This document shows positions 1-32,000 of a stretch of 32,000 nt of DNA, one piece after another. A model generated the notes under the pieces. The model was not told the origin of the DNA and ran no database searches. It saw only the letters and a program-made list of their open reading frames with translations. Source of the stretch: Bellilinea caldifistulae. Lineage in GTDB: Bacteria > Chloroflexota > Anaerolineae > Anaerolineales > Anaerolineaceae. The position numbers and the translations under genes are program-made. The stretch's first letter is position 1; every line of letters starts with the position of its first letter. Location of the stretch: assembly GCF_001306055.1 (NCBI RefSeq), contig NZ_LGHJ01000002.1:20754-52753 (forward strand), in the 5' to 3' direction.

Positions 1-278
1 TGGTGAGAGAGCGTTTCCACCCTGCCGCACTGCTGACAAACCAAATGGTGATGCGGAGGATCGCTGAAGGCTTCATAAACTGCCGCACCGCTGCCAATAT
101 CCGATACCGAAATGTGCCCCTTCTTTGCCAGCCGTTCCAATGCCCGGTAAACGGTGGAGGGGTTAACCGCCGGCAGGCGGGGTTGTATCTGCTCGTACAC
201 CTGCGCCGCCGTCAGGTGGCCGGGTGCATGGGCGTTTAACACGTCCAGAATGGCTGCATCAACTGAGGAAGATTTCAT
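1..278 (-). CDS. Fur-family metal-responsive transcriptional regulator, 5' part only (gene runs off the window start)
   Basis: Absent from the ORF track because no stop lies in the window. Hand translation of the minus strand from ATG at 278 gives MKSSSVDAAILDVLNAHAPGHLTAAQVYEQIQPRLPAVNPSTVYRALERLAKKGHISVSDIGSGAAVYEAFSDPPHHHLVCQQCGRVETLSH. This is a winged-helix N-domain followed by HHH-x2-C-x2-CG, the Fur/Zur/Nur/PerR signature. It supersedes the + strand ORF 3..239. Confidence 0.8.
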   Translation of the reverse strand, partial: MKSSSVDAAILDVLNAHAPGHLTAAQVYEQIQPRLPAVNPSTVYRALERLAKKGHISVSDIGSGAAVYEAFSDPPHHHLVCQQCGRVETLSH

Positions 279-290
279 TTCAACACTGTT

Positions 291-329
291 TTGCAAATAT
301 TTGCATTTGCAAATTTTGGATTATAATAT
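291..329. promoter_or_regulatory. Divergent control region between the fur-family gene and cbiM, with a Fur-box-like operator and sigma70-like promoter elements
   Basis: TTGCAAATATTTGCATTTGCAAAT occupies 291-314. It contains a perfect 14-bp palindrome TGCAAATATTTGCA (292-305) plus a third TGCAAAT half-site (308-314). It overlaps a -35-like TTGCAT (301-306). TATAATAT follows at 322-329 (ATTATAAT at 320-327 is itself palindromic), 48 nt upstream of cbiM ATG 377. Confidence 0.55.
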
Positions 330-376
330 GTTTACTCCCTTTTCCCCAATTCTATCAAATTTATGAGGATTCCGAC

Positions 377-1330
377 ATGCTTTACAGTCCCCAACCCATG
401 CACATTCCCGATGGTTTTCTTTCGCTGCCGGTTGCGCTGGCATTATGGGTGGTTTCGATTGGGCTGATCGGCATTGCCATCCGCCGGTTGGAACACACCC
501 TCTCGGAACGAGAAATTCCCCTTATGGGCATTCTGGCGGCAGCCATTTTTGCCGGCCAAATGTTGAACTTTTCGGTGACCGGCGGCACCTCCGGCCATTT
601 GCTGGGGGCAGCCCTGGCGACCATTCTGCTCGGCCCCTACCCGGCCATGCTGGTGATGACCGCCGTGGTCAGCGTGCAGGCGCTGCTCTTTCAGGATGGC
701 GGGCTGGTGGTGATGGGCGCTAACCTGTTCAACATGGCGATTGTCGGGGTGTGGGTGGCGTACGCCGTTTTCTCCCTTATCCGCCGGTTGACGGGGGAAA
801 CGCGCGCCGGCCTGCTGGCGGGTGGTTTTGCCGCGGCGTGGAGCTCGATTTTCGTTGCCGCGCTGGCCTGCGCCTTGGAACTGGCTCTCTCGGGGACTTC
901 ACCCGCCAATCTGGCTGTGCCGGCCATGGGCGGTATTCACGCCCTGATCGGCATCGGCGAGGGGCTGATCACGGTTGGCGCCCTGGCTTTCATTTACGCA
1001 GCCCGGCGCGATTTGCTCACCCCGGCAGGACGTTCTCAGGCGGTCAACCGCCCGGTCTGGCTGGGCGGCGGGCTGATTGCGCTGGTGCTGGTGGTCTTTT
1101 CGCCGCTGGCTTCCAGCCATCCCGATGGCCTGGAATGGGTTGCCGAACAACTGCAGTTTATCGAAACCGCCCGCCCGCCCGCATTTGAAATCATCCCTGA
1201 TTATCTTGTCCCCGGCATCTCCAATGAGGCGCTGGCAACCATTCTGGCCGGGGTCATCGGGCTGGTGGTGGTCAGTCTGGCGGCTATGTCGGCGGGGCTG
1301 GCACGTCGGCGGACACGCCCGCAGGGTTGA
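377..1330 (+). CDS. cbiM: ECF-type cobalt/nickel transporter substrate component CbiM/NikM with a fused C-terminal PDGLE domain
   Basis: ORF 224..1330 trimmed to ATG 377 (GAGGA 7 nt upstream). MHIPDGFLS, FAGQMLNFSVTGGTSGHLLG and LFQDGGLVVMGANLFNMA are CbiM hallmarks. The tail carries SSHPDGLEWVAEQ between two hydrophobic helices (PDGLE domain). Alternative ATG 398 would give the canonical Met-His N-terminus but has no SD. Confidence 0.9.
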   Translation: MLYSPQPMHIPDGFLSLPVALALWVVSIGLIGIAIRRLEHTLSEREIPLMGILAAAIFAGQMLNFSVTGGTSGHLLGAALATILLGPYPAMLVMTAVVSVQALLFQDGGLVVMGANLFNMAIVGVWVAYAVFSLIRRLTGETRAGLLAGGFAAAWSSIFVAALACALELALSGTSPANLAVPAMGGIHALIGIGEGLITVGALAFIYAARRDLLTPAGRSQAVNRPVWLGGGLIALVLVVFSPLASSHPDGLEWVAEQLQFIETARPPAFEIIPDYLVPGISNEALATILAGVIGLVVVSLAAMSAGLARRRTRPQG

Positions 1331-2136
1331 TGGACGAATCCTTCCCGCCCCTGACGGTCGGCGGACGCGGGCTGTACGGTCTGGACGGACGGGTCAAAGT
1401 ACCCCTGACCCTGGGGCTGATTCTGACGGCTGCTTTGCTGCCCAACCGCCCCGGGGGTGCCTACCTTCTATTAATCAGTGCCTTGTGGGCGGCGGCTCTG
1501 GTCAGTGGTGTGCCGCTCACCCGTCTGATTCGGCGCGGCTGGCTGGCGGGGCCGTTCGGGCTGGCTGCCCTGCCGTTGCTCTTTACCACACCCGGCACGC
1601 CCCTGCTGACTCTGCCGGTGGGGGAAGGGCTGACCCTGACCGCCGCCGGCCTGATGCGCTTTACCGCCGTTTTGCTCAAAGCCTGGATTTCGCTGCAAGC
1701 CGCTGCCCTGCTGACGCTGACAACTTCCATCCCTGCCATCCTTCTCGCCCTGCGCGCTCTGAAAGTTCCCCGCCTGCTCCTGATGGTCATTGCCCTGATG
1801 AGTCGCTACCTGTTCGTTTTTGGCGAAACCGCCCGCCAATTACTGCAAGCCCGCGAAGCGCGTAGCAGCCAGCCCGACCCGCACCGCCGGACGGGCGGGA
1901 GTCTGGGGTGGCGGGCGCGGGTCACCGGCGGGATGGCCGGCAGTCTGCTGATTCGTTCCTTCGAGCGCGCCGAACGGGTGTATGCTGCCATGCTGGCGCG
2001 TGGCTACGATGGCGAGGTGCGCGCTCTTCCCCAGCCCGACCTTTCCCCGGATGCGTATCGCATCCTCGGTGGTGGTGCGTTTTTCTTCTTGCTGGTGATT
2101 GCTTTCGGATGGCTGACGACCGGAGGCGGGCGATGA
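1330..2136 (+). CDS. cbiQ: ECF transporter transmembrane (T) component CbiQ/EcfT
   Basis: ATG 1330 overlaps the cbiM stop (TGATG). The product is a polytopic hydrophobic protein with the C-terminal ERAERVYAAMLARGYDGE motif typical of CbiQ. It lies between cbiM and cbiO. The ORF track start at 1327 is a TTG one codon upstream. Confidence 0.88.
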   Translation: MDESFPPLTVGGRGLYGLDGRVKVPLTLGLILTAALLPNRPGGAYLLLISALWAAALVSGVPLTRLIRRGWLAGPFGLAALPLLFTTPGTPLLTLPVGEGLTLTAAGLMRFTAVLLKAWISLQAAALLTLTTSIPAILLALRALKVPRLLLMVIALMSRYLFVFGETARQLLQAREARSSQPDPHRRTGGSLGWRARVTGGMAGSLLIRSFERAERVYAAMLARGYDGEVRALPQPDLSPDAYRILGGGAFFFLLVIAFGWLTTGGGR

Positions 2137-2837
2137 ATCCGTTTCTGGAAGTCGAAAACCTGACCTACACCTATCCCGATGGGCGACCGGCTCTGCGCGG
2201 GATCGGCTTGAAAATCCTGCCCGGTGAACGGGTTGCGCTGGTTGGCCCGAACGGCGCCGGTAAATCCACCCTGCTGCTGGCGCTGGCCGGTATTTTACGC
2301 GCCGAAGGCCGCATTCTTGTAGATGGCACACTCCTGACGCCCGCCAGCCTGCCGCGTCTGCGTGCCCGTATCGGGTTGGTCTTCCAACTACCGGATGACC
2401 AGTTGTTTTCCCCCACCGTGTACGAGGACGTGGCGTTTGCTCCCCTGTATCAGGATCTGCCCCCCGGCGAGGTGCATGCGCGGGTTGAAGAAGCCCTGGC
2501 CGGGGTGGGGATGCAGGCGTTCGCCGGACGGATGCCGCACCATCTGAGCATGGGTGAAAAGAAACGGGTTGCCATTGCCACCGTGCTGGCAATGCGCCCG
2601 GCCATGCTGCTGCTGGATGAACCCAGCGCCGGTCTGGATCCGCGTGGGCGGCGCGAATTGATTTCCCTGCTCAACGGCTTGCCGCAAACCTTGCTGATCG
2701 CCACCCACGATTTGGATCTGGCCGGGCGACTCTGCCCGCGCATGGTGATTCTGGACGGGGGGCAAATTGTGGCCGATGGCGAAAGCCGCGCCCTGCTGGC
2801 CGATGCAGACCTGCTCGCCGCTCACGGGCTGGTTTGA
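2133..2837 (+). CDS. cbiO: ECF transporter ATPase CbiO (ABC ATP-binding protein)
   Basis: ORF 1908..2837 trimmed to ATG 2133 (ATGA overlap with the cbiQ stop). The product starts MNPFLEVENLTYTYPDG. It has Walker A GPNGAGKSTLL, the ABC signature LSMGEKKRV and Walker B LLLLDEP. Confidence 0.92.
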   Translation: MNPFLEVENLTYTYPDGRPALRGIGLKILPGERVALVGPNGAGKSTLLLALAGILRAEGRILVDGTLLTPASLPRLRARIGLVFQLPDDQLFSPTVYEDVAFAPLYQDLPPGEVHARVEEALAGVGMQAFAGRMPHHLSMGEKKRVAIATVLAMRPAMLLLDEPSAGLDPRGRRELISLLNGLPQTLLIATHDLDLAGRLCPRMVILDGGQIVADGESRALLADADLLAAHGLV

Positions 2838-4297
2838 GCGGCGTGCCTTTCGATCACCTCGCGTAAGGTCGGGTCAATCTGGTTGATCACCGCCGGGATT
2901 TGAGCCGGCGGTACATAGTACTGAAGCACCTGCCAGAAAGCATCTTCCAGAATGAAGCGGGCAAAGCGCCACTCACCACTGACCGGCAGGGGCTGGGCAA
3001 TCGGAATCCACTGCAAGGTCGGCAGCCAGGCCGGGTATTGTTGGCGCATTCCTTCCTGCGCCAGCATTGCCGAGGCTGCCCCCAGCGGATAACCTCCGCC
3101 AGCCTGGAGCAGAGCCGCCTGAATTTCCGGTTGAGTCATCCAACGGATAAACAACCACGCCGCCAGTTCGCGTTCCGGCTGACTGCGCAAAATGCCGTAG
3201 GAAAGGCCGCCAACCACCACCACCGGCCGGTCACTCGCCGGGAAGGGCAGCGCCATCCAGACATCCTGGCTGCCCAAACGCTGCATGGCGGCAGTGAGAA
3301 TGGGCAGATCCAGCAGCGATGCTGAAAAGTACAGCGCACGCCGCGTGGCAAAGGCTTCTTCGGGTGGGATGCGCCCGAAAAATGCACAGCCCTCATCCAC
3401 CATGCCGCGTAAAAACTCGGCTGCTTGGAGGGTCTGCGGTTGATTGAACGACAGGCGCGCCGGCTCACCCTGAAGGGGGTTGGCCAGCCCAAATGATTTC
3501 AGCCAGGCGTAAATCGTCCAGCCGTCGGTATCCACCATCCAGCCGCCGCTGCCGTCATTGCTGCCGATGCGGTCGGTGTTGTTGGCCTGGGCTGCGGCGC
3601 AGGCGTGTTGCTTAAATTCGGCTGCGCTTTCGGGCGGGCGGCTGAAACCCAGTTCCGATGCCCACGTCAGGTTGTAGAAAAAGACGCGCGGGGCGCGCAA
3701 TGCCGGTATGCCGATTTGCTGACCGTCGGCCTGATCCTGCTGCCAGAACACCAGCGGAAAATCGGCGCGGCGTGCCTCGCTCAACCCCCAGCGGGGGTCG
3801 AGCAAAAAATCATTCAAGGGGCGGATGCGGTTGCCGTTGGCATGCCAGTACAGCAGATGTTCCGACGGGGCGACGATCAGGTCGGGTGCAACGGCTTCCG
3901 GCGAGGGAGTTTCCAGCCGTTGGGCGGTTGCCATGCTCGAACCACTCGATTCGGCCAGCACGGTAATCCCCCACTCATTGGTCTGGTTGAACTCGGCTAC
4001 CGCCTGTTGCAGGGCGGCTGCCAGACTGCCCGTCCACGGGTAAAGCAGGCGGATTTCCAGCCCGCGCAATTCGGCAAATGGATTGGCTGTGGGTGTGTAC
4101 GCCGGGGTGGGTGTATCGGTCCGCATGAGGGTGGGCATGACCGGGCGGGTGCGGGTGATTTGAGGAGTTGCTTCTTCTACCTGCGGCGGCGGTAAAACCG
4201 CCGTACAGGCCGCCAGCAGCCAGGTCAGCAGCACCAGCAGGGGGGCTACCCTCCGCCGAGCAGGTAAATGATGGAGTAAGCGCCACGGAGCAAGCAT
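2822..4297 (-). CDS. Extracellular solute-binding lipoprotein (ABC transporter family-1 SBP-like), orphan with no adjacent permease or ATPase
   Basis: 491-aa ORF. The N-terminal signal peptide carries a lipobox (LLTWLLAAC) and is followed by a Pro/Thr linker. Length and W/Y/F-rich composition fit sugar-type SBPs. Its 3' end overlaps the convergent cbiO end by 16 nt. Confidence 0.7.
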   Translation of the reverse strand: MLAPWRLLHHLPARRRVAPLLVLLTWLLAACTAVLPPPQVEEATPQITRTRPVMPTLMRTDTPTPAYTPTANPFAELRGLEIRLLYPWTGSLAAALQQAVAEFNQTNEWGITVLAESSGSSMATAQRLETPSPEAVAPDLIVAPSEHLLYWHANGNRIRPLNDFLLDPRWGLSEARRADFPLVFWQQDQADGQQIGIPALRAPRVFFYNLTWASELGFSRPPESAAEFKQHACAAAQANNTDRIGSNDGSGGWMVDTDGWTIYAWLKSFGLANPLQGEPARLSFNQPQTLQAAEFLRGMVDEGCAFFGRIPPEEAFATRRALYFSASLLDLPILTAAMQRLGSQDVWMALPFPASDRPVVVVGGLSYGILRSQPERELAAWLFIRWMTQPEIQAALLQAGGGYPLGAASAMLAQEGMRQQYPAWLPTLQWIPIAQPLPVSGEWRFARFILEDAFWQVLQYYVPPAQIPAVINQIDPTLREVIERHAAQTSP

Positions 4298-4923
4298 CAG
4301 TCAAAATCGGTGGGCAGGTGCGGGTTGCGGTAATGCTCGAACAGACGGCGGATTTCCGGCAGGGTGGTGCGTGCCACCGAAAGCGGCGGGATTTCATCCT
4401 CACCAAAAAAGGCCGCTCCGCCGGTTTCGATGCTCTCGGCCGGTTGCCCACCGGTCAACTCACAGATGAAGAAGAGTTTATACAGGTGAAAAATGTAGGG
4501 TGGATGGCCGTTCTTGGGGGCGTTGCGATCCACCAGCATGGCCAGTTTAACGGCGCGGCATTGGTAACCGGATTCTTCGAACACCTCGCGCTCGACTGCA
4601 CTGCGCGGCGATTCGCCCACATCAACCCAGCCGCCGGGTAACGTCCAGCCGCCGTCGGCTTTTTCCAGCACCATCAGCAGTTTACCGTCCTGAAAGACCG
4701 CCCCGCGCGCATCCAATTTGGGGGTGGCGTAACCGGCTTCGGCGGCAAAGATGCGTTCGAGCGTCTCAAATTCGGTTTGGCCGTATTCTGCCATCAGGCG
4801 GGCTGCCAGCCGGCGCAGGGCGTTAAACCGTTCAATATCGAATGGATTGGTCGAATACGCCAGCCCATCCTGTGCCAGCGCCTGAATTTGCTGTACCCAG
4901 CCCAGCCAGCGAGGTTCGGTCAT
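4297..4923 (-). CDS. NUDIX hydrolase with the N-terminal helical extension typical of ADP-ribose pyrophosphatase-like enzymes
   Basis: The Nudix box is GGWVDVGESPRSAVEREVFEESG. The N-terminal WLGWVQQIQALAQDGLAYSTNPFDIERF matches the Nudix N-terminal domain. Its stop overlaps the downstream SBP start by 1 nt (TGATG on the minus strand). Confidence 0.88.
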   Translation of the reverse strand: MTEPRWLGWVQQIQALAQDGLAYSTNPFDIERFNALRRLAARLMAEYGQTEFETLERIFAAEAGYATPKLDARGAVFQDGKLLMVLEKADGGWTLPGGWVDVGESPRSAVEREVFEESGYQCRAVKLAMLVDRNAPKNGHPPYIFHLYKLFFICELTGGQPAESIETGGAAFFGEDEIPPLSVARTTLPEIRRLFEHYRNPHLPTDFD

Positions 4924-4974
4924 CGAAAACCCTTTTCCGAGTGGATTGGGGGTAATTGTAACACGGGTGCAGGC

Positions 4975-6498
4975 TCAGGGTGCCGATTCAAACACGGTCC
5001 TGTACACATCCTCTCCGAAACTGGTTTGGAGCGGCTGCCCTTCAAACAATTTGTAGGTGCGCCGTCCGCCGCTTTTGCGCTCGGCGCGTAAAAAGAGTGC
5101 GTTGGGCAAACCCTGCTTGTAGAAACCATCCGCCAGCGTGAATTGATGGGTCACAAAGAATACTTTGATTTTGCGTTCCAGCAGCGCCAGGGTGATCTGG
5201 CGGGCAATTTCCGCGCCTTCCCGCTCATTGGTAGCCGCAAATGACTCGTTGAAAAGGACCAGGGCATGCGGGCGGATGTGATCGGCGATGGCGCTCATCC
5301 GGCTCAACTCTTCATCCAGTTTGCCGCTTTTCATGCTGCTGTCTTCGCGGCGCTTATAGTGGGTGAACACGCCGGAACAAAGGTTTGCCGTGAACTGCTC
5401 GGCCGCCACGAACATACCCGACTGCATCATCACTTGCGCCTGCCCGATGCTGCGTAAAAAAGTGGACTTACCGCCCTGATTTGGACCGGAAACAATGATG
5501 ACCCGCTCATTTCCGCTCAATTGAAAGTCATTGGGGACAATGCGAGCAATCTCACCGCGCAGTTGAATGGCCAGCGCCAGATCGAAAGCCTCGGCTGCCA
5601 GCACTTCTTTGCTGCGGATGCTGACGGCGGGAAGGCAGAACTTCAATCCGCCTTTCATCAACGGCAGGATGGTTTCCAGGTAGGCCACATAAAACTGCAT
5701 CTCACGGTCAAAGGTGAGGATGAAATCAGCCATGAACCGGCTATGTTCAGCGCAAAAGCGATGGAGACGCTCGAACAATTCGGGGTTCAGGCGTGCCACC
5801 AGATCGAGAATTTGCGCCTCGACATGATTCATGCTGGACACAATATTCAGCTTGACCAGATAATCCTTGACTGCGCCTTGTTTGAACTTCTCGAAGGTTT
5901 TTTCGACTTCGATGCTGTAATCAGTTTCCCCATCGTAGGGGCGTACTTTGACGGTGGTATCTTTGATCAGCACGCAGTACCGCACTGTCGAGAGGTCTTT
6001 CTTCAACTGCTCGGCTTCGTCCCGCAGGCGCTGAAACTCCGATGAAGCGGTGTACGCCCCCAAAATCTGCCGGAAAGCCAGCAAGCCTCGGGATTGCAAG
6101 TCCGCGCTGCTCAAATCCTGCTCCAATTGCAGGACAGACCGTACATACACCAGCGCCGCTTCCAGAAACCATCCTTCGCGATGATTTTGATGGTCAATTT
6201 CACTGCTCAGTTTTTGGTAACGGCGCAGAATGACCATTTGGGCGGCAAAGGTCTGCATTTTGATCAGGGTCGTTTCCGTCATCAAATCGCGCACGATTTC
6301 CTGACGAAACCGAATGGTCTCTTCGTCCTGAACGGCGGTGTAATAATCGGGTTTCAGGTCATAATCCTGCTTGCTGGCGGTGATCCAATCCACAATCTGA
6401 TCCAGATTCAGGTCGCGGAAGTAAGCGGGGGGCTGGTCGCGCACGCCGGCCGCTTTTTGCGGGGAGGGATACAACAATCCAATCGAGTCCATCGTCAT
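4975..6498 (-). CDS. MutS-family ATPase (domain V only; no mismatch-binding or endonuclease domain recognisable)
   Basis: 507 aa. The C-terminal half has Walker A SGPNQGGKSTFLRSIGQ, then LDEELSRMSAI and LVLFNESFAATNEREG, the MutS ABC-type ATPase core. The N-terminal 300 aa are helical and unassigned. Confidence 0.85.
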   Translation of the reverse strand: MTMDSIGLLYPSPQKAAGVRDQPPAYFRDLNLDQIVDWITASKQDYDLKPDYYTAVQDEETIRFRQEIVRDLMTETTLIKMQTFAAQMVILRRYQKLSSEIDHQNHREGWFLEAALVYVRSVLQLEQDLSSADLQSRGLLAFRQILGAYTASSEFQRLRDEAEQLKKDLSTVRYCVLIKDTTVKVRPYDGETDYSIEVEKTFEKFKQGAVKDYLVKLNIVSSMNHVEAQILDLVARLNPELFERLHRFCAEHSRFMADFILTFDREMQFYVAYLETILPLMKGGLKFCLPAVSIRSKEVLAAEAFDLALAIQLRGEIARIVPNDFQLSGNERVIIVSGPNQGGKSTFLRSIGQAQVMMQSGMFVAAEQFTANLCSGVFTHYKRREDSSMKSGKLDEELSRMSAIADHIRPHALVLFNESFAATNEREGAEIARQITLALLERKIKVFFVTHQFTLADGFYKQGLPNALFLRAERKSGGRRTYKLFEGQPLQTSFGEDVYRTVFESAP

Positions 6499-6530
6499 AC
6501 TTTCACCATACCGGGTTCATCGTAACAAAA

Positions 6531-6563
6531 AGCCTCTACTGATCTGCCGATTCAGTAGAGGCT
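6531..6563 (-). promoter_or_regulatory. Terminator-like hairpin inside the 5' leader of the MutS-like gene (candidate attenuator or 5' stabiliser)
   Basis: A 12-bp perfect stem, AGCCTCTACTGA (6531-6542) paired with TCAGTAGAGGCT (6552-6563). On the minus strand it is followed directly by TTTTTG (plus 6525-6530). It lies 27 nt upstream of ATG 6498. A 5-codon uORF ATGAACCCGGTATGGTGA (6520..6503) sits in between. Confidence 0.5.
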
Positions 6564-6600
6564 ATCAGTCATTCGACGGTTAAAGCGAGCCTCATCGCTT

Positions 6601-6643
6601 TTGTGAATTTATTTTATCACAAACCGGTCAGGCATGATAAAAT
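6601..6643. promoter_or_regulatory. Inverted repeat TTGTGA-N10-TCACAA plus an extended -10 for the PEP/pyruvate-binding gene
   Basis: The arms are TTGTGA (6601-6606) and TCACAA (6617-6622), separated by the AT-only spacer ATTTATTTTA. TGATAAAAT (TG at 6635-6636, TAAAAT at 6638-6643) lies 15 nt upstream of ATG 6659. Confidence 0.4.
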
Positions 6644-6658
6644 CTGTGCCAACAGGCT

Positions 6659-9004
6659 ATGGCGTTTACCCCCACTCACACCGACCGCTTGATCAATGTG
6701 GTGCTGGCGCTGGCGCAGTACCCCATCCTGAGCGGACGCATCCGCCAGCAGATGCGCCGCGAGTTGTTCGCGCGCGGCATCATCCAGCCGGCCGACTTTG
6801 AAAACGAGGTGCGCCGGTTGGCGATCCTCTCGCAGGAACGCGAAGGCCTGCGCAACCCGGTCGGCGAAGAACCCGCCGAGGTGTGGGAAATCCGGATCAG
6901 CCGCATTCGCGATCACCTGACCGATTTGCGCTTCAGCCAGCACCTGACGCTGGACGTGCTGGAAAACATCATCAGCGAAGTGCTGAGTGAACGCGGCATT
7001 GACATGGTCGGGTTGATGCTCTCGCTCAACCCGGAAACTGCCCCGCTGGATCTGGTCTTTGAACAGGCGATGACCATTGAACGCCTGCCGCCGGAGGAGC
7101 GCCAGAAGTACGAAGCCCGCCTTCAGGAAACCAAGGTGGTGCTGATTCGCAGCCTGATCAGCGATCAACTGCGCTACATCAACATTGCCAAGCGCTGGTT
7201 TACCATTGATGATTTGCAGCAAATCCGCCGCCACAAAATTGGGCCGGGGCGCATCGGCGGCAAAGCCGCCGGTATGCTGCTGGCGCACCGCATTTTACGC
7301 CAGACCAACTCGCTGGGTGAGGACACCTGCCTGATCACCCCCGATTCGTACTATGTCGGCGCGGACGTGTTCTACTCGTTCATGTCCATCAACAATCTGT
7401 TTCACTGGAATGACCAGAAGTACAAGACCGAAGCCGAGATGCGCGCCGATTACCCCCAGATTCTGCACGAATTCATGGAGGGGGATTTTCGTCCGGATAT
7501 TGCTCAACGGCTGGAGGCGCTGTTGGGCGGTGTTGGCAAACATCCGTTGATCGTGCGTTCGTCCAGCCTGCTGGAGGATAACTTCGGCACGGCTTTTGCC
7601 GGAAAATACGAGAGTGTCTTCCTGCCAAATCAGGGCAGTCCGTCCGAAAACCTGCGCGCTCTGACGAGGGCGATTGCCCGGGTGTATGCCTCCACCCTCA
7701 ACCCGAACGCCCTGCTCTACCGCCGGGCTCGCGGCCTGCAAGATTACGACGAGCGCATGGCAATCCTGATTCAGGTGGTACAGGGCGAACGTTTTGGGCG
7801 GTATTTTCTACCGCATGCCGCCGGGGTGGCTTTCAGCCGCAATTTATACCGCTGGGCACCTCAGATCCGCCGTGAGGAAGGTTTTGTCAGGCTGGTGTGG
7901 GGGTTGGGCACCCGCGCCGTGGACCGGGTGGGCAACGATTTTCCGCGCCTGATTGCGCTCAGCCATCCGCTCTTGCGTCCTTCGACCGACCCCAAAGCCA
8001 TCCGTCGCTATTCCCAACAGTACGTGGACTTGATTGATCTGGAGGATAATGCCTTCAAAACCCTGCCGGTGGGGGAGGTGCTGAAGGGAGACTACCCGGT
8101 GCTGCGGTATGTAGCTCAGGTGGAGGAAGACGGTTACTTTGCCTCCTTACGCTCACGCTATCTTGGCGATGGCAAACACCTGGTGTTGACCTTTGAAGAA
8201 TTGCTGCGCCGCACCCCTTTTGCCGAACGGATGCGTGATCTTCTGCGCACGCTGGAACGCCATTACGAGGCCCCGGTTGATGTTGAATTCACCCTCTCGA
8301 TTCACGAAAAGAACGGCGTGCCGGAATTGTGCATCACCATCCTGCAGTGCCGTCCGCAAAGCCAGTTGCAGGTGACCGCGGCAGCGGCGCTGCCCACCGA
8401 TTTAGATCCCCAGGATGTCATCTTCAAGACCCATTTTGTGGTGCCCGAAGGCACGCTGGAGCGGATTGACTACGTGGTTTTTGTGCCGCCGGAGGGCTAC
8501 TTTGGGCTGGAAAACCTGAACCTGCGCAATGAACTGGCGCGCGCCATCGGCCGATTGAACAGCGCGCTGGAAAACGAGCGTTTCATCTGCGTTGGGCCGG
8601 GGCGCTGGGGCAGCAGCAATTCCGATTTGGGTGTGCCGATTGATTACGGCGACATTTACCATGCCCGTGCGCTGGTCGAACTGGCCGGTCAGGGTTATGG
8701 CCTGCCGCCGGAGCCGTCCCTGGGGACTCATTTCTTCCAGGATCTGCTCGAGTCCCAAATTTACCCGCTGGCCATCTACCTCGATCAGCCCGGCAGCGTT
8801 TTTCGGCGCGAATTTTTCTACCACACGCCCGACCGGTTGAGTCAATGGCTCGAAATCCCGCCGGAGTTGAGCAAAAGCCTGCGTCTGATTCGCGTGGCCG
8901 ATTATCGCCCCGGTCACCATTTGGAAATTGTGATGAGCGATGAGAAAGGGGTGGCGGTGGCTTTCCTGCGCGCGGATGAGGACAATCAACCTACGAGATT
9001 TTGA
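6659..9004 (+). CDS. PEP/pyruvate-binding (PPDK N-terminal ATP-grasp-like) domain protein of unknown function
   Basis: 781 aa. GPGRIGGKAAGMLLAHRIL and IVRSSSLLEDNFGTAFAGKYESV resemble the nucleotide-binding domain of PEP synthase and pyruvate phosphate dikinase. No phosphohistidine swivel motif was recognised by eye. The N-terminal 190 aa and the C-terminal GPGRWGSSNSDLGVPIDYGDI...GTHFFQDLLE region are unassigned. Confidence 0.75.
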   Translation: MAFTPTHTDRLINVVLALAQYPILSGRIRQQMRRELFARGIIQPADFENEVRRLAILSQEREGLRNPVGEEPAEVWEIRISRIRDHLTDLRFSQHLTLDVLENIISEVLSERGIDMVGLMLSLNPETAPLDLVFEQAMTIERLPPEERQKYEARLQETKVVLIRSLISDQLRYINIAKRWFTIDDLQQIRRHKIGPGRIGGKAAGMLLAHRILRQTNSLGEDTCLITPDSYYVGADVFYSFMSINNLFHWNDQKYKTEAEMRADYPQILHEFMEGDFRPDIAQRLEALLGGVGKHPLIVRSSSLLEDNFGTAFAGKYESVFLPNQGSPSENLRALTRAIARVYASTLNPNALLYRRARGLQDYDERMAILIQVVQGERFGRYFLPHAAGVAFSRNLYRWAPQIRREEGFVRLVWGLGTRAVDRVGNDFPRLIALSHPLLRPSTDPKAIRRYSQQYVDLIDLEDNAFKTLPVGEVLKGDYPVLRYVAQVEEDGYFASLRSRYLGDGKHLVLTFEELLRRTPFAERMRDLLRTLERHYEAPVDVEFTLSIHEKNGVPELCITILQCRPQSQLQVTAAAALPTDLDPQDVIFKTHFVVPEGTLERIDYVVFVPPEGYFGLENLNLRNELARAIGRLNSALENERFICVGPGRWGSSNSDLGVPIDYGDIYHARALVELAGQGYGLPPEPSLGTHFFQDLLESQIYPLAIYLDQPGSVFRREFFYHTPDRLSQWLEIPPELSKSLRLIRVADYRPGHHLEIVMSDEKGVAVAFLRADEDNQPTRF

Positions 9005-9659
9005 AGCTCTCCAGCCCTTCCAGTTCGTTCATCTCGGTGGTAATCAGTTCGTATAAATCGGTCTTGCGGGAGCGGAAAGAAACCTCCACCTCCAGGCGTT
9101 TGTTTTTGATATTTTTACGGATGGAGACGATTTTGGCGTTGAGTTTGTGCTTTTTCCAGATTTTGTTGATGTCCTTGAGGGCATTCGGACGGTCTTGAAG
9201 ATGCAATTCCACGGTCACGGCTAAATCGGGGCCGAACAGTTTTTTCTCGGCCAGATCGAGCAATTCCAGCACCACCAGCAGCAAACCGGTGGCGGCGGCA
9301 GCCGGGATGTAGTAACCGGCGCCTACGGCCAGCCCAACGACCGCCATAGTCCACAGAGAAGCGGCGGTGGTCAGTCCTTTGACGTTGGGGCCGTAGCGCA
9401 AAATGGCGCCGGCGCCCAGAAAACCGATCCCGGAAATGACCTGGGCTGCCAGACGGGCCGGATCGCCGTTGGGAGCGTATTGGTGGAATTGCATGGCAAG
9501 GTTGATTGAAAGGGTCATCGCCAGCGTGGCGCCGACTACCAGGACGATGTGCGTGCGCCAGCCGGCCGGCTGGTTTTGTCGTTCGCGCTCGAAGCCGATG
9601 ACTGCGCCCAGGGCAGTGGCAATCAAAATTCGCACAAGGATATCGGTTTCACTGATCAT
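8991..9659 (-). CDS. mgtC: MgtC/SapB family membrane protein with a C-terminal soluble domain
   Basis: ORF 8991..9716 trimmed to ATG 9659 (GGAG 6 nt upstream). The product starts MISETDILVRILIATALGAVIGFERERQNQPAGWRTHIVL, the canonical MgtC N-terminus. The 3' end overlaps the convergent upstream gene by 14 nt. Confidence 0.88.
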   Translation of the reverse strand: MISETDILVRILIATALGAVIGFERERQNQPAGWRTHIVLVVGATLAMTLSINLAMQFHQYAPNGDPARLAAQVISGIGFLGAGAILRYGPNVKGLTTAASLWTMAVVGLAVGAGYYIPAAAATGLLLVVLELLDLAEKKLFGPDLAVTVELHLQDRPNALKDINKIWKKHKLNAKIVSIRKNIKNKRLEVEVSFRSRKTDLYELITTEMNELEGLESFKIS

Positions 9660-9746
9660 CTGGGTCTCCTGGAGGGAATAGAACAAATATTCTAATAATT
9701 TAGAAAACACACCCATCCCCTCCGCTTTGAGTATAGCATAAGCGCT

Positions 9747-9793
9747 GTTTCACATGAAACATCACCCAAAGTCAGATTCGTTTCACGTGAAAC
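9747..9793. promoter_or_regulatory. Two GTTTCAC(A/G)TGAAAC palindromes 33 bp apart at the mgtC promoter
   Basis: GTTTCACATGAAAC (9747-9760) has 6-bp arms. GTTTCACGTGAAAC (9780-9793) is a perfect 14-bp palindrome. On the minus strand a -10-like TATACT (plus 9730-9735) lies 11 nt downstream of the first site, so that site sits in the spacer and over the predicted -35 position of the mgtC promoter. Confidence 0.55.
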
Positions 9794-9796
9794 AAA

Positions 9797-9822
9797 ACGG
9801 GGCGAGCGCTTGCCCGCCCCGT
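9797..9822 (-). terminator. Rho-independent terminator of the ytrA-type ABC operon
   Basis: On the minus strand ACGGGGCG-GGCAAGCGCT-CGCCCCGT is followed by TTTTGTTT. It lies 20 nt downstream of the permease stop (9842). Confidence 0.65.
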
Positions 9823-9841
9823 CGATTCAGCCGGATTTCTG

Positions 9842-10603
9842 TCAGAGTTCCTGCCGGCGGAAAATGAGCCAGGCTGCCAGCAGCGCCGCCACCAGCATGC
9901 CGGTGCTGACCGCCAGACTGCCCCAGTAAGCCGTTTCCGGCTGAATGAACAGCGTTGCGCTCCATGTCACCAGCTGCGCCGGCAGGTAAACCGCCACCAT
10001 CTTGCTGATGCCGATCACGCTCAAGCCCAACAATACCGCAAAGGAAAGCCCGGCCGCCACGGCCTGACTGCGGCTGATGGTGCTGAACAGCAGGGTTAGC
10101 CCGGCGTAAACCATCGTGTACAGCCACAACAAGCCGTTCATCGCCACCCAGCGGTCAAAGGGCAGGAATTCAAACAGCAGACCGGTGTAATAATAGCCCG
10201 CCAGTCCGGAGATCAACAGGCTGAGGGCAAAAACCAGCCCAAACGCAGCCGCTTTGGCCATTAAGAACGCCCCGCGCGGGAGGGGTTTGCTCAGCACCAG
10301 CGCCGCTGTGCCGCGTTCCTTCTCCCCCGAAACCGATCCCATCGGCAGTAATATGGCAAACAAAATGGCAAATTGGCTCAGATTCTTGATGTACTGACCG
10401 ATTGCATCCACCACTGTTGGCGGCGGAATCAGTTCGCCGAGTGCTTCGCCTCCCGGAATGGCACCTAAAATCTGGGGGGTGAAGTAAGCCAGCAACGGCG
10501 AAAGCAAACCGAACAGGCTCAGGACGATCACCGTCACCAGCAGGCGGTAGGTGCGCCACTGCTCCCGCAATTCTTTGGATAGTGCGGCCCAAAACAGGTT
10601 CAT
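9842..10603 (-). CDS. ABC-2 type transporter permease
   Basis: 253 aa with six predicted hydrophobic helices. Its start overlaps the stop of the upstream ABC ATPase (ATGA). The N-terminal WRTYRLLVTVIV and central GEKERGTAALVLSKPL are typical of ABC-2 permeases. Confidence 0.8.
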   Translation of the reverse strand: MNLFWAALSKELREQWRTYRLLVTVIVLSLFGLLSPLLAYFTPQILGAIPGGEALGELIPPPTVVDAIGQYIKNLSQFAILFAILLPMGSVSGEKERGTAALVLSKPLPRGAFLMAKAAAFGLVFALSLLISGLAGYYYTGLLFEFLPFDRWVAMNGLLWLYTMVYAGLTLLFSTISRSQAVAAGLSFAVLLGLSVIGISKMVAVYLPAQLVTWSATLFIQPETAYWGSLAVSTGMLVAALLAAWLIFRRQEL

Positions 10604-11538
10604 CTGTGCACCTCTTCGTTGACCAGATTCAAAAAGACTTCTTCCAGCGAAGGCTTAACCGCCTCAAACCGCTCCACTGCCAGTCCACTTTCGGCCAGAG
10701 CCTGCAGCAACCAGCCGCGGGCATTTTCTACATCCCGAACGCGGATGCGGACGGCGTTTCCGTCCACCTGTACCTGTTCCACCATGGCTTCCCGGCCAAT
10801 TTTTTCGGCCCATTCGGTCAGCGGACGGTTACCGTTGGCGGTCACTTCCACCCGAAAGACCGGCAGGGCATAGGCAGCGGTCAGGTCTTCCTGCCGTGCC
10901 ACTCGCAGCATGCGCCCTTTGTGAATGATACCGACCGTGTCGCACACCCGCTCCACATCCGCCAGGATGTGAGTGGACATGAACACGGTACACTGGCCGC
11001 GCAGGCCGGCAATCAATTCCAGCACATCCCGCCGCCCGGCTGGATCCAGCGCCGAAGCGGGCTCATCCAGAAACAACACCTCCGGCTGATTGACCAGCGC
11101 CTGGGCAATTCCCAGCCGCTGGCGCATACCGCGCGAGAAGCCGCGAATTCGTCGTTTGCGAACTTCCCACAAGCCAACCTTTTCCAGCAGCTCTTCGGCG
11201 CGTTTGCGGCGGGCTGCCCCGCCCAGACCAAACAGCCTGCCAATGTATTCCAGAAATTCCTGAGCGCTCATCCAGCCGTAAAACGCCGGTTCTTCCGGCA
11301 GGTAGCCGATCCGGCGCGCCAGTGCGCCGTTATGACCAATTTGAACGCCAGCCACGCTGGCATGACCACCGCTGGGGTGCGCCAGTCCGGTGAGGATGCG
11401 GATGGTGGTGGTTTTACCGGCACCGTTCGGGCCGAGAAAACCAAAGATGCTGCCCGGTTCAACTTCCAGTGAAAGTCCATCCAGCGCACGCACCGCGCCG
11501 TAGGTCTTAACCAGATTTTCGATGCGAATGGCGCTCAT
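10600..11538 (-). CDS. ABC transporter ATP-binding protein
   Basis: ORF 10600..11616 trimmed to ATG 11538 (ATGA overlap with the upstream mini-ORF). The product starts MSAIRIENLVKTYG. It has Walker A GPNGAGKTTT, the signature FSRGMRQRLGIA and Walker B VLFLDEP. Confidence 0.92.
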   Translation of the reverse strand: MSAIRIENLVKTYGAVRALDGLSLEVEPGSIFGFLGPNGAGKTTTIRILTGLAHPSGGHASVAGVQIGHNGALARRIGYLPEEPAFYGWMSAQEFLEYIGRLFGLGGAARRKRAEELLEKVGLWEVRKRRIRGFSRGMRQRLGIAQALVNQPEVLFLDEPASALDPAGRRDVLELIAGLRGQCTVFMSTHILADVERVCDTVGIIHKGRMLRVARQEDLTAAYALPVFRVEVTANGNRPLTEWAEKIGREAMVEQVQVDGNAVRIRVRDVENARGWLLQALAESGLAVERFEAVKPSLEEVFLNLVNEEVHR

Positions 11539-11738
11539 TCTTCCTCCTTTCCAAACATCAGGTAGGCAATCGGGCCGAACAGGTTGACGAACAGGATGAC
11601 CAGCAGCCAGACCCACTTTGGCCCACGGGTGCGTTCGCGGCGCAGCAGATCAATCAGCGCCACCAGCATCAGCACCCCCTGCAGAATGACCACCGGGATT
11701 AAAAAGGGAAGGAAGCGGGTAAGTTCCTCGAAGTTCAC
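11535..11738 (-). CDS. PLDc_N-type small membrane protein (two TM helices)
   Basis: 67 aa: FLIPVVILQGVLMLVALIDLLRRE...KWVWLLVILFVNLFGPIAYLMFGK. This matches the phospholipase-D-nuclease N-terminal mini-protein often found in GntR-ABC operons. GTG start with GGAGGAG 5 nt upstream. It has 4-nt overlaps with both neighbours. Confidence 0.75.
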   Translation of the reverse strand: MNFEELTRFLPFLIPVVILQGVLMLVALIDLLRRERTRGPKWVWLLVILFVNLFGPIAYLMFGKEEE

Positions 11739-12679
11739 GATTTCTCCTCCGTGTGCTGCTGCGCCAGACTGACCACGCCGCTCAACCCGCCCAGATTCAT
11801 GGTGTCCACCGCGCTGGAGGGTACGATCACCAGCGCGCCTTTTTCTTTGAGGCCCTCGAAGAGCATGTTCATTGCTCGCAGGTGCAGCGCGGTCGGGTTG
11901 TTGATGTAAGCCTGCGAGGCCTGGGCAAAACTATCGGCAATTTGCTTTTCGGATTCCCCGAGGATGACCCGTGCCTGTCGTTCGCGCTCTGCCTGCGCCT
12001 GTCGGCTCATGGCGTCTTCCAGTTCCTGAGGGATGACGATATCGCGGATTTCGACACTCTGCACGGTGATTCCCCAGGGTGTGGTGCGCTCGTCAATGAT
12101 CTGCTGCAATTCGGCGTCCATTTTGGCGCGCCCAACCAGAATGTCGGAAAGCGGTTTCTGCCCGATCACCTCGCGCAGGGCGGTTTGGGCAGCCCAGGCA
12201 ATGGCGGTTTTGTAGTCCTCCACTTCCAGGGCGGCTTTTTCGGCATCCCACACAACCCAGAAGAGCACCGCATCCACATCCACCGGCACGGTATCGCGGG
12301 TGAGGGTCTTTTCGGCATTGAAGGGGGTTACCATGACGCGATGGTCAATCCAGGTCGAAACCTGATCCACCAGCGGGAGGATGAAGAAAAGCCCCGGGCC
12401 GCGCAGTCCGACAAACCGCCCAAAACGCAGCACGACCGCCTTTTCCCACTGCCGCGCCACCTGAATGGCAAACAGGAAGAAGAAGCCGATCAGCAGGAAA
12501 AGCAAGAAGATGGCTGCTGCCCAGCCCTCCGAAACGCGGTTTTCCAGGTAAATGGCAGCCAGCGTGCCGAGCACCCAGAAGATGACCGCCACGGCCACGC
12601 CGATTCCGCTGACGCGGAAGGGGAGTTCCCGGCTCAGGCGCGGTTCTAATTTCTCTTTACGCGATTCTTTCTTTTGCAT
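11735..12679 (-). CDS. SPFH/band-7 (stomatin-like, slipin) membrane protein
   Basis: 314 aa. Two N-terminal TM helices are followed by QWEKAVVLRFGRFVGLRGPGLFFILPLVDQV...VEIRDIVIPQELEDAMSRQAQAERERQARVI, the classical stomatin/PHB core. AAGGAG lies upstream of ATG 12679. Confidence 0.9.
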   Translation of the reverse strand: MQKKESRKEKLEPRLSRELPFRVSGIGVAVAVIFWVLGTLAAIYLENRVSEGWAAAIFLLFLLIGFFFLFAIQVARQWEKAVVLRFGRFVGLRGPGLFFILPLVDQVSTWIDHRVMVTPFNAEKTLTRDTVPVDVDAVLFWVVWDAEKAALEVEDYKTAIAWAAQTALREVIGQKPLSDILVGRAKMDAELQQIIDERTTPWGITVQSVEIRDIVIPQELEDAMSRQAQAERERQARVILGESEKQIADSFAQASQAYINNPTALHLRAMNMLFEGLKEKGALVIVPSSAVDTMNLGGLSGVVSLAQQHTEEKS

Positions 12680-12714
12680 GGCAAACTCCTTTGATCATGA
12701 TCTTCGAAAACGGC

Positions 12715-13125
12715 TCAATCCTCGGCCGTTTGCGTGTGATTCAATTGCTCGATCTGTGTTTCCAGCAGGGCGCGGATTTGATCCATACTGAAACCCAGCG
12801 CCAGCGCATCCCGCAGGTAGTGGCGGGTGAGTTGCTCAAATGCCTGCCGCCGCTCCCGCTCGCGGTTTTCCGCCTGTCCGGCCGACCAGATGTAGGTGCC
12901 ACGCCCTTGCTGGGTGGAGATCAGCCCCATGCTATCGAGAATGCGGTAGGCTCGGGCAACCGTGTTGAAGTTGACCCGTAAATCGGTTGCCAGCTGACGT
13001 ACCGTGGGTAATTGATCGCCGGGCTTCAGTTCGCCGCTCAACACCCGGTTTTGAATTTGTTCGACAATCTGGGTGGTGATGGGCGTTTCGGAACGAAAGT
13101 CAATGTGCAGGTTGAGGTTGGCCAA
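12715..13125 (-). CDS. GntR-family transcriptional regulator, short YtrA-like subfamily
   Basis: 136 aa. PITTQIVEQIQNRVLSGELKPGDQLPTVRQLATDLRVNFNTVARAYRIL is the GntR winged HTH. The short C-terminal domain and the downstream ABC genes fit YtrA-type regulators. TTG start with GGAGGA upstream. Confidence 0.88.
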   Translation of the reverse strand: MANLNLHIDFRSETPITTQIVEQIQNRVLSGELKPGDQLPTVRQLATDLRVNFNTVARAYRILDSMGLISTQQGRGTYIWSAGQAENRERERRQAFEQLTRHYLRDALALGFSMDQIRALLETQIEQLNHTQTAED

Positions 13126-13150
13126 ACCGTCCTCCGCATCGTGGATTAAA

Positions 13151-13193
13151 ATTGTATTATTGTATCATTGAATAATTGTACAAGATAATTATA
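13151..13193 (-). promoter_or_regulatory. Promoter and candidate operator of the ytrA-type operon
   Basis: On the minus strand TATAAT (plus 13188-13193) is followed by the palindrome TTGTACAA (13176-13183). The leader then contains further TACAAT/ATTGTA repeats (ATTGTAT at 13151-13157 and 13159-13165). Confidence 0.5.
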
Positions 13194-13336
13194 GAAAAGT
13201 CAAGGGTTGCTGGATTTGAGTCGGTCAGTTTTTGTTGCGCGGCTTCGCGCCGGTGGGTTGAGGTGAGGGTCATTTACAGGCGGCGCGGCGGTTTCCCCCC
13301 AAGCCGTTGCGGCGGCAAGGGCATGTCATTACGAGC

Positions 13337-13359
13337 CGCCGTCAGGCGGCGTGGCAATC
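13337..13359 (+). repeat. Left copy of a 23-bp direct repeat CGCCGTCAGGCGGCGTGGCAATC
   Basis: It matches 14974-14996 (CGCCGTCAGGCAGCGTGGCAATC) at 22 of 23 positions in the same orientation. It contains the hairpin GCCGCC-GTCA-GGCGGC (13335-13350). Confidence 0.8.
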
Positions 13360-13367
13360 AGAGCGGG

Positions 13368-13425
13368 GCGGCGGGCGTAAGCCCGCCGCAGGGCGGAGCG
13401 CATACCGGCGGGCGAAGCCCGCCGG
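13368..13425. repeat. Two perfect 9-bp-stem GC hairpins sharing the GGCGGGC/GCCCGCC stem
   Basis: GCGGCGGGC-GTAA-GCCCGCCGC lies at 13368-13389 and CCGGCGGGC-GAA-GCCCGCCGG at 13405-13425. They are separated by GCAGGGCGGAGCG, a 13-mer that recurs at 14339-14351. Confidence 0.8.
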
Positions 13426-13560
13426 TGAGCGTAGCCCGTCCCGCTCTTGGCGTGAGGCGCAAAGCCGAGCGGTTATGAGGGAGCAACAAGCGACCGAATG
13501 CGAGGCTTTGCAAGGGGAAGCCCCCCTTGGGGGGGCGGGGGTTTGAGGCGGGGGGGCAGA

Positions 13561-13656
13561 GTGAGGCGGGCTTTGCCCGCCGAACGGAATTATTTTAGGG
13601 GCGGGTTTAGCCGATTGCGGAGCGGAGCGGAGCAACGGCGTTTGAAACCCGCCCCT
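13561..13656 (+). repeat. Structured element A: small hairpin plus a long hairpin with a GCGGA-repeat loop
   Basis: GTGAGGCGGGC-TTT-GCCCGCCGAAC occupies 13561-13585. It is followed by a 12-bp perfect stem, AGGGGCGGGTTT (13597-13608) paired with AAACCCGCCCCT (13645-13656). The stem encloses ...GCGGAGCGGAGCGGAGC.... TACCTT follows. It is homologous to 14544-14624. Confidence 0.75.
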
Positions 13657-13670
13657 TACCTTATTCAAAA

Positions 13671-13720
13671 AAGGGCTTGTCCTTTGCGGGTGCTGGTGTT
13701 TCCGCAAGGTGCAAGCCCTT
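13671..13720 (-). terminator. Strong hairpin followed by a T-run on the minus strand, with no obvious gene to terminate
   Basis: The outer stem pairs AAGGGCTTG (13671-13679) with CAAGCCCTT (13712-13720). The inner stem pairs CCTTTGCGG with CCGCAAGG. The minus strand reads hairpin then TTTTTTGAATAA (plus A-run 13667-13672). The plus strand side has only GTTTTA. Confidence 0.5.
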
Positions 13721-13733
13721 CGAAGTTTTACTA

Positions 13734-13789
13734 CCATATATGGGGGTGTCAATTGTTACTTGTGCCATATATGGGGGATGTGGTAATTT
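13734..13789 (+). promoter_or_regulatory. Twin CCATATATGGGGG boxes and a candidate promoter of the small two-gene cassette
   Basis: CCATATATGGGGG occurs at 13734-13746 and 13765-13777, with starts 31 bp apart. The core CCATATATGG is a perfect 10-bp palindrome. The second box lies between a -35-like TTGTGC (13760-13765) and the extended -10 TGGTAATTT (13781-13789). ATG 13827 is preceded by GAGGAGG. Confidence 0.6.
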
Positions 13790-13826
13790 AAGGATGTTCA
13801 TCTATTCCACTTTGAGGAGGCTATAA

Positions 13827-14081
13827 ATGGTTTTTCGTAATTGTTCCAGTGAGGATGAAGTTTTAGATAATCTTGCTATTCTTTACAGGGTGCAGTTATC
13901 CCTTGTAAAGGACGCAAGAGAGCGGGGGAAAGTGCCTGCTTTCAATATGGCTTATTTTTTTGCGGATGTTTTAGATTGTTTGGGACGGCTAGATTACGAG
14001 GCTTTGGTTAGGGTGATGGGCGAGAGTGTGGCTAGAAAAATTTGGGATGAGGTGAAGCCTTTCAATGGACGGGCGAATTAG
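13827..14081 (+). CDS. Hypothetical small protein (84 aa), low GC, no recognisable family
   Basis: GAGGAGG lies 7 nt upstream of the ATG. The predicted product is helical and acidic (MVFRNCSSEDEVLDNLAILYRVQLSLVKDARERGKV...). The first 120 nt contain 50 G+C by hand count, compared with 41/60 in a hutU line. It overlaps the next ORF by 17 nt. Confidence 0.65.
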   Translation: MVFRNCSSEDEVLDNLAILYRVQLSLVKDARERGKVPAFNMAYFFADVLDCLGRLDYEALVRVMGESVARKIWDEVKPFNGRAN

Positions 14082-14301
14082 TCGGCTTGAGTTTTCCAGA
14101 CGACAAAAACAGGTTTTGGCGCTGATTGCACAAGGTTATACGACCGGTCAGATTGCTTTGTCTTTGGGCATAAGTAAGCGAACCGTTTTGGCTTATTCGG
14201 CATATTTGCGAAGCATGACCGGTACTGCTAACAATGCTGGCCTGGTGCATGTGTGTTGGCAGTTGGGCGTTTTGCCTTTGGATGAAGGCCGGCCTTCCTA
14301 G
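14065..14301 (+). CDS. Stand-alone LuxR/GerE-type helix-turn-helix protein (78 aa)
   Basis: LSRRQKQVLALIAQGYTTGQIALSLGISKRTVLAYSAYLRSMTGTANNAGLV matches the GerE/LuxR C-terminal HTH (LSxRExxVL...G.t..eIA..L.iS..TV..h). There is no receiver or ligand domain. GAGGTGA lies 9 nt upstream of the ATG. Confidence 0.8.
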   Translation: MDGRISRLEFSRRQKQVLALIAQGYTTGQIALSLGISKRTVLAYSAYLRSMTGTANNAGLVHVCWQLGVLPLDEGRPS

Positions 14302-14543
14302 TCGAGCGTAGCCCAAGCCCCGCACGGAGTAAGGGGCGCAGGGCGGAGCGAGTGTGTATGTGAAGCCGAAGCCCGCAAGCGGAGCGTTTAGCGGAGCATT
14401 GCGGGCGTAGGCTTGACCTACCCTTTGCCCCCGCAGGGGGCAAGCGCATTGTGGGGGGCTTGCCCCCCACAGGGCGCAAACTTTCAATGGCGGACATTTG
14501 CTAGCCCGCAGCCCGGAGGGCAAGGGCGGTAGCAAAGGACGCC
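14302..14543. repeat. Right-hand array of GC-rich hairpins
   Basis: It includes GCCCC-N11-GGGGC (14321-14341), GTAGG-CTTGA-CCTAC (14407-14421) and GCCCCC-GCA-GGGGGC (14427-14441). It also includes the perfect 10-bp stem TGTGGGGGGC-TT-GCCCCCCACA (14450-14471). It shares the words GAGCGTAGCCC and GCAGGGCGGAGCG with the left array. Confidence 0.75.
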
Positions 14544-14624
14544 GTGAGGCGGGCGGGTTTTGTGCGTGAGTGAAGCGGAGCGGAGCGAACGCACGAAAAC
14601 CCTACCTTGATTAGCCCGCCGAAC
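14544..14624 (+). repeat. Structured element B, a paralogue of element A with the long hairpin nested inside the small one
   Basis: GTGAGGCGGGC (14544-14554) and GCCCGCCGAAC (14614-14624) now flank GGGTTTTGTGCGT-[GAGTGAAGCGGAGCGGAGCGA]-ACGCACGAAAACCC (14555-14602). TACCTT follows the hairpin. CTTACCTTTTC follows the whole element, compared with CTTACCTTATTC after element A. Confidence 0.75.
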
Positions 14625-14648
14625 TTACCTTTTCTTTCAGGTCTGAAT

Positions 14649-14790
14649 CATGGTTCACGACCGCTGATCGGCACTCACCCACACTCATCAACGGGGCATG
14701 TTCACGACCGCTGACCGGCACTCACCAACACTCATCCACGGGGCATGATTCACGACCGCTTACCTATGCTTGCCAGTGGGGCATGATTGA
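14649..14790 (+). repeat. Tandem 47-48-bp direct repeats (two full copies, one 38-bp copy, one stub)
   Basis: R1 at 14649-14696 is CATGGTTCACGACCGCTGATCGGCACTCACCCACACTCATCAACGGGG. R2 at 14697-14743 is CATGTTCACGACCGCTGACCGGCACTCACCAACACTCATCCACGGGG. R3 at 14744-14781 is CATGATTCACGACCGCTTACCTATGCTTGCCAGTGGGG. CATGATTGATG follows. Unit lengths are not multiples of 3. Confidence 0.85.
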
Positions 14791-14873
14791 TGTTGGCCAC
14801 CAGAGCGTATCACTTACGATTTACTTTATTCACTTACGGCATAAGTTGAATGTTTGCTTACTGCTTTGCGTCA

Positions 14874-14929
14874 GTTTCAATCCGTTGTTCTGAGACGCTT
14901 TATCGAAACTATGTGTTTCAGGGTGAAAC
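14874..14929 (+). repeat. GTTTC...GAAAC-terminated 36-nt segment followed by the hairpin GTTTCA-GGG-TGAAAC, in an AT-rich tract
   Basis: GTTTCAATCCGTTGTTCTGAGACGCTTTATCGAAAC lies at 14874-14909 and GTTTCAGGGTGAAAC at 14915-14929. The surrounding 14800-14965 region is visibly AT-rich and ends in T8 (14954-14961). Confidence 0.5.
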
Positions 14930-14973
14930 GGCTACTTTGCTTTCATTCAATCAGTTTTTTTTATCCTGCTCTA

Positions 14974-14996
14974 CGCCGTCAGGCAGCGTGGCAATC
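14974..14996 (+). repeat. Right copy of the 23-bp direct repeat
   Basis: CGCCGTCAGGCAGCGTGGCAATC matches 13337-13359 at 22 of 23 positions. It lies 57 nt downstream of the stop of the 302-aa gene on the opposite strand. Confidence 0.8.
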
Positions 14997-15052
14997 TCCT
15001 GCACAGGTGATTGAGTACCACTCAACCGCTCTCTATCGGTGCAGATGCCCGA

Positions 15053-15961
15053 TCAGCGCTGGCGGAAGAGCAGCCGCAGGCTGCCGGTGAAGGCTTCACT
15101 GCCCTCGCCGCAAGTCGGCGCTTGCAAACCGTTGATGGTCTCGCTCAATTCCCCCACCCGCAGGCTGTACACCACCCCGGCCTCCATATCGAAATCGGCA
15201 TAACCCAAACTGATCGAGGGCATCAGTCCGGTGAAAAAGGTCTCAATACCCCCATCCCATGCCACCGTGATGGCGATGCCCGGCACGGGTTTTCCGGCGC
15301 TGTCCTGTACCTCGATTAACAAGCGCGGCTGAGCTCGATTCGCTTCGCACACCGGGGTTTGTTCGGCCAGTTCAAACGGCGCCCCCAGGGTTGGCAGCGG
15401 ACTGGGCTGGACGCGCGGTGTGAAGGTCGGGCGCGGTGTCGGCGGTGGGCTGGTCGGGGTTGGCGGGAGCGTCGCCGTCCAGACCGCCTGGTTCAAGTCG
15501 AGGGTGGGGAAGGTCTGCGGGGTGCCCGGCAAGTCTCCACCGCCGGATGGCGGGGAGGTGGGCAGGCCGGGTGGCTGGGTGAGAACGGCACTTTGCGGGG
15601 CACTCAGCGCGGCGGCCAGTTCCGCCAGAGCGCGGATGTCCGCTTCGCTACCGCCAGCCGACTGCAAGCGCAAAGCCTGATCGGCAAGGGTTTGGGGGAG
15701 CAGATTATCCCGCAACAGACCCAGGCGGGCGCGGGCGCGTTCCAGATTCGGCTCAGCCTGAAAAGCACGCGCGATCAGCAGGCGGTAGGTGTCTTTTTCC
15801 GCCTCTGCCAGCAAAAAGGGCGAGGTATCCACCACCTGCACCGGAGCAATCACCAGCGAAATCAGCAGTCCCAGCAGCAAACCGATCACCAGCCCGGTCA
15901 ACAGGTAAAGCGGCGGCTGGCGGGGGCTTTCATCCTCTTCGTAGTAATCGTCCTCGATCAT
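15053..15961 (-). CDS. Single-pass membrane protein with a helical repeat domain, a Pro-rich linker and a C-terminal beta-rich Cys-containing domain (hypothetical)
   Basis: 302 aa. An acidic N-terminus is followed by the TM helix LYLLTGLVIGLLLGLLISLVIAPV, a helical region paralogous to the upstream 121-aa protein, a P/T/S-rich linker and a 110-aa C-terminal domain. ATGA overlap with the upstream ORF. Confidence 0.75.
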   Translation of the reverse strand: MIEDDYYEEDESPRQPPLYLLTGLVIGLLLGLLISLVIAPVQVVDTSPFLLAEAEKDTYRLLIARAFQAEPNLERARARLGLLRDNLLPQTLADQALRLQSAGGSEADIRALAELAAALSAPQSAVLTQPPGLPTSPPSGGGDLPGTPQTFPTLDLNQAVWTATLPPTPTSPPPTPRPTFTPRVQPSPLPTLGAPFELAEQTPVCEANRAQPRLLIEVQDSAGKPVPGIAITVAWDGGIETFFTGLMPSISLGYADFDMEAGVVYSLRVGELSETINGLQAPTCGEGSEAFTGSLRLLFRQR

Positions 15962-16323
15962 GGCATTGCGCTGGGGGTGAGGGTTGGCAGCCCCTTTTGC
16001 AGGGCTTGAAACAGGTTGGCAAGGGTTTCGATGTCACTGCGGGCATAACCCAGCTGCTGGCCGGTCAGGATGGCTTGCTGCACCTGACGCAGCGGCGGCG
16101 CATCTTCCAGCGCCCTCAAGCGTTCGAGCGCAGCGGCAAGATCGCCATCCTGCCGGTAAATTTCAGCGGTCATCAGCACATAATCGGCTTTGTAGTCCGA
16201 GCGCAGGGTGTGCAGGGCAAAACCGCTGGTCTGGGTGGGGCGCAGCACCCAGCCGTAAAAGATGCCGGCGGCTGCTCCGATGCCGATCATCACCACAAAC
16301 CAGATCAAACGGCGTAAGCGCAA
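15958..16323 (-). CDS. Single-pass membrane protein, a paralogue of the N-terminal half of the 302-aa protein (hypothetical)
   Basis: 121 aa. TTG start 4 nt after the hutU stop, preceded by AAGGGGTGA. The TM helix is LIWFVVMIGIGAAAGIFYGWVL. It is followed by DYVLMTAEIY...LAAALERLRAL...DIETLANLFQAL, which aligns by eye with TYRLLIARAF...LERARARLGLL...DIRALAELAAAL. Confidence 0.7.
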   Translation of the reverse strand: MRLRRLIWFVVMIGIGAAAGIFYGWVLRPTQTSGFALHTLRSDYKADYVLMTAEIYRQDGDLAAALERLRALEDAPPLRQVQQAILTGQQLGYARSDIETLANLFQALQKGLPTLTPSAMP

Positions 16324-16327
16324 CGCA

Positions 16328-17983
16328 TCACCCCTTCAACATTGGCATGCGGATGCCGCGTTGCCGGGCGCTCTGGATGGCGAGCGGGTAACCGGCATCG
16401 GCATGACGCACCACCCCCATGCCGGGATCGGTGGTCAGCACCCGTTCCAGCCGGCGGGCAGCCGCCGGAGTTCCGTCCGCTACGATTACCATGCCGGCGT
16501 GCTGGCTGAAACCAATGCCCACCCCACCGCCGTGATGGAAGGAAACCCAGGTTGCCCCGCCGGCCGTATTGATCAGAGCGTTGAGAATCGGCCAGTCGGA
16601 GATCGCATCGCTGCCGTCGAGCATCGCCTCGGTTTCGCGGTTGGGAGAAGCCACCGAGCCGGCGTCCAGGTGGTCGCGCCCGATGACGATGGGCGCTTTG
16701 AGAATGCCCTGCGCCACCATCTCGTTGAATTTGAGGCCGGCGCGGGCGCGCTCGCCGTAACCCAACCAGCAGATGCGCGCCGGCAGCCCCTGGAAGGGTA
16801 CTTTTTCGCGGGCCATCTTCAACCAGCGGTGCAAATGCTCGTCATCGGGGAAGAGTTCCATCACCGCCTGGTCGGTGCGGTAAATATCTTCGGGGTCGCC
16901 GGAGAGCGCCACCCAGCGGAACGGCCCCTTGCCTTCGCAGAACAGCGGGCGAATGTAAGCAGGCACGAAACCGGGAAAGTTAAAGGCATCTTTGACGCCG
17001 TGGTCGTAAGCTCGCTGGCGCAGGTTGTTGCCGTAATCGAACACCTCCGCGCCGCGGCGCTGAAATTCGAGCATGGCTTGCACATGGCGCGCCATCGAAT
17101 CAAGGGCGCGGCGGGCGTATTCCTGCGGTTCAGTTCGGCGCAGTTCTTCGGCCTGTTCCACACTCAAACCGCTGGGGATGTAACTGAGCACGTCATGAGC
17201 GGGGGTCTGGTCGGTGACCACATCAGGAGTGATGCCGCGGGCAGCCAGCTCGGGGTAAATATCGGCGGCGTTGGCAATCAAACCAATCGAACGCGGTTTA
17301 CCCTGGTGCTGGTACTCCTCCACCAGCGTCATGGCTTCTTCCAGTGTGTCCACCACCTCGTCCACATAGCCGATCTCCTGCCGCCGGCGGGCGCGGGCCG
17401 GGTCAACTTCCACGATCAGCCCGACCCCTTCGTTCATGGTAATCGCCAGCGGTTGAGCGCCGCCCATGCCGCCCAGGCCGGCGGTCAGCACAAACTTGCC
17501 TTTGAGCGAGGGCCAGCCTTTTTGGGCCGCCAGCGAGGCAAGCGTTTCGTAGGTGCCCTGCAAAATGCCCTGGGTGCCGATGTAAATCCACGAACCGGCG
17601 GTCATCTGCCCGTACATGATCAGGCCTTTGGCCGCCAGCTGGTCGAAGTGTTCCTGCGTTGCCCAGTGCGGGACGAGATTGGAATTGGCAATCAGCACGC
17701 GTGGTGCGTCGGGGTGGGATTTGAAGACCGCCACCGGCTTTCCGGACTGCACCAGCAGGGTTTCGTCGTCTTCCAGGGTGCGCAGGGTTTCCAGAATGGC
17801 GTCAAAGGCTTCCCAGTTGCGGGCGGCCTGACCGCGTCCGCCGTAGACCACCAGATCCTGCGGGCGTTCGGCAACCTCTGGGTCGAGGTTGTTTTGAATC
17901 ATGCGGTAAGCGGCTTCGGTCAGCCACGATTTACAGGTCAACTGCGTCCCGCGCGGGGCGCGCACCACACGAGCACCAGCCAT
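16328..17983 (-). CDS. hutU: Urocanate hydratase
   Basis: 551 aa. [52 protein letters not shown] and the overall length match HutU. GGAGGTGG SD. Confidence 0.95.
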
Positions 17984-18200
17984 GAACCACCTCCGGGGCA
18001 GGGTTATTAGAAAATTGAATAGGGACTACGGTTATTTTACAACAAATCTCCCCAAAAGCCGGTTTTCCTCGTGGGGCAAACCCGTTTCCAGCAAATTGCT
18101 GCGGTGTATTTGACGAAAATCAAAGAAGCAAGCCCATCTTTTTGGTAAGATTTTTAATGAAAATTATTATAAATATTATCTTTTTTGGAAGGATGTTTCC

Positions 18201-19457
18201 ATGAGTGAACTGATCAACAACCGCCAGCAGCGCATTGAAATCATGAAAGCGATGATTCGTCAACTGCATCAGGGAGTTGCCGAAGAAAAGGTGCAAAAAC
18301 AGCTGGAAACTTTGCTGGACGAAGCCGATTACAGCGATGTTTTCCTGATGGAAATGCAACTGATCCAGGAAGGCATACCCGCCGAAGCGATTCAGGAACT
18401 TTGCGATACCCACACGCGAGTTTTGAAGAAGCATCTTGACCTGCAGGAAACACCGGAAACCACCCCGGGTCATCCGGTGCATACCTTTATTCAGGAAAAC
18501 CGCGAACTGACCCGTACCACCGCCCAAATCCGCCACTGGATGCGTAAAATCGAAGCCCTGCCACCTGAGGCGGATGCCGCCTCGATGATGGACTCCATAC
18601 ATGTGCTGCTCAATGCGCTGATGGATGTGGAAAAACACTACCGCCGCAAAGAGAACCTGCTCTTCCCGTATTTTGAGAAAAACAACCTGCACGGCCCGCC
18701 AACGGTGATGTGGGGCAAGCACGACGAAGCGCGGGAGTTGTTGAAAGGCGCGTTGGAAGGGCTGCAGCAATTGACCGCCTGCACGGCTGCCGAAGCCCAA
18801 GCCTACAATCTCTTTGCCGTTACACCGGCGATTGAAGCGATTGATGAGATGGTGTACAAAGAGGAAAAAATCCTCCTTCCTACCGCCCTCAATCTGCTGA
18901 CCGAGCAGGAGTGGTACGAAATCTACCTGCAAAGTGATGAGTACGGGTACTGTTTGTACGCTCCGCAGTTTGAGTGGATACCCGAAGGTGGTTTTCACAA
19001 GGAAATCCGCAAGCCGCTGGCTCAGGATGGGCGCATTCAAATGCCGACCGGCAGTTTTCGGCTGGAAGAATTGATTCAGGTGTTCAAGACGTTGCCGTTC
19101 GATATTACTTTTGTGGACAAAGATGACACGGTACGCTACTTCAGCCCCGGTAAAGAACGCATTTTTTCCCGCTCGCGGGCTATTTTAGGCCGCAAGGTGC
19201 AGTACTGCCATCCACCCAAGAGTGTGCATATCGTCAACCAGATCGTCCGTGATTTCAAAGAAGGCAAACAAGATCGCGCTCGTTTCTGGATCAACCTGCA
19301 TGGACGATTGGTGTACATTGTTTATTATGCCGTGCGCAGTGATGAAGGCGAGTACCTCGGTACGCTGGAAGTGACTCAAGACCTGACCGAAGTGCGCGGC
19401 CTGGAGGGTGAACGCCGCTTGCTGGAATATGACCGCCTGCCGGCCGATGTTCATTAA
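18201..19457 (+). CDS. DUF438 / hemerythrin-like / PAS-domain protein
   Basis: 418 aa. The N-terminal IMKAMIRQLHQG...VFLMEMQLIQEGIPAEAIQELCDTHT is DUF438-like. A central HHE-type hemerythrin region follows (HPVHTFIQENREL...EKHYRRKENLLFP). The C-terminal FVDKDDTVRYFSPGKERIFSRSRAILGRKVQYCHPPKS...FWINLHGRLVYIVYYAV is a PAS_10-type domain. Confidence 0.85.
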   Translation: MSELINNRQQRIEIMKAMIRQLHQGVAEEKVQKQLETLLDEADYSDVFLMEMQLIQEGIPAEAIQELCDTHTRVLKKHLDLQETPETTPGHPVHTFIQENRELTRTTAQIRHWMRKIEALPPEADAASMMDSIHVLLNALMDVEKHYRRKENLLFPYFEKNNLHGPPTVMWGKHDEARELLKGALEGLQQLTACTAAEAQAYNLFAVTPAIEAIDEMVYKEEKILLPTALNLLTEQEWYEIYLQSDEYGYCLYAPQFEWIPEGGFHKEIRKPLAQDGRIQMPTGSFRLEELIQVFKTLPFDITFVDKDDTVRYFSPGKERIFSRSRAILGRKVQYCHPPKSVHIVNQIVRDFKEGKQDRARFWINLHGRLVYIVYYAVRSDEGEYLGTLEVTQDLTEVRGLEGERRLLEYDRLPADVH

Positions 19458-19468
19458 GGAGTGCAATC

Positions 19469-19993
19469 ATGGAAATTACTCCCAAAAGCAAGATTCACGA
19501 TGTCCTGACCCACTTTCCGCAATTAGAGGAGGAAATTATCCGTGCCGCACCGCCGTTTGAGAATCTGCGCAATCCCCTCCTGCGCCGCACGGCGGCAAGG
19601 CTGGCGACGCTTGAACAAGCCGCCCGGATAGGCGGTTTGAATCCTCTGGAACTGGTCAACCGGCTGCGCCGTCTGGCGGGACAGCCGGAATTGACCCGTA
19701 CGATGGATCTGCCGTCCCCTGCTGATATTCCGCCAGCCTCTGCCGATGACCCTGACTGGGTGAGGGGCGAACCGCAATTTGTGATAGACGGCAATCAACT
19801 GTTGGCGCGCGGTGAAGTGCCGCTTAATCACATCAATCAACTTCTCGCACAACTGGAAGAAGGGCGCAGTATCTTATTGATCACCGATTTTGAACCGCTG
19901 CCAATGATCGAATCCATTCAGAAACAAAACCGAAAAGTGTACCATAAGTTGGACGGTCAAAATCCTCATCGGCATCTCACCTATTTTGGCTGA
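19469..19993 (+). CDS. DUF1858-domain protein with a DUF2249-like C-terminal half
   Basis: 174 aa, starting 11 nt after the DUF438 gene. The N-terminal KIHDVLTHFPQLEEEII...TLEQAARIGGLNPLELVNRL fits DUF1858. The C-terminal GEVPLNHINQLLAQLEEGRSILLITDFEPLPMI resembles DUF2249. Confidence 0.75.
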   Translation: MEITPKSKIHDVLTHFPQLEEEIIRAAPPFENLRNPLLRRTAARLATLEQAARIGGLNPLELVNRLRRLAGQPELTRTMDLPSPADIPPASADDPDWVRGEPQFVIDGNQLLARGEVPLNHINQLLAQLEEGRSILLITDFEPLPMIESIQKQNRKVYHKLDGQNPHRHLTYFG

Positions 19994-20077
19994 GAGAATC
20001 GACCTGCCCCTGCCTGCGGTTTGTCTGGTTGCATTTTCAAAGTCAACAGAACACTCCCCCTCATCTCACTGAAAAAC

Positions 20078-20109
20078 AGGTCAATAACCCGGAAAGGGGT
20101 TATTGACCT
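20078..20109 (-). terminator. Terminator between convergent genes, oriented best for the CBS gene
   Basis: A 13-bp perfect stem, AGGTCAATAACCC (20078-20090) paired with GGGTTATTGACCT (20097-20109), with loop GGAAAG. On the minus strand it is followed by CTGTTTTTC. Confidence 0.7.
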
Positions 20110-20136
20110 GTGTGAAGTTGTGGAAGGGGAAGAGCG

Positions 20137-20625
20137 TTATTCCTTTTTGCCCACGTTGGGGAAACGAGGCACGGCCGGTTCGGTGGGTTCTTCTTCCTTG
20201 CCCATCACCTTGTCTTCCAGTTTGCTGATCAACTGGCGTTGGCGCTGAATAATGTTGTACAGCACATCGCCAATCGAAATCACACCGATCAGACGGTCAT
20301 TTTCAATCACCGGCAGGTGACGCACCCGGTAGCGGGTCATCAGGTCCATACACTCTTCCACTGTCTGGTCGGGATGAACGGTGTGGACGTGACTGGTCAT
20401 GATCTCGCGCACTTTGGTATCCCGTGAGGAACGTCCCTGCAAAATGACCTTGCGAGCGTAATCCCGCTCGCTGATGATGCCGACCATGTGATCATTTTCC
20501 ATGACGATCAATGCGCCTACATCTTTTTTTGCCATGGTGCGCAGTGCTTCAAAAACGGTTTCTTCCGGCCCAATCGTCCAGATATCGGTGCCTTTAATTT
20601 GCAGAATATGTCGGACGGTGTTCAT
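20137..20625 (-). CDS. CBS-domain pair protein
   Basis: ORF 20137..20703 trimmed to ATG 20625 (AGGAGG 5 nt upstream). There are two CBS repeats (VGALIVMENDHMVGIISERDY and HLPVIENDRLIGVISIGDV) and a charged C-terminal tail. Confidence 0.88.
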   Translation of the reverse strand: MNTVRHILQIKGTDIWTIGPEETVFEALRTMAKKDVGALIVMENDHMVGIISERDYARKVILQGRSSRDTKVREIMTSHVHTVHPDQTVEECMDLMTRYRVRHLPVIENDRLIGVISIGDVLYNIIQRQRQLISKLEDKVMGKEEEPTEPAVPRFPNVGKKE

Positions 20626-20891
20626 GCTGCCTCCTTTTTCAGTGTCGAAAAGCGGTGAGCGTTCTCTACACCTTATTTTATCCCATCCACCGGTTGCATT
20701 CAATTCTGTTTACAAGTTTTCATAGAAAATAGATAGAATTTGATAGTTTTCGGGCAAACCGTTCAAATGCGACACTGTGTGAATTTTCACCCCCACCGCC
20801 CGCACAACGGCGGCGCGCAGGACTGCGCCGCGATCGGCGATCCGCCGCCCCGTCAAGTCCTCATCCCGAATTGCCATTAAAATAAAACCAG

Positions 20892-22370
20892 ATGAATGCT
20901 CCCCGCCCTTCCCCTGTTCAGTACCTGCTGCCGCGACTGAACGAAATGTTGTTTGCCGCTCTGTTGTTCGGGCTGATGAGGATTGCCCCGCGACTGTTGA
21001 ATCAGGACGGCGATACCGGCCGACATCTGGCGGTCGGTCGCACCATCCTTGCCACCCATCAGATTCCGCGGGTGGATATTTTTTCCCACACCATGAGCGG
21101 ACAGCCGCTTTCTCCGCATGAATGGCTGGCGCAGGTTGTCTTTGCCCTGGCTGAGCGAGCCTTTGGGCTGAGTGGGGTGACCCTGGTGACGGTGCTGATA
21201 CTGGCGGCGGCTTTGACACTGGTCTACGGTGAGGCGCGCCGCCGCAGCCGTACGCCCATCCTTGCCCTGGGCATCACGCTGTTGGGCCTGGCAGCCGCCA
21301 GTGTCCACTTTCTCGCCCGTCCGCATGGTTTCACCCTTTTGTTCGCCGTCATCTGGCTGGTGTTGCTGGAACGAATGCGTGAAGGCGTCCGGCTTTCCCC
21401 GCTGTGGCTGGGGCTGGTGATGCTGGTGTGGGCCAACACCCACGGCGCGTTCATCGCCGGTTTTGTGATTTCGGCCGCCTTTCTGGCAGAGGCTTTGTGG
21501 GTGGATGCCCGCCAAAAGCCCTTTCGGCTTTCCGCCCTCAGCCGCACCTTGCTGATGGGCGGCGGGGCGGCGCTGGCCGCTTCGCTGCTCAATCCGGTCG
21601 GGTGGGGGGTCTGGAAAACCGCTTTTGAATTTTTGAGCAACCGCTACCTGGTCGGGCATACCCAGGAATACCTTCCGCCCAACTTTCAGCAGGCGGCTTT
21701 CTACCCGTTTCTGGCGCTGATCGGCCTTTCGGTCTGGCTGGTGGGCAGCCGGCTGACCAGCCTGCCCCTCTCCCAACGTCTGCTGCTGGCCGGCTGGACG
21801 CTGATGGGGCTGTTCAGCGCCCGTAACATTCCGCTGTATGCAGTGGTTGCCGTGCCGATTCTCTCCGAAGCGCTGGCGCAGGAAGTCCGCGGGCGACGCT
21901 GGGAGAAAATTGAAACGTCCATAGCGGCGCTGGAAGATCAACTGCGCGGGGTGGTCTGGATGCCGTTGAGCGTCACGGTTTTGATACTCGCGGTCCTGTT
22001 TGTCCCGGCCGTGCGCGAGGCCAGTCGGTTTGACCCGCAAATCTTTCCGGTGGCGGCGGTGGACTGGATCGAAGAGCATCCTCAAAGCGGGCGTATGTTC
22101 AATTATTTTCCGTGGGGCGGTTATCTGCTTTACCGTCTCTACCCGGATTACCGCGTCTTTATTGACGGGCAGACCGATTTTTACGGCGAAGCCCTGACCC
22201 GCGAGTACGAGACAGTCCTCACGCTTGCGGCGGGCTGGGAGGATGTGCTGGTGCGCTATGATGTGGCGTGGGCGATTGTCCCCGCCGCTGAACCGCTGCG
22301 GAGTGTCCTGCAAACCGCCGGCTGGCAGGAAGTCTATGCCGATTCAACTGCCGTCATCCTGCGGCGATGA
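20892..22370 (+). CDS. Large polytopic membrane protein, possibly a GT-C-type glycosyltransferase
   Basis: 492 aa with at least 10 hydrophobic helices and a C-terminal soluble domain of about 130 aa. The early loop DGDTGRHLAVGRTILATHQIPRVDIFSHT...HEWLAQ resembles lipid-linked sugar transferases. The functional call is tentative. The antisense ORF 20877..22313 is rejected. Confidence 0.7.
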   Translation: MNAPRPSPVQYLLPRLNEMLFAALLFGLMRIAPRLLNQDGDTGRHLAVGRTILATHQIPRVDIFSHTMSGQPLSPHEWLAQVVFALAERAFGLSGVTLVTVLILAAALTLVYGEARRRSRTPILALGITLLGLAAASVHFLARPHGFTLLFAVIWLVLLERMREGVRLSPLWLGLVMLVWANTHGAFIAGFVISAAFLAEALWVDARQKPFRLSALSRTLLMGGGAALAASLLNPVGWGVWKTAFEFLSNRYLVGHTQEYLPPNFQQAAFYPFLALIGLSVWLVGSRLTSLPLSQRLLLAGWTLMGLFSARNIPLYAVVAVPILSEALAQEVRGRRWEKIETSIAALEDQLRGVVWMPLSVTVLILAVLFVPAVREASRFDPQIFPVAAVDWIEEHPQSGRMFNYFPWGGYLLYRLYPDYRVFIDGQTDFYGEALTREYETVLTLAAGWEDVLVRYDVAWAIVPAAEPLRSVLQTAGWQEVYADSTAVILRR

Positions 22371-22374
22371 GGGG

Positions 22375-23427
22375 TCACTCGGCCAGTAGATAAGCCAGTA
22401 TCCAGCGGGTAGTGGCCAGCAGGGCATCCAGATGGGTGCGCTCGTAGTGGTGGGAGGCATCCACCCCCGGGCCGATCAGTGCCACCCGCAAATCCGCTCC
22501 GCTGCGCAGCAGTGCGCCGCCGTCCGAGCCGTAGTAGGGGTAAATGTCCACCTTGTAGGCAATCTGGTGCTGTTCGGCCAGCTGGCGCAGGCGGGTGCTG
22601 AGGGCGTGGTCGTACGGCCCGCCGGAGTCTTTGACGCACAAAGTGGCATGAAATTCATCGGAGGTTTGCCCTTCGCCGATGGCGGCCATATCCACTACCA
22701 CCAGTTCGCCGACTTCGGCAGGAAAGCCGGTGGACGCGCCGTGTCCGACTTCTTCGTAATTGCTGATCAGGGCGTAGGTGGTTTGCTTTGGGCGCAGGCC
22801 GGCACGCTTTAAGGCTTGAAAAGCCGCCACGATGCACGCCACACAGGCTTTATCATCCAGAAAACGCGAGCGGATGAAACCGTTTTGTACCTCCACGCGT
22901 GGGTCAAAGGTGACAAAGTCACCAACCTGAATGCCCAGCCCACGGGTTTCTTCCGCGCTGGTGGTGCGGGCATCCAGCCGCACCTCCATGCTGGATTCAT
23001 CGCGCGGGGTTGTTGAGACTTTCTCGCCGTACACATGCACCGAGGCTTTTTCCGGTAGGACACTGCCGCGGTAAGCCTTGCCGTCCACGGTAAACACGGT
23101 GCAGCCCTCAGCCTCGATGGCGTTCCACGGAATACCGCCGATACGCGTCAGGCGCAGGCGTCCGTTGGATTTGATTTCCTTTACCATGCCGCCCAGCGTG
23201 TCGACGTGAGCGGTCAGGGCGCGCGGTTGAAGAGCCTGTTCGCCGGGGAAGACCGCCAGCAGCGCGCCTTTGCGGGTGCGCAGGTAACTCACCTCCGGTA
23301 TGGATTGCAGGGCGGCAGCGGTGTAGAGAATTGCCGATTCGGTAAAACCGGAGGGACTGGGGGTATTCAGCAGGCCGGTCAAAAAGTCAACCAGCTCCTG
23401 TGGGTTGATTTCGGGCAGTGGGTTCAT
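22375..23427 (-). CDS. M42-family metallopeptidase (glutamyl aminopeptidase/FrvX-like)
   Basis: 350 aa. Supporting motifs are LLNTPSPSGFTESA, HVDTLGGMVKEI, FLDDKACVA, NYEEVGHGAS and the C-terminal GPGVDASHHYERTH. Confidence 0.88.
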   Translation of the reverse strand: MNPLPEINPQELVDFLTGLLNTPSPSGFTESAILYTAAALQSIPEVSYLRTRKGALLAVFPGEQALQPRALTAHVDTLGGMVKEIKSNGRLRLTRIGGIPWNAIEAEGCTVFTVDGKAYRGSVLPEKASVHVYGEKVSTTPRDESSMEVRLDARTTSAEETRGLGIQVGDFVTFDPRVEVQNGFIRSRFLDDKACVACIVAAFQALKRAGLRPKQTTYALISNYEEVGHGASTGFPAEVGELVVVDMAAIGEGQTSDEFHATLCVKDSGGPYDHALSTRLRQLAEQHQIAYKVDIYPYYGSDGGALLRSGADLRVALIGPGVDASHHYERTHLDALLATTRWILAYLLAE

Positions 23428-23452
23428 AGGCGATCCTTTTTCCTAAATTTGT

Positions 23453-23890
23453 TCAGGTAGACGCCGGGCCGGGCGGGATGCCCTCGAAGGCGGCAATTTT
23501 TTCGCGCCAGTGGTCGGGGATCGGAATACTGCGGTTCTGGTGATAGTCAAAGGTGACCATGACGATTTCGGCAGTGGCTTTGACTTCGCCGGTTTGCTGG
23601 TTTTCGATCAGGTACTCGGTTTGAAAGCTTTTGCCGCCCAGCCGGGTGACCCGCATGCCCACCCGAACCGGCTCATTCAATTGAATTGGAGCGCGGTAGG
23701 CAATGTGGACATCGGCAACGATCATGCCGAGGTTGAAAAAGTCCTTGCCATCAAACAGGCCGAGGTTCTGGACATACGCCAGCCGGGTCTGTTCCAAAAA
23801 GACCAGAAAACGAGCGTTATTGACGTGCCATTGCGGGTCGAGATCGCCGTAACGAACGGTAATGGGATAGTGGAATTTAAAGTTGGACAT
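23453..23890 (-). CDS. Acyl-CoA thioesterase, 4HBT (YbgC/FadM-like) hotdog fold
   Basis: 145 aa. FKFHYPITVRYGDLDPQWHVNNARFLVFLEQTRLAY is the typical N-terminal catalytic Asp motif region. Confidence 0.85.
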   Translation of the reverse strand: MSNFKFHYPITVRYGDLDPQWHVNNARFLVFLEQTRLAYVQNLGLFDGKDFFNLGMIVADVHIAYRAPIQLNEPVRVGMRVTRLGGKSFQTEYLIENQQTGEVKATAEIVMVTFDYHQNRSIPIPDHWREKIAAFEGIPPGPAST

Positions 23891-24024
23891 GCGTCAATTT
23901 TACCGGAATTGTATAAAAATTGTCCAGCAAGCGCAGAATGTCAACTGGAATGGTGACCTCTGTCACTTGCACCATCACAAGCTTTCTCATAAACTGAACA
24001 TATAACCAGAGTATTCCTACCCAA

Positions 24025-24052
24025 ATTGAAGATTGTAAATTGAGGATTGAAC
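24025..24052 (+). repeat. Four tandem heptads ATTGAAG ATTGTAA ATTGAGG ATTGAAC overlapping the Rrf2 gene SD
   Basis: Read directly from the sequence. The GAGGA of the third heptad is the only SD-like element before ATG 24056. Confidence 0.7.
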
Positions 24053-24055
24053 GCC

Positions 24056-24463
24056 ATGCAAATCACACGTCAGGCCGATTATGCCCTGCGGGCAATGTAC
24101 TACCTGGCAAAACTGGAACCCAATCAGCGTGCTGCAACCAGCCAGATTGCCGAGGAGCAGAGAATTCCCCCTTCTTTCCTGGCAAAGATCATTTCGCAGC
24201 TTTCGATTGCCGGCTTGATTCACACCTCGCGCGGCGCCCACGGGGGTGTGACCCTGGCACGCCCGGCTGAAGAGATCACCATTCTGGAAGTGGTGGAAGC
24301 CATTGACGGGCCGATTGCGTTGAACGAGTGCACCTACTCCAAGGATGCCTGCCCCTTCGGTGAAGACTGCCCGATTCGACCGCTGTGGTGCGAAGCGCAG
24401 GATCAACTGGTGGAAAAACTGCGCACGACCACTTTTGGGGCGTTCGTCAAAGCCGCTGCCTGA
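24056..24463 (+). CDS. Rrf2-family transcriptional regulator (IscR/NsrR-like, Cys-containing)
   Basis: ORF 24047..24463 trimmed to ATG 24056. The product starts MQITRQADYALRAMYYLAKL. The HTH is IAEEQRIPPSFLAKIISQLSIAGLI. A cysteine cluster CTYSKDACPFGEDCPIRPLWC is compatible with Fe-S ligation. Confidence 0.9.
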   Translation: MQITRQADYALRAMYYLAKLEPNQRAATSQIAEEQRIPPSFLAKIISQLSIAGLIHTSRGAHGGVTLARPAEEITILEVVEAIDGPIALNECTYSKDACPFGEDCPIRPLWCEAQDQLVEKLRTTTFGAFVKAAA

Positions 24464-24489
24464 GAGAGATTGGCGGGGAGAACGCAGCA

Positions 24490-24747
24490 ATGCCGGAGGG
24501 GTTCACCCTCAATCGGGGCTGGGTGCTGGTGTTGAAGGACGGCCGCGTGGTGGTGGATTGGGGAGAAAACGTCTTTCAAGACCTTGCCAGCGGCCAGTTT
24601 ATCGAATCGGTTGATCTGATTGGCAGCCACACCATACGGGACGAGGAGCTGGCCTGGTTGAAGCGCACCGGTCAGGTGCTGGATTATGACGCCGGTCAGG
24701 TGTTTCTGGGCAGCCTGCCCGAACGGCGGCGCAAGCCGTTGGATTAA
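24490..24747 (+). CDS. Hypothetical small protein (85 aa)
   Basis: ORF 24385..24747 trimmed to ATG 24490, with GGGGAG 10 nt upstream and 26 nt after the Rrf2 stop. The product is MPEGFTLNRGWVLVLKDGRVVVDWGENVFQDL... No family was recognised. Confidence 0.55.
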   Translation: MPEGFTLNRGWVLVLKDGRVVVDWGENVFQDLASGQFIESVDLIGSHTIRDEELAWLKRTGQVLDYDAGQVFLGSLPERRRKPLD

Positions 24748-24762
24748 AACACACCAGCCGGT

Positions 24763-25587
24763 TCATCCCCTGCCGCGCAGGGTTTGTTCCAGTTCGTCCA
24801 GCGGCAGGCGCGAAGTCATATCCAGGCTGAGCGGGGTAACCGCCACCTGCTTTTTGATTCGCAGGGTGTACACATCGCTGTCCGGCTCAACTTCACCCGG
24901 CTCGACCCGGATGATGAAGTTCACATCAGCCGGGCTTTCCAACCCGTCTTTGCGCCTGGAGATGGGAAAGAAGTACCGCTGACGGCTCTGGCGGGTGACC
25001 TGCCAGGGGGTTTGGGGGGTTGCCGAAGCAGGGACTTCGACTTTCAGCACATCCACATCCGGTTGAGGGGGCAGGTTGAGCAATCGTTCGGCAAAGTAGG
25101 CGGTAAAGTAAGCCGCGCTGGAAAAATCCACCTCGCGCGAGTGAGTGTAATACTCGCCACTGGGCAGTTCAAGCGAGACGGCCAGCGCCGGAATGCCAAA
25201 ACTGGCGGCTTCGAAGGCTGCCCCCAGCGTGCCGGAAACGGTGATGCCGCTGCCCACATTTTCTCCGTAATTGATGCCGGAAACCACCAGATCGGGTTTA
25301 TGCGGCATCAGGTCGAGGATGGCAAACATCACCGTTTGGGCGGGCGAACCGCCAATGGCGTAGGCCGTCCATATCTGGCGGCCGATTTGAAGAGAGCGCG
25401 GAGTGATGATACCGTCGGCTTGCAGGGGGTGACTGCGTCCGGCGCCGCTGTACTGGTCGCGCGGAGCCGCCACGGTTACAAAGCCCAGCCGTGCCAGCGC
25501 CTCGGCAGCTGCCCACAGGCCGGGTGACTCGATCCCGTCGTCATTGGTCAGGAGGATTTGTTTGCGTGTACTGCTCATGAGCAGCAT
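24763..25587 (-). CDS. surE: 5'/3'-nucleotidase SurE
   Basis: ILLTNDDGIESPGL at the N-terminus, SGINYGENVG, and a fitting length. The true start may be ATG 25578 (MSSTRKQ). Confidence 0.92.
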   Translation of the reverse strand: MLLMSSTRKQILLTNDDGIESPGLWAAAEALARLGFVTVAAPRDQYSGAGRSHPLQADGIITPRSLQIGRQIWTAYAIGGSPAQTVMFAILDLMPHKPDLVVSGINYGENVGSGITVSGTLGAAFEAASFGIPALAVSLELPSGEYYTHSREVDFSSAAYFTAYFAERLLNLPPQPDVDVLKVEVPASATPQTPWQVTRQSRQRYFFPISRRKDGLESPADVNFIIRVEPGEVEPDSDVYTLRIKKQVAVTPLSLDMTSRLPLDELEQTLRGRG

Positions 25588-25616
25588 TGTACTATAAGAT
25601 GCCCGCCAGAAACAGA

Positions 25617-25696
25617 GAACCGCCCTTGCGGGCGGTTTCTGCCTTTCTTTGGCTGCGGCAACCTTTATCGGGAACCGAGGAGGGATGCCGCAGCCA
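25617..25696. other. Two strong hairpins in the 387-bp surE/histidine-kinase intergenic region
   Basis: GAACCGCCC-TTGC-GGGCGGTTT (25617-25638) is followed by TCTGCCTTTCTTT. An 11-bp perfect stem pairs TGGCTGCGGCA (25650-25660) with TGCCGCAGCCA (25686-25696), with a 25-nt loop containing GAGGAGGGA. Confidence 0.55.
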
Positions 25697-25939
25697 TACG
25701 CTTACTACTACTATCTGCCATTGTCAGCATCACCTCCTCTTCGTTAGGATGGCGATTGTTGAGGTGGTGCAAGCCACCGTGAATGTGATTTGAGTATGGC
25801 ATAAACCGCTGTAAAAGTCAAGGATGATGCTGGCTTTGTAAAATGGTTGAAAGGCGGATTTCCGCCGATGAGCAGATAGGGTGTTTCATGGTTGGTGTGA
25901 AAACTTCCTCCTGCCAGATCAACACCCTCCGCCGATGTC

Positions 25940-25968
25940 TTGCACCGGCCTGCCTGCCTTGCTACAAT
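25940..25968 (+). promoter_or_regulatory. Sigma70-type promoter placing the transcription start at or next to the kinase ATG (leaderless candidate)
   Basis: TTGCAC (25940-25945), a 17-nt spacer, then TACAAT (25963-25968). ATG 25975 lies 6 nt after the -10 and has no SD. Confidence 0.5.
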
Positions 25969-25974
25969 ACAAGC

Positions 25975-28209
25975 ATGACCCAAACCATCCAGCGTTTACG
26001 CCTTCCGCTGGCGGTCTGCCTGCTATTAGCCCTGTACGCCGGCTGGCTATTGTGGGGTTCCACCGACCCGTGGGAGCGCTACTGGCTGGGCAATCTTTCC
26101 ATTCTCATTGGCGGGGCAACAGCAGCCGCAACGGCCGGCTGGTTGAGCACGGTTGTTCAAAGTGAGGCGCGTCAGGGCTTCCGTTTTTTGGGGCTGGGTT
26201 TGGGCATCTGGGCGCTCAACGATCTGCTACGCATGATCGTGCTGGCGGTCGTGCCGGGTTTTTTGTCGCGCCCAAATGTGTGCGATGTGCTCTACCTGCC
26301 CGGAGCGCTGCTGGTGGCAACCGGTTTGGTGCGGTTTCCGCGACCGCTACCTTCTTCCGGCAGCCGGCTGCGGCGCTGGCTGGATGTGACCCTGACCTCG
26401 CTGGCCTCACTGACGCTGATGTATTTGCTGGCAGTTCAACCGCGGCTCAACGCTCCGCCGGCTGGCGGCAACCCGCTGGGCATCCTTTATCCGCTGGCCG
26501 ATCTGGCTTTATTGCTGCTGGTGGTCAATCTGCTGTTGATCAGCGATGCGCGCCGTCCTTCCCTGCCGTTTGGCTGGCTGACGGCAGCGCTGGTGGTTTT
26601 TGCGCTGACCGACTTGCTGTATGCCACAGCTCTCTTTTCAGGAAATTACCAGATTGGCGCAGCCACGGATTTAGGCTGGGCGGTGGGGGATGCGCTCTGG
26701 CTGGCGGTGCTGCTGCGAACGCCTTTCGCGATTCGGGTGCTCAATCCGACTGAGGTGCGCCCTCAACCCGGCGGAGGGTGGCTGCAAGGCGGGCTGGTGC
26801 GCCTGCAAAGTCTGCTGCCAATTCTGGCGGTGCTGGTGCTGGGCTGGTTTGCCCTGCTGGACTGGCAATTGACCGATCAGTTCAATCAACCGGTATTGGG
26901 AGTGACCGTTTTGCTGGTGCTGGGTCTGATTGCCCGTCAGGGGCTGGTGACGGGTGAGGTTGAATTTGAGCAGTACGCCGGGCTGGTGAAGAGCGTTGCC
27001 GAGCCGGCTTTTATTTGCGATGAAAACGGCCGGTTGACGCTGGTCAACCCGGCTCTGGCAATCGCAACCGGTTACAGCGAGGCAGACCTCACCAGTCGCA
27101 CACTGGCGGATCTGCTGCCTGAACCGCCGGGGGCTTATTCGTGGCTGGATCTGGCCAAAATTGAACAAGAGGGCGAGGGACGCGGCTGGTCGGGTGAAAC
27201 GGTGCTGCTGCGCAGCAGCGGCGAACGCCTGCCGGTGTTCCTTTCTCTGCGGCCGGTGCTTTCTTCCAGCGCCAAACGTCTGACGATTGCCGGAACGGCG
27301 CATGACCTCAGCCTGCAAAAGCGCCAGCAAGCCGCTCTGCAAGCGGCTTACGAGCGCATAGCCGCTGACCGCGCCGAGCTGGAACGGCTCAACCGCGAAC
27401 TGGAACGACGCGTTGCCGAAAAAACCGCCGATCTCAGTCAGGCCTACCAGCAGTTAGAGGCGCAAAACCGCATGCTTCGCGAACTGGATCGCCTTAAATC
27501 CGACTTTGTTTCGCTGGTTTCCCACGAATTACGCGCCCCGCTGACCAATATCAAAAGCGGAATCGAGCTATTGATGTACGGCACCCGTCCGCTCTCCGGG
27601 CGCAGCAGCCAGATCCTGACCCTTGTGCAAGCCGAAATCGAACGTCTGACCCATTTTGTCGAGACGATTCTTGACCTTTCGGCGCTGGATGCCGGTAAAC
27701 TGCCGCTTTACCCGGCTCCCCTGCCGGTCAGCCGGATTTACACTGCCCTGCAAAACCAGATTGCCCACCTGCCAGATGCCAGTCGGGTGCGCTGGTCACT
27801 CCCGGAGGATTGCCCGGCGGTGCTGGCTGATGAACAGGCCCTCACCAGTGTCCTGTTTCACCTGCTGGATAACGCCTTCAAGTACGCCCCGCAGGGTGAG
27901 ATCGAAGTATCCGCCGGTGCGGAAAACGGGCGGTTGTGGCTGCGGGTACGCGATCACGGCAGCGGGCTGCCGGCGGATGCGCTGCCGCACCTCTTCGAGC
28001 AATTTTATCGGCACGATAGTCAGGATAACCGCGCCATTTATGGCCACGGGCTGGGATTGTACATCGTGCGCCGGTTGGTTGAAGCCATGCAGGGCGAGGT
28101 GCGTGCCGAAAATCACCCGCAGGGGGGAGCCTGCTTTACCTGCTGGTTGCCGCTGGTGGAAATGAACGAGTCGGAAGGATCACTGCAAGAGGAGGGGAGC
28201 GAAACATGA
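25975..28209 (+). CDS. Sensor histidine kinase (multi-TM N-terminal domain, PAS, HisKA, HATPase_c)
   Basis: ORF 25843..28209 trimmed to ATG 25975. There are about 9 hydrophobic helices, a PAS-like region (FICDENGRLTLVNPALAIATGY), a coiled coil and the H-box FVSLVSHELRAPLTNI. N and G boxes are also present (LLDNAFKYAP, DHGSGLP, GHGLGLYIV). Confidence 0.92.
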   Translation: MTQTIQRLRLPLAVCLLLALYAGWLLWGSTDPWERYWLGNLSILIGGATAAATAGWLSTVVQSEARQGFRFLGLGLGIWALNDLLRMIVLAVVPGFLSRPNVCDVLYLPGALLVATGLVRFPRPLPSSGSRLRRWLDVTLTSLASLTLMYLLAVQPRLNAPPAGGNPLGILYPLADLALLLLVVNLLLISDARRPSLPFGWLTAALVVFALTDLLYATALFSGNYQIGAATDLGWAVGDALWLAVLLRTPFAIRVLNPTEVRPQPGGGWLQGGLVRLQSLLPILAVLVLGWFALLDWQLTDQFNQPVLGVTVLLVLGLIARQGLVTGEVEFEQYAGLVKSVAEPAFICDENGRLTLVNPALAIATGYSEADLTSRTLADLLPEPPGAYSWLDLAKIEQEGEGRGWSGETVLLRSSGERLPVFLSLRPVLSSSAKRLTIAGTAHDLSLQKRQQAALQAAYERIAADRAELERLNRELERRVAEKTADLSQAYQQLEAQNRMLRELDRLKSDFVSLVSHELRAPLTNIKSGIELLMYGTRPLSGRSSQILTLVQAEIERLTHFVETILDLSALDAGKLPLYPAPLPVSRIYTALQNQIAHLPDASRVRWSLPEDCPAVLADEQALTSVLFHLLDNAFKYAPQGEIEVSAGAENGRLWLRVRDHGSGLPADALPHLFEQFYRHDSQDNRAIYGHGLGLYIVRRLVEAMQGEVRAENHPQGGACFTCWLPLVEMNESEGSLQEEGSET

Positions 28210-28889
28210 CCAAGATTCTGGTGGTAGATGATGATCCGACCCTGCTGCGTTTTTTGCAGGACTTCTTGCGCGAAGAAAAATACAGCGTGATTGCCGCCCC
28301 AAACGGCAACGAGGCTTTACGGCTTGCCTACCGCGAACATCCCGACCTGGTGGTGCTGGATGTGATGATGCCCGGCATGGATGGCTGGGAAGTCACCGCC
28401 CGTCTGCGGGAAATGTCGGACGTTCCCATCATCCTGCTTACCGCCAAAAGTTCCGAAGCCGACAAACTGCGCGGTTTTGGGCTGGGGGTGGATGATTACC
28501 TGACCAAGCCGTTCAGTTTTGCGGAATTGAACGCCCGCATCCAGGCCGTCTTAAACCGCGCCCGTCACAAACCGTTCTCGGAGAGAAATCTGCTGCAAAT
28601 TGGCGATCTGGAAGTGGATTTAGACCGGCGTGAACTGCGGCGTGGCGGCCAGCCGGTGGCGCTCACCCCAACCGAGTTTCGGCTAATGGAGGTGCTGGCG
28701 CGCAACGCCGGCAAAGCGGTTGCCGAGACCGAGCTGGTGCGTGAGGTGTGGGGGGCTTACCGGCAGGAAAACACCACCACCGTGCGCCGTTACATCTTCC
28801 TGCTGCGTAAAAAAATCGAACCCCAGCCGGATGAACCGCGCTACATCCTCACCGTGCGCGGTTACGGCTATCGTTTGGAAGGGGGATAG
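28206..28889 (+). CDS. OmpR/PhoB-family response regulator
   Basis: ATGA overlap with the kinase stop. The receiver domain has ILVVDDDP...DVMMPGMDG...LLTAKS...DDYLTKPF. The winged-helix output domain has LTPTEFRLMEVLARNAGKAV...ILTVRGYGYRL. Confidence 0.93.
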   Translation: MTKILVVDDDPTLLRFLQDFLREEKYSVIAAPNGNEALRLAYREHPDLVVLDVMMPGMDGWEVTARLREMSDVPIILLTAKSSEADKLRGFGLGVDDYLTKPFSFAELNARIQAVLNRARHKPFSERNLLQIGDLEVDLDRRELRRGGQPVALTPTEFRLMEVLARNAGKAVAETELVREVWGAYRQENTTTVRRYIFLLRKKIEPQPDEPRYILTVRGYGYRLEGG

Positions 28890-28954
28890 GTTTGGGGGAC
28901 AGGGTTCTTATCAATGAACCGGCTGGTGAGAGCCGGACAGGATGGAGGTGATCT

Positions 28955-29722
28955 TTGGATATTCGTGCCTATAACCGCGATGCCTGGAACCGTCAGGTTG
29001 TCCGTCAGAATCCGTGGACGCTGCCGGTGAGCCACGAGGAAGTGATGGCTGCCCGGCAGGGTGACCTGCGCATTTTGCTCACACCCACCCGCTTCGTGCC
29101 GCTGGATTGGTTTCCACCGCTGGCAGGAGCCGAGGTGCTGTGCCTGGCATCAGGCGGCGGGCAGCAGGGGCCGCTGCTGGCTGCCTGCGGGGCCAGGGTG
29201 ACGGTATTCGATAACTCGCCGGCACAACTGGCTCAGGACCAACAGGTTGCCGAACGGGAGGGGCTGAACCTGACGCTGGTTGAAGGGGACATGCGCGATC
29301 TCTCGGTTTTCGCCGATGCGGCGTTCGACCTGATTGTCCACCCGGTTTCCAATGTCTTTGTGCCGGATGTGCTGCCGGTCTGGCGGGAGGCCAGCCGCGT
29401 GCTGCGCCGGGGCGGGGTGCTGCTGGCCGGTTTCAACAACCCGGTGCTGTATTTGTTCGATTTTGACGAACTCGACCAGGGCCGGCTGGTGGTCAAGAAC
29501 AAACTGCCTTACGCCGACCTGACGCATCTTTCGCCCGAAAAATTGCAGCAATTCATGGACGAAGGGCTGCCGCTGGAATGGAGTCATTCCCTGGAGGAGC
29601 AAATCGGCGGTCAACTGGCGGCCGGCCTGGTGCTGACCGGCTTTTACGAAGATGTAGACCCCACCAGCGTGCTGGGCGAATACATTCCCTCCTACATTGC
29701 TACGCGGGCGGTTAAATCATGA
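28955..29722 (+). CDS. Class I SAM-dependent methyltransferase
   Basis: 255 aa. TTG start with GGAGGTG upstream. Motif I is [28 protein letters not shown], post-I is EGDMRDLS and motif III is [11 protein letters not shown]. Confidence 0.85.
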
Positions 29723-30291
29723 ACGGGCTGGAAAGCGGTTTGCCCCTCCGCGTGATTGTGGCTTCGCACAATCCGGTCAAAATGGAAGCCGTGCGCAGTG
29801 GCTTCCAGCGCATGTTTCCACCATCCGAGATTGAAGTGCAGGCGGTCAATGTCCCCAGCGGGGTCAGTCCTCAACCGATGAGCGACGCGGAAACCCTGCA
29901 AGGCGCGCTCAACCGCGCCCGGTCTGCGAAGCAGGCCGTGCCGCAAGCCGACTTTTGGGCGGGGATTGAAGGCGGTATTGAACAGTACAAGGGGACGCTG
30001 AGTGCCTTTGCATGGGTGGTGATTCTTTCAGCCGACCGCTGCGGTAAAGCCCGCAGCGCCACTTTCGACCTGCCGCCGGCCCTGGCGGAGATGATCCGGC
30101 AGGGGGTGGAGCTGGGCGAGGCGGATGACCGACTGTTCGGCCGACAGAACTCCAAGCAACAAAACGGCGCGGTCGGCCTGCTGACCGGGGATGTGATTGA
30201 CCGCGCCCGCTACTACGAACAGGCAGTCGTTTTGGCTTTAATTCCGTTCAAAAACCCGCACCTCTATCCGCCCGGCGGGGAATGGGGTTAA
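29719..30291 (+). CDS. yjjX: Inosine/xanthosine triphosphatase (YjjX/DUF84 family NTPase)
   Basis: ATGA overlap with the upstream gene. The N-terminal region is [23 protein letters not shown]...[25 protein letters not shown]. The length of about 190 aa fits. Confidence 0.85.
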
Positions 30292-30295
30292 TCAT

Positions 30296-31687
30296 CTACT
30301 GCACCGCTGTGCCTTTGGTGCGCCCCATCCATTCGAGGTTTTCCAATTCTCCGAAGTGCTCTTTGAAGATGCGGTAGTAAAACAGCTCTTCTTTGGTGTG
30401 GAGAACCCATCCGTTGGGTAGTTGACGCTCGCGCTTGAAGTCGGCATCGCTGACGTGCTGGTTGGCGTACTCCTCGATCAGGTTTTGAACGCCAGCTCCC
30501 TGCCAGAATTTGGCTTTCGGTCGCCACAGTACCGCAGCAGGCAGCAGATCCTCCACGGCTCGTCGCAAAATCCATTTTTCAATGATTTCGTCCCCGCGCT
30601 TATACAGTTTGAATTGGGGTGGGATGCGCAGCGCAAAATCCACGACATCCGGGTCGGTAAACGGCACAAAGGGCACCACACCGTTTGCCTGCGCGCATCG
30701 GTCAACCCGCTGTAATGCGGTATTATGCAAGCGATTGAGAATGTCTTCCAGTTCAATCGGGAGGTTCTCTAACGGCAGGGACTTGAGATACTCGTAACCG
30801 GCAAACAATTCATCACCGGCTTCGCCGGATAGCACCGCCCCGGTGAAGTCCGAGACCATCTCGGCTGTCAGGTAGTTGGTTATCGAAGAACGAACCAGCA
30901 ATGCATCGAACGATTCCAGATGATAGATGACCTGAGGAAGAATGTTGAGCATTTCTTCCAGTGTTACGATGCGCTCATGGTGAATAGTATTCAAATGAAT
31001 CGCCATCTGACGGCTATATTCGAGGTCTTCTGCACCTTCCACACCGCTGACAAAAGAATGCAGACTGCGCACGTGGGGTCTGGCAAGAGCCGCAATGGCT
31101 GAAGAATCCAGTCCGCCCGAAAGCCAGCAGCCCATTTCATCGGTGATGATGCGGCGTAGAATCGCCTGCTCAAGGCGCATGCGTAAGCCGGTGATCAAAC
31201 TGTTTTCGTCCGCATCGCTGAAAGTTTGGGGATCAAATTTTTTGTAACGATGGAAGCCCCGGCTGGTGGTAAAAACCGTTGCCGGTGGAAATTCGTGAAT
31301 ATCCTTTATAACCGGTAAGAGGGCTTTTACTTCTGAAGAAAAAACAAGCGTCTCTCCTGTTTTGCCGTAGTACAAAGGCTTTACCCCCAGAGGGTCACGG
31401 GCGAGCATTAATTCATCCCCGCAAATCGCCGCCATGGCAAATGATATTCTGGTAGAAGAGAGGAAATCCTCATCCGGTAAAGGCGCGGATACACCATCCC
31501 AGACGGCCTGTTGTTCCAGGGTTAGCGGAACGGCTTGCTTTTCTACCGGATTCCAGCTTGCATACAGAGTAGCACGATGGCTACGAATCAATTTTTTGCT
31601 GCGTTTGCCGCGGTGGGCTATTTTTTCAATCATGCGAACGACCGTATCTTGTTCGCCAGGCCTGGCAATGCCTGCAATGGCTGCCAT
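30296..31687 (-). CDS. Asparagine synthase (AsnB)-family adenylating enzyme with a degenerate, Cys-less N-terminal amidotransferase domain
   Basis: 463 aa. The PP-loop is CWLSGGLDSSAIAALA. The N-terminus reads MAAIAGIA where class II amidotransferases have MCGI. The N-domain is short (about 150 aa). AGGAGGTG SD. Confidence 0.85.
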   Translation of the reverse strand: MAAIAGIARPGEQDTVVRMIEKIAHRGKRSKKLIRSHRATLYASWNPVEKQAVPLTLEQQAVWDGVSAPLPDEDFLSSTRISFAMAAICGDELMLARDPLGVKPLYYGKTGETLVFSSEVKALLPVIKDIHEFPPATVFTTSRGFHRYKKFDPQTFSDADENSLITGLRMRLEQAILRRIITDEMGCWLSGGLDSSAIAALARPHVRSLHSFVSGVEGAEDLEYSRQMAIHLNTIHHERIVTLEEMLNILPQVIYHLESFDALLVRSSITNYLTAEMVSDFTGAVLSGEAGDELFAGYEYLKSLPLENLPIELEDILNRLHNTALQRVDRCAQANGVVPFVPFTDPDVVDFALRIPPQFKLYKRGDEIIEKWILRRAVEDLLPAAVLWRPKAKFWQGAGVQNLIEEYANQHVSDADFKRERQLPNGWVLHTKEELFYYRIFKEHFGELENLEWMGRTKGTAVQ

Positions 31688-31855
31688 GATGACACCTCCT
31701 TTGATCTTTGAATTTGGTTGGGTTTTTTATAACCCAAAACAGCGGGGGAGTCAAATCAGGTCAATTAGGAGATTGTTGAAAAACAAATAACTGGGATTGA
31801 CGAAAAGGGGAAAACCTTAATACAATCGAACCAAACCACTTTGGAGATCAGCGGG

Positions 31856-32000
31856 ATGGAAAAGCAGCGTTTTGAAGAAACCGGCAAAGGATCATTTTTT
31901 GGGGACTATCTGTACGACCAAGTTGTAGCAGCCGATCATTTTTTGCGGAAATTGAATGAATTGATCGAGTGGAAACACTACACCCGCAAGTTAATTCGGC
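31856..32000 (+). mobile_element. 5' end of an IS5-like (DUF772 N-terminal domain) transposase gene; continues beyond the window
   Basis: MEKQRFEETGKGSFFGDYLYDQVVAADHFLRKLNELIEWKHYTRKLI matches the InsH/DUF772 N-terminal pattern (sfF.d.ly...vp.dH.LRkl...idW). An upstream promoter-like TTGACG-N18-TACAAT lies at 31798-31827. The IS terminal inverted repeat was not identified. Confidence 0.7.

Follow-up and report, generated by a model that had tools for sequence, protein, structure and literature searches.

We found that positions 13360–14973 of the Bellilinea caldifistulae DNA studied here (the window, a 32-kb stretch of host contig DF967971.1, in whose positions all coordinates without a locus name are given) are best explained as one copy of a family of 1.6–1.9-kb non-autonomous mobile cassettes in Bellilinea-type Anaerolineae, a reading to which we give a probability of about 0.6. 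The cassette family is rare and previously undescribed. A preliminary description of the region had suggested an acquired or mobile non-autonomous module, and this was borne out by a second copy, the variety of flanking contexts, duplications of 23–24 nt and relatives without the insert. All features that it lists were found where it places them, with the corrections of layout given below. The second, diverged copy is located in the same genome and contig, ~36 kb away (L005:8777-10902), with 85% identity (also 85% for the HTH gene). Copies were found in at least five distinct flanking contexts. For example, those of L006, L007 and L008 directly follow the terminal repeat of a CRISPR array, that of L009 follows rpmF, those of L021, L020 and L012 have an ABC permease gene on one side and a clp gene on the other, and those of L019 and L022 adjoin yet other genes. 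Three independent insertions were flanked by duplications of 23, 23 and 24 nt, unrelated in sequence, against a chance expectation of 8–10 nt. The 23-bp direct repeat that had been noticed toward each end of the region matched at 22/23 positions, and random pairs of 100-nt windows gave best matches of 8–10 nt. The window and L003 have a nearly identical 23-mer and thus possibly share one inherited insertion. In syntenic relatives (L016–L018), the GntR-to-302-aa gap measured 825–1125 bp and contained neither the cassette nor the arrays. Synteny of the stretch does not extend to every relative. A clean empty site with a single 23-mer was not recovered from these relatives, whose gap holds other repeats.

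Table 1. Features of the insert and its borders in the Bellilinea caldifistulae window.
Feature	Position	Strand	Basis
Host divergent promoter/operator region of GntR (ytrA-like) gene, outside insert	13126–13209	-	
Host-side repeat debris, "GGCAATC-unit" family, outside insert	13210–13336	.	repeat family D9
Left 23-nt flanking direct repeat, target-site-duplication-like	13337–13359	+	
Insert, 1614-bp non-autonomous mobile cassette (favored reading)	13360–14973	+	homology ends between copies, flanking repeats
Array 1 first domain, three-way junction	13360–13447	+	inverted repeat I17, MFE fold
Array 1 conserved core	13448–13560	+	alignment A8, RNAalifold, nhmmer
Hairpin H1	13597–13662	+	inverted repeat I2
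Long hairpin between array 1 and promoter	13671–13720	.	inverted repeat I5
Two operator-like boxes CCATATATGGGGG	13734–13746, 13765–13777	+	sequence
Extended -10 promoter element TGG-TAATTT (inferred)	13781–13789	+	sequence
orfA, 84-aa orphan protein, four predicted helices	13827–14081	+	
orfB, 78-aa stand-alone LuxR/GerE-type HTH	14065–14301	+	GerE E = 2e-11
Array 2, structured 3' domain of operon transcript (predicted)	14302–14640	+	alignment A7
Iterons, three 47–48-bp units and partial fourth	14649–14790	+	repeat finding
AT-rich right arm	14791–14973	+	alignment A4
Right 23-nt flanking direct repeat	14974–14996	+	

The borders of the insert were set from the points at which copies in differing surroundings cease to be homologous, together with the flanking repeats. 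Outside the left border, 13126–13209 is host sequence kept in relatives without the insert; it contains the tandem word AATTGTAT (13150–13180) and a GntR-side promoter-like site, TTGACT-17-TACAAT, on the minus strand (13203–13175). The adjoining debris includes a partial "GGCAATC-unit" copy, CAGGCGGCGCGGC, at 13277–13289. Related units of 84/93 bp are repeated in tandem at L005:8168-8797 and L005:15064-15740, and in relatives the same gap is occupied by other tandem repeats with GGC(A/G)ATCTCCCGC. The left 23-mer forms the terminal part of a repeat unit of the host (GTCATTACGAGC-N16-GGCAATC), and two of the three duplicated targets come from related host units, both ending in GGCAATC. A hairpin array had been drawn at 13230–13660; the folded array is present, but its start has to be moved, since the insert begins at 13360 and 13210–13336 is host debris. 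The low G+C content reported for the two-gene cassette was reproduced (46.3% vs 58.2% for the whole window, and exactly 50/120 for its first 120 nt); array 1, array 2 and the right arm have 68.8%, 63.4% and 39.3%, respectively.

The insert encodes no recombinase or transposase, its ORFs being only the two of 84 and 78 aa, from which we infer mobilization in trans; no cognate transposase was found in the part of the host genome that was scanned. Terminal inverted repeats are weak (7/8 nt only), and the right terminus reads ..TTTTTTTTATCCTGCTCTA. In this organization the insert is similar to MICs, transposase-less cassettes with inverted repeats and target duplications at their borders that are mobilized in trans (PMC3913671). 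Like MIC231 of Bacillus cereus and mic-qnrD, which are 1.5–2 kb long, it carries passenger genes with their own promoter, has a target duplication at its borders, occurs more than once per genome and is presumably mobilized in trans (PMC3913671). In contrast, the inverted repeats of MICs are clear, 20–50 bp long and match a known IS, whereas those of the insert span ~8 nt; MIC duplications are 2–12 bp rather than 23 nt; and the insert has no known partner IS and a cargo of mostly structured non-coding sequence. Unusually long target duplications of 16–28 bp, a range which includes 23 nt, are known from the IS1202 group within the IS1202 family with TnsB-like DDE transposases (PMC10132070). However, these IS are ~1.5 kb long with 24–26-bp inverted repeats (5'-TGT..ACA-3') and a 440–460-aa transposase, all of which the insert lacks, the TGT..ACA termini of the IS1202/Tn7 type included.

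The preliminary description had also offered an RNA-based locus carrying a regulator of its own, which is supported by the covariation of the arrays and by an HTH gene located behind a promoter with two palindromic boxes. The twin boxes were found at 13734 and 13765, each with a palindromic core and at a spacing of 31 bp. They are kept in every Bellilinea-type lineage, and the palindrome also occurs twice in a DnaA-box cluster (L005:17585-17935). The extended -10 element directly follows box 2; its equivalents are TGTC-TATAAT in L005, TGA-TATAGT in L006, TGC-TAAACT in L009 and TATAAT in L019/L022. A Shine-Dalgarno sequence, GAGGAGG, is present at 13814–13820. Both genes described at 13827–14301 were recovered, the GerE assignment included, and they overlap by 17 nt. 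For orfA, no match was found in Pfam, PHROGs, PADLOC or NCBIfam, its AF2 model (pLDDT 78.6) gave no PDB or BFVD match at E < 1 in Foldseek, and only 8 clusters among 1.84e9 representatives had E <= 1e-3. The nearest NCBIfam model of orfB was the small regulator PedR (1.3e-8, under the model cutoff). The recognition helix of orfB and the boxes are both kept across lineages and both altered in the distant relative L023. Judging from these sequence features, orfB is likely a repressor acting on the twin boxes.

This gene arrangement resembles acr-aca operons of phages and integrated elements, in which a small orphan gene is followed by a small HTH gene on a mobile element and a palindromic operator in the core promoter has a second copy nearby (PMC9410906). 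It is conceivable, though unlikely, that the cargo is an anti-defense module of this type, with orfA as an inhibitor of host immunity, the HTH protein as an autorepressor and the flanking RNAs as possible decoys; as this concerns the role of the cargo, it is compatible with a mobile cassette. The small orphan ORF with its overlapping small HTH gene, the box in the core promoter and the similar box upstream are as in acr-aca (PMC9410906). Also, the element is mobile, one lineage abuts a CRISPR array beside cas3-cas1-cas2-cas4, and an upstream gene in the distant relative L027 has a weak precomputed "Acb5" label. However, this label was not reproduced by a Pfam scan, CRISPR adjacency is limited to the one lineage, and the array RNAs are unlike the neighboring CRISPR repeat. 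OrfA is unlike any known Acr or other anti-defense protein in sequence or fold and has no Acr homology; the HTH is of the LuxR/GerE type and was not matched to an Aca family; the operon, unlike acr-aca, is flanked by large structured RNAs; and phage, plasmid and viral collections contained no matches to the element.

Tandem repeats of 47–48 bp, described as three, were confirmed (TRF: 47-bp unit x2.4 at 14653–14764, then a third partial unit), and each unit begins with CATG(A)TTCACGAC. Their number and spacer sequence vary, from 1 in L003 to 6 in L005, and other lineages have different units with a common TGATTC core. The right arm contains a conserved block at ~14838–14935 (GGCATAAGTTGAATG..TTCAATCCG..TCTGAGACG..AGGGTGAAAC), which is kept even in the distant L012/L021 lineage (alignment A4). 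Direct iterons followed by a conserved AT-rich arm could also form the origin of an integrated miniature replicon or satellite, with the HTH protein on the iterons, a G-rich structured RNA as replication primer like that of Rep-less ColE1-type plasmids, and excision and re-integration via the flanking repeats. The G-run tracts, the large structured RNAs and the recurrence of the promoter boxes in the DnaA-box cluster of the host, a putative oriC, are consistent with such an origin. We consider it improbable, as the element has neither a Rep protein nor DnaA boxes, no plasmid or phage record matches it, the iterons of close relatives differ in sequence and number whereas their HTH recognition helix is constant, and a staggered cut accounts better than recombination for flanking repeats of fixed length and unrelated sequence.

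The two arrays are conserved, covarying structured domains and not REP-like filler. The first domain of array 1 is closed by the stem 13360–13371/13436–13447, which begins at base 1 of the insert; its architecture is the same in other lineages with different stem sequences (AGTAGCGGGGCGG.. in L006, AAGGCGGGGCG..CGCCCCGCCTT in L019/L022). The core includes the stem 13459–13466/13504–13511 (GCAAAGCC/GGCTTTGC) and four G-runs within 13514–13556. RNAalifold gave 27 pairs in the core, 8 of them with compensatory changes (alignment A8), and its nhmmer profile (E = 1e-32 to 1e-41) had a single match in each element, across 5 lineages, and none outside the elements. The profile of array 2 likewise matched each element only once and no other sequence. 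The H1 loop, GCGGAGCGGAGCGGAGC (13617–13633), followed by CTTACCTT, was invariant in 6/6 lineages of alignment A6 with varying stems, and L005 has a variant loop; this 17-mer is confined to element-bearing loci (14/25). At the end of array 2, whose core lies at 14395–14640, is a nested hairpin (outer stem 14548–14554/14614–14620) with the loop GCGGAGCGGAGCG at 14575–14587 and CTTACCTTTTCTTTC after the hairpin. In alignment A7 (11 sequences from 5 lineages), compensatory changes were observed in 21 of the 58 predicted pairs of array 2; 97.2% of cells were paired, vs 85.9% in shuffles (0/500) and 38–45% in slid controls. In L004, conservation of array 2 exceeds that of the genes. Against dinucleotide shuffles, the plus-strand folds of arrays 1 and 2 had z = -7.0 and -6.8, and G-U pairs of array 2 are kept on this strand. 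Both strands fold well, with plus-strand MFEs below those of the minus strand. An Rfam covariance check of the arrays gave no match. Five words common to both arrays, as had been noted, each occur exactly twice in the window, all on the plus strand and only in this region. The long hairpin at 13671–13720, described before as minus-strand and terminator-like, is kept in L003, L005, L009, L011 and L020 and missing from the L019 and L022 lineages. The hairpin itself stands but not its minus-strand specificity, because L006 has in its place another hairpin with a U-rich run on the plus strand; a strict terminator scan of the region found none, and the hairpin may be an insulator or a terminator.

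From the conserved G-U pairs and the strand asymmetry alone, action of the arrays as RNA rather than single-stranded DNA is favored. GCGNAGC loops form very stable DNA mini-hairpins. Many loops of this type, strongly strand-specific conservation, good folding of both strands and the start of array 1 at the first base would suit subterminal hairpins in a non-autonomous element, IS200/IS605-like or not, that is mobilized as single-stranded DNA. This is very improbable, since IS200/IS605-type elements make no target duplication and the insert has 23 nt, array 2 lies ~330 nt from the right end rather than at it, and RNA more typically shows invariant G-U pairs and complex multi-helix junctions. 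REP/BIME sequences are also GC-rich palindromic intergenic hairpins, and a separate dispersed tandem-unit family of the host adjoins the insert; unlike REP/BIME sequences, the arrays are single-copy per element, 250–340 nt long, covarying, with conserved junctions and always linked to the genes. Ordinary spacer, in the form of generic REP-like hairpin filler that built up beside a small regulator gene of no special note, is hardly credible and had already been doubted: the gap is a repeat hot spot in relatives and the host has dispersed tandem "GGCAATC units", but the arrays accompany both genes in the same order across all lineages and contexts, stems show compensatory changes, array 2 of L004 is conserved beyond the coding region, and neither the long array words nor the profiles occur elsewhere in the rest of the window and 11 loci (~143 kb).

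For the mobile cassette we propose that a transposase from elsewhere, making a ~23-bp staggered target cut, would mobilize it in trans, with a preference for repeat-rich, hairpin-prone DNA such as tandem units of the host or a CRISPR array end. The extended -10 promoter would drive the orfA-orfB mRNA, and the orfB protein is predicted to bind the two boxes that overlap and precede this promoter and to repress it. Array 2 would form the structured 3' part of the transcript, with the terminator-like nested hairpin at its end. Array 1 occupies the outermost left part of the insert, which leaves no space for a plus-strand promoter; its transcription would therefore depend entirely on read-in from the flank, and there it would insulate the cassette. 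Protein-sequestering sRNAs of the CsrB/RsmZ type carry repeated loop motifs. Similarly, the loops of several hairpins here show a short motif rich in G, namely GGA/GGAG as part of GCGGA repeats; in L019, one of the GGA loops reads GGU. The arrays show no similarity to these sRNAs by sequence or in Rfam, and their motifs are located in two large multi-helix domains on a mobile cassette. The (GCGGA)n loops, each hairpin followed by CTACC, are probable protein docking sites, and orfA, an orphan helical protein, is the obvious candidate to bind them. If so, the cargo would be a small ribonucleoprotein.

We found that the gene-poor region at 13126-15052 contains a discrete insert which is a non-autonomous mobile cassette; its structured RNA domains are new, and its target duplication of 23 nt is unusual. 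The preliminary description had read this region as an acquired or mobile module or as an RNA locus with its own regulator. The mobile reading was supported by the discreteness of the insert, the 23-nt duplication and the existence of relatives without the insert. Three insertions had both ends visible, and each lay between direct repeats (23, 23 and 24 nt long) that were unrelated in sequence from one insertion to another, against a chance level of 8-10 nt for the best matches between random window pairs. The 23-bp repeat already noticed toward the two ends of the region proved to be the window's pair. In L005, the second copy in the same genome, the flanking repeat was also present in every unit of the adjoining tandem array. 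Since the duplicated flanks belong to host sequence, the simplest reading is a target-site duplication of about 23 bp. Terminal inverted repeats lay at the ends and were short, only 7/8 nt (window, AGAGCGGG / AGAGCAGG; L020, a metagenomic copy, CAAGGGGG / CAATGGGG). Neither a transposase nor a recombinase gene was present in the insert, whose only two ORFs encode an 84-aa orphan protein (orfA) and a 78-aa HTH protein (orfB).

Positions and sequences of the features discussed (positions without a locus prefix are those of the window)
Feature	Position	Sequence or remark
Insert	13360-14973	1614 bp
Flanking direct repeat, window copy	13337-13359 / 14974-14996	CGCCGTCAGGCRGCGTGGCAATC; 22/23 matching
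Flanking direct repeat, L005 copy		CGAGCGCAGCGAGCGMGGCAATC
Flanking direct repeat, L021 copy		(A)AAGTTGATGTGAAAATGATTTAT
Ends, window copy		AGAGCGG.. / ..CTGCTCTA
Ends, L020 copy		GGCAAGG.. / ..CCATTGTA
Element termini		AGAGCGGGGCGG.. / ..ATCCTGCTCTA; GGCAAGGGGGCGG.. / ..CCCCATTGTA
Uninterrupted target, example form		GAAACTCGAAAGTTGATGTGAAAATGATTTATCCCGAATTGACG
Array 1 (GC-rich hairpin domain)	13360-13662	
H1 hairpin	13597-13662	
Boxes 1 and 2	13734; 13765-13777	CCATATATGGGGG in both; box 1 is 31 bp upstream of box 2
Predicted extended -10	13781-13789	TGG-TAATTT; begins 3 nt past end of box 2
orfA	13827-14081	84 aa
orfB	14065-14301	78 aa; GerE, 2e-11
Array 2 (GC-rich hairpin domain)	14302-14640	core aligned: 14395-14640
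Nested hairpin of array 2, outer stem		GGCGGGC..GCCCGCC in window; GTGCGCCAC..GTGGCGCAC in L005
Nested hairpin of array 2, inner stem		GTGCGT..ACGCAC against GGTGGTG..CACCACC
Iterons	14649-14790	47-bp unit x2.4 at 14653-14764 (TRF)
Right arm (AT-rich)	14791-14973	
36-nt word in right arm	14882-14917	GTTTCAATCCGTTGTTCTGAGACGCTTTATCGAAAC
Flank, window copy		host repeat unit remnant beside GntR gene
Flank, L005 copy		end of tandem array, seven 94-bp units
Flank, L006, L007, L008 copies	L006:5186-9326; L007:1-98; L008:1-101	first base directly after degenerate terminal repeat of ~57-repeat CRISPR array
Flank, L009 copy		rpmF terminator
Flanks, L021, L020, L012 copies		ABC permease gene on one side, clp-type gene on other
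Gap in relatives without insert	L016:6909-7804; L017:6909-8034; L018:4075-4900	2-4 tandem copies of ~150-bp unit (..GGCGTCTTTGCGCCTTTGCGTTAATGATTTTGCTCC..GGCGATCTCCCGCAAAGCCATTG..); assembly N-gap in L016
Dispersed host tandem units, 84/93 bp	L005:8168-8797; L005:15064-15740	..GTCATTGCGAGC..GCGGCAATCTCCCGCAAGACCGGCGGGGAGACCCCTCACTCCGTTCGGGGTGACATTAAGGGG..; second array carries 278-aa protein annotation, probably a spurious call
Remnants of these units	13210-13359; 14974-15006	
Assembly gap in second copy	L005:8808-9455	648 N, covering most of array 1 in public B. caldifistulae assembly
DnaA-box cluster (DF967971.1)	L005:17540-17960	palindromes at L005:17683, 17841
Inverted duplication at contig start	L010:1-100	H1/hairpin segment; probably assembly artefact at long palindrome
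Gene before orfA-like gene	L027:364-654	precomputed weak label 'PF26761 Acb5'
Fluoride riboswitch (crcB motif, RF01734)	6549-6608, - strand	40.4 bits, over gathering score; unrelated to insert

The order array 1, boxes and promoter, orfA, orfB, array 2 and iterons was fixed in every lineage, followed by the AT-rich arm in those whose contig reaches that far, and the element as a whole was found in at least five genomic contexts. A comparison with related genomes for an empty site had been proposed, and it was successful in part. Presence/absence polymorphism was found: three relatives (L016-L018) kept the GntR...302-aa...hutU synteny, with the 302-aa protein 84% identical, and lacked the insert. 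A clean empty site was not found, because the GntR-to-302-aa gap, which in these relatives spans 825-1125 bp of other tandem repeats without cassette or arrays, is a genus-wide hot spot for repeats.

The sequence features reported at the outset were confirmed, including the tandem repeats, the twin palindromic boxes and the two ORFs, of which orfA had no Pfam match. The cassette was indeed low in G+C, at 46%; the window as a whole had 58%, arrays 1 and 2 had 69% and 63%, and the right arm had 39%. Counting by hand had given 50/120 for the first 120 nt of the cassette, which was exact. Each of the five words said to be shared by the arrays occurred exactly twice in the 32-kb window, always on the + strand and within 13126-15052. 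Both arrays folded far better than dinucleotide shuffles (+ strand z = -7.0 and -6.8).

We aligned the array-2 core from 11 sequences representing 5 lineages and found compensatory double changes in 21 of the 58 consensus pairs, compared with 13.0 +/- 1.6 in shuffles (0/500), and 97.2% paired cells, compared with 85.9 +/- 0.9% (0/500). Slid controls gave 38-45% paired cells and 1-6 double-change pairs. The terminal nested hairpin of array 2 also covaried by eye. For array 1, compensatory changes were seen in 8 of 27 core pairs, for example GCAAAGCC/GGCTTTGC to GCAAACTGCC/GGCGTTTGC in L020, and the H1 loop GCGGAGCGGAGCGGAGC was invariant in all six lineages of the alignment (6/6) while its stems varied, with a variant loop in L005. 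In one relative (L004) array 2 was about 97% identical, whereas protein identity for the genes was only 78%. Conserved G-U pairs on the + strand, together with folding energies lower than those of the other strand, favour + strand RNA as the form in which the arrays would act. An nhmmer profile of each array found one match per element and none elsewhere when run over the rest of the window plus 11 fetched loci, together about 143 kb. Among the window and the fetched loci, the long words and the 17-mer loop likewise occurred in element loci alone. Thus, the arrays are conserved structures and not filler, in agreement with the earlier view that the region is not ordinary spacer, and their confinement to element copies within the window and fetched loci speaks against REP/BIME-like dispersed repeats. 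Nor are the two arrays paralogous copies, as neither profile detected the other; the motifs common to them were only (GCGGA)n loops, CTACC and GTGAGGCGGGC..GCCCGCCGAAC. The suggested covariance-model scan gave nothing in the region at the Rfam 15 gathering threshold, nor beyond noise at E <= 10; arrays of five related loci had no Rfam match, and no tRNA or tmRNA was found.

The reading as an RNA locus with its own regulator gained support from these two covarying domains and from an HTH operon with palindromic promoter boxes. orfA and orfB overlap by 17 nt, and a predicted -10 element was found at the equivalent position in all lineages. Both the boxes and the recognition helix of the HTH were conserved across Bellilinea lineages, the iterons were not, and L023, a distant relative, had a different HTH and different upstream repeats. 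We infer from this pattern that orfB acts on the boxes rather than on the iterons. orfB matched only generic LuxR/sigma-r4 models, and orfA had no match in four HMM libraries (PADLOC, PHROGs, Pfam and NCBIfam). The AF2 model of orfA contained four helices (pLDDT 78.6), and Foldseek searches of PDB and BFVD returned no informative match to this fold, with weak helix-hairpin-helix/SAM-like matches at E > 3. Only two close homologues of orfA were found in 5.8 billion clusters, and in an exhaustive profile search over 1.84 billion representatives only 8 clusters reached E <= 1e-3. In the distant homologues (L023, L026-L029), an overlapping small HTH gene came next, and then G-rich hairpins ending CCCTACC. 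From this shared layout, the association of the protein pair with structured RNA must be old. A Pfam scan of the L027 protein labelled 'Acb5' gave nothing.

The distribution of the element is narrow, being limited to Bellilinea-type Anaerolineae. Both proteins mapped to Bellilinea caldifistulae contig DF967971.1, where the HTH search also found the second copy, 85% identical and about 36 kb off on the same contig. Additional copies came from a Chloroflexota MAG (L006), Logan contigs (L007, L008) and a more distant lineage (L009, L010). A genome scan with the array-2 core DNA pattern matched a single MAG, Bellilinea sp. H69_726 (L012), and left the host's own representative assembly unmatched; the same pattern in JGI metagenomes gave L019-L022. 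Plasmids and phages had no match to the whole region (blastn 'distant'), and two pattern scans of viral contigs gave 0 matches.

The CRISPR array of L006 (repeat ATTGCACCCCCCTCGATCCGCTTGTGGATACTGAAAC) adjoins cas3-cas1-cas2-cas4, with its leader on the cas4 side, and in L006, L007 and L008 the degenerate end repeat passes at once into the element; the last spacer of L006/L008 differs from that of L007. This CRISPR repeat includes TGTGGATAC, which differs from a DnaA box at one position. The 36-nt word of the right arm has a start and end typical of a CRISPR repeat and was kept in L003 and L005, with only its first ~22 nt in the L021 lineage. The idea of a mimic was set aside; the word (GTTTCAATCC..ATCGAAAC) was unlike the L006 repeat, the sole repeat compared. 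Besides, an intergenic DnaA-box cluster lay about 7 kb from the second copy, with 3 exact TGTGGATAA/TTATCCACA boxes and about 5 with one mismatch, and looks like a putative chromosomal oriC. Its palindromes CCCCCCATATATGGGGGG and CCCTATATATGGGGGA have a core identical to the promoter boxes of the element, and both element copies lie within about 10-50 kb of it.

Among known systems, MICs are transposase-less units with target duplication that are mobilised in trans (PMC3913671). The insert resembles them in its target duplication and lack of a transposase, and its mobilisation would also be in trans. In contrast to MICs, it has no clear inverted repeats and no known partner IS. Target duplications of 16-28 bp have been reported only for the IS1202 group (PMC10132070), a range that includes the 23 nt of the insert. 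However, the 24-26-bp inverted repeats with 5'-TGT..ACA-3' ends and the TnsB-like DDE transposase (about 450 aa) of this group are absent, with no such ORF in the insert. Papers found by our literature search on 23-bp target duplications all concerned CRISPR targets. The insert resembles acr-aca units (PMC9410906) in the arrangement of operon and operator: a small gene comes ahead of an HTH regulator gene within the same operon, with an inverted-repeat operator-like box in the predicted core promoter. One lineage also adjoins a CRISPR array. Yet orfB was matched to no described Aca family and orfA is no known Acr in PADLOC, PHROGs, Pfam or NCBIfam, so that homology gives no support to an acr-aca function. 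An iteron-type replicon is suggested by iterons adjoining an AT-rich segment, yet is improbable, there being no Rep gene and no DnaA box within 13126-15052. Because the flanking repeats vary in sequence between insertions, an integrase/att-site model was rejected as well. An integron gene cassette is contradicted by the absence of attC R''/R' cores (RYYYAAC..GTTRRRY) at the boundaries and of an integrase among the neighbours, and in view of the target duplication and boundary sequences we rejected IS200/IS605-like and integron attC models.

We propose that a long-stagger transposase mobilises the non-autonomous cassette in trans and that orfB represses its own operon. In the operon mRNA, array 2 would be the structured 3' end, closed by a terminator-like hairpin and a U-rich run, and array 1, because it starts at insert base 1, would be transcribed by read-in only. 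The (GCGGA)n loops, followed by CTACC, are probably protein-docking sites, with orfA as a possible partner. We consider it very improbable that the element is RNA-centred rather than a passive passenger, such that both structured RNAs and both tiny proteins would be the machinery that chooses repeat or hairpin targets, CRISPR repeats included, and directs insertion, giving a 23-nt duplication, in the absence of a conventional transposase encoded by the element. Such a machinery would, for instance, act as an RNA-protein complex that recruits a nuclease or integrase of the host.

In practice, such regions break assemblies, as seen in the N-gap of the second copy, and yield spurious ORF calls. 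Tied together in the mobile cassette are an orphan protein family and two large structured RNA domains, of about 250-340 nt each, that are well supported and outside Rfam. No described class comprises transposase-less cassettes with mainly folded-RNA cargo that leave 23-nt target duplications, and the enzyme that moves the cassette, if found, could bring to light a new system of long-stagger transposition. The boxes common to the element and the putative host oriC, and the lineage at the end of a CRISPR array, lead to the hypotheses that the element may crosstalk with host replication or immunity.
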